Origin: Candidatus Electronema halotolerans
GTDB taxonomy: Bacteria > Desulfobacterota > Desulfobulbia > Desulfobulbales > Desulfobulbaceae
Assembly (NCBI GenBank): GCA_942493095.1
Contig: OW818675.1
Coordinates: 1,350,001-1,382,000 of the forward strand
Length of the DNA stretch: 32,000 bases
Direction of reading: 5' to 3'
The translations under genes and the position numbers were made by a program. Below, one piece after another: positions 1 through 32,000 of the stretch. How positions within the stretch are numbered: the stretch's first letter is position 1; each line of letters opens with the position of its first letter. The notes beneath the pieces are model-generated. The model was not told where the DNA came from. It saw only the letters and a program-made list of their open reading frames with translations, and did not search any database.

Positions 1-600
1 CGGATCGTTCATCCAGTTCTTTTCCGGAAATCGCCGCATCGGATTGTTGTCTCCCTTACGGTCTTCCGCATGCAGCCTGTTGTGTGCAGCTTGACTCATC
101 ACTTCAAGATTTGCTGGATCGTTGTTCAATCCATTGTAATCACAATGATGAACTACTTCGTTTTGCCCCAAATTCCTGCCAGTCTGTTGTCGATGGTGGA
201 AATTGGCTATCAGTCGATGTTCAATTTGCCATTTTGGTTTATCTGTTGTAGATAACCAACGATAATATTGAGAAGAATTTTTCTTGAACTGAGCTTCACG
301 TCTGGTCATCAGGCTCAGACTATCACCATGCAGCAGGTCTTTTGCCTCTTTGACACTGCCGTCAGAAAGCACGAAACGATGATTTTCCGTCACTCTCACG
401 CTGTTGCCATCATCAAGGGTGACTTTCACAAGCTGTTTGCCATACCCGGTGATGCGTGGATTGCGCATCATCCGCACTGAAGCACCGCCTTTGCTGTTGC
501 GGCAGAAGACTGGCACATCCTTTCCCTCTTCAGCAAGTTCACGGATGCTTACTGCTCCTCGGCCATCAGCTACGGCAACAAGTGTTTCACCGGCCAGACA
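1..600 (-). mobile_element. Intein (N-terminal Hint blocks plus HNH homing-endonuclease domain) inserted in nrdJ; C-terminal splice junction lies outside the window
   Basis: After ..EFEATNP (Cys codon at 598-600) the frame reads CLAGETLVAVADG (block A), VTENHRFVL (block B, TxxH), then VVHHCDYNGLNNDPANLEVMSQAAHNRLH (HNH motif). Canonical NrdJ continues TNPCGEQ at this point. Confidence 0.8.
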
Positions 601-1434
601 AGGATTCGTGGCCTCAAATTCGCCAAGTTGCGGCGTGGCATTCGCCCGATTGGCCGCGTCTATGAACAGAACACCTGGCTCGCCGTTGTGCCATGCCAGA
701 TCAACAATCTTGTCAAAAACCTTGGCTGCGTTCATCCGGCAGACTGTTTTGCGGTTGGAAGGGTCAATCAGATCGTATTCCTGATTGTTTCTCGCCGCTT
801 CCATGAACTTGTCCGTGACTGCCACAGAGAAGTTGAAATTGGTGAACTTGCTCTGATCCTGCTTGGCCGTGATGAAGTCCATGATGTCAGGATGATCGAC
901 CCGCAGGATGCCCATGTTGGCCCCGCGCCGCTTGCCGCCCTGTTTGATGGTCTCTGTGGCTGCGTCAAAGACCGCCGCAAAACTGAGCGGCCCGGAAGCC
1001 ACGCCTTGCGTCGAGCGCACTGCTGAATTTTTCGGACGCAGCCGGGAGAAGGAATAGCCAGTGCCGCCGCCGGTCTTATGCACCAGCGCGCCATGATGGA
1101 TGGAGGTGAAGATGCCGTCCATCGAATCCTCGACCGGCAGGACAAAGCAGGCCGAGAGCTGGCCAAGATCAGTGCCCGCGTTCATCAGGCAGGGCGAGTT
1201 GGGGAGAAAATCAAGATGATAGATCATGCGGAAGAACTGCTCGCGCAGCGTCTCGTAGTCTTCCATGCCGCTGTCCACACCCGCGACCGCATCCGCCACC
1301 CGGCGGCAGAGCGATTCCCAGTTTTCCAGCACATTGCCCTGTCCATCCTTGAGGTAGTAGCGGCGGCTCAGTACGGTCTCAGCGGTCTCTGTCAGGAGCT
1401 GTCTGGCAATGCTCCTTGTCATGTCTTTCCCCAT
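1..1434 (-). CDS. nrdJ: Class II (adenosylcobalamin-dependent) ribonucleotide reductase, N-terminal extein plus start of an intein; 3' end runs off the left edge
   Basis: Not in the ORF track because the stop lies outside the window. My reverse-strand translation from ATG 1434 (or in-frame ATG 1422) reads (MGKD)MTRSIARQLL..RRYYLKDGQGNVLENWESLCRRVA..LPNSPCLMNAG..SACFVLPVEDSMDGIF..KTGGGTGYSFSRLRPKNS..ASGPLSFAAVFD..IKQGGKRRGANMGILRVDHPDI..FNFSVAVTDKF..WHNGEPGVLFID..EATNP. These are typical RNR large-subunit core motifs. The frame stays open to position 1. Confidence 0.85.
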   Translation of the reverse strand, partial: MGKDMTRSIARQLLTETAETVLSRRYYLKDGQGNVLENWESLCRRVADAVAGVDSGMEDYETLREQFFRMIYHLDFLPNSPCLMNAGTDLGQLSACFVLPVEDSMDGIFTSIHHGALVHKTGGGTGYSFSRLRPKNSAVRSTQGVASGPLSFAAVFDAATETIKQGGKRRGANMGILRVDHPDIMDFITAKQDQSKFTNFNFSVAVTDKFMEAARNNQEYDLIDPSNRKTVCRMNAAKVFDKIVDLAWHNGEPGVLFIDAANRANATPQLGEFEATNPCLAGETLVAVADGRGAVSIRELAEEGKDVPVFCRNSKGGASVRMMRNPRITGYGKQLVKVTLDDGNSVRVTENHRFVLSDGSVKEAKDLLHGDSLSLMTRREAQFKKNSSQYYRWLSTTDKPKWQIEHRLIANFHHRQQTGRNLGQNEVVHHCDYNGLNNDPANLEVMSQAAHNRLHAEDRKGDNNPMRRFPEKNWMNDP

Positions 1435-1872
1435 TTTTTTCCCTTTTTGAGCTGTGATCAACAATTGGCTTCAGCGATTGTCCGGCTTGGCGGAACAATG
1501 AAGGCGGGCCTCTTTTCAGAGAAGTGTGGAATCCTTATAACCCAATATGTTGTACTTGCTCAAGCGAAAAATATGCTACCGGTTGTATTTTTTGCTTTCC
1601 AACAAGAAAACGCCTTTTTTCGCGCCGTTCAGAAAACCCGGCCTTTGTCAATCGTGTTTGAGGGCGAAAAATGCCGTTCTGAGCAAAATAGCCTGCCTGC
1701 AGAAAAGCGGGCCGAAATGGCGCGGCAGGGCAAAAATGCTGTTGACAGGCAGCCTTCTCTATGAAATGATGGCAGAGAGAAGGTTGCGATTTTTCCACCG
1801 CACAGCCTGCCGCTGCTGAAAAGGCGGGCAGGTTGTTCGTTTCTGCTGAATTTTTTCTGTCAGGCTGAAATC

Positions 1873-2850
1873 ATGCGTTGTCCCAAATGCAACTACATCT
1901 CCTTTGACGAGATGGAGATATGCGGCGGCTGCAAAAAAAATATTTCCAAGTATTCAAAGGTGCTGCATGGAGTGATCTTCAAAGCGGAAACACCTGATTT
2001 TCTCTGGCTGCAAAAACCGGAAGAAGCGCCGGAGGAGGAGGAGGTTGAGACAGCAGAGGCGGAAGAAGAGGAAATTGCCGGGCCGGAAGAGGATGACGCT
2101 GGCCTTGATATGGGATTGGAAGCGGCTGAGGTGGATGACACCGTGGAATTCGCTGCGGATGGGACAGATGAGATGGAGCTTGATCTTGACAGCCCAGCCG
2201 CTGATGAAGAGCCGCAGGAAATAGAGTTTGACTTGGAAGCTGATGCGGCAGACAGCAAAGAACAGAAAAAACCGCAGGAAATGGAACTTGAGCTGCCGCA
2301 GGAGGATGAATCTCCTGAACTTGATTTTTCCCTTGACAGCGGCGGCGCAGAGGCTGATGAGCAGGAGCTGCCGGAACTGTCCATGGATGGGCTTGATGAC
2401 TTGGATATGCAGCTTGACGATGCGTCTTCTTCTCTTTCCTTGAAAAAGGAAACGTCTTCTGCGCCGAAAAAAGCTCCGCCGAAGCAGGAAAAAGCGGCTG
2501 CCGCACCAGAAGCTTCCTTGGATTTGGATGAATTTGATCTTTCCGGCCTGATGCCGCCTTCTGGCGGACAAGATGAGCATATTGAAGACCTCGGCGGCCT
2601 GAGTCTGGAAAGCGCGGAAAGTGCTGATGCTGGAAAGGGCCGGAAAAAAGACAAGAAGCCTGATGGAGAACAGGAGTTTGACATGCTCTCAGACTTGTCA
2701 ATTGACGGACTTGATCTTGATGCGCCGATTCTGCCGCCTGCCAGCAGCGCAGCAGGTAAAAAAATGCGGCCCGCTGCCAAGACCGGCACGGCTCTTGACA
2801 GTTTCGACATAGATATTGGCGACTTGCTTGGCGGGAGTGAAAAAAAATAA
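1873..2850 (+). CDS. N-terminal zinc-ribbon protein with a long, highly acidic low-complexity tail
   Basis: 325-aa ORF. N-terminus MRCPKCNYISFDEMEICGGCKK has CxxC..CxxC. The rest is D/E-rich with recurring LDL/FDL motifs (ELDLDS, EFDLEAD, LDFSLDS, LDLDEFDLSGL, FDIDIGDLL). The antisense ORFs are low-complexity shadows. Confidence 0.6.
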   Translation: MRCPKCNYISFDEMEICGGCKKNISKYSKVLHGVIFKAETPDFLWLQKPEEAPEEEEVETAEAEEEEIAGPEEDDAGLDMGLEAAEVDDTVEFAADGTDEMELDLDSPAADEEPQEIEFDLEADAADSKEQKKPQEMELELPQEDESPELDFSLDSGGAEADEQELPELSMDGLDDLDMQLDDASSSLSLKKETSSAPKKAPPKQEKAAAAPEASLDLDEFDLSGLMPPSGGQDEHIEDLGGLSLESAESADAGKGRKKDKKPDGEQEFDMLSDLSIDGLDLDAPILPPASSAAGKKMRPAAKTGTALDSFDIDIGDLLGGSEKK

Positions 2851-2859
2851 ACAAAGGCC

Positions 2860-2889
2860 TTGACAGAACAGGCCAATTTAGAGTATAAA
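2860..2889 (+). promoter_or_regulatory. Sigma70-type promoter candidate for tRNA-Phe
   Basis: TTGACA (2860-2865), 18-bp spacer, TATAAA (2884-2889), about 10 bp upstream of the tRNA 5' end. Confidence 0.5.
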
Positions 2890-2899
2890 ATTGACCTAT

Positions 2900-2975
<76 letters not shown>

Positions 2976-2989
2976 GTGAATATTAAAGG

Positions 2990-3029
2990 ATTTCATGGCA
3001 GCATTGCTTCCATGAAATTCTTTTTTTTT
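2990..3029 (+). terminator. Rho-independent terminator after tRNA-Phe
   Basis: 9-bp stem ATTTCATGG / CCATGAAAT with an 11-nt loop, followed by TTCTTTTTTTTT. Confidence 0.75.
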
Positions 3030-3142
3030 CGCCATATTCTCCTGCCCCGCCCCCATTCTTGTGCGGCTGCAACTGCCTGCTCATCGCGCATGAAATATGG
3101 GTTTCCCAAAAAATACAGCATTTTCAGGTTCAGACAGAGGGC

Positions 3143-6100
3143 TTACCGCTCCCTGCCCTTGCCGCTGTTTCTCCGCCTCGCCTCCGGCCTCTGCATCTGC
3201 AAGGCCAGACACTGCGGCCCGAAAGAGGCTTGCAGCTGCTGGCAGAAGTCCGGGCAGGGCCTGACTTTCAGGTCAGGATGCGGCTCAATGTCAGCCTCGC
3301 CTCTGCCGTCAAAGTGGAGCGTGACCTTGACCGGCACCTTGCCATGAAACTGATAGAGCATATCCTTCAGCTCAGTGAGCTGCTGGCGGCTGGTGCGGGC
3401 TGCTTGAATGGTGATCACCGCTTGCGTGGCGAAGTCCTCCATTGCCTGCGTCAAGGGCATAATATCGTCAGCAATGATGTTTGCCCCGCGCTCGCTGACC
3501 TGCACCGCGCCCTGGACGATCAGCGGCTCCTCGCTGCCAAGCAGGTGGCCGCAGCGGGCAAAGGTCTCCGGGAAGACCACCACCTCAACGCTGGCCGTCA
3601 TGTCCTCGACAGCGGCAAAAGCCATCAGGTCGCCCTTCTTGGATTTATGCTCCTTGTAGCGCTGCATCAGGCCGCCGACCCGCACCACTTGGCCATCGCG
3701 CCAGTTTTCCTGCTGCTCAATGTCCGCGTTGGCAACCATGCGAATGAAGTCAATCACGCCGTCCAGCGGGTGGCCGGTGAGGAAGAAGCCGACCGTCTCC
3801 TTTTCATAAGACAACTTGGTCAGCTGCGGCCATTCCGGGACATCAGGCAGCTTGATCTCCGCCGCCGGATTGCCGCCCTGCTTTGGCCCGGCCAAGGCAA
3901 AAAGATTCATCTGGCCGCTCATCCGGTCGCGCTGCACGCTCTTGGCCTGCTCAATAACCTTGTCCAAGACCTCCATGAGCTGCGCCCGCTTGGCCTTCAG
4001 CGAATCAAAAGCTCCAGCCTTGATTAGGCTCTCCAAGACCTTGCGGTTGACCCGGCTCGAATCAATCCGTCCGCAGAAATCCATCAGTGACTTGTACAGC
4101 CCGCCCTTGCGCCGCTCCTCGATGACTGAATCCAAGGCGGCCCCGCCCACGCCTTTGACCGCAGCCAAGCCAAAACGGATCCGGTCGCGGATGACCGTGA
4201 AGTCGTGGTAGGACTCGTTGATGTCCGGCGGCAGCACCTCAATGTTCATCTGCCTGCATTCGTTGATGTACTTCACCACCTTGTCAGTGTTATCCACGTC
4301 GCAGGAGAGGAGCGCGGCCAAGAACTGGGCAGGATAGTGGGCCTTGAGATAGGCCGTGTGGTAGGCCACCAAGGCGTAGGCGGCGGAATGGGAGTTGTGG
4401 ACAATCAGGCCGTCCGCAACAAAGTTGTGATCCTCCTCCACAGTGAGGTCAAAGGTCGGCTGCTCGCCACGCGCTTCGATGGAAACGACTCTGTCCCAGA
4501 AGATGTCTGAGTCGGCCAGTGCAGCCAGTCGGCTGGAGGCGAAGAACTTTGCCAATTGGGCTAAGGTTGAGCGGCGGAAGCCCAGCTTGACGGCGGAACC
4601 GTTACCCATGAATTCCTTTATGCACAGCCCTGAGCGCGCCTCCAGCTCGCGCCACGTCAAGCCCGCCTGCTGCCGTTCTTCATCCACCCAGTTGCGCACC
4701 TCGGCAGGGATAGTGTCTTCTAAGGGCAGGCCGGGTGGCAAAATGTCAAGCTGTTCAGCCCAGCACGTGCCGTCCGGTGCGGGCAGGTGGCGCGGCGCGG
4801 CTATTCTGTCCCCAGCTTTGAGGTCGCCGAGCAGGGTCCAGCCGTCAAGAGTGCGGAAGGGGTGATTGGCGGTGGCAGTGATCTGATGCCCCTGCGCAGT
4901 CCGCAGCTCAAAGACTGGCTTTTGCCCATTGTCGATGACATCCAGCACCTTGCGCGGACGCAGCTTATAGTCCTCGCCCAGCGCATGAACCATGAAAGCA
5001 CGCGGATTGCTGTGCAGTTCGCCGAGCGTGGTCTGCTCGCCTGTCTCCGCATCAAGTATCCGGGTGGAGCCGACCAAGCACTTATTGAATCCATAAGCCG
5101 CGAACTTAGCCATCAGGTCAAAGACATACGCCGCCTTTTCCTCCGGGATGCCGTTGTTCTTGGCTCCGGCCATGAACTTGCCGCGCTCGGCCTCCATCAC
5201 CTCCGGGATCTTCTTGCCCATCGCCCGGCGGAGGATGTCCGCATCCCCAAGACTGTAGGAAGCAAGGATGTTGGAAATTTTCATCACCTGTTCCTGATAG
5301 ACGATGACCCCGTAGGTCTCCCGCAGCACCTCCTTGATCTGCGGCAGCGGGTATTCGGCAGGGCGACGGCCATGCTTGGTGTCAACAAACTGATCCACCA
5401 TGCCGGAGTCAAGCGGGCCAGGCCGGTACAGGGCGACAAGGGCGACCAAATCCGTGAACTGCTCCGGGGCCATCTTGATCAGCAGCTCGCGCATGCCGTC
5501 GCTTTCGAGCTGGAACACGCCCAAGCTGTTGCCTGCACAGAGCAGATCATACGTCTTGGGATCGTCGGTCGGCAGCTTGTTGAGCTGCACCTCCAGGCCG
5601 ATGTCCTGCTTAATCAGCTTGAGAGCGCGGTCTATCACGGTCAGGGTTTTGAGGCCGAGGAAATCGAACTTGATCAGTCCGGTCATCTCGGTGTACTTCA
5701 TGTCATACTGGGTGATGATCTCCTTTTCCGGGCCAATGCAGACTGGCAGGTACTCCACCATCGGCTTGGGCGAGATCACCACCCCGGCGGCATGGGTTGA
5801 TTTATGCCGGGCCAACCCCTCCAAGGTCTGCGCCACCTTGAGCAGCTTTTCAATCTCTGGCTGCCTCATCTCCTCGCGCAGGCGCGGCTCGTTGGCAATG
5901 GCCTTTTTCAGGGTGATCTTCAGCTCTTCCGGCACCAGCTTGGCAATCCTGTCCACCTGCGGCAGGGGAATCTCCAGCACCCGGCCCACGTCGCGCAAGA
6001 CCGCCCGCGCCTTCATCGAACCATAAGCGACAATTTGGGCCACGTGCTCGTTGCCGCCGTACTTCTGGCGCACGTAGTCTATCACCTCATCCCGCCGGTC

Positions 6101-7330
6101 TTTGCAGAAATCCACGTCAAAATCAGGCATGGAGACCCGCTCGACATTGAGGAAGCGTTCAAAGAGCAGGCCGTAGGGGATAGGGTCGATGTCGGTGATG
6201 GCCATGCAGTAGGCGGCTAGGCTGCCTGCTCCTGAGCCACGGCCTGGTCCTGTAGGGATGCCTTGACTCTTGGCCCAGTTGATGAAGTCGGCCACGATCA
6301 GGAAATAGCCCGCAAAGCCCATCTTCTGGATGACCTTGATCTCCATCTCCAGCCGCTCGCGGTACTCCGCTTCCAGTTCCGGGCCGACCTCCTGCAATTC
6401 GCGCAGCAGGGCCAGCCGCTTTTCAAGGCCGTCGCGGCAGGTGTGCTCAAACAGGCTCTCCAGCGACTCGCCTTTCGGCACCGGGAAGACAGGGAAGTGA
6501 TGTTCGCCAAACTTGAGCTGAAGGTCGCAGCGTTCCGCGACTTCCATCGTGTTGCTCAGGGCTTCCGGGCACCAGCTAAACTGACGGGCCATCACCTCTG
6601 GCGGCTTAAAATACAGCTCGTCAGTGGAGAATTTGAAGCGGCCCGGATCGCTGATCACCCTGCTGGTCTGGATGCAGAGCAGCACCTCGTGGGCGTAGGC
6701 TTCGTCCTGATTGAGGTAGTGGCAGTCATTGGTGGCCACCAGCTTGATGCCGAGGTCGTGGCCCAATTCCTGCAAGCCTGCGTTGACCCTCTTCTGCTCC
6801 GGGATGCCGTTCTCCTGCACCTCGAAATAGAGCCTGTCGCCGAAGAGCTGCTGCAATTCCAGAGCCTTTTGTCGGGCGGCATCCATGCCGCTGTGACTGA
6901 TCAGCCAGGGCACCTCGCCGTGCAGGCAGGCGGAGAGGGCAATCAGTCCTTCATGGTGGCTGGCGAGCAGCTTGCGGCTGATGCGCGGCTTGTAGTAGAA
7001 ACCCTCGGTCTGGGCGACAGAGGCCAGCTTCATCAGGTTGCGATAGCCGTCCTCGTTCATTGCCAGCAGGACGAGGTGGAAGTTGTGGCCCGCGCTCTTG
7101 TCGTGAATAGTATGGTCGGTCTCGGCAATGTACAGCTCGCAGCCGACAATCGGACGCAGGTCGGCCTTCTTGGCCTTGGTGTAGAACTCCAGTGCGCCGT
7201 ACATGGCCCCGTGATCCGTGACCGCAACGGCGTTCATGCCATATTCTTTGGTCTTCTCAATCAGGTCGTTGATGCGGATCGCACCATCGAGCATGGAATA
7301 CTGGGTATGGACGTGCAGGTGGGTGAACAT
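3143..7330 (-). CDS. dnaE: DNA polymerase III alpha subunit, interrupted by a mini-intein
   Basis: ORF 3143..7483. The start was trimmed to ATG 7330, giving the canonical PHP-domain N-terminus MFTHLHVHTQYSMLDGA. Full-length DnaE motifs follow (..GRGSGAGSLAAYCMAITDIDP.., ..FDFLGLKTL.., ..GFNK[intein]SHSAAYALVAYHTAYLKAHYP..). It is 1395 aa including the intein and about 1166 aa without it. Confidence 0.95.
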   Translation of the reverse strand: MFTHLHVHTQYSMLDGAIRINDLIEKTKEYGMNAVAVTDHGAMYGALEFYTKAKKADLRPIVGCELYIAETDHTIHDKSAGHNFHLVLLAMNEDGYRNLMKLASVAQTEGFYYKPRISRKLLASHHEGLIALSACLHGEVPWLISHSGMDAARQKALELQQLFGDRLYFEVQENGIPEQKRVNAGLQELGHDLGIKLVATNDCHYLNQDEAYAHEVLLCIQTSRVISDPGRFKFSTDELYFKPPEVMARQFSWCPEALSNTMEVAERCDLQLKFGEHHFPVFPVPKGESLESLFEHTCRDGLEKRLALLRELQEVGPELEAEYRERLEMEIKVIQKMGFAGYFLIVADFINWAKSQGIPTGPGRGSGAGSLAAYCMAITDIDPIPYGLLFERFLNVERVSMPDFDVDFCKDRRDEVIDYVRQKYGGNEHVAQIVAYGSMKARAVLRDVGRVLEIPLPQVDRIAKLVPEELKITLKKAIANEPRLREEMRQPEIEKLLKVAQTLEGLARHKSTHAAGVVISPKPMVEYLPVCIGPEKEIITQYDMKYTEMTGLIKFDFLGLKTLTVIDRALKLIKQDIGLEVQLNKLPTDDPKTYDLLCAGNSLGVFQLESDGMRELLIKMAPEQFTDLVALVALYRPGPLDSGMVDQFVDTKHGRRPAEYPLPQIKEVLRETYGVIVYQEQVMKISNILASYSLGDADILRRAMGKKIPEVMEAERGKFMAGAKNNGIPEEKAAYVFDLMAKFAAYGFNKCLVGSTRILDAETGEQTTLGELHSNPRAFMVHALGEDYKLRPRKVLDVIDNGQKPVFELRTAQGHQITATANHPFRTLDGWTLLGDLKAGDRIAAPRHLPAPDGTCWAEQLDILPPGLPLEDTIPAEVRNWVDEERQQAGLTWRELEARSGLCIKEFMGNGSAVKLGFRRSTLAQLAKFFASSRLAALADSDIFWDRVVSIEARGEQPTFDLTVEEDHNFVADGLIVHNSHSAAYALVAYHTAYLKAHYPAQFLAALLSCDVDNTDKVVKYINECRQMNIEVLPPDINESYHDFTVIRDRIRFGLAAVKGVGGAALDSVIEERRKGGLYKSLMDFCGRIDSSRVNRKVLESLIKAGAFDSLKAKRAQLMEVLDKVIEQAKSVQRDRMSGQMNLFALAGPKQGGNPAAEIKLPDVPEWPQLTKLSYEKETVGFFLTGHPLDGVIDFIRMVANADIEQQENWRDGQVVRVGGLMQRYKEHKSKKGDLMAFAAVEDMTASVEVVVFPETFARCGHLLGSEEPLIVQGAVQVSERGANIIADDIMPLTQAMEDFATQAVITIQAARTSRQQLTELKDMLYQFHGKVPVKVTLHFDGRGEADIEPHPDLKVRPCPDFCQQLQASFGPQCLALQMQRPEARRRNSGKGRER
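4394..5080 (-). mobile_element. 229-aa mini-intein in DnaE, between GFNK and SHSAAY
   Basis: Starts CLVGSTRILDAETG (block A), contains TATANHPFRT (block B, TxxH) and ends FVADGLIVHN with a +1 Ser. Removal restores the universal DnaE motif YGFNKSHSAAYA. I see no LAGLIDADG or HNH motif in the roughly 100-aa central linker. Confidence 0.85.
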
Positions 7331-7521
7331 GAGGAAAAAGAAGATAGAAAAAACTGGAGAGACAAGCGGCGGTCTCAAGAAAAACTTCTCAGATAGCCGC
7401 AGAGCAATTCCGCACAGACATGAATCTGGCAAAATCCAGCACCTGTCTTGCCACGTCATCCGGCAGGACGGCAACCTTGTCAAGACCCGGATGATTGCAT
7501 TCCGGCTTTTTAAACAAATCA

Positions 7522-7722
7522 GGTAACTACTCAGCCACTAAATAGCGACACATAGAACCGTTTAAACCACAACATATTGTGTTTTTACCTGAAAAACACG
7601 AAGAAATAAGGTGAAAAACAGGACTTCCAAGCTACCAGAAAACAAGCTTATTTTGCATAAAAATACAACATGCAGTGGTTTCAGTCGTAAATAAATCTAC
7701 ATCCGGTGGCTAAGTAGTTACC
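7522..7722. mobile_element. 201-bp MITE-like non-autonomous element nested in the 3' end of the IS481 transposase gene
   Basis: 17-bp terminal inverted repeats GGTAACTACTCAGCCAC (7522-7538) and GTGGCTAAGTAGTTACC (7706-7722), 16 of 17 complementary. Flanked by direct AAATCA at 7516-7521 and 7723-7728. AT-rich interior with no ORF. Confidence 0.7.
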
Positions 7723-8657
7723 AAATCAGGATGTGTTTTTCTCCATTTGTCAAGTGCCTCTGTCGGCGTGACATGACCGAGGTTTCTTTGAGGAATATTG
7801 AGATTATAGATAGCAAGATACTGCATTAAAGTCTCTTCAAGCTGCTGGGCGGAGTCAAAACGGGTCTGCTGAACAACTTCTTGAATCCTGCCGTTGAAGC
7901 GTTCAACCATGCCGTTTGTCTGCGGCTTTTTCGGTTTGATCAAGCGATGCTCAATACCGTGCTCCGCGCATTCCTGATCGAAGATATGGTTTCCAGTCGG
8001 CTTCCGTTCGCCTGTCGGACAGAAACGGTCAGTGAACTCCTTGCCGTTATCAGTGAGAATCTTAGAGATGAGAAAAGGAGCCTTCTTGACGAGATTCTTC
8101 AAAAAGAACGGGCTTCCTCCGCTGTCTTCGAGTCGTGAATTTCCATATAAACCCATCTGGTCGCCCTGTCAACCGCGACGAACAAATATTTCCTGCTTTC
8201 TTCATCCGGCATCTTCGGGAGGTATTTGCATGTCGGCATGAATAAAGCCCGGTTTGTAATCCTTGAATGTTTTCGCAGAGTTTTCCTGTTTGTCCTCCTT
8301 GGAGATCAGGTCTTTCAGGTTTGAAACCCCGTGCCGTCTAAGGCAGCGGTCAAGGGCGGAACGAGACATCTTAGAAAATAAAAATTTCCGCACAACAACA
8401 AGGAGATCGTCTATAGGAAGCAGCAGCGATGTCCGCAATTCAATCACAATCTCCTCTTGGAAGGCTGTGAGGCTCGTGTTCAAATTATGCGGCGTATGCG
8501 AATAATCTTCAACAGTATCGCGATGTTTCCATTTGCGGACTGTATCCCTGCTGATGCCGTATTTAGCGGCGAGCTTCCGTTCAGAGAGTGTTGACTGCTG
8601 AATTTCACGGCGAATTGCAGGGGTTGTCCGTGCTCTTTTATGCAGTGTGATGTTCAT
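7710..8657 (-). pseudogene. IS481-family DDE transposase, disrupted by two 1-nt frameshifts and C-terminally truncated by the MITE insertion
   Basis: ORF 8202..8657 carries the HTH N-terminus, ending ..KPGFIHADMQ. ORF 7710..8156 carries ..LTDNGKEF..PQTNGMVERFNG... These two ORFs share one frame. The segment between them (about 8105-8228) reads KYLPKMPDEESRKYLFVAVDRATRWVYMEIHDSKTAEEARSF only in another frame, and it holds the first catalytic Asp. Confidence 0.8.
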
Positions 8658-8869
8658 GATGACAAACCGGGCTGTTCATGTTCTGACAATATCTCGCTGA
8701 TCCGCTCCCGCGCTCGGAACAACGGCCAGCTCCTTCTCGGTATATTATCATACGGGGCTTGACACCTGACTTGCGGAAGAACGTTCATTGCTGTGCGGAG
8801 GATGATATTTTATCGCCGCCGGACTGCGGAGGCTGAAATTCTTGCATGTCTCGCCCTCCTCCATTGCCC

Positions 8870-8906
8870 AAAAAAAGCCCCTGCCAAAAATATAGCAGAG
8901 GCTTTT
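8870..8906 (-). terminator. Rho-independent terminator downstream of the RCC1-repeat gene
   Basis: Stem AGCCCCTGC / GCAGAGGCT with one mismatch. On the minus strand it is followed by TTTTTTT. Confidence 0.6.
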
Positions 8907-9276
8907 CGTTGACCAGCAGGCAGGCTCCTGCTGGTTATGAGGCTGATTTCACAGCAGCAGTTGATAGACCGCTTGAAGTGATTTGCTGCGGTAATTGGCA
9001 GGCAAAATAATTTGCACTGGTGTTTCCCGCCAAGCGGTTCCATCACCAAGCTGACCTTCATCGTTGCTTCCCCATGCCCAGAACGTACCGTCCTGCTTCA
9101 GGGCAACTGTGTGAGAATATCCCGCACTCACTGCCTGCCACGTGCTGTCGGCACCGATCTGCACAGGACTGTTTTTGCTCTCTGTTGTGCTGTCGCCGAG
9201 CTGTCCGTAACTGTTGCGTCCCCACGCCCAAAGCGTGCCGTCAGCTTTCAGGGCAACAGTATGATCCCATCCCGCA

Positions 9277-9386
9277 CTCACCGCCTGCCACGTATCCGTG
9301 CCAATCTGCACCGGACTGGTTTTTTGTTCGGTTGTTCCGTCACCCAATTGACCGTAAGAGTTAGCCCCCACGCCCAGAGACTGCCG
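9277..9386. repeat. Internal 110-bp repeat copy A, identical to 10450-10560 except for a C5 versus C6 run
   Basis: Direct base-by-base comparison of the two segments. The only difference is the C-run at 9365-9369 (C5) versus 10538-10543 (C6). Confidence 0.9.
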
Positions 9387-10449
9387 TCAGCTTTCAGGGC
9401 AACAGTATGATCCCATCCAGCACTTACCGCCTGCCACTGATCTGTGCCGATTTGCACCGGACTGGTTCTTTGTTCGGTTGTTCCGTCGCCCAACTCTCCG
9501 TCATAGTTCGATCCCCACGCCCAGAGGGCACCGTCTGACTTCAGCGCAACAATATAATAACCACCAGCAGCCACCGACTGCCACGTATCTGTGCCGATTT
9601 GCACCGGACTGCTTTTGTTCCCCGTTGTTCCGTCTCCCAACTCTCCGTCATAGTTCCATCCCCACGCCCAGAGTGTACCGTCCTGCTTCAGCGCGACCGT
9701 ATGAGAAGAACCCGCAGCCACCGCCTGCCACGTATCTGTGCCGATTTGCACCGGGTTGCTTTTGTTCTCCGTTGTGCCGTCGCCAAGCTGGCCAGAGTGG
9801 TTCCATCCCCACGCCCAGAGTGTACCGTCAGCTTTCGGGGCAACTGTGAGAATATCTCGCACTCACCGCCTGCCACGTATCCATGCCGATTTGCACCGGG
9901 CTGCTTTTGTTCTCCGTTGTGCCGTCGCCAAGCTGGCCGTACAAGTTCCATCCCCACGCCCAGAGTGTACCGTCAGCTTTCAGGGCAACTGTGTGAGAAT
10001 ATCTCGCACTCACCGCCTGCCACGTATCCATGCCGATCTGCACAGGGCTGCTTTTGCGTCCTGTTATTCCATTGCCTATCTGACCGGAATTGTTTTGTCC
10101 CCACGCCCAGAGCGTACCGTCCTGCTTCAGGGCAACTGTGTGTGAGAACTTGCGGCCACTGCCTGCCATGTATCCGTGCTAATCTGCACCGGACTGCTTT
10201 TGCTCTCCGTTGTGCCGTCGCCGAGCTGTCCGTAGCTGTTGTATCCCCATGCCCAAAGCGTACCGTTCTGCTTCAGGGCCAGTATGATAACCCCCAGCTA
10301 TCACGCTCTGCCAGTTGTTGTCCGTGCCGATCCGCACCGGACTGTTTTTATTGTCCGTTGTGCCGTCACCAAGCTGGCCACAGTAGCTGTGTCCCCACGC
10401 CCAGAGCCTGCCGTCAGCTTTCAGGGCAACTGTGTGGACAATCCCTGCG

Positions 10450-10560
10450 CTCACCGCCTGCCACGTATCCGTGCCAATCTGCACCGGACTGGTTTTTTGT
10501 TCGGTTGTTCCGTCACCCAATTGACCGTAAGAGTTAGCCCCCCACGCCCAGAGACTGCCG
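10450..10560. repeat. Internal 111-bp repeat copy B, partner of 9277-9386
   Basis: See copy A. Confidence 0.9.
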
Positions 10561-11272
10561 CTATCCTTCAGGGCAACTGTGTGGAGAGATCCTGGCGCTG
10601 ACTGGCTCGCCACGTTAATATCTGTACTGACCTTCACTGGGCTGCTTTGCTCTCCGTCAGGCTGTCGCCGAGCTGTCCGTAGCTGTTGTATCCCCACGCC
10701 CAGAGTGTGCCGTCAGCTTTCAGGGCAATTGTGTGAGAACCACCAGCCGCCACCGCCTGCCACGTATCTATCCTGATCTGCACCGGACTGTTTTTATCGT
10801 CCGCTGTGCCGTCGCCGAGCTGTCCGTAGCTGTTGTATCCCCACGCCCAGAGGTGGTCGTCAGCTTTCAGGGTAACTGTGTGAGAATATCCCGCACTCAC
10901 CGACTGCCACGTATCCGTACCGATCTGGACTGGCCTGTTTTTATCGTCCGTTGTGCCGTCACCAAGCTGGCCATAGTAGTTGTGTCCCTCACGCCCAAAG
11001 CGTGCCGTCATCCTTCAGCACAACAGTGTGATCATCTCCGGCAGCCACTTCAACAACAGCGGCCTGCGTTTCCTGCGCAAGGCCAAACAGCGCAAGCACG
11101 CCGAAAAAAAGATAATATTTCCAAAGCCTCACTGCATTCTCCTGTAAAACAAGGTATTGTAAGAGCAGGCAATCTAACGCCTGATTTGTTGCAATTTTTT
11201 TTCAAAGCCGACTATCACAGTCGCTTCTGCCAACCAGCAAACCAATTTTTTCCAATTTTGACAAGCAAAAAA

Positions 11273-11304
11273 GGCTCTCCGATAATTTCCGGGGTTGTAA
11301 TTCC
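11273..11304. repeat. Degenerate inverted copy of the 34-bp repeat found at 11591 and 11766
   Basis: GGCTCTCCGA (reverse complement of TCGGAGAGCC) is followed by partial matches, including the reverse complement of CAACC. Roughly two thirds identity by eye. Confidence 0.4.
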
Positions 11305-11328
11305 AGTGCTTTTGGTGAATTCAAGTTC

Positions 11329-11486
11329 CAAGTGCAACTTTTTTTGGTTGCAAGAAAAGGCAGTTACGGGAGTGTCACAACTTTGCTTTTGTCGCTAACT
11401 AAGAGAAAATAATTGAAAATTTACATGAAGTATTCAAAGTGCCAGCCAACCTATGCTTTTTGGATAACCAAAAAAAGTTGCACTTG
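11329..11486. repeat. Perfect 21-bp inverted repeat pair enclosing 116 bp
   Basis: CAAGTGCAACTTTTTTTGGTT (11329-11349) and AACCAAAAAAAGTTGCACTTG (11466-11486) are exact reverse complements. Confidence 0.9.
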
Positions 11487-11590
11487 CGAGTTGAATCCAC
11501 AACTCACTTTACGGAGTAGTTGTCTCAGTAATGCTAACCAATCGGTATCACATAATTTTCGAGACAGCAACACTCAACAAGGGCACCACC

Positions 11591-11624
11591 CGATTTTGTC
11601 AACCACAGAAAAACTCGGAGAGCC
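11591..11624 (+). repeat. 34-bp direct repeat, copy 1
   Basis: CGATTTTGTCAACCACAGAAAAACTCGGAGAGCC, identical to 11766-11799. Confidence 0.9.
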
Positions 11625-11700
11625 AAACATTTTTGAAGCGATCAAAGATGCTTTCCTTGGAAGTCCTTTTATCCCCGATGCCGCAGTATAAAAAACGAGT

Positions 11701-11737
11701 AAGGCCGTCTTCAGCACTTCTGAAAACGGCCTTTTTT
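11701..11737 (+). terminator. Rho-independent terminator-like hairpin in ORF-free DNA
   Basis: Stem AAGGCCGT / ACGGCCTT with a 17-nt loop, followed by a T6 run. No credible upstream plus-strand gene. Confidence 0.5.
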
Positions 11738-11741
11738 GTCA

Positions 11742-11756
11742 GGCTGAGTAGTTACC
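11742..11756. repeat. Solo copy of the MITE terminal repeat
   Basis: GGCTGAGTAGTTACC is an exact 15-nt match to the reverse complement of the left MITE terminus at 7522-7536. I found no partner terminus within about 250 bp. Confidence 0.7.
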
Positions 11757-11765
11757 ATAGAATAA

Positions 11766-11799
11766 CGATTTTGTCAACCACAGAAAAACTCGGAGAGCC
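11766..11799 (+). repeat. 34-bp direct repeat, copy 2
   Basis: Identical to 11591-11624. Identity stops exactly at both ends. Confidence 0.9.
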
Positions 11800-11801
11800 G
11801 C

Positions 11802-11836
11802 AAAAAAGCCCCTGCCGCAATTGGCAGAGGCTTTTC
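11802..11836 (-). terminator. Rho-independent terminator downstream of the HPF-CSD gene
   Basis: Stem GCCCCTGCC / GGCAGAGGC with one mismatch. On the minus strand it is followed by TTTTTT. Confidence 0.65.
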
Positions 11837-11862
11837 ATGCGCTGCTGAGAAGAAAGAAGGAA

Positions 11863-12402
11863 TCAGGCCGCCTTGACCCAGACTGCCTGCAAGCCCCTGT
11901 CGCCTTCCTCCATTGCCAAGCTCACGCCTGCGCCCTCCTCCAGCTCGGCCATGCTGATGTCCTTCAGCGAATTGGCATGGAAAAAGACCTCCTGATCATC
12001 CAAGGTCATGATGAAGCCGTACTCGTCAAAGAGCCGCTGCACCGTGCCCTTGGTGTCGCCGCCCGGCACGCCGCCCTGCGTCTTGACGCTGACTTGATGC
12101 TTGTGATTGTGCTTCTTTTTGACAATATCTTTGAGCTGCAGACCAAGAACGTCAAAGGTCTCCACCAGCAGGGGATGCACTTTCTCACCCCAGCGCTTGA
12201 CCACCACAGTGTCGTTGGGCACTGAGGCGACAATGCTGACCTCGTAGCCGCCTTCCTTGTAGCCGGGCGTGGCCTCAATGCTGACCCGCAGATGAAGCAC
12301 GAAGTTGGCGTAATGCCGGACGAGCTTTTCCCTCTCCTCTTCGATCTTCTCCTGCCAGCCGGCCCGCATGTCAAGATTTCTGGTCTCAACTTTCAGATCC
12401 AT
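11863..12402 (-). CDS. Ribosome hibernation factor (S30AE/HPF-YfiA fold) fused to a C-terminal cold-shock domain
   Basis: ATG 12402 has GGAGG 6 nt upstream; the track start at 12414 is TTG. The N-terminus MDLKVETRNLDMRAGWQEKIEEEREKLVRHY..VSIVASVPNDTVVVKRWGEKVHPLLVETFDVLGLQLKDIVKK is HPF-like. The C-terminus GTVQRLFDEYGFIMTLDDQEVFFHANSL..LEEGAGVSLAMEEGDRGLQAVWV is CspA-like. Confidence 0.75.
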   Translation of the reverse strand: MDLKVETRNLDMRAGWQEKIEEEREKLVRHYANFVLHLRVSIEATPGYKEGGYEVSIVASVPNDTVVVKRWGEKVHPLLVETFDVLGLQLKDIVKKKHNHKHQVSVKTQGGVPGGDTKGTVQRLFDEYGFIMTLDDQEVFFHANSLKDISMAELEEGAGVSLAMEEGDRGLQAVWVKAA

Positions 12403-12747
12403 TATTTCCTCCAAGTTTTCAGCGTCAGCGACCCCATGCCGCTGCCTTGTTGTGCAGCTGTGCTGCTGCCTCCGTGGTTATCGCAATCGGCCAACCATGA
12501 CTGCGCCCTCCTGAGATGCCTCAGCCGAACAGGCTGAGATTGTGGAATCTGGAAAAAGGACGGAACAGGAAAGGATTGCGCGGCACCAGCGGAACGCAGC
12601 CGGTGTCCGGCGGTGAATGTCAGTCTTACCATATTGTTATTATAGACATTGAACTGCAAACAGGCAAGCCTTAAAAACGACATTTTCTTGACTCTGGCAG
12701 CAGAATCTTGGTACTCTGCCTGCATCAAGATCAACAGGAGACTGACA

Positions 12748-13695
12748 ATGAACCGCAAAACCGGAGTGCTGCTCCTTAACATGGGCGGGCCGCGACGGCA
12801 GCAGGATGTGCTGCCGTTTCTGCGCAATCTTTTTTCTGACCGGCAGATCATCTGCCTTGGCCCGGCCTTGCTCCAGAAGCCGCTGGCCGCCCTGATTGCC
12901 CGCCGCCGTGCGCCCAAGAGCATGGCCAATTACCAGAAAATCGGCGGCGGCTCGCCCATTGCTGAAATCACCAGCCGCCAAGCTGCGGCCTTGGAGCAGC
13001 TCTTGGCAGCAGAAGGTGACTTCATGGTTTGTCCGGCCATGCGCTACTGGCATCCTTTCACTGCTGCCGCCCTGCAAGAAATGGCTGCTGCCGGTGTGAC
13101 CGAGCTGGTCGGCCTGCCGCTTTATCCTCAGTACAGCCGGGCGACCAACGGCTCCTCGCTTCATGATCTGCATGAGCAGAACCAAAAGCTGGGCCTGCAT
13201 CTGCCGGTGCGGGAAATCCGCTCCTGGCCGACTGAGCCGGACTACATTGCCAGCCTTGCCGCCCGCATTGAGGAAGGGCTGGCCCGCTTCAACGGCAGCC
13301 AAGCGCAGGTGGTGTACAGCGCACACAGCCTGCCGCAAAAGTTTATTGACGAGGGCGACCCCTATCTTGATGAACTCCGCCAAACCATTGCCGCTCTGGA
13401 AAAGCAGACCGGCAGACAGGGCAAACTCTGCTTTCAGAGCCGCAGCGGCCCGGTGCGCTGGCTGGAGCCATCCACCGAGGACATGCTGATCCAGCTTGCT
13501 GCCGAGGGCTGCAAAAACATTCTCATGGTGCCGATTGCCTTTGTCTCGGATCATATTGAAACGCTGTATGAAATCGACATGCTCTACAAAGGCCGGGCTG
13601 AAGAGCTTGGCATGTGGCTCGAATCGACAAAAGGCTTGAATGACGAGCCGCAGTTCATCCGTGCTCTGGGTAATCTGGTTTTGGCCGCCGTCTGA
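12748..13695 (+). CDS. hemH: Ferrochelatase
   Basis: ATG 12748 preceded by CAGGAG. MNRKTGVLLLNMGGPRRQQDVLPFLRNLFSD.., ..YPQYSRATNGSS.., ..YSAHSLP.., ..QSRSGPVRWLEP.., ..VPIAFVSDHIETLYEID. Confidence 0.9.
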   Translation: MNRKTGVLLLNMGGPRRQQDVLPFLRNLFSDRQIICLGPALLQKPLAALIARRRAPKSMANYQKIGGGSPIAEITSRQAAALEQLLAAEGDFMVCPAMRYWHPFTAAALQEMAAAGVTELVGLPLYPQYSRATNGSSLHDLHEQNQKLGLHLPVREIRSWPTEPDYIASLAARIEEGLARFNGSQAQVVYSAHSLPQKFIDEGDPYLDELRQTIAALEKQTGRQGKLCFQSRSGPVRWLEPSTEDMLIQLAAEGCKNILMVPIAFVSDHIETLYEIDMLYKGRAEELGMWLESTKGLNDEPQFIRALGNLVLAAV

Positions 13696-13701
13696 TTCTG
13701 C

Positions 13702-14607
13702 TCAGGCCGCTTCCGCCATCATCATATCCTGCTGCGGCTGCTGCGCCAAGAGCGGCCAGCCCATTGCCTCGCGCTGGGCCACATAGTGCTGGGCCACCTG
13801 CCGGGCAATGTTGCGAATCCGGCCTATGTAGCGGGTCCGCTCGGCCACGCTGATTGCCTTGCGGGCATCAAGCAGGTTGAAGGTGTGCGAGCATTTCAGG
13901 CAATGGTCATAAGCGGGCAGAATCAAGTCCTTTTCCAAGAGATTGAGCGCGTCCCGCTCCCAGTTGTTGAAGTTGGTGATCAGGTCCGGGACATTGGCCT
14001 CTTCAAAGTTGAAGGTGGAGAACTCGCGTTCGGCTTGCAGGAATATCTGGCCGTAGCTCACCTCCCGGTTCCACATGATATCATAGACCGATTCTTTTTT
14101 CTGGAGATACATGGCCAGCCGCTCCAAGCCGTAGGTGATTTCCACGGTCACTGGATACAGTTCCAGCGAGCCGGCCTGCTGGAAATAGGTGAACTGGGTC
14201 ACTTCCATGCCGTCTAACCAGACTTCCCAGCCCAAGCCGGACGCGCCAAGCGTGGGCGATTCCCAGTCATCCTCGACAAAACGGATGTCATGCTCCAGCA
14301 AGTTGAGGCCGAATTTGCGCAGGCTGCCCAGATACAGCTCCTGAATATTGTGCAGCGATGGTTTGATCACCACCTGATATTGATAATAATGCTGCAAGCG
14401 GTTGGGATTTTCGCCGTAGCGTCCGTCAGTCGGACGGCGGGAGGGCTGAATGTAGGCCGCTTTCCACGGCTCTGGGCCAAGCGCTCTGAGCAGGGTGGCA
14501 GGATGAAAGGTGCCTGCGCCGACTTCCATGTCATAAGGCTGCATGATGACGCAGCCGACAGATGCCCAATACGTGTTGAGAGCAGCGATGATGTCTTGAA
14601 AATACAT
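13702..14607 (-). CDS. glyQ: Glycine--tRNA ligase alpha subunit
   Basis: 301 aa. [82 protein letters not shown] lies upstream. Confidence 0.95.
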
Positions 14608-14676
14608 GGCCGAAACCCCTCCTGCCGGTTGAAATTGACGGTCTGCGCCGCATGACGCAGGGTGCAGGACAGTATT

Positions 14677-15117
14677 ATGGTACTTTTTTTCCCTTTGTCA
14701 ATTATGTTCCCTTTTTTCCCGCCGCCTGAACTTGTCCGCCTCCTCGGCCAAAGCCGCACTGTGGCCGTGGTCGGCCTGTCGCCCAATCCCAAGCGGCCCA
14801 GTCACCAAGTCGCTTCGTATTTGCAGACCGCCGGATACCAGATCATTCCGGTCAATCCTGGCTTTGCGGAAATTCTTGGCCAGCCCTGTCATCCTGACCT
14901 GCGTTCTGTGTCAGTGCCTGTTGATATTGTCGATATTTTCCGCAAGGCTGAGGCAGTGGAGCCGATTGTCCGCGAAGCCATTGCCATTGGCGCAAAAGTG
15001 ATCTGGATGCAGCAGGGCATTGTCAACGAAACAGCAGCCCGGCTGGCCGAAGAAGCTGGCTTGACCGTCATCATGGACCGCTGCCTGAAGATTGAGCTGG
15101 AACGGCTGCGCCGCTGA
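14677..15117 (+). CDS. CoA-binding domain protein (YccU-like)
   Basis: ..[54 protein letters not shown]. The start is uncertain: GTG 14662, ATG 14677 or ATG 14704. Confidence 0.7.
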
Positions 15118-15214
15118 TGCGCTTTCCCATTGCTCGAAACGGCTATCTGGCGTATAGTTTCTGCTGAGTTTTTTGCATGCAGAGAAAAAAAACGCAACAG
15201 CGAGGTGAAACGGC

Positions 15215-15790
15215 ATGAAAGTAGTGGCATTCAACGGCAGCGCCCGCAAGGGCGGCAACACAGAGCAGCTCATCCGTTATGTGTTTGAGGAGCTGGAAAA
15301 GGAAGGCATTGACACGGAATTGGTCAATTTGGCTGGGCAGCATCCGCACGGCTGCATTGCCTGCTATCAGTGCTTTGCCAAGAAAAACCGCCGCTGCGCT
15401 GTGGATATCGACTGCATCAACGACTGCATCGCCAAGATGGATGAGGCGGACGGCATTATTCTCGGCTCGCCCACCTATTTCGCGGACATGAGTTCTGAGA
15501 TGAAGGCCCTGATTGACCGCAGCGGCATGGTTTCGCGGGCCAACGGCGACATGCACCAGCGCAAGGTCGGAGCGGCGGTGGTGGCCTACCGCCGGGGCGG
15601 AGCAATTCATGTCTTTGATTCCATCAATCATTTTTTCACCATCGGCCAGATGATCACGGTCGGCGCATCGTACTGGAATATCGGCAAAGGCCGGGAAAAA
15701 GGCGAGGTGGCTGACGATGCTGAAGGCGTGGCCACCATGCGCAGTCTCGGCCAGAACATGGCCTGGCTGCTCAAGAAACTCCACGGCTGA
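15215..15790 (+). CDS. Iron-sulfur flavoprotein / NADPH-dependent FMN reductase family protein
   Basis: MKVVAFNGSARKGGNTEQL.., a compact Cys cluster HGCIACYQCFAKKNRRCAV, and GIILGSPTYFADMSSEMKALIDRS. GAGGTGA lies upstream. Confidence 0.75.
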   Translation: MKVVAFNGSARKGGNTEQLIRYVFEELEKEGIDTELVNLAGQHPHGCIACYQCFAKKNRRCAVDIDCINDCIAKMDEADGIILGSPTYFADMSSEMKALIDRSGMVSRANGDMHQRKVGAAVVAYRRGGAIHVFDSINHFFTIGQMITVGASYWNIGKGREKGEVADDAEGVATMRSLGQNMAWLLKKLHG

Positions 15791-15815
15791 AGGGCTGGGG
15801 AAAACAAAATAACCT

Positions 15816-15845
15816 TTGACCGCAGGGCCTTCCGTGCCATATAAC
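15816..15845 (+). promoter_or_regulatory. Sigma70-type promoter candidate for the 15939-19737 operon
   Basis: TTGACC (15816-15821), 18-bp spacer, TATAAC (15840-15845), about 90 nt upstream of ATG 15939. Confidence 0.4.
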
Positions 15846-15938
15846 AAATACAGGCATATCAGTCGCAGCCAGCAGTTCCCCAGCAGATGACGCTGCTGCG
15901 GGCTGCTTTTGCGAAAACAGGCGGGAAGGAGAGTCGTC

Positions 15939-16955
15939 ATGCTGGTCATCTGCGAAGAATGCGCGAAAAAATACCACGTTGACGCGAACAAGATCAAAGG
16001 CGCACGGGCGAAATTCACCTGCAAGGTCTGCGGTCATATCATCGTGGTGGAAAAACCCAAGCCGGAGGCTGCGCCTGCGCCCGACCCCAGCCCATCCGCC
16101 TTGGAAACAGACGGCAAGGCTGAAGCCGAAAAAGCTGCGCAGCAGCCGTCGGCTGTCCCCGCTTTGGCCAAGGGCAGAGGGCGGCCTTTTGTTTTTTATC
16201 TGCTGACCGCTGCCGCCGCTGGTCTGCTGACAACAGGCTGCGCCTTCATCCTGCTCTATTTCAAATATGTGCCGGAGCTGGTTCAGCCAGAGATGGAGCT
16301 GCGCAGTCTGGCAGTGGCCACCTCCCTGCGGCAGACAGTTTCCAAGCCTCTGCAACGCAAGGATTATTTGGTGGTCAATCAGGAGGCCAAACGTGCCGCC
16401 AAACTGCCCGGCATTGCTTATGCGGCAGTGGTTGATGAAAAAGGAGCTGTGGTGGCGGGCGTTTTCAACAGCATGAGCAGCTTTGACAGTCAGTTCATCC
16501 GCCAAGTGAATGACAAGGGGTTTCCTGTTGAAGTGCTGGCCCAGAACGGCCTCAAGGCCGGGGCCAAGGAGGGCAGCGTCCGCATCAGCATGGGCGGCCA
16601 GCCAATGCATGACCGGGTGCTGGCCCTTGCCGCAACCGATGGCGAGGTGCATGTTGGCATTTTTGCCGCTGAAATGGAGAGCGCAGTGTGGAGCACCCTG
16701 CTTTCGCCGCTGCTCTTTGTGCCCTTGGCCATAGCCCTGCTGTTCATCTTTCTGCTCACGGTCCTGGTGAATGGGCTGATTGCCCGGCCAGCCCGCAGCT
16801 TGACTGGCACAGCCAACCGAATCAGTCTGGGCGAGCTGGACTTGGCCATTGCTGCGGAAGGGAGCCGGGAACTTCGCGACCTCAGCATGGCCTTGGAGCG
16901 GATGCGGCATTCTGTCAGAATCGCAGTGGAGAGACTGAACAAGCCGCCGCGTTAA
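15939..16955 (+). CDS. MJ0042-type zinc-ribbon, two-TM, Cache-like extracytoplasmic domain, HAMP protein with no output domain
   Basis: ATG 15939 preceded by GGAAGGAGAG. MLVICEECAKKYHVDANKIKGARAKFTCKVCGHIIVV; TM FVFYLLTAAAAGLLTTGCAFILLYF; a loop of about 150 aa; TM LLSPLLFVPLAIALLFIFLLTVLV; HAMP-like IARPARSLTGTANRISLGELDLAIAAEGSRELRDLSMALERMRHSV. The protein then ends. Confidence 0.7.
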   Translation: MLVICEECAKKYHVDANKIKGARAKFTCKVCGHIIVVEKPKPEAAPAPDPSPSALETDGKAEAEKAAQQPSAVPALAKGRGRPFVFYLLTAAAAGLLTTGCAFILLYFKYVPELVQPEMELRSLAVATSLRQTVSKPLQRKDYLVVNQEAKRAAKLPGIAYAAVVDEKGAVVAGVFNSMSSFDSQFIRQVNDKGFPVEVLAQNGLKAGAKEGSVRISMGGQPMHDRVLALAATDGEVHVGIFAAEMESAVWSTLLSPLLFVPLAIALLFIFLLTVLVNGLIARPARSLTGTANRISLGELDLAIAAEGSRELRDLSMALERMRHSVRIAVERLNKPPR

Positions 16956-16960
16956 GACGA

Positions 16961-17788
16961 ATGAAGCGCATTCTTCTCCTGCTGCCAGCTCTGCTTGCTC
17001 TTGCGCATGGGACGGTGCTGTGCGCGGCAGAGAGCTACACGCTCTCCATGCTGCCGGTTCAGCCGCCGGAGGAGCTGACGGCCATGCTCACGCCCTTGGC
17101 CGCCCGCCTGAGCACGGCGACCGGCAACAACATCCGTCCGGTGCTGACTGACAATGCGGCAGCGTATGAGGCCGGGCTGCTGCGGGGCAACATTGTCATT
17201 GGCTATGAAAGCCCGATGGTCTATGTCAATGCCTCCAGTCAGCACGAGGTGCTGGCCACAGCAGTGCAGGGCAAGGACGGCCCGCAGCAGCAGGGCCTGA
17301 TCATCAGCCGGTCTGATGCAGGAATTGCCGCGCCTCAGGACCTGAAAGGCAAAACTGTCATGATCACCAGCCGCTCGTCCGCAGCCGGATATCTCTCGCA
17401 GAAGCTGTTCCTCAAAAAGGCGGGGCTTGATCTGGAGCGGGACTGCCTTTTGATTGAAGCGGCGGCAGGCCGGGGCGAAAACGTGGTCATTGGCGTGAGT
17501 CTTGGCGATGCTGAGGCCGGTTTTGTCAGCAAGGCAGCTTGGCAGCAGGCTGCGGAATTCATCAAGCCAGGCTCGGTCAAGCAGGTCATGACCGGCGCTC
17601 CCCTGCCGAACTGGGCCTTGTCAGTCAGCCGCCGCATGCCGGAAGAGCAGAAAGAGGAACTCCGGGCTGTCCTGACCCGGCTTCCCAAGGAGGATGCCGC
17701 GCTTCAGGCATTGGGAGTCACGGCCTTCAAAGCCGCTGAAGACGCAGAGTATGACATCATCCGCCATCTTGCCGAAAATAATAACTGA
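16961..17788 (+). CDS. PhnD-like (phosphonate/phosphite-type) periplasmic substrate-binding protein, with no transporter partners nearby
   Basis: Starts 5 nt after the previous stop. Signal peptide MKRILLLLPALLALAHG; YTLSMLPVQPPEELTAMLTPLAARLS..; DLKGKTVMITSRSSAAGYLSQKLFLKKAGLD. Confidence 0.65.
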   Translation: MKRILLLLPALLALAHGTVLCAAESYTLSMLPVQPPEELTAMLTPLAARLSTATGNNIRPVLTDNAAAYEAGLLRGNIVIGYESPMVYVNASSQHEVLATAVQGKDGPQQQGLIISRSDAGIAAPQDLKGKTVMITSRSSAAGYLSQKLFLKKAGLDLERDCLLIEAAAGRGENVVIGVSLGDAEAGFVSKAAWQQAAEFIKPGSVKQVMTGAPLPNWALSVSRRMPEEQKEELRAVLTRLPKEDAALQALGVTAFKAAEDAEYDIIRHLAENNN

Positions 17789-17791
17789 CTC

Positions 17792-18799
17792 ATGCTTTTG
17801 CCACGGGAAAAGCCCTTTCTGAGCGGCTTGAACAGCTACTACTTGGATGTTGAAAAATTTATTCAGCATCTGCAAGGGGAAATCGGCAGCGGCTGTCTGC
17901 ACGGCCAAGGCGCGGATCAGGAACTGATGGTCTATTTCGATGAATCAGACATTGTCCGCAGCCTGACCCAGAACAACGGCGAACATGCTGTAGCCTCGGA
18001 GCGGCTGGATCATGTCTTGGCTGCCTTGGTGCAGCGCAATTTCCAGATCACCATCTATTTCCTTGATGCGGATTCGATTTTTTTCTGGGGCCAGCTGTCC
18101 GCCTTCCGCCGGGCCAAGGAGCAGCTGGCCGCCTCCAAAGTCAGCCTGCCAGACTTGGTCTTCCGCCTGCACAAGAAAAATTTCTCTGGGTTCATTGAAG
18201 TGGATGTCAAGGGACGAACAGACTGCGCAGTGCTCTTCTTTCACCAAGGAGAGCGGAGAGGCGGCTCCTATTGCTGGGGCACGGGCGGCCTCAGCATTGC
18301 TGATGACGACTACAACACCTTGGTGGCCATGCTCCAGAAGAGCGGCGGCACATACAGCTTGGGCTATTTCATTGACGAGCCATTGGAAACCGCTCCAGCA
18401 GTGGAATCTGCTGCGGCAGAGAAGGAAGCTCCAGCCGGGTCGGCAGCGCGGCAGCTGACAGAACTTGATCAGGCAGTGAGCGCATTTGTCCGCACCTTCA
18501 CCAAGGTGGCTGCGGCCAAGCACGATCTTGAGCCGCTGCTGGAGCTGAAGCTGAAATTTATTGACTTTGTCTCCATTTATCCGGTGCTTGATCCGTACAA
18601 CAAAGCCTGCCTGCTCCACGAGGACGGCAGCGTCACCTTTGCCGATGATCAGGCTGCCAAAGAGGGCGCGGAAGGCATTGTTGACTGCGCCTGGATGGTT
18701 ATTGAGGAGCAGAAGCTGCATAAAAAGTTTCTTGCCGCCCTGAAGAACATGCCGGACAGGGAACTCTTTGCGCAACAGGGCATTGAGCTGGAACGCTGA
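17792..18799 (+). CDS. Cytoplasmic protein with two PATAN/DUF4388-like repeats and an uncharacterised C-terminal domain
   Basis: Starts 3 nt after the previous stop. Repeat 1: LSGLNSYYLDVEKFIQHLQGEIGSGCLHGQGADQELMVYFDESDIVRS. Repeat 2: SLPDLVFRLHKKNFSGFIEVDVKGRTDCAVLFFHQGERRGG. The family assignment is from memory of the motif only. Confidence 0.5.
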   Translation: MLLPREKPFLSGLNSYYLDVEKFIQHLQGEIGSGCLHGQGADQELMVYFDESDIVRSLTQNNGEHAVASERLDHVLAALVQRNFQITIYFLDADSIFFWGQLSAFRRAKEQLAASKVSLPDLVFRLHKKNFSGFIEVDVKGRTDCAVLFFHQGERRGGSYCWGTGGLSIADDDYNTLVAMLQKSGGTYSLGYFIDEPLETAPAVESAAAEKEAPAGSAARQLTELDQAVSAFVRTFTKVAAAKHDLEPLLELKLKFIDFVSIYPVLDPYNKACLLHEDGSVTFADDQAAKEGAEGIVDCAWMVIEEQKLHKKFLAALKNMPDRELFAQQGIELER

Positions 18800-18861
18800 T
18801 CACCCTGCAGCACGTTCCGGCATTTCAGGGGAATCTGTGAAACCGCACTGAAGGACGGAGC

Positions 18862-19737
18862 ATGAAACCGCTTGCCCGGAAAGCTCTGCTGTCTGCTGCC
18901 GGAATCCTGGCCGCTGCGCTGCTCTTCCTCTCCCCTGCCCTGCGCCTGCCGCTGCTTGATGATGCGGCAGATGCCTATTTCCAGGCCGCCATCACCAAGG
19001 GCGGTCTGTCCTACGCCACCTGCCGGGTGATCAACGCCTCAGTCTCAATTATCGAAGAATCCAGCCTGCATCTGGAGCCAGCCGGAGTCGGCGTGTCCTT
19101 GGCGGTCGGGCAGGCTCTTGATCCGATTGACGATCTGACCGAGCGGGTTTCTGATGTTCTGGTGACCGCTGTCACCTCGCTGGGTGTTCAGAAGCTGGCC
19201 TATGAGATCGGCATTTCCCTTGCCCCGCCTGCGCTGGCAGTACTGCTGGCTCTGCTCTCGCTGCTGGTCTGGTTTGGCAATGCGCGGGTGAACATGGTCC
19301 AGAAAACCTTCACCCGTTTTGCCCTGCTATTGGTCGTGGCCCGTTTCTGCCTGCCAGTCTCCTCGCTGGTGAACACGGTTGTCTATGATCGTTTTTTCGC
19401 AGAACGGATTGAACAGGTGGGCAGCAATCTGGCTGCCGGGTCAGCAGGTTTTGATAAGCTGAAGGATTTTTCCCTGCCAGAATACAGCATTTTTGCCACT
19501 GCCTCCCTGCTCAGGCAGAAATCCACCGAACTGCGCGACGCGCTGACCGAAGTTGGAGAGAATGTCGGTGATCTGACCGCAAATCTGCTCCAGCTCGCCT
19601 TTCTCTATGTCGGCATTTTTGTGATTCAGGTGCTGGTGCTGCCGCTTCTCTCCTTCTTCATGCTGGCTAAAACCTTGAACGCGCTTTTTGGCACCAACCT
19701 GCCTCTGCTGGCCCTGCCGCCAGCGGATAATGACTGA
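18862..19737 (+). CDS. Polytopic membrane protein of unknown function
   Basis: 291 aa with GGACGGAG upstream. N-terminal TM/signal, two central TMs (LAPPALAVLLALLSLLVWF, FALLLVVARFCLPVSSLV) and a C-terminal TM (LAFLYVGIFVIQVLVLPLLSFFML). Confidence 0.55.
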   Translation: MKPLARKALLSAAGILAAALLFLSPALRLPLLDDAADAYFQAAITKGGLSYATCRVINASVSIIEESSLHLEPAGVGVSLAVGQALDPIDDLTERVSDVLVTAVTSLGVQKLAYEIGISLAPPALAVLLALLSLLVWFGNARVNMVQKTFTRFALLLVVARFCLPVSSLVNTVVYDRFFAERIEQVGSNLAAGSAGFDKLKDFSLPEYSIFATASLLRQKSTELRDALTEVGENVGDLTANLLQLAFLYVGIFVIQVLVLPLLSFFMLAKTLNALFGTNLPLLALPPADND

Positions 19738-19849
19738 CAGAGAGAAAGCAGCTCCCAAAGGAGATTAGCCATGAACAAAACCGCGAGTATGCCCCTGAGT
19801 TGAAAGATCGGGTGGAAGATATTTCGGCAGATAGTCTGACCATCACCCA

Positions 19850-20548
19850 TTATCCACCAAATTTTCTCTTGAGATACTCAACATGCTTTTGATCTGTTTC
19901 TTTGCTTTGTTCAAGCATGACGTTTTTAATGCAAGAGACAGAACGCTTTATTTTGCTGTCTGTGATGCGGCCAAAATCAAAGACAGCAAGAAAATCCTTC
20001 AGCTCATCAATAAAAAGCACTCCTTCAGGAATATCTGTCTTGAATTGCGCATTACCAGTGAAGACAACAATGCTTTGCATGACCTCTTCCGGCAGAAAAC
20101 CCAGCACGCTCTGAACTGCCAGCCAATGCTTGTAGTTCTGACGCAACGGATTTTGAAATGTATTTTTGCTTTTTCCTGTCACTTGGGTCCATGTCACATC
20201 TTCTGTTTCTGCAAAAATCCATCCTGAATAATTTTTGGTTTCAATAACAAGTATGCCTTTTTTGGAAAGGAGAATATGGTCAATTTGCGTTGTTCCATCC
20301 TTAAAGTGCATCGTCACATTGTCGAAAAGGCATGCGCCTGAATGTCTGCAATACTCATCAAGAACAGCATTGACCGCATCTTCCCCCTGCTTCCCGCGTT
20401 GGGCGGCAGTTGCTGGCGAAGATATTTCGGCCTTGCGTGACGACCTTTTCCGGGGCTGCTTTTTTTTTCTGCCAAAGCGAAGGCGCAGTCGATAGACAAG
20501 AATTGCAAGTGTGGCAAGCCAAAACAGCATTCCAAGAAGTTCCTTCAT
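19850..20548 (-). CDS. Membrane-anchored NERD (nuclease-related) domain protein
   Basis: ..GKQGEDAVNAVLDEY..TQIDHILLSKKGILVIETKNYSGWIF..TWTQV..FQNPLRQNYKHWLAV.. The first ATG is at 20548, with GAGG 8 nt upstream; the track start at 20626 is TTG. The gene is visibly AT-richer than its neighbours. Confidence 0.7.
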   Translation of the reverse strand: MKELLGMLFWLATLAILVYRLRLRFGRKKKQPRKRSSRKAEISSPATAAQRGKQGEDAVNAVLDEYCRHSGACLFDNVTMHFKDGTTQIDHILLSKKGILVIETKNYSGWIFAETEDVTWTQVTGKSKNTFQNPLRQNYKHWLAVQSVLGFLPEEVMQSIVVFTGNAQFKTDIPEGVLFIDELKDFLAVFDFGRITDSKIKRSVSCIKNVMLEQSKETDQKHVEYLKRKFGG

Positions 20549-20655
20549 ACTCTGCCTCGGTAAAAAATGTCTGATGATTCCTGCAAGGGCGGGACAGAGG
20601 AAAACATACAGAAAATAAAAAAGCAAGAAGATAAAGGCGGAGCAAATAGAAAAAT

Positions 20656-21033
20656 ATGAAATGTTCAGAGCTTGCCCAAGAAGCTATTGACAAGGTGCGG
20701 CAGCAGCGGACAGCAGGCCGTCGGCAAAAAACAGCTCGCGTCGTCAAGAAAGGCTGCAGCTCTGTCGGAAAAACAGCAAGTTTTACCAAAGCAGTTCTGG
20801 CCGCAGCAGGAATATTCTTTCTCTCATCTTTTGTCTTTGTGTCATGCGCAACATTTCTTGCCTCATTTGAAAAACAGAGACAAGCAGTCCACAGCACGGC
20901 AAGAACACCGGCTGTCCGGACAAATACAAGCAATTCAGCACCTGTCAAGAAACGCTATGGGCAAGAAATATACAAATGGGTTGATGCAAATGGTGTTGTC
21001 CATTTGAGCAACACGAAAGATGAAGAATACTAA
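20656..21033 (+). CDS. Small membrane protein with a DUF4124-like C-terminus
   Basis: TM AVLAAAGIFFLSSFVFVSCATFL, then C-terminal IYKWVDANGVVHLSNTKDEE. Confidence 0.45.
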   Translation: MKCSELAQEAIDKVRQQRTAGRRQKTARVVKKGCSSVGKTASFTKAVLAAAGIFFLSSFVFVSCATFLASFEKQRQAVHSTARTPAVRTNTSNSAPVKKRYGQEIYKWVDANGVVHLSNTKDEEY

Positions 21034-22972
21034 CAAGTCAAACAACAGCAAATTCAATTTTATGCAATTAGACAATATCCTCTGGCTGCCGGACGAAACC
21101 CAGGCTGTCCTCTTTGACATGGATGGGGTGCTCTTGGACAGCCTTGGTCTGGACTTCACTCTCTGCAATGAGCTGCTCCGCAAGAATCTTGGCCGAGAGG
21201 CGCAGCTCTCCAAAGACTTCATCCGCTCCATCTTTGCCTATCATCCGCCGGAATTCTGGCGGAGAATCTTTGCCTTGATCGAAGAACAGGACGGCATTGC
21301 CGCTGCGGATGCGGTGCGGCAGACTGTTCTTGATGAATACAATGCGGCCCGCAAGGAGGCTGTCTTTCCGGTCAATCCCGGCATCGTTGCTCTTCTTGCC
21401 GCCTGCAAGGAACAGCGGCTCAAGACAGCCGTGGTCTCCAACAATCCAACTGAGGATGTCTGCAATATCCTCAGCCAATCCGGCATTGCCGAATACTTTG
21501 ACTTGATTGTCGGCAATGATCTGCACAAGCTCCAGCCAAAGCCCGCGCCTGACACCTACATCTATGCCGCCAACATGCTGGAAATGCTGCCCGGTAATTG
21601 CGCAGTGATTGAGGATTCGCTGCTCGGTGCGGAAGCAGGCGGCAAGGCAGGCTGCTTTGTGGTTGGAGTGGCCACCGGCGGCACGAGTTTTGCCGACTTG
21701 GAGGCCTCAGAACAGACCCGGCGGGTTTATGCCTCATTTCATCCCAATCAGCTTGTCCTCCAATTCGGCGATGTGACCCAAAAGCGCCTGCATACGCCGA
21801 ACGACTTTGTCAGTCATGCGATTGAGCACATTGCTTGGCGGATGGGCTGCGGCATTGAGCTGTTCTGGAACAGCAATGACTGGCCGCAGCTTGGTCTTGC
21901 CCTAGGCCGTTGCATTGCCAATCTGCCGCAGCAGGCTGCCATGGCTGCGGCCTTGGGCATGATTGATGACGGCAGCGCGGAAGTGACCATCACGTTGGCA
22001 GATGAGCCGGACTTCCTGATTGAGACGGTGGAGCAGCTTGATCCGGCCTGGTTCTTCAGCCTGCGCTGCGAGCAGGTTGAATCGAGCGCGCCGCTGCTGG
22101 AGCTGCTGCGCGGCCTGACGCAAGGGCTGCAAGCACGGCTGCATGTCCTTGTCTGCGGGGTGGAAGACCCGCATCATGCCTGGGAGGGCGTGTTCCGGGC
22201 CATCGGCATTGCCTTGGGTAAAATCTTCGCGCCAAAGGCAATGCCTCCAGCAGCGGCGACGCAGCCGAATAAGGCTCCGGCGCATGGCATCATGGTTGAG
22301 GAATTGACCGACCAGACGGCGGCGGTTGTCCGCAGCACCGCAGAGAGCCGGGTCCGGGTGGCAGTGAACTGCGCCGGGCACTGGCCGGGCTGCTGCAGCT
22401 TCAAGGTTGGCCCGTCCATTCAGGTCTCTGCATTCGGCGGCCTGCTGGAGGCAATGGCCAAGGAGGCCGGTTTCACGCTGTCGGTTGATTTCACGGCGGA
22501 ACAGCTCAGTTCCAGCCATGTGGTGATGGAAGATACCGGCTTGGTCTTGGGCCGTGCCCTCAAGGAGCTACTGATCCGGCGCATGAACGGCGCAGGCGTG
22601 AACGGCGCAGGCAGCAGCATTCAGAGCGAGACCGACATGGCCAGCCAGCCGCTCAGGGTCGGGGTGAGCGTGGAGGGCCGCAAGTTTGTCAAGTTCGTGC
22701 CCTTTGCTGAAGATTGGACCGCGTTCCGCAAACATTTCCTGCTTGGCCAGGATGTCTATGGCGGCCTGTTCTCAGAGGACTTGGATGACTTTCTCGACGG
22801 CTTGGCAGGCGGGCTGCATTGCAGCATTGTGGTGCATGTCCGGGAGCGCGTTGCCCCGGCAGAAGGCTGGCTCCTGCTCTTCCAGCAGCTCGGCAAAGCC
22901 TTGCACGAGGTCTTTGCGGAGAATCCGGCCCGGAAAGGCGTGCCGCCCGGTGTGAAGGCGACGCTGGCCTAA
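21020..22972 (+). CDS. HAD-superfamily phosphatase fused to two tandem degenerate imidazoleglycerol-phosphate dehydratase-like domains
   Basis: 650 aa. HAD motifs are VLFDMDGVLLDS, AVVSNN and VIEDSLLGAEAGGKAG. Unit 1 (about aa 255-405): FVSHAIEHIAWRMGCGIELF..GVEDPHHAWEGVFRAIGIALG. Unit 2 (about aa 433-650): AAVVRSTAESRVRVAVN..SSSHVVMEDTGLVLGRAL..GVPPGVKATLA. An alternative start is ATG 21062. Confidence 0.65.
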   Translation: MKNTNKSNNSKFNFMQLDNILWLPDETQAVLFDMDGVLLDSLGLDFTLCNELLRKNLGREAQLSKDFIRSIFAYHPPEFWRRIFALIEEQDGIAAADAVRQTVLDEYNAARKEAVFPVNPGIVALLAACKEQRLKTAVVSNNPTEDVCNILSQSGIAEYFDLIVGNDLHKLQPKPAPDTYIYAANMLEMLPGNCAVIEDSLLGAEAGGKAGCFVVGVATGGTSFADLEASEQTRRVYASFHPNQLVLQFGDVTQKRLHTPNDFVSHAIEHIAWRMGCGIELFWNSNDWPQLGLALGRCIANLPQQAAMAAALGMIDDGSAEVTITLADEPDFLIETVEQLDPAWFFSLRCEQVESSAPLLELLRGLTQGLQARLHVLVCGVEDPHHAWEGVFRAIGIALGKIFAPKAMPPAAATQPNKAPAHGIMVEELTDQTAAVVRSTAESRVRVAVNCAGHWPGCCSFKVGPSIQVSAFGGLLEAMAKEAGFTLSVDFTAEQLSSSHVVMEDTGLVLGRALKELLIRRMNGAGVNGAGSSIQSETDMASQPLRVGVSVEGRKFVKFVPFAEDWTAFRKHFLLGQDVYGGLFSEDLDDFLDGLAGGLHCSIVVHVRERVAPAEGWLLLFQQLGKALHEVFAENPARKGVPPGVKATLA

Positions 22973-23086
22973 GACTCTCGACCTATGAGGTATGCCGCCA
23001 TCTTTTCAGCGTGCGAGGCTTGCCTTGTCAGTCATATACCCTGCCGACTGCTGGTGGAAAAGCTGAAACGCTCCCTGCGCCTCGGT

Positions 23087-23434
23087 TCAGAAAGTAATAA
23101 CTGAATATCCTTGGGTAATATAGTCAGCCATTGCAGGGTGGCCGGACATTGTGCCGATGAGCTGGATATCTTCCGCCTCAATTTCCTCGGCAACGCCCAG
23201 CTTGGCAGAGCAGGCTCGGCAGGCACCAAGGATCAGCCCCTTTCCCTTGGCCTCGGTGTAAAGCTGATGCAGAAAATGCTCAGGTTTGGCCATTTCCGGC
23301 ACCAGCTTGACCGCCTCGCCCTCCAAGACAATTTTCCCGCCCAAGCCCTGCGCAGCCATGTTCAGGCTGTTGAGCAGGACATGGATAAAGCACATCGGTT
23401 CGCCCTTGAAGGCGAACAGCACTGTTTCACTCAT
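23087..23434 (-). CDS. DsrE/DsrF-like family small protein
   Basis: 115 aa. MSETVLFAFKGEPMCFIHVLLNSLNMAAQG..LILGACRACSAKLGV.. The assignment is from fold-typical motifs only. Confidence 0.45.
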   Translation of the reverse strand: MSETVLFAFKGEPMCFIHVLLNSLNMAAQGLGGKIVLEGEAVKLVPEMAKPEHFLHQLYTEAKGKGLILGACRACSAKLGVAEEIEAEDIQLIGTMSGHPAMADYITQGYSVITF

Positions 23435-23463
23435 TGCAGTTTCCTCTTGCAGAGATGGAAATG

Positions 23464-23497
23464 AAAACCCCGGCCTCCTCTGCCAAGGAGACCGGGG
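23464..23497 (-). terminator. Rho-independent terminator after the cytochrome-trHb gene
   Basis: Minus strand: CCCCGGTCTCC-loop-GGAGGCCGGGG (one mismatch), followed by TTTT. Confidence 0.6.
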
Positions 23498-23528
23498 CTT
23501 CTGCTTTCAGGCAGGAGAGGCTTGCCTC

Positions 23529-25583
23529 TTACCTTCTGCCAAGCACATCCTCGCGGACGCTGTTAGCCACTTTGACCGCAATGTTGACAATCTCCGGCTT
23601 CACGCCCAGCTCTTCCAGAGCCTCGCGGAAGTGTTGGAGGATGATGTCAAAGTGCGTGTCATTGAGACCTTTCTCTTCGACCAAGCGGGCATGAACTGCT
23701 TTCAGAGCCCGGCCTGTGTAAGACTGGCCGCTGCCCAAGGCGAAGTTCATGAAACCCTTCTGCATCCGCCGCTGGGTGGCCATGTCAACGCCTTCAAAGA
23801 AGTAATTGACACGCGGATCAGCCATTACTTTGTCATAAAAAAGATCAACGGCCTTGCTGACCGCCACCTCGCCGCCAATTGTTTCATAGAAGGCAGCGGC
23901 GGCAGGTCCCTGCGGCAGGATGTCAGCTCGTTCCTGCACCGGTGCTACTGAAGGCTTGCCCTTGGTCTTGAAGGTCACGGTCTTGTCGATCATGTCAACC
24001 ACAGGCAGCGGATTCGGCACCTCTTTCAGCCCGTAAATCTCCTCCAGATCAAAGCCTTTGGGCATGTTGGCAAAGATTTTCTCAGCCAGCTTCTGGCCTG
24101 CGACCCGGAAACGGAGTTTGGCATGGAGGGTGAGGGTATGCTCATGCGGGTCATTATGCAGCTTGGTCAGAGAGGAGTAGTACACATCCTTGTAGCCCTT
24201 GGGCGGGATGATGTCATGCCGGGTGAAGGAAACCAGCTTCCACGGATCAGCCGTGAACTTCATGTTGATATCCGCGCCCTCGGAGTTGAACATATAGGTG
24301 TTGCCGTCCAGCTCGCCGTCTGGCTTGATAAAGCCGCTTTTCAGCACTTCCCTGCCGTCCTCATCCGTAGCTGTCACTTCCAGCCACATCTCCCGGACAT
24401 TGGTCAGCGAGGTGGGCAGGGCATGACCGCAGCGCTTGTTCCAAATCCGCACTTTAATCTTGCCCAACAAGCCGGTCTCATCGTAGATCGGCTCGATCTC
24501 CATCTCTGCGGCAGCTTGGAGCCGGGCCACAGCCATATCATACTTTAGCTGGGCATTGGCGGCCAGCTTGGCATCGCCCATTTTCTCAGCCCGCAGCTTG
24601 TCCAGCAGATACATGGTGAAGTTGGCACCGTTGAAGAAGTGGCGGTACTCGCTCCGCTTGGGCTTCTGGAAGGTGTCAGCAGAACGGATGAAGGTTGGAA
24701 TATCGACCATGTGGCAGTCCTGACACTGAATGCCCTTGATCGAATAGATGCCCTTCTTCCATTCGTTGTAGGTGTGCTCAATCGGGAAATGCTCTTCGTA
24801 ATGGAAGACCTGATGGCAGCCGCCGCACAGCTCGCCGCGCAGATGCAATGGCGACTCAATGCACTCATGGAAGCCGCCGCCGCAGCCGTCATAATTCGGG
24901 AAGGGGCCGTACTTGGTGCGGACATTGTTGCCGTTCTTGTCCTTGTAGCCAGGCGACAGGACATACGAACCATTCTCCGGCTCATGCGACGGAGTATCCC
25001 AGTGGGTGTGCGTTCTGATGGAATGGCAGACATCGCAGGACACGCCAGCCTTGGCCAGGTCGGTGAGCTTGGACATGTCCAGCTCCTCGCCCCGTTTCGG
25101 CCCCAGCCCGGAAACCGTGGCAGCGGCAGTGTGGCAGCCCTCGCACTGGTTGCGGATGCCTTCGCCCACATCCTTGATGCCCAAGATCAGCTCGCCGAGA
25201 TAGATGGGATCCCGGAACGCCTGCTCGTGCATGGAACCCTTCCAGTCTTCAAACTGCTGCGGATGGCAGCCGCCGCAGGTCATGACCGAAGGCACCTCAA
25301 AGGGCACGCCCTTGTCCTCAAAGGCGATGTTGGATGGGTAAAACTGATACTTCTGCTTGAGATAAGCGTGGTTGTACCGGGCGTAGGGAACATTCCAGAT
25401 ATTGGCTAACTGCTTGTCCACCTCGTAGGGATTAGGCGGCGCGTTCATTGTCGCCTGCGAAGGACTGTAGTTGGGCTGGGTTGCGCTGACTTGGCCCTGC
25501 TTCTGGGCAAAGACCGCAGCCGCATTCAAGGCCAGCCCTGCCGCTGTCAGACAGAGTACCAGCCCCATCCGCTTCTTTTTCAT
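23529..25583 (-). CDS. Periplasmic pentahaem c-type cytochrome fused to a C-terminal group-I-like truncated haemoglobin domain
   Basis: ATG 25583 has GGAGGAG 8 nt upstream. Signal peptide MKKKRMGLVLCLTAAGLALNAAAVFAQ. Five CxxCH motifs (CGGCH, CEGCH, CDVCH, CGGCH, CQDCH). The last 120 aa or so read FYETIGGEVAVSKAVDLFYDKVMADPRVNYFFEGVDMATQRRMQKGFMNFALGSGQSYTGRALKAVHARL..THFDIILQHFREALEELGV, which is trHb-like. Confidence 0.85.
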   Translation of the reverse strand: MKKKRMGLVLCLTAAGLALNAAAVFAQKQGQVSATQPNYSPSQATMNAPPNPYEVDKQLANIWNVPYARYNHAYLKQKYQFYPSNIAFEDKGVPFEVPSVMTCGGCHPQQFEDWKGSMHEQAFRDPIYLGELILGIKDVGEGIRNQCEGCHTAAATVSGLGPKRGEELDMSKLTDLAKAGVSCDVCHSIRTHTHWDTPSHEPENGSYVLSPGYKDKNGNNVRTKYGPFPNYDGCGGGFHECIESPLHLRGELCGGCHQVFHYEEHFPIEHTYNEWKKGIYSIKGIQCQDCHMVDIPTFIRSADTFQKPKRSEYRHFFNGANFTMYLLDKLRAEKMGDAKLAANAQLKYDMAVARLQAAAEMEIEPIYDETGLLGKIKVRIWNKRCGHALPTSLTNVREMWLEVTATDEDGREVLKSGFIKPDGELDGNTYMFNSEGADINMKFTADPWKLVSFTRHDIIPPKGYKDVYYSSLTKLHNDPHEHTLTLHAKLRFRVAGQKLAEKIFANMPKGFDLEEIYGLKEVPNPLPVVDMIDKTVTFKTKGKPSVAPVQERADILPQGPAAAAFYETIGGEVAVSKAVDLFYDKVMADPRVNYFFEGVDMATQRRMQKGFMNFALGSGQSYTGRALKAVHARLVEEKGLNDTHFDIILQHFREALEELGVKPEIVNIAVKVANSVREDVLGRR

Positions 25584-25784
25584 AATCAAAAGCTCCTCCT
25601 TTCCTCTGTTGGTTGGTAAAAAAAATGAAACGCCACGAGTCATACATGAGGCTATTATAGTGGAACAGACGGCAAAATCAAAGATGTGGGACAATTTTTT
25701 TTGCCTTTGCAGGCATCCGCAGGGAAGTTGGGCTGTATCTTCTTAGTTCTTCGTAACAATGCCCGATGCAGCCTTCGGAATCAT

Positions 25785-25825
25785 CCCGATAGTGGTATCG
25801 GGCAAACCTCGATGGTGGTATCGGG
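25785..25825. promoter_or_regulatory. Two tandem palindromic operator- or hairpin-like sites in the cytochrome/trmFO divergent intergenic region
   Basis: CCCGATAGTGGTATCGGG (25785-25802) has perfect 7-bp arms and a 4-bp spacer. CTCGATGGTGGTATCGGG (25808-25825) lies 23 bp downstream. Upstream TGCCCGAT (25760-25767) can pair with ATCGGGCA (25797-25804). Confidence 0.35.
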
Positions 25826-25974
25826 CCATGCTCGAAGCAGGCTTCGGGATGAGCCGCAGGCCTGCCCGCGCTTCCTTTTTTCCTGCTCCTGCTCACTTTC
25901 AAGGTGAAGAGTGAAGGGAAATGCTTTACATTAGAATGGTTCCTCTCCTCCAACTGTTCATGCGAGACAAGAAG

Positions 25975-27306
25975 ATGCCCGCAACAACCATTCAGATCAT
26001 CGGCGGCGGCCTGGCAGGCTGCGAGGCGGCTTGGCAGGCTGCGGAGCGCGGCTGCCCGGTCGAACTGCACGAGATGAAGCCAGTCAGATTCAGCCCGGCC
26101 CATGAGTCGGACCTGCTCGGCGAGCTGGTCTGCTCCAATTCGCTCCGCTCCAACGCCCCGGACTCGGCAGTCGGCCTGCTCAAGGAGGAGATGCGGCAGC
26201 TTGATTCGCTGATCATCCGGGCCGCCGAAGCAACGGCAGTTCCGGCAGGCTCGGCTCTGGCGGTTGACCGGCAGCAGTTTGCCGCCTTCATCTCCAAAGT
26301 GATGGCCGAGCATCCGCGCATCACGGTCATCCGCCGCGAAGTCACTGCGCTGCCACAGAGCACCGGGCCTGTGATTCTTGCCACCGGGCCGCTGACCTCT
26401 GAGGCCATGACCGCCAGCCTGCTGGCCCTGACCGGGGAGAAGCACTTGGCCTTTTACGATGCCATTGCCCCGATTGTCGCGGCAGATTCGCTCGACATGA
26501 CCATCATCTACCGCAAATCGCGCTGGGATGACGACACGCCGGGCGATTATCTCAACTGTCCGATGACTGCGGCAGAGTACAACGCCTTTATTGATCTGCT
26601 TGCCGCCGCTCAGACTGTGCCGCTCAAGTCCTTTGAAGAACCCAAGTATTTCGAGGGCTGCCTGCCGATTGAGGTGATGTGCGCCAGAGGTCGCGACACT
26701 CTGCGCTTCGGGCCGATGAAGCCGGTCGGTCTGGCTGATCCCCGCACTGGCAAGGAGCCTCATGCGGCAGTCCAGCTCCGGGCCGAGAATTGCGACGGCA
26801 CGGCGTATAATTTGGTCGGCTTCCAGACCAAGCTGACCTACACGGAGCAGAAGCGGGTCTTCCGCAGCATTCCCGGCTTGACCCAGGCCGAGTTTGTCCG
26901 CCTTGGCTCCATCCACCGCAACACCTTCATCTGCGCTCCGGCCCTGTTGGACAGCTCGCTCCAGCTGAGGCAGCGGCCCGGTCTGTTCCTGGCTGGCCAG
27001 CTTTCCGGGGTGGAAGGCTATGTCGAGTCAGCGGCAATGGGCCTGCTGGCCGGCCTCAACGCGGCCCGGCTGACAGTTAGTCAGAGCATGCTGCCGCCAC
27101 CGCCCGGAACCGCCCTCGGCGCGCTGGTCTGCCATCTGACCGCATCTGACCCGGCTCATTTCCAGCCCTCCAATGTCAACTTCGGCCTGTTCCCGCCCCT
27201 GACCCAAAAGGTGCGGAAAAAGGAGCGGGGCGGCTTCCGGGCGCAGACCGCCTTGCAGCTGCTGGAGGCATGGCAAAAAGACATGGCAAGCCAGCTTTCC
27301 CCTTGA
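25975..27306 (+). CDS. trmFO: Methylenetetrahydrofolate--tRNA-(uracil54-C5)-methyltransferase
   Basis: [36 protein letters not shown]..; ..[24 protein letters not shown]... Start trimmed from 25921. Confidence 0.9.
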
Positions 27307-27406
27307 CAAAGGACTTGTCAGTCAGTGTTAAATACAGAGAGGAGGAGTGAACCATGCCGACCATTGCGATACGTCGCACCGAATCAAGTCAAGGAGAGAT
27401 GATCAG

Positions 27407-28018
27407 ATGCTGAAGGTCAAATATTTATTTTCTGCTGCAGCAGTGCTGCTGGGCCTCCGCCCTGCGGCAGCCGCAATCAAGTCCTGCGCAGAGCTGCAAG
27501 CGGAGATTGAAGCCAAGCTGGCCGCCAAAAAGGTCAAGGCGTACTGCCTGACTATTGTGGAAAAAGAAGAGGAGGCGCAGGGGAAAACCGTTGGCTCCTG
27601 TGAAAACAGCTCCAAGAAAATTATGTACATCAGGCAGGGGAATGCTCCGGCTGAACCGTCCGGGCAGTCCCAGTCGGCCAAGAACGATTCAGCCGGGGAT
27701 GCTGACTGGCCAGTCATGCAGGTTTGCAGTGACCAGCTGATTGCAACAGCGGGTGGGCAAGAGAAAGTCGTTTTCTCCTGTGGAGACGGCTCCAGGCCCG
27801 TTGACCAAGACAGCGCAGTCGAGGAAGCCTTGGCTAAGGTGACAGCGCAGAGCATCAAGCCATGCCCGGAGCTGAAGGCGGAGATTGAGGCCAAGCTCAA
27901 AGCGCACAAGGTTAAAGCATACACGCTGAACATTGTCAGCAAGAATGCCGATGCGCCGGGCAAGGTGGTGGGCACCTGCGAGAACAGCTCCAAAAAAATC
28001 ATGTACATCAGAAAGTAG
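27407..28018 (+). CDS. Secreted protein with two DUF1161-like modules
   Basis: ATG 27407 has AAGGAGAG upstream. Signal MLKVKYLFSAAAVLLGLRPAAA. Module 1: CAELQAEIEAKLAAKKVKAYCLTIV..GKTVGSCENSSKKIMYIRQ. Module 2: CPELKAEIEAKLKAHKVKAYTLNIV..GKVVGTCENSSKKIMYIRK. Confidence 0.7.
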   Translation: MLKVKYLFSAAAVLLGLRPAAAAIKSCAELQAEIEAKLAAKKVKAYCLTIVEKEEEAQGKTVGSCENSSKKIMYIRQGNAPAEPSGQSQSAKNDSAGDADWPVMQVCSDQLIATAGGQEKVVFSCGDGSRPVDQDSAVEEALAKVTAQSIKPCPELKAEIEAKLKAHKVKAYTLNIVSKNADAPGKVVGTCENSSKKIMYIRK

Positions 28019-28198
28019 GGCTTGGGAGGGCGGCAGCAGGTGCTCTCCTGCTTCCTGTCCAAGGCCTCCGCTCTTGCTCCTCAGCCTGCCGCTTTTCCGC
28101 CCTTGCCGGTGATTGTCCGTGACTTTGCTGGATAAAATGGTACAATAACAGATTGCATTGCAAGACACTGCACAAGCAGCTCATTATTTCAAACAACA

Positions 28199-29011
28199 AT
28201 GACAGAATGCAGGAGGAATGCTGTTACCATGAAGCCTTCACGGCAGCCGGGCGGCCCGGTGGAAGAGAATTCAGGACAGGACAGCGGCGAAGGGCAGAGT
28301 GCGGAGGGCATCGGGAACGTGCTGGAACGGTATTTTGACGACATCACGGCCCGCTGCCCTTATGAAATGCCGCATAAGGCGGTGTATCATCAGGCCATGT
28401 TCGGCCCGCTGACCGATGCGACGATGGGAGTGCTTTTCGAGAACGGCTACCGCCGCAACGGCAACTGCATGTATGCGATGCGCTGCCCGCGCTGCAGCAA
28501 ATGCGTGCCCATCCGTCTGACCCCGCAGGAATTTCAACCCAACCGCAGCCAGAAGCGGGTCTGGCGAAAAAATCATAACATCTCGGTCGGCCTGGCGCCA
28601 GTGACCATGTCGGATGAGAACTTGGAGCTGCTGGACCGCTTTCTCACCACCCGCTTTCCTGCCAGCCAGGCTGATGCGGAAAGCTATTACAATGATTTTT
28701 TCATCACTGGCATGACCAAGTGCTTTGAAATCCGCTACCGGTCGGAAAACAACAAGCTGCTTGGCGTGGCTGTGATTGACTGCTCAGACCAGTGGCTCAA
28801 TGCGGTGTACTTCTATTTTGACCCGGCGCAGGACTGGCGCAGCCCCGGCACGCTCAACATCCTTTATCTGATTGATTTCTGCCGTCGGCACGGCATAGTC
28901 AGCCTCTATCTCGGCTACTGGATTGAAGGGCTGAAGGGAATGCACTACAAGACCGATTTCCGGCCCCACGAGATTCTCGAAAAGGGCCGCTGGCTGCGGG
29001 TGGAACGGTGA
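28199..29011 (+). CDS. bpt: Arginyl/leucyl-tRNA--protein transferase (Ate/Bpt family)
   Basis: ..CPYEMPHKAVYHQAMF..FENGYRRNGNCMYAMRCPRCSKCVPIRL..FQPNRSQKRVWRKN..LGVAVIDC..LNAVYFYFDP..SPGTLNILYLID..LYLGYWIEG..MHYKTDFRP.. An alternative start is ATG 28229. Confidence 0.8.
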   Translation: MTECRRNAVTMKPSRQPGGPVEENSGQDSGEGQSAEGIGNVLERYFDDITARCPYEMPHKAVYHQAMFGPLTDATMGVLFENGYRRNGNCMYAMRCPRCSKCVPIRLTPQEFQPNRSQKRVWRKNHNISVGLAPVTMSDENLELLDRFLTTRFPASQADAESYYNDFFITGMTKCFEIRYRSENNKLLGVAVIDCSDQWLNAVYFYFDPAQDWRSPGTLNILYLIDFCRRHGIVSLYLGYWIEGLKGMHYKTDFRPHEILEKGRWLRVER

Positions 29012-29017
29012 AGCTGC

Positions 29018-30133
29018 TCACTTGCCCGTCCTGATGCGGAGTGTCACCCGGCGGTTGAGCCGCCGTCCTTCTGCGGTCTTGTTGGAGGCGACTGGTTTGG
29101 CATAACCGTACCAGTAGAGCAGAATCCGCTTCTTGTTCAGCCCCGGAAAATTGGTGAGCAAATATCTGCGTGCGCTTTCCGCCCGCCGCCGGGAGAGATG
29201 CAGGTTGTAGTGCTTGGTGCCGATGCTGTCGCAGAAGCCGGAAAGCACGGCGTAGTCCTTGGGATTTTCCAGCAAGTGACGGCCCAGCCTGTCTAAGGTG
29301 TTGCGGTATTCCTTCCTGATTTCAGACTTGTCAAAGGCAAAGAGCACATTAGGGAAGGGGCTGTCCGCAGGCATGTAGAGCCTGCCGAACAGATGCTCAG
29401 GATGCTCGGCAACGGTGTCAAAATCGATCACCTGCGAGCAGTCGTTGACTTCGGCAATATCATTGAGCAGCTTCTCGGCGGTGCTGTTGGTCGCGCTGCT
29501 GATCAGATTGAAGCAGACATCGTATTTTTCCGCCAGCATCTTGGCCTGCGCCAGCGGTTCCGGCTCATCAACTCCTTCAAAGCGGGAGGCGGCTCCGTTG
29601 GTGAACATGAAGACCTCAGTCCGGCCCGGCAGGCCAAGCAGATGCTCCAGCTTCATCAGGGCAATCTGGAGCATGGGCGGGCCGGAGCTGCGCACTGGCA
29701 GCTGCTCCAGCGCGGCAGTGAAGGCAGACCGGTCATACTTGTGCAGGGGATAGTACGGATGAAAGCCATGCTTGGCCCCAGGCAGCCACATCACATTTTT
29801 CCAGTGCGGATACAGTCCTGCCTGCCAGTTCAGCTCCGGCAGACTGGCATTGCTCTCCAGCAGAATTTCCTTGGATTTTTCCAGCCGTGTCAGGCCGGTG
29901 TTCTTGTAGGGCACGGTCATGGCCGTGGAGGGATCATAGAAGACAAAAAAGTTGTCCGCCATCCGCACATACTGCTTTGGACCAATCAGCTCCGGCTGCC
30001 ATATCCAGCCTTTTTTCGTTGACGGCGAAATGGTTTTCCTGCCGTGGGCCGCAGCAGTGCCGACAATGCTCGGAAGGAATAATAAACACGCTGAGAGCAA
30101 GGCCAAAATTTGTAATTTTTTCATCATCATCAC
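29018..30133 (-). CDS. Secreted protein with a vWA-like N-terminal region and a C-terminal OmpA-like peptidoglycan-binding domain
   Basis: Signal MMMMKKLQILALLSACLLFLPSIVGTAAA. C-terminus FAFDKSEIRKEY..LDRLGRHLLENP..GFCDSIGTKHYNLHLSRRRAESARRYL..GRRLNRRVTLRI. The start overlaps the stop of the upstream MBL gene. Confidence 0.7.
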   Translation of the reverse strand: MMMMKKLQILALLSACLLFLPSIVGTAAAHGRKTISPSTKKGWIWQPELIGPKQYVRMADNFFVFYDPSTAMTVPYKNTGLTRLEKSKEILLESNASLPELNWQAGLYPHWKNVMWLPGAKHGFHPYYPLHKYDRSAFTAALEQLPVRSSGPPMLQIALMKLEHLLGLPGRTEVFMFTNGAASRFEGVDEPEPLAQAKMLAEKYDVCFNLISSATNSTAEKLLNDIAEVNDCSQVIDFDTVAEHPEHLFGRLYMPADSPFPNVLFAFDKSEIRKEYRNTLDRLGRHLLENPKDYAVLSGFCDSIGTKHYNLHLSRRRAESARRYLLTNFPGLNKKRILLYWYGYAKPVASNKTAEGRRLNRRVTLRIRTGK

Positions 30134-30879
30134 AATATGATTCGGTCTCCGGCGACCGGCAGCAGGGCTTGGGGAACAGTTCGGATTTTCTCCTCAATGG
30201 CAGGCAGTTCGTTGCGCCGCAGTTCATGATCCAGATGCACCAAGGCAATCTGGCCCAGCTCCAGCTCTTCCGTCAACTGCAAGGTGCTGGTGACAGAGCC
30301 GTGATAGGGAAAGGTGTCCACCATGCTGAAGGACTCATGAATGACAAAATCAGTGCCTTGGATCAGCTCCCGCGCATGGCGGCCCGCCCGCCCGTCACCG
30401 CTGTAGTAGAGCCGGTGCTGGCCGTCGTCCAGCCGCAGGCCCAGATTGTACTGCGAATGCTGCGTCAGCGCAGCGGCCCAGTCCAGTCCGGCCAGCGAAA
30501 TGCTCTCTTGGGCGTGAAGAAGGTGAAATTCAAAGCTGAAGCTGAGTTTTCGCTCAAAGGTGGGATAGGCTAAATCCAGCACCTGCCTGACCTTGCTTTC
30601 AATGCCCTTCTGGCCGATGATGGTCAGCGGTCTGGTTCTGCCAAGCTGCCAGAAACGGAGGAAGAGGAGGGGCAGGCCAAGGAAATGATCGCCGTGAAAA
30701 TGGGAAATCCAAACTATGTCAAGCTGTTCCGGCTGGTCAACCGTACGGAAATACTGATGCGCCACTGAAAAGCCGCAGTCGAGCAGGATTCTGAGTCCAT
30801 TGTTGGTTGTGATCAGCGAGGAGCTGTTGCCGTGCGCGGTGTCACAGGCCTCCCCGACGCCGAGAAAGAAAATTTCCAC
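30130..30879 (-). CDS. MBL-fold metallo-hydrolase (RNase Z/ElaC-like)
   Basis: VEIFFLGVGEACD..; ILLDCG; WISHFHGDHFLGLP; ..VHLDHE.. The start is uncertain: GTG 30879 with GGGAG upstream, or TTG 30924 as in the track. Confidence 0.7.
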   Translation of the reverse strand: MEIFFLGVGEACDTAHGNSSSLITTNNGLRILLDCGFSVAHQYFRTVDQPEQLDIVWISHFHGDHFLGLPLLFLRFWQLGRTRPLTIIGQKGIESKVRQVLDLAYPTFERKLSFSFEFHLLHAQESISLAGLDWAAALTQHSQYNLGLRLDDGQHRLYYSGDGRAGRHARELIQGTDFVIHESFSMVDTFPYHGSVTSTLQLTEELELGQIALVHLDHELRRNELPAIEEKIRTVPQALLPVAGDRIIL

Positions 30880-30931
30880 CGTAGCTGCTCCCGATACTTT
30901 TTTTCTTGCAAATAGTTCTTGCAAGTTGCAC

Positions 30932-31237
30932 TTAATTAAAAGTGGGTGTATCTACCACTATTGTTTTCACTAAAAAATTGAAAGCACCTGTTCTGTCCTG
31001 ACAAACTCTTGACCCATCGACAAGCTTAATGGTCTTTGCGCTACCAAGCTTGTCGTTCACTACACCAGTTTGAGGATGTGTCTTGCTGGTGTATTCTTCT
31101 GTGTTTATTACTACTCGACAACCTTTTTTAAAAGCAATCCATTCAAGGCGTTTGCGGAACTTGTAGAAAAAAATTCCCATCATTACTCTTATAGCGATTA
31201 CGGGTTGAGTGGCTATCAGATTCCTTTGCCTTGTCAA
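30932..31237 (-). pseudogene. C-terminal remnant of an IS200/IS605-type TnpB (RuvC-like) protein
   Basis: ..GIFFYKFRKRLEWIAFKKGCRVVINTEEYTSKTHPQTGVV..CQDRTGAFNFL.. matches the TnpB tail pattern (LEYKA..G..V..V.E.YTSxxC..CG...DRD.NAA.NI). The zinc-finger cysteines are replaced, the upstream frame is closed by a stop, and only about 100 of the roughly 400 expected aa remain. Confidence 0.6.
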
Positions 31238-31445
31238 AAGTTTTATGTATATAAATTCAATATGTTATACAGGTAACAACATAGCGGACTGATTGCCGTG
31301 AGACGCATAACTGCTATAGTAGTCAACTGTTGTCAACCTTGCAGGACTGACCCGTTGCCAAAGGCATGATGCTTCTGTTTACTTCCTGTTTACTATAGGT
31401 GTTTTTAGCTGCCGAAGCAAGCCGCTTTCGCAGAGAAAAAAATAA

Positions 31446-32000
31446 TCAGGCGCGGAGCGGCAGAACGAATTTGTCCGGCTCCGCCTGTCCGGCGAGCTGT
31501 TCAGGAGGAAAGTTCACAAAGGAAAACAGATGGTTTTCCAGTTCACCGCATTTGCGGAAGTTGTCCCGGATGCCCTGCTGCCTGCGCGCATCGCCGCCGC
31601 TGTATTTCTCCAAAATGTAGTCCAGCCGTTCCGGCAGACTGACAATCTTGTCATGCAGGACCCGCTTGTCCGCATAATAGACAATCTCTTGGGCGGAGAA
31701 AATGCCCTGCTGATACCGCGCCGGAGCAAAATCCGAGAGGATGACATGCGCGGCGACAATCTCGGCAATTTCCGGCAAGCCCAGACTGCGGCAGAGTTCC
31801 GCCCCAGCCTTGGCATGGTTGCAGCCGCTTTTCAGGCAGGGGGTTTTGGCAATGTCATGCAGGAGCGCGCCGCTGATGCAGAGCTGAAGATCAGGCGGCT
31901 GGCGGCTGGTTTTGCCCAGCTCCTCAGCCAGCAGGGCGGCCACGCGGGCGACGACAAAGGAATGCTCGCGGATATTGGCCAGCATTCCGTGCTCTTCCAT
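31446..32000 (-). CDS. HD-domain phosphohydrolase family protein; reaches the right edge, so the N-terminus may be incomplete
   Basis: ..IREHSFVVARVAALLAEELG..ISGALLHDIAK..HAKAGAELC..AAHV.. shows the H..HD..D pattern of the HD superfamily. Confidence 0.65.
   Translation of the reverse strand: MEEHGMLANIREHSFVVARVAALLAEELGKTSRQPPDLQLCISGALLHDIAKTPCLKSGCNHAKAGAELCRSLGLPEIAEIVAAHVILSDFAPARYQQGIFSAQEIVYYADKRVLHDKIVSLPERLDYILEKYSGGDARRQQGIRDNFRKCGELENHLFSFVNFPPEQLAGQAEPDKFVLPLRA

Follow-up and report, generated by a model that had tools for sequence, protein, structure and literature searches.

One gene in the window (the 32,000-nucleotide stretch of Candidatus Electronema halotolerans DNA analyzed here) probably encodes an unusual histidine-biosynthesis enzyme, an odd HisB with predicted activity, in which a HAD-IA phosphatase domain is followed by two tandem imidazoleglycerol-phosphate dehydratase (IGPD) folds that carry complementary sets of catalytic residues. 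Its current annotation in cable, large sulfur and magnetotactic bacteria and in some actinomycetes is only “HAD-IA family hydrolase”. A protein 100% identical to the product (P0001/P0121) is encoded on a 3.2 Mb contig, and we found at least 365 full-length homologs, most of which start at the second in-frame ATG, at position 21062 (636-637 aa). A literature search of incomplete coverage found no description of a tandem or duplicated IGPD or of a HAD-IA–IGPD fusion.

Pfam assigns HAD_2 to residues 30-217 of the protein (E = 2e-24) and IGPD (PF00475) to two further stretches (Table 1). Scanned separately, unit 1 (residues 255-405) and unit 2 score 28.5 and 36.2 bits, respectively, against a PF00475 gathering score of 27. 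Profile-profile alignment to canonical IGPD with hhalign gives a probability of 96.7% for unit 1 (residues 231-408; E = 5e-10, 169 columns) and of 99.0% for unit 2 (residues 432-649; E = 2e-17, 192 columns). The full-length AF2 model (pLDDT 90.3, pTM 0.88) gave mostly HAD matches in Foldseek, and the tandem part (residues 228-650) was therefore modeled alone (pLDDT 90.7, pTM 0.91). All 29 significant Foldseek matches of this second model are IGPD crystal structures, with target-normalized TM-scores of 0.69-0.86. In the IGPD fold, which is internally duplicated, two four-stranded sheets enclose a four-helix bundle; both units have this fold in full. The linker between them falls below a pLDDT of 50 at residues 411-422 in the full-length model and 413-422 in the tandem-only model, and both its length and its sequence differ among homologs. 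A first-pass annotation of the window had described a HAD domain with two IGPD folds, unlike classical HisB, and had proposed profile searches as a check; these recover IGPD for both units, and Pfam, hhalign and Foldseek all agree with that layout. It had correctly separated two units, but began unit 1 about 24 residues too late, missing degenerate first strands that run from approximately residue 231.

Table 1. Features of the tandem IGPD gene, in window coordinates.
Feature	Coordinates	Strand	Residues and basis
Whole open reading frame	21020..22972	+	650 aa: HAD-IA domain, IGPD unit 1, linker, IGPD unit 2
HAD-IA phosphatase domain	21101..21709	+	aa 28-230; Pfam HAD_2, Foldseek, invariant catalytic residues
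IGPD unit 1, predicted “chain A” role	21710..22234	+	aa 231-405; hhalign, residue table
Linker between units, variable	22235..22312	+	aa 406-431; disordered in models
IGPD unit 2, predicted “chain A'” and “chain C” roles	22313..22969	+	aa 432-650; hhalign, Pfam, Foldseek

Canonical IGPD is a Mn-dependent 24-mer with 432 symmetry. The contributions of its chains to the active site have been described residue by residue (PMC6029752, PMC4509728, PMC10978614), and we compared them with a table of residue conservation across 113 homologs of the tandem protein. What one unit retains is missing from the other, bearing out the complementary ligand loss that the first-pass annotation had proposed, and every motif that it quoted is present and maps as it stated. 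In unit 1, SHAIEH holds H266 (canonical H47), NDWPQLG stands in place of the first HHxxE motif, and DPHHAWEGVFR supplies H385/H386 (H169/H170), E389 (E173) and R393 (K177). In unit 2, H47 is gone at FGGLLE, SSSHVVMED carries H500 (H73), V501 (H74) and E504 (E77), and the second HHxxE motif is gone at EGWLLLFQQ. Beyond these motifs, unit 1 keeps D316 (D108) and, with substitutions, H270 (Q51) and R274 (H55), K177 also being replaced by Arg; it lacks E21, H73, H74, E77, R99, R121, H145 and the C-loop. Unit 2 keeps R438/T440/E442 (R17/T19/E21), D505 (D78), R554 (R121) and the C-loop residues R638 and K646 (R193/K201), with D590 substituting for H145; it lacks H47, Q51, H55, H74, R99 (G529), H169/H170/E173 and K177. 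Across all 113 sequences, invariance of the residues assigned to chain A is confined to unit 1, and that of the residues assigned to chains A' and C to unit 2. This split coincides exactly with the chain assignments of PMC6029752; one figure legend in PMC4509728 puts Glu21 on chain A, whereas the split here puts it with chain A'. W344 was considered as the unit 1 equivalent of His145 and ruled out by spacing and by hhalign, the equivalent position being the variable E361.

Taken across both units, seven of the eight Mn-ligand positions are filled (H266, H385, E389 / H386, H500, E504, D590). The eighth, His74, is Val in 112 of the 113 sequences. In all characterized IGPDs, one Mn has His74 among its ligands. 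E442, D316, R554, R393 and K646 are invariant, while R99 is absent from both units and S199 is Gly. With His74 replaced by Val, Arg99 and Ser199 by Gly, and the phosphate pocket remodeled, altered metal use or kinetics are possible; R274, at the H55 position, may compensate. Compared with canonical IGPDs (Arabidopsis IGPD2, M. tuberculosis HisB and Acanthamoeba IGPD), the tandem protein shares the fold (TM-score up to 0.86), seven of eight metal-ligand positions, E21, D108, R121, the C-loop Lys and the chain A, A' and C roles. It differs in dividing these residues over two non-identical folds per chain where canonical enzymes hold them in one, and in the residues at His74, Arg99, Ser199 and His145, although canonical enzymes of bacteria and Pyrococcus can likewise have a carboxylate in place of His145. 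In a survey of 535 IGPDs, every sequence had HHxxE in both halves (PMC7284861); here each fold has one motif of this type, and of the two (D/N)xHHxxE motifs unit 1 has the second only (DPHHAWE) and unit 2 only a reduced first (SSHVVME).

The suggestion in the first-pass annotation that a single composite site could be rebuilt from both units is consistent with the match between the split and the chain assignments of PMC6029752 and with the invariance of these residues in 113/113 sequences. We propose that the two IGPD folds form a covalently joined pseudo-heterodimer that would mimic the 2-fold-related A/A' pair of the canonical 24-mer. Unit 1 would supply the chain A half of the di-metal site, with H266, H385 and E389 for one metal and H386 for the other, together with D316 and, for the phosphate, R274 and R393. 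Unit 2 would supply the chain A' half, with H500, E504 and D590 for the second metal and E442 as acid/base, and the chain C elements R554 and C-loop K646 would come from unit 2 of a neighboring chain. The second, symmetry-related site would be degenerate, leaving one dehydratase site per chain rather than two. By subgroup reasoning, the predicted particle would have 12 chains and tetrahedral (23) symmetry in place of the 24-mer. A metal site shared by 4-fold-related subunits was also considered and dropped, since IGPD active sites flank molecular 2-fold axes (PMC6029752). The degenerate halves have gained invariant residues of their own: W344, R349, E351 and Q352, in an insertion before helix 3, and N286 and W288 in unit 1, and H606 and W617 in unit 2. 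These suggest that the degenerate site might have been converted to a new role. Speculatively, it could have become a site of allosteric or feedback control, or a surface for docking or channeling between the dehydratase and the phosphatase and HisC, with the clade-wide loss of His74 and Arg99 reflecting a changed metal stoichiometry or preference, a variation on the Mn-coordination switch; we regard this elaboration as doubtful.

The tandem gene is linked to histidine-biosynthesis genes. At 61 of 83 loci, hisC and/or hisD lies on the same strand within 2.5 kb, and the linkage recurs at 45 of the 58 loci with at least 3 kb of flanking sequence on each side. The window locus and 19 others have no his gene nearby; the window neighbors encode a NERD nuclease, a DUF4124 protein, a DsrE-like protein, a cytochrome-globin fusion and TrmFO, among which we saw no functional clue. 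At locus L028, the tandem gene (TARGET) occupies the hisB slot in the order TARGET-hisC-hisH-hisA-hisF-hisIE, and neither a second IGPD nor another phosphatase was found in this operon. Tandem genes also lie inside the his clusters of Plantactinospora, Actinoplanes and Streptomyces (L059, L069, L070). In Thioploca ingrica, hisD lies 81 nt downstream of the tandem gene, and in Actinoplanes two hisD genes flank it, so some hosts have partial redundancy. A Thiomargarita variant (P0118) carries HisC as an N-terminal extension (TIGR01141, 334.5 bits against an NCBI equivalog cutoff of 276.55), and thereby brings steps 6, 7 and 8 together on a single polypeptide. At locus L016, a relic of a canonical hisB directly follows TARGET-hisD: its last ~42 codons remain, with stop codons upstream, and are 57% identical to Arabidopsis IGPD2 (E = 4e-10). 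Another HAD-IA gene directly follows the relic; its 276-aa product was considered as the source of the fused HAD domain and rejected, with only 29% identity over 94 aa. We found no canonical IGPD gene in ~1.4 Mb of sequence flanking the family's loci.

Single-unit relatives of 205-232 aa (e.g. P0413 and P0398) show H74→V/L, R99→G/A, H55→R, K177→R and S199→G, and keep every other ligand. Both named examples occupy the hisB slot, in the orders hisG-hisC-hisD-P0413-hisH-..-hisF-hisIE and hisD-P0398-hisG-hisH. This clade resembles the tandem form in its substitutions and his-operon context, and differs in having one fold with all retained residues and no HAD domain. It likely represents the ancestral state of the tandem form, and its members presumably form homo-oligomers in which every site is active. 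We envisage that a divergent single-unit IGPD already without His74, Arg99 and Ser199 would have undergone tandem duplication and complementary degeneration, and would later have been fused to a HAD domain. HAD-less tandem forms and one rearranged tandem form also adjoin hisD, the rearranged HAD-less form with an IMPase-family gene close by; the HAD domain is therefore a separable module. The family is patchily distributed, resembling horizontal transfer, in cable bacteria, Beggiatoaceae, Magnetococcales, Desulfobacterales and aerobic soil actinomycetes, and the fusion is kept across at least five phyla or classes.

The HAD domain belongs to subfamily IA: it has motifs I-IV and, after motif I, an alpha-helical C1 cap, modeled as four helices at residues 41-113. 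No homolog varies at the catalytic residues D33, D35, S140, E198 or D199, and at least 90% keep K174. With 45.6 bits, the domain passes the TIGR01509 cutoff of 29.4. Its best matches in NCBIfam are beta-phosphoglucomutase (beta-PGM)-family and phosphoglycolate phosphatase models, with all equivalog scores far under their cutoffs and PGMB-YQAB-SF at 83.7 bits against 153; Foldseek returns 2hsz, 4eek and beta-PGM at target-normalized TM-scores of 0.7-0.8, and also PGP structures. To our knowledge, no HAD-IA enzyme of the beta-PGM/phosphoglycolate-phosphatase type has been shown to act as a histidinol-phosphate phosphatase. The fusion to IGPD, the HisC fusion in one lineage and the his operon without another phosphatase nonetheless suggest that the domain is a putative histidinol-phosphate phosphatase (EC 3.1.3.15), which would most likely dephosphorylate histidinol phosphate in step 8. 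HAD members have taken on this step more than once, in independent events (PMC10804674). The domain shares the HAD superfamily, Rossmann core and motifs I-IV with the HAD-type histidinol-phosphate phosphatases (ecHisB-N, paHisN and toHisN/nmHisN), and differs in that its cap and best profiles are of the beta-PGM/phosphoglycolate-phosphatase type.

Several features would suit a neofunctionalized dehydratase/phosphatase acting outside histidine synthesis on a different phospho-polyol, as the first-pass annotation had it, or on an imidazole-like substrate: the H74→V, R99→G, S199→G, Q51→H, H55→R and K177→R substitutions fall at substrate or metal contacts, the distribution is patchy, and the window copy stands apart from his genes. 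We consider such a role very unlikely. Some his operons combine the tandem gene with hisH, hisA, hisF and hisIE, the makers of IGP; the gene occurs fused to hisC and next to a decayed canonical hisB (L016); and complete his operons exist in which the sole IGPD is a single-unit relative sharing these substitutions. With hisC/hisD linkage also confirmed by the neighborhood comparison that the first-pass annotation had recommended, its own alternative, “simply an odd HisB”, describes the protein better. The protein could instead serve the pathway as a second, condition-specific IGPD/phosphatase beside a canonical hisB, perhaps fitted, by a metal site with only three protein ligands, to the different metal supply of sulfidic or anoxic habitats. 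Sulfide gradients are home to many of the hosts (cable bacteria, Beggiatoaceae, Magnetococcales, Desulfobacterales), the gene travels as a TARGET-hisC-hisD cassette, Actinoplanes retains two hisD genes, and loss of the His74 ligand could shift metal preference. This too is unlikely, given that the canonical hisB decayed after the tandem gene's arrival in L016, that the four hisH-hisA-hisF loci lack a canonical hisB at its usual place by hisH, that the single-unit clade is the only IGPD in its own operons, and that the family is present in aerobic soil actinomycetes too.

The tandem IGPD could be the pathway dehydratase while the HAD-IA domain has another role than histidinol-phosphate dephosphorylation, either as a housekeeping phosphatase for sugar phosphates or phosphoglycolate or as a structural appendage. 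This reading fits the domain's best NCBIfam models, none of them over cutoff, the promiscuity of HAD enzymes (PMC10804674), the HAD-less tandem forms and the HAD-IA gene straight after the hisB relic in L016. We think it unlikely in view of the retention of the fusion across phyla or classes, the fusion of the same step to IGPD in enterobacteria, the HisC-HAD-IGPD variant uniting three consecutive steps, the L028 operon with no other phosphatase candidate, and the rearranged form in which an IMPase-family gene lies nearby in place of the HAD domain. Tandem enzyme-pseudoenzyme pairs are frequent in other families, and one unit could in principle be an enzyme with homomeric sites and the other a catalytically irrelevant scaffold. 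That arrangement is scarcely credible here, because neither unit has a full ligand set for either metal (unit 1 is without H73, E77 and H145, and unit 2 without H47, H169, H170 and E173), and both partial sets are invariant in every one of the 113 sequences.

The reading that we prefer, a non-canonical bifunctional histidine-pathway enzyme, would make the tandem protein a functional analog of enterobacterial HisB. Like the bifunctional HisB of E. coli and other Gammaproteobacteria, it has an N-terminal HAD-superfamily phosphatase fused to IGPD and occurs in his operons with hisC, hisD and hisH, and the presumed activities (steps 6 and 8) are the same. The HAD domain of bifunctional HisB, however, is a capless HAD-IIIA domain (TIGR01656/TIGR01662 type) with a zinc loop rather than a subfamily IA domain with a four-helix cap, and it is joined to a single IGPD fold rather than to two with half the catalytic residues each. 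Consistent with these differences, the match to the bifunctional model NF003937 (PRK05446) reaches 37 bits where the cutoff is 443, and covers the IGPD part only. The differences in HAD subfamily and IGPD number point to an independent, convergent fusion.

The family offers a natural example of duplication, degeneration and complementation within a highly symmetric homo-oligomer, in which a 24-subunit cage enzyme has apparently been turned into an obligate pseudo-heterodimer with half the active sites. Its conservation pattern provides an independent readout of which chain gives which catalytic residue. Together with the single-unit clade, it suggests that IGPD can serve the pathway without His74, Arg99 and Ser199, which are treated as universal and used in herbicide and antibacterial design. 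A further candidate class of histidinol-phosphate phosphatase, of the HAD-IA type, also emerges. No other step is left unfilled so often when amino-acid pathways are annotated, with 20% of prototrophs lacking it in GapMind 2026, and with the gene annotated only as a HAD hydrolase, automated reconstructions may wrongly call its hosts hisB- or hisN-deficient.

As a protein-database query, the 41-aa hisB relic of L016 returned short fragments only. Those on long contigs (L084-L086), considered as further hisB relics, proved instead to belong to ordinary hisB-hisH-hisA-hisF operons with frameshifts in noisy assemblies. When the canonical IGPD of L084 was rebuilt to full length and used as a query, the best 120 matches were all gammaproteobacterial HisB, at 71-76% identity.

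The open reading frame (ORF) reported in the first-pass annotation is present at window positions 21020-22972 on the forward strand and encodes 650 residues. Most homologs start at the position matching a further in-frame ATG, at 21062, which leaves the real start uncertain between 21020 and 21062; a DUF4124 ORF lying upstream (20656-21033, forward strand) overlaps the ATG annotated at 21020 by 14 nt. Pfam identifies a HAD domain followed by two stretches of imidazoleglycerol-phosphate dehydratase (IGPD), which when scanned apart score 28.5 bits (unit 1, residues 255-405) and 36.2 bits (unit 2), barely over the PF00475 gathering score of 27. Among NCBIfam models, the HAD domain is closest to the beta-phosphoglucomutase/phosphoglycolate-phosphatase HAD-IA models, and all HisB equivalog models score well under their cutoffs. 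Profile-profile alignment of the family’s unit 1 and unit 2 columns with canonical IGPD (Arabidopsis IGPD1 and IGPD2, E. coli, and Pyrococcus) gave end-to-end matches for both unit 1 (96.7% probability, E 5e-10, 169 columns) and unit 2 (99.0% probability, E 2e-17, 192 columns), showing that each is a whole IGPD fold and not a fragment. Pfam and profile-profile searches both recover IGPD for the two units that the first-pass annotation had called IGPD-like. The units align with one another more weakly than either does with canonical IGPD (87%, 22% identity).

AlphaFold confidently modeled both the full-length protein (pLDDT 90.3, pTM 0.88) and residues 228-650 alone (pLDDT 90.7, pTM 0.91). All 29 structure-search matches to the tandem model at E ≤ 0.001 were IGPD crystal structures, with a target-normalized TM-score of 0.85 and an rmsd of 2.7 Å against 4mu0. 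The full-length model matched HAD-IA phosphatases, and no solved structure among the matches spanned the whole HAD plus tandem IGPD architecture. By fold and profile the window protein belongs to the IGPD superfamily, but it breaks the rule of two HHxxE motifs per fold that a survey of 535 IGPDs reported without exception (PMC7284861). In the literature covered, no description of a tandem IGPD or of this fusion turned up.

In canonical IGPD (Arabidopsis numbering), Mn1 is bound by H47, H74, H169, and E173, and Mn2 by H73, E77, H145, and H170 (Bisson et al, 2015, PMC4509728, Table 2). The sites adjoin molecular 2-fold axes of a 24-mer with 432 symmetry, with chain A supplying H47, H55, D108, H169, H170, E173, and K177, chain A’ supplying H73, H74, E77, and H145, and chain C supplying R99, R121, and the C-loop Ser/Lys (Rice et al, 2018, PMC6029752); Witek et al (2024, PMC10978614) concur. 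We transferred the canonical positions onto 113 family members through hhalign alignments. Unit 1 has nine residues present in all 113 sequences: H266 (H47), E269 (D50), H270 (Q51), R274 (H55), D316 (D108), H385 (H169), H386 (H170), E389 (E173), and R393 (K177). In this unit the E21, H73, H74, E77, R99, R121, and H145 positions hold variable or non-ligand residues, and the C-loop is absent. Unit 2 lacks H47, Q51, H55, H169, H170, E173, and K177, and instead carries R438 (R17), T440 (T19), E442 (E21), H500 (H73), E504 (E77), D505 (D78), R554 (R121), D590 (H145), and K646 (K201), again each in 113 of 113 sequences, along with R638 (R193) in 110. The retained residues therefore sort cleanly: unit 1 plays only the chain A part, and unit 2 only the parts of chains A’ and C. 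At the level of residues, the first-pass proposal that two half-degenerate units could rebuild a single composite site is thus confirmed in its details, with the partition matching published chain roles across the 113 sequences.

Three canonical residues are missing from both units: H74 (V501), R99 (A311/G529), and S199 (G644). A carboxylate at the H145 position, as in D590, is also found in canonical gammaproteobacterial and Pyrococcus IGPDs. One discrepancy stands: the text of a figure legend reads “Glu21A”, placing E21 on chain A (PMC4509728), at odds with the partition. The site’s local pseudo-dyad maps chain A D108 onto chain A’ E21, and the family pattern concurs. New invariant residues mark the degenerate faces: W344, R349, E351, and Q352 in an insertion of unit 1 that precedes helix 3, with N286 and W288 (residues 286-288), H606, and W617 conserved as well. 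An acidic motif before helix 3 (VED, SED, or CEQ) is common to this family and a clade of single-unit relatives.

The folds, the partition and its invariance, and the pathway linkage are direct results. We propose in addition that units 1 and 2 pack as a 2-fold-related A/A’ pair, with one live and one degenerate site beside the axis, and R554 and the C-loop would come from unit 2 of an adjacent chain. Because the edge 2-folds of the octahedral group are not part of its tetrahedral subgroup, coloring subunits by coset gives a consistent 12-chain particle. The predicted assembly would thus contain 12 chains in 23 symmetry, with homotypic trimers and 12 active sites.

Grouped at 90% identity, the family forms 365 or more clusters, named only “HAD-IA family hydrolase” in databases, and it is present in 263 of ~185,000 species genomes. 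Hosts include Ca. Electronema and other Desulfobulbaceae, Desulfobacterales, Magnetococcales, several Alphaproteobacteria, Chromatiaceae, Thiotrichaceae (Thioploca, Thiomargarita, Marithrix, and Parabeggiatoa), and Actinomycetota. As the gene’s neighbors in the window give no clue to its pathway, we searched 83 loci around relatives with E. coli His proteins. hisD lies in the flanks of 56 loci and hisC in 38. A same-strand hisC, hisD, or both fall within 2.5 kb of the gene in 61 of 83 loci; among the 58 loci flanked by 3 kb or more on each side, the figure is 45. In one compact operon (L028; target-hisC-hisH-hisA-hisF-hisIE), where hisC and hisIE exceed their equivalog cutoffs, the target gene occupies the usual hisB place and there is no other phosphatase. 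It also lies inside the his clusters of Plantactinospora, Actinoplanes, and Streptomyces sp. YIM 98790, which have no canonical hisB beside hisH, and in Thioploca ingrica hisD begins 81 nt downstream. A Thiomargarita variant begins with a HisC domain (TIGR01141, 334.5 bits; cutoff 276.55) and would cover histidine steps 6, 7, and 8 in a single polypeptide; this 991-residue HisC-HAD-IGPD-IGPD fusion occurs in Thiomargarita-related genomes (L002, L029, and L072). No intact canonical IGPD was found in the ~1.4 Mb of flanks searched. In Actinoplanes sp. HUAS TT8, two full-scoring hisD genes surround the target (hisD-target-hisC-hisD), which suggests that a target-hisC-hisD cassette inserted into the native his operon. 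A TPR-type regulator of ~900-1000 residues follows on the opposite strand, and is conserved in Pseudonocardiales loci.

At another locus (L016), the target gene and hisD are followed by the end of a canonical hisB, 57% identical to Arabidopsis IGPD2 (E 4e-10). Its HHxxE, FKAF, and PSTKG motifs are intact, and stop codons lie upstream in all frames; this is a decayed canonical hisB alongside its apparent replacement. The HAD-IA gene beyond it could be that lineage’s ancestral stand-alone histidinol-phosphate phosphatase.

Searching the tandem part alone against 1.84 billion representative proteins returned 167 clusters at E ≤ 0.001. Besides the HAD-fused form, these include complete HAD-less tandems (417-440 residues), more divergent tandems, a rearranged tandem (P0382, P0384), and a single-unit clade (205-232 residues). 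The first unit of the rearranged tandem has E21, H73/E77, and R121 features followed by a unit 1-type HHxxE helix, and the second has the H47 helix, D145 helix, a dead helix 4, and a unit 2-type C-loop; the arrangement resembles an insertion of one fold into the other where strand 7 meets helix 3. The single-unit clade retains R17, T19, E21, H47, H73, E77, D78, D108, R121, H169, H170, and E173, and in most members K201, yet shares the window protein’s departures from canonical IGPD: H74 to V/L/T/I/P, R99 to G/A, S199 to G, and in most members H55 to R and K177 to R. Members of the clade take the place of hisB in complete his operons (hisG-hisC-hisD-P0413-hisH-..-hisF-hisIE and hisD-P0398-hisG-hisH); HAD-less and rearranged tandems also adjoin hisD. 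From sequence and context, the single-unit clade presumably supplies the pathway’s dehydratase. The window protein’s composite site thus equals the residue complement of one single-unit site, and duplication probably did no more than share those residues out across two folds.

The HAD catalytic motifs are intact, and fusion partners and operon context make this domain the leading histidinol-phosphate phosphatase candidate. HAD-type enzymes already assigned to this step have several origins and differing caps (PMC10804674), and the step is the commonest remaining gap in pathway annotation (GapMind 2026). By analogy, the window protein would work like enterobacterial HisB, yet it falls outside that family: its HAD domain is of another subfamily, it carries two IGPD folds, and its NF003937 score is far under the cutoff. 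Our functional statements draw on sequence, context, and published structures, and the pathway role is likely ordinary. The protein is of interest for how enzymes evolve, how IGPD works, and how pathways are annotated.

Coordinates of features in the window and at related loci (L-numbers)
Feature	Coordinates	Details
HAD_2 (Pfam)	aa 30-217	E 2e-24
IGPD, PF00475 (Pfam)		two stretches in window protein
Unit 1 insertion	window:22049-22075 (aa 344-352)	W344, R349, E351, Q352
Rearranged tandem	L091:7001-8185	directly downstream of hisD; IMPase-family gene nearby
hisB relic	L016:4509-4634	directly after target-hisD; last ~42 codons only
HAD-IA gene, 276 aa	L016:4647-5477	starts 9 nt past relic stop codon; TIGR01548-like, 80.6 bits, below cutoff
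Trifunctional fusion	L002:3855-6830	
hisD-target-hisC-hisD	L069:8485-14311	
Frameshifted canonical hisB	L084:7604-8198	
DnaE, 1446 aa	window:3143-7483 (-)	Intein_splicing domain at aa 813-1030
RCC1-repeat ORFs	window:9278-9862 (-), 10179-10697 (-)	
DsrE-like gene	window:23087-23434 (-)	small; between target and cytochrome-globin gene
Cytochrome-globin gene, 721 aa	window:23529-25694 (-)	just downstream of target, opposite strand

In several public long contigs (L084, L085, and L086), frameshifts break canonical hisB and many neighbors into short ORFs, a pattern typical of long-read assemblies left uncorrected, and databases list such fragments as tiny “IGPD” proteins. Elsewhere in the window, DnaE (DNA polymerase III alpha subunit) is split by an intein between its finger and HHH domains, and two separate ORFs with RCC1-repeat segments suggest a disrupted or frameshifted RCC1-like gene. 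The product of the cytochrome-globin gene has multiheme cytochrome c domains (c554/c7/c3-like) and ends in a truncated globin domain of bacterial type.

Follow-up and report, generated by a model that had tools for sequence, protein, structure and literature searches.

A pentahaem cytochrome c fused to a group I truncated haemoglobin in Candidatus Electronema halotolerans, a candidate for periplasmic oxygen reduction in cable bacteria

A single open reading frame in a 32,000-nucleotide stretch of the Candidatus Electronema halotolerans genome (the window) appears to encode an export signal, a multihaem cytochrome c and a truncated haemoglobin (trHb) in one polypeptide. This raises two questions: whether the three parts really belong to one protein, and what a globin attached to a chain of haems would do outside the cytoplasm. 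The first-pass annotation of this DNA had read all three parts in one open reading frame, and we found each of them in a continuous frame. The gene and its expression signals are as follows.

23529-25583, minus strand: fusion gene, an open reading frame of 684 aa for a predicted Sec-exported pentahaem cytochrome c with a truncated haemoglobin
25595-25600, minus strand: putative ribosome-binding site AGGAGG, 11 nt 5' of the ATG at 25583, read from the sequence
25654-25681, minus strand: promoter-like TTGATT-16-TATAAT, about 70 nt 5' of the start codon, matching the consensus at 10 of 12 positions in a consensus scan, a pattern match alone of which the scanned region would hold about one by chance

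The longest version of this frame in the ORF list (23529-25694, minus strand) opens at a far-upstream TTG. Translation probably begins at the ATG at 25583, since AGGAGG stands 11 nt before it and the homologues open with the same MKKKR.

Could the fusion be an assembly or annotation artefact joining two separate genes? Some cable bacteria do encode the trHb and the pentahaem cytochrome in separate genes, and this was the only support that we found for an artefact, a case that the first-pass annotation had itself named as one that would undo its reading. However, the reading frame is unbroken through the linker between cytochrome and globin, NCBI has a Candidatus Electronema halotolerans protein of identical sequence (100%), and an independent Logan assembly contains it as well. 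Moreover, orthologous fusions occur in at least nine GTDB species genomes, two of them complete chromosomes (OW818652.1 and CP178758.1). The artefact is effectively refuted, and we give it practically no probability.

The compartment of the protein follows from its N-terminus, where the first-pass annotation had proposed a cleavable Sec signal peptide.

25506-25583, minus strand: putative signal peptide of the Sec/SPase I type, aa 1-26 (MKKKRMGLVLCLTAAGLALNAAAVFA, followed by QK), from hydropathy and the -3/-1 rule

This segment has a basic n-region, a hydrophobic core with a Kyte-Doolittle value of about 2 over residues 5 to 12, and V-F-A at positions -3 to -1, placing the probable cleavage between VFA and Q; the feature is kept in the homologues of the fusion protein (alignment of 19). 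An RR pair and a lipobox are both absent, by which Tat export and a lipoprotein were ruled out, and the protein has no other hydrophobic or transmembrane segment. Orthologues of the fusion were scored SP(Sec/SPI) by SignalP (PMC11976967, Dataset EV1). These features support a protein that is exported by Sec and resides in the periplasm.

Behind the signal peptide lies the cytochrome, which comprises more than haem-binding sequence.

24510-25376, minus strand: pentahaem c-type helical cap, aa ~70-358, from five CxxCH motifs, Pfam PF13435, hhalign to MccSep and Foldseek to 5ZE8
25263-25277, 25131-25145, 25023-25037, 24813-24827 and 24711-24725, minus strand: codons of the five CxxCH motifs, from a motif scan
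23949-24509, minus strand: Ig-like beta-sandwich, the 'stem' of the PHC fold, aa 359-545, from the AF2 model and structural and profile alignments
23898-23948, minus strand: flexible linker, aa 546-562, with pLDDT below 50 at residues 548-558

The motif scan placed the five CxxCH motifs at C103, C147, C183, C253 and C287, whereas about 0.01 would be expected by chance in 684 aa, as estimated from the protein's own content of Cys and His. All five are invariant across 19 fusion homologues, and neither CxxCK nor any longer variant of the haem motif occurs in the 684 aa. The Pfam family Cytochrome_C554 (PF13435) matches at aa 102-188. The five haem-c sites of the first-pass annotation are thus real, but its haem domain of about 540 aa divides into a haem-binding helical cap (about 290 aa) and an Ig-like beta-sandwich (about 185 aa). 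The latter region is all-beta in the AF2 model (strands at aa 359-540, pLDDT mostly 85-95) and aligns with the Ig-like domains of Thermochromatium tepidum c552 and MccSep; an invariant loop, G386-H387-x-x-P-T-S-L393-T, sits in this stem. Outside the motifs, eight His residues are invariant in the 19 fusion proteins (119, 194, 239, 247, 261, 265, 315 and 387). The linker that follows differs in length and sequence between the same homologues, and with its pLDDT below 50 the AF2 model leaves the position of the globin relative to the haem chain unset.

The C-terminal part was analysed by profile, sequence and structure comparison.

23532-23897, minus strand: group I truncated haemoglobin, aa 563-684, from Pfam PF01152, PDB phmmer and Foldseek
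Within it, minus strand: key residues from alignment, Tyr583 (B10), Phe596 (CD1), Gln604 (E7), Met607 (E10; codon 23763-23765), Gln608 (E11) and His631 (F8; codon 23691-23693)

Pfam Bac_globin (PF01152) matches at aa 565-679 with an E value of 7e-14, in agreement with the globin of about 120 aa first read at 23532-23891, coordinates that correspond to aa 565-684. With this match and the one to Cytochrome_C554, the HMM searches that had been suggested for multihaem cytochromes and globins both returned the expected family. The trHb hallmarks noted at first pass are all present, FYETIGGE at residue 565, LFYDKV with Tyr583 (B10) and AVHARL with His631, at the position of the F8 His in THB1 and GlbN; a globin-like tail matching no trHb model or lacking the proximal His, the other outcome that would have spoken against that reading, is not what we found.

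NCBI and JGI name this protein YjbI, after a group II trHb. The B. subtilis YjbI is of the same superfamily (Pfam Bac_globin), but its structure 1UX8 gave a weak match (E 4e-4), compared with 1.9e-28 for the closest PDB sequence, Chlamydomonas reinhardtii THB1, at 44% identity. More generally, group I proteins were matched by phmmer at E values from 1e-28 to 1e-12 and group II proteins at 1e-4 or weaker. The globin domain contains no Trp, so the Trp G8 of group II is missing, and CD1 is Phe where group II usually has Tyr; on these grounds we rejected a group II identity. Judged by its sequence, the globin is a group I trHb of the THB1/GlbN type and the YjbI label an over-annotation. The structural match to THB1 (6CII) has an rmsd of 0.9 A and a TM score of 0.92 (Foldseek), and together with the sequence identity and the conserved pocket residues this makes the domain look functional.

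With the group I proteins THB1 (4XDI/6CII), cyanobacterial GlbN and Mycobacterium tuberculosis HbN the window globin has in common the 2-on-2 fold and the residues His F8, Tyr B10, Phe CD1, Gln E7 and Gln E11. It differs from them in being periplasmic and fused to a multihaem cytochrome. The His117 that links the haem covalently in GlbN is missing, and the second Gly-Gly motif of the group is Gly-Ser in the window copy. A further difference is at E10, where the window globin has Met in place of the iron-ligating Lys53 of THB1 or His46 of GlbN. Among the cable-bacterial trHb domains examined, none departs from F8 His, B10 Tyr or E7 Gln, E11 is Gln in all except two, which have Met, and E10 is Met in 29 of 29. 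This conservation of the pocket supports the predicted binding of a b-haem and of diatomic ligands. In the relatives of the cable-bacterial globin, Lys or His at E10 serves as distal iron ligand, and such ligands give six-coordinate states that aid electron transfer. The K(E10)M variant of THB1 shows Met ligation in the ferrous state, whereas a TrHbN-2 protein with a natural Met at E10 is five-coordinate.

The next question is whether the protein belongs to a known family. Fusions of this kind in cable bacteria have been named lPHCtX (PMC11976967), and we are almost certain that the window gene is the Ca. E. halotolerans copy of cable-bacterial lPHCtC (large pentahaem cytochrome, C-terminal truncated haemoglobin). 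The window protein has the Sec signal, the large PHC cap with five CxxCH motifs, the Ig-like domain and the terminal trHb of the family, and its host is a cable bacterium, as the taxonomy confirmed. It is 55-85% identical to the Electrothrix and Electronema orthologues, with no essential difference from them, and represents the type with a C-terminal globin only ('tC'). The same three-module architecture was found in 19 aligned homologues. Freshwater Electronema, unlike E. halotolerans, have mostly lPHCtX with N- and C-terminal or only N-terminal globins, and an unfused lPHC in tandem, immediately 5' of the fusion gene. Across GTDB and among 1.84 billion cluster representatives, our two surveys detected cytochrome-globin fusions in no lineage other than that of the cable bacteria. 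Unfused paralogues of lPHC occur widely in Desulfobulbales, Desulfuromonadales and Nitrospirota. According to papers citing it, Kjeldsen 2019 first described the family and found it in a proteome. The fusions have been proposed as an alternative periplasmic terminal oxidase or O2 reductase (PMC11976967). The tentative statement in the first-pass annotation that cytochrome-trHb fusions had been discussed for cable bacteria as candidate O2 reductases agrees with this literature; both the fusion and the hypothesis were already published.

The surroundings of the gene were inspected for hints to its function.

23458-23501, minus strand: putative intrinsic terminator, a 17-bp hairpin with a U-run, from RNA folding and a terminator scan
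23087-23434, minus strand: DsrE-like cytoplasmic protein of 115 aa with a CxxC motif (GACRACS), Pfam DsrE, E 5.5e-7

Orthologues of the DsrE-like gene (66-71% identity) lie directly 3' of the fusion gene in four Electrothrix genomes, making five genomes with this arrangement, typical of Electrothrix, when E. halotolerans is included. It is not general, as no DsrE-like gene stands at that position in Electronema sp. KV or in freshwater Electronema. NCBIfam and PDB searches with the DsrE-like protein returned no match. Because of the strong terminator between the two genes and the missing synteny in the closest relative, we take an operon of the two as no more than a weak lead. The hairpin, at about 23464-23501, has a computed free energy of -33.5 kcal/mol (z = -5.48; none of 200 shuffles was equally good) and is followed by a U-run, and a terminator had already been placed here, at 23464-23497, by the first-pass annotation. 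A functional link between the DsrE-like gene and the fusion gene is uncertain. The other flanking genes (TrmFO, a HAD-IGPD fusion, DUF1161 and NERD) gave no functional hint.

The cytochrome domain has a characterised homologue in MccSep/ExtKL (GSU2937-2936), the pentahaem selenoprotein polysulfide reductase of Geobacter sulfurreducens (bioRxiv 10.1101/2025.11.18.688581), to which it aligned in hhalign with a probability of 97.4% and an E value of 1.4e-11. The five CxxCH motifs, the helical cap, the Ig-like stem and the G-H-x-x-P loop all align, although the MccSep cap is about 100 aa smaller. His 74, 180, 271 and 319 of MccSep correspond to His 119, 194, 315 and 387 of the window protein, which are probable distal His ligands. 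The two catalytic positions are another matter. Cys239, the haem-2 ligand of MccSep, falls on Ile268/Glu269, of which Glu269 is invariant in the 19 fusion proteins, and no Cys occurs in the window protein between haem motifs 4 and 5; the catalytic Sec325 of the D-G-U-P loop falls on the invariant Leu393 of P-T-S-L-T. Homology to ExtKL, a host that oxidises sulfide and the adjacent DsrE-like gene had led us to consider a role as polysulfide reductase or sulfide oxidase of the MccSep type, and it was rejected since both catalytic residues, the haem-ligating Cys and the Sec/Cys, are missing. The NCBIfam ExtKL model NF040886 scored 24.2 bits (cut-off 250). Cys385 in 'RCGHALPTS' was also rejected as an equivalent of the Sec, as it aligns to Ala317 of MccSep and most of the family, the Electrothrix proteins and the unfused lPHCs among them, have Ala there.

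The best structural match of the cytochrome and Ig-like part is the low-potential pentahaem c552 of Thermochromatium tepidum (5ZE8; Foldseek E 2e-11, TM 0.69 on the target; phmmer E 1e-5, 18% identity), which retains a Cys where the window protein has Glu269 and has no globin. A pentahaem nitrite reductase of the NrfA type was rejected, with no CxxCK in the protein, a score of 12.8 bits against 595 for NF008339, and E values above 0.06 for the NrfA structures in the PDB.

These comparisons bear on whether the pentahaem domain is itself the catalyst. In that case haem 2, which in MccSep has a His/Cys active site but here is without the Cys ligand and maybe five-coordinate, would act on O2, on H2O2 or on an oxyanion of nitrogen or sulfur as a reductase, and the globin would capture, buffer or deliver O2 or scavenge reactive by-products. 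Its homology to an enzyme with all five haems aligned and the replacement of the haem-2 Cys beside an invariant Glu269 are consistent with this, and lPHC is among the cytochromes with at least one five-coordinate c-haem in structural models and has been classed as possibly catalytic (PMC11976967). The domain also functions without a globin, because unfused lPHC paralogues are widespread, including those next to the fusion gene in freshwater Electronema. However, the eight invariant non-motif His would suffice for five bis-His haems, Leu393 has taken the place of the Sec/Cys nucleophile, the gene context suggests no substrate, and the AF2 model carries no haems, so that haem coordination is not read from it. 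We regard a catalytic pentahaem domain as quite improbable. The lack of both the Cys and the Sec makes a relay role of this domain plausible.

We propose, with a confidence close to even, that the most likely function of the fusion protein is that of a soluble periplasmic electron sink reducing O2 with no energy conserved. From the parts present, Sec would export the precursor in unfolded form, cleavage would follow after Ala26, five c-haems would be attached to the helical cap by the Ccm system, and the globin would fold in the periplasm around a non-covalent b-haem on His631. Electrons may then enter the c-haem chain from the periplasmic pool (small cytochromes or conductive fibres), probably through haem 1, which is exposed and for which the same has been proposed in MccSep, and pass to the flexibly tethered globin, where the TyrB10/GlnE7/GlnE11 network would hold O2 for its reduction. 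In the gas-free ferrous state Met607 (E10) may serve as an iron ligand, and electrons would then pass more easily to the b-haem. Of this picture, the analysis shows the architecture, the residues, the homologies and the restriction to one lineage; the direction in which electrons flow, the substrate, the product and the ligation by Met are inferred.

Physiology is consistent with such a sink. Most cable bacteria are without canonical terminal oxidases, and in native filaments the electrocatalytic reduction of O2 responds to pH much as it does with immobilised B. subtilis trHb; the electrocatalytic O2 reduction by that trHb, YjbI, has been cited in support of the oxidase hypothesis. Against a firm genetic assignment, species that also carry a cytochrome c oxidase show the same activity, and CydA homologues and other periplasmic cytochromes remain candidates for it. 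The chemistry also argues against an O2 reductase. A globin with a single b-haem has no second metal or cofactor for the four-electron cleavage of the O-O bond. Globins usually autoxidise slowly to superoxide or peroxide, and the TyrB10/Gln network normally stabilises bound O2 and does not activate it. For group I trHbs the best-characterised activity is NO dioxygenation, not O2 reduction.

This last point leads to an unlikely alternative, a periplasmic NO dioxygenase or NO detoxifier in which the oxy-ferrous trHb would turn NO to nitrate and the pentahaem domain would re-reduce the ferric haem. The logic is that of Hmp, in which a globin covalently fused to its own reductase cycles catalytically with O2 and NO. 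Hmp is a functional analogy only, being cytoplasmic with a 3-on-3 globin and an FAD/NAD(P)H reductase that is not homologous to the window cytochrome domain, whereas the window protein is periplasmic and 2-on-2 with a c-haem chain in the place of the flavin. A globin with a dedicated reductase is nevertheless the architecture that such chemistry needs, and TyrB10, GlnE7 and GlnE11 are those of its closest solved relatives THB1, GlbN and HbN, characterised mainly as NO dioxygenases or protectants against RNS. THB1 has been linked to nitrogen metabolism. NO could arise in the periplasm of cable bacteria, which have Nap and a periplasmic octahaem nitrite reductase, and its removal would shield the haem and Ni machinery of the periplasm while nitrate or nitrite is being reduced. 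On the other hand, no nitrogen-oxide genes adjoin the fusion gene in any locus examined, and a periplasmic trHb encoded by all cable bacteria, often as two or three copies or domains, together with the missing oxidases, agrees better with a core role in respiration. Of NO dioxygenation and O2 reduction, the one activity does not rule out the other.

The invariant Met E10 could also be taken to mean that the globin is not catalytic at all. It would then be a sensor of O2, NO or sulfide, an O2 buffer, or a sixth redox centre (b-type, His/Met) extending the chain in the manner of cytochrome b562. The ferrous THB1 K(E10)M precedent and the flexible tether are compatible with this, and periplasmic His/Met b-haem proteins exist, as in the E. 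coli cytochrome. However, the protein has neither an output or signalling domain nor a membrane anchor, the complete distal set of Tyr B10, Gln E7 and Gln E11 would be needless in a pure electron carrier, and the natural Met-E10 TrHbN-2 is five-coordinate. A non-catalytic globin therefore seems highly improbable.

Returning to O2 reduction, a more far-reaching form of it, which we consider rather improbable, would make the cable-bacterial periplasmic trHbs a functional subclass. Met E10 would give a redox-switched His/Met ferrous haem b, with six-coordination raising its potential and speeding electron entry from the c-haems until O2 displaces the Met, and the MccSep-derived domain with Glu269 and Leu393 would add rapid multi-electron delivery or a second open haem, allowing copper-free four-electron reduction of O2. 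If true, terminal oxidases would gain a new type of chemistry.

No prokaryote is known to pass electrons to O2 at higher biomass-specific rates than cable bacteria do, and the lPHCtX fusion is the leading published candidate for this reduction. To that picture the present analysis adds the group I assignment of the globin, its invariant Met E10, the homology to MccSep with both catalytic residues lost, and a DsrE-like neighbour kept in part of the lineage. A haem-only, copper-free periplasmic O2 reductase, if that is what these proteins are, would be an oxidase of a new kind, and useful as a bioelectrocatalyst.

The fusion gene occupies a single long open reading frame on the minus strand (23529..25694 in the six-frame listing), and the ATG at 25583 is likely the start codon, because AGGAGG lies 11 nt upstream of it and homologues start at the same MKKKR. 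Pattern matching only places a promoter-like TTGATT-16-TATAAT about 70 nt upstream of the start. The 684-aa product contains exactly five CxxCH motifs (Cys103, 147, 183, 253 and 287), with an estimated chance expectation of about 0.01 for a protein of this Cys and His composition, and neither CxxCK nor extended haem-motif variants occur in it. At the N-terminus a basic n-region leads into a hydrophobic core and then V-F-A followed by Q, and the protein has no twin arginine, lipobox or later hydrophobic segment; these features predict a soluble Sec/SPase I substrate, and such export fits the c-haems since attachment of c-type haem requires it. Pfam assigns aa 102-188 to Cytochrome_C554 and aa 565-679 to Bac_globin (E 7e-14), and the gene ends in a strong terminator hairpin 3' of its stop codon (-33.5 kcal/mol, z = -5.5). 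The first-pass annotation had described the signal peptide, the five haem-c sites, the C-terminal globin and the terminator, and all of its elements were found where it had placed them.

The AlphaFold2 model of the protein (pLDDT 74, pTM 0.68) is divided into four regions:

aa ~70-358: helical cap, less confident near haem motifs 4 and 5
aa 359-540: all-beta domain, high confidence
aa 548-558: disordered linker
aa 560-681: helical globin, confident

The lower confidence near motifs 4 and 5 is expected because the model carries no haems. Foldseek matched the cytochrome part to 5ZE8, the pentahaem c552 of T. tepidum (E 2e-11, TM 0.69), and the globin to C. reinhardtii THB1 6CII (rmsd 0.9 A, TM 0.92, 44% identity). 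An alignment of 19 fusion proteins revealed three architectures, with globins at the C-terminus only, at both ends or at the N-terminus only, the first being that of the window gene and Electrothrix. The five CxxCH are invariant across all 19 proteins, as are eight more histidines (119, 194, 239, 247, 261, 265, 315 and 387).

An assembly error joining separate genes, against which the first-pass annotation had cautioned, is excluded by a deposited protein of 100% identity ('Truncated hemoglobin YjbI [Candidatus Electronema halotolerans]') and by orthologous fusions in other genomes. The fusion is real but already known. A taxonomy check placed the organism among the cable bacteria, in the family Desulfobulbaceae, and its closed genome has been published (PMC10030654). 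Fusions of a cytochrome to a truncated haemoglobin (trHb) are cited repeatedly as unique to cable bacteria, and Kjeldsen et al. (2019), as cited in later papers, proposed a periplasmic, non-energy-conserving O2 reductase, in agreement with the first-pass annotation, which had named such fusions as candidate oxygen reductases and whose interpretation is supported. The large pentahaem cytochromes (lPHC) and their trHb fusions (lPHCtX) were named as a family in PMC11976967, where trHb domains are N-terminal, C-terminal or both, lPHC is likened structurally to T. tepidum c552, Gsu2801 and ExtKL, and lPHCtX was detected in a proteome, with SignalP predictions of Sec/SPI. Native cable-bacterial filaments reduce O2 electrocatalytically and efficiently according to a 2026 preprint, whose candidates are trHb, small cytochromes and a CydA homologue, with Cox or CydABX in some species.

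A PDB sequence search with the globin returned THB1, cyanobacterial GlbN, trHbs of Chlamydomonas, Paramecium and Tetrahymena, and M. tuberculosis HbN, all of group I and with E values from 1e-28 to 1e-12; judged by sequence the domain is a group I trHb. By comparison, the group II YjbI of B. subtilis reached only E 4e-4, and the globin domain has no Trp anywhere, and therefore no Trp G8; the deposited YjbI name was thus rejected as an over-annotation. The pocket is formed by Tyr583 (B10), Phe596 (CD1), Gln604 (E7), Gln608 (E11) and His631 (F8), the last being the proximal His on which, together with a trHb match, the first-pass reading had depended. The best supported reading is that the protein is a soluble periplasmic electron sink, in which the c-haem chain would take electrons from a periplasmic pool or the conductive fibres and then reduce the tethered b-haem of the globin, where O2 would be held by the Tyr/Gln network and reduced. 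The architecture, the residues, the homologies and the restriction to one lineage are observed, while the direction of electron flow, the substrate and the product are inferred. An Hmp-like NO dioxygenase would suit the architecture equally well, and no activity of group I trHbs is better documented than NO dioxygenation. A role purely in sensing or relay is less likely, given that the protein has no output domain and keeps a full ligand-stabilising pocket.

For the electron-sink reading, the distal residue E10 deserves attention. This position provides an iron ligand in THB1 (Lys53) and GlbN (His46), whereas in the fusion globin it is occupied by Met607. Met was found at E10 in 29/29 globin domains from cable bacteria or Desulfobulbaceae MAGs among GTDB species genomes, in fused as well as stand-alone signal-peptide globins of the cable-bacterial lineage; the 69 other domains, all drawn from the 80 GTDB loci closest to the query, carry Lys (46), His (14), Met (8) or Arg (1). 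Ligation by E10 gives six-coordinate states that facilitate electron transfer (PMC11904497). We infer that Met607 might ligate the iron, and keep this tentative because THB1 K(E10)M shows Met coordination in the ferrous, not the ferric, state, whereas TrHbN-2 with a natural Met E10 is five-coordinate (PMC11904497).

The cytochrome domain was compared with MccSep (ExtKL of G. sulfurreducens), a pentahaem selenoprotein polysulfide reductase in which haem 2 is His/Cys239-ligated, Sec325 reaches in from an Ig-like domain and electrons are proposed to enter at haem 1 (bioRxiv 10.1101/2025.11.18.688581). The MccSep sequence, taken from Extended Data Fig. 1 of that preprint, matched the lPHC profile with 97.4% probability (E 1.4e-11), and all five haem motifs aligned. 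However, Cys239 corresponds to Ile268/Glu269 in the fusion, the equivalent Cys of T. tepidum c552 to Glu269 (invariant in the 19 fusion proteins), and Sec325 to Leu393 of an invariant P-T-S-L-T. The domain belongs to the MccSep superfamily, but with both catalytic residues replaced and an NCBIfam ExtKL score of 24 bits against a cut-off of 250 it is not an MccSep-type sulfur enzyme. The loss of the haem-2 Cys ligand leaves catalysis by the cytochrome domain itself as a possibility. Histidines 119, 194, 315 and 387 are common to MccSep and the fusion and are probably the distal ligands of haems 1, 3, 4 and 5; haem 2 may have no sixth ligand in lPHC, according to the models in PMC11976967.

Cys385 (codon 24429-24431) directly precedes the invariant Gly-His387 common to MccSep and T. 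tepidum c552. Suspicious in this position, it was considered as the Sec325 counterpart and rejected, since it aligns to MccSep Ala317 and is Ala in Electrothrix and in the alignment consensus including unfused lPHCs. It is kept in most Electronema fusion proteins, and is thus a thiol specific to one clade and close to a probable haem ligand.

The survey of the fusion suggested by the first-pass annotation limited it, among the matches listed, to cable-bacterial and Desulfobulbaceae genomes. When 5.8 billion clusters were searched, all source-named matches with both Pfam domains were Electronema or Electrothrix, bar one labelled Desulfobulbus sp. TB, a name absent from NCBI taxonomy; lPHCs that lack a globin, with 52-64% identity across the cytochrome domain, are widespread in taxa including Desulfobulbales, Desulfuromonadales and Nitrospirota. 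Of the 150 best-matching representatives from 1.84 billion clusters (50% identity), only P0018, of a cable-bacterial cluster, combines both features, and P0157 is a fragment that runs from the last portion of the cytochrome part through the globin. The GTDB scan found globin and CxxCH in one protein in at least 9 genomes, only cable-bacterial or Desulfobulbaceae, and stand-alone signal-peptide trHbs (160-200 aa) in the cable-bacterial lineage.

In freshwater Electronema (loci L001, L002, L003 and L030; ~290-1700) an unfused lPHC paralogue, 60-64% identical to the window's cytochrome domain, lies directly upstream of a double-globin fusion gene, which points to a tandem duplication that either preceded or followed the capture of the globin. 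Elsewhere, group I trHbs are repeated in tandem within single polypeptides (loci L034, L056, L060, L066, L071, L074 and L079; representatives P0151, P0160, P0162 and P0185), with 2-3 domains each in MAGs of Chromatiaceae and other Gammaproteobacteria and as many as 12 in one 1882-aa protein. An alphaproteobacterial MAG (L041 3463-6568) has a trHb embedded in a 1010-aa protein that we would guess from its N-terminal residues alone to be CheA-like, and in Zetaproteobacteria (L033, L057, L058, L063 and L078) the gene for a soluble trHb precedes one for another trHb, whose hydrophobic N-terminal stretch is possibly a membrane anchor.

The genes flanking the fusion gene (TrmFO, a DUF1161 protein, a HAD-IGPD fusion and a NERD protein) are not related to respiration. 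Features of the surrounding DNA are:

23087-23434, minus strand: DsrE-like 115-aa protein with CxxC motif 'GACRACS', directly downstream of the fusion gene
21020-22972, plus strand: HAD-IGPD fusion of 650 aa, with an N-terminal HAD phosphatase (aa 28-217)
27347-28018, plus strand: protein with two DUF1161 repeats and an N-terminal hydrophobic stretch (possible signal peptide), adjoining TrmFO
3143-7483, minus strand: DnaE, the alpha subunit of DNA polymerase III (1446 aa), with an intein inserted
7710-8657, minus strand: IS3-type transposase pieces in two adjacent ORFs (rve_3 integrase core and HTH_28)

The DsrE-like protein lacks a signal peptide, and neither NCBIfam nor the PDB gave a match to it. 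Its orthologues (66-71% identity) are directly downstream of the fusion gene in four Electrothrix genomes (L019 4619-4966; L022 4558-4902; L026 531-875; L081 7082-7429), but the gene is missing at that position in freshwater Electronema and in Electronema sp. KV; the latter is the closest relative and instead shares the TrmFO/DUF1161 synteny on the upstream side. A functional association is only a weak lead because the strong terminator separates both genes. The HAD-IGPD protein has weak, split imidazoleglycerol-phosphate-dehydratase-like segments (aa ~432-642) and about 200 residues without assignment in between; a standard bifunctional HisB was rejected, all NCBIfam equivalog scores being far below cut-offs. 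The DnaE intein (Pfam Intein_splicing, aa 813-1030, E 3e-20) lies between the finger and HhH domains, and the IS3-type pair probably represents an insertion sequence that has been frameshifted or has decayed.

With the exact protein deposited and its family named and discussed, what we add is offered as hypotheses: the group I assignment, the invariant Met E10, the partly conserved DsrE synteny, and the homology to MccSep with loss of its two catalytic residues. Although the gene does not newly expose the biological question behind the fusion, that question is an important one.
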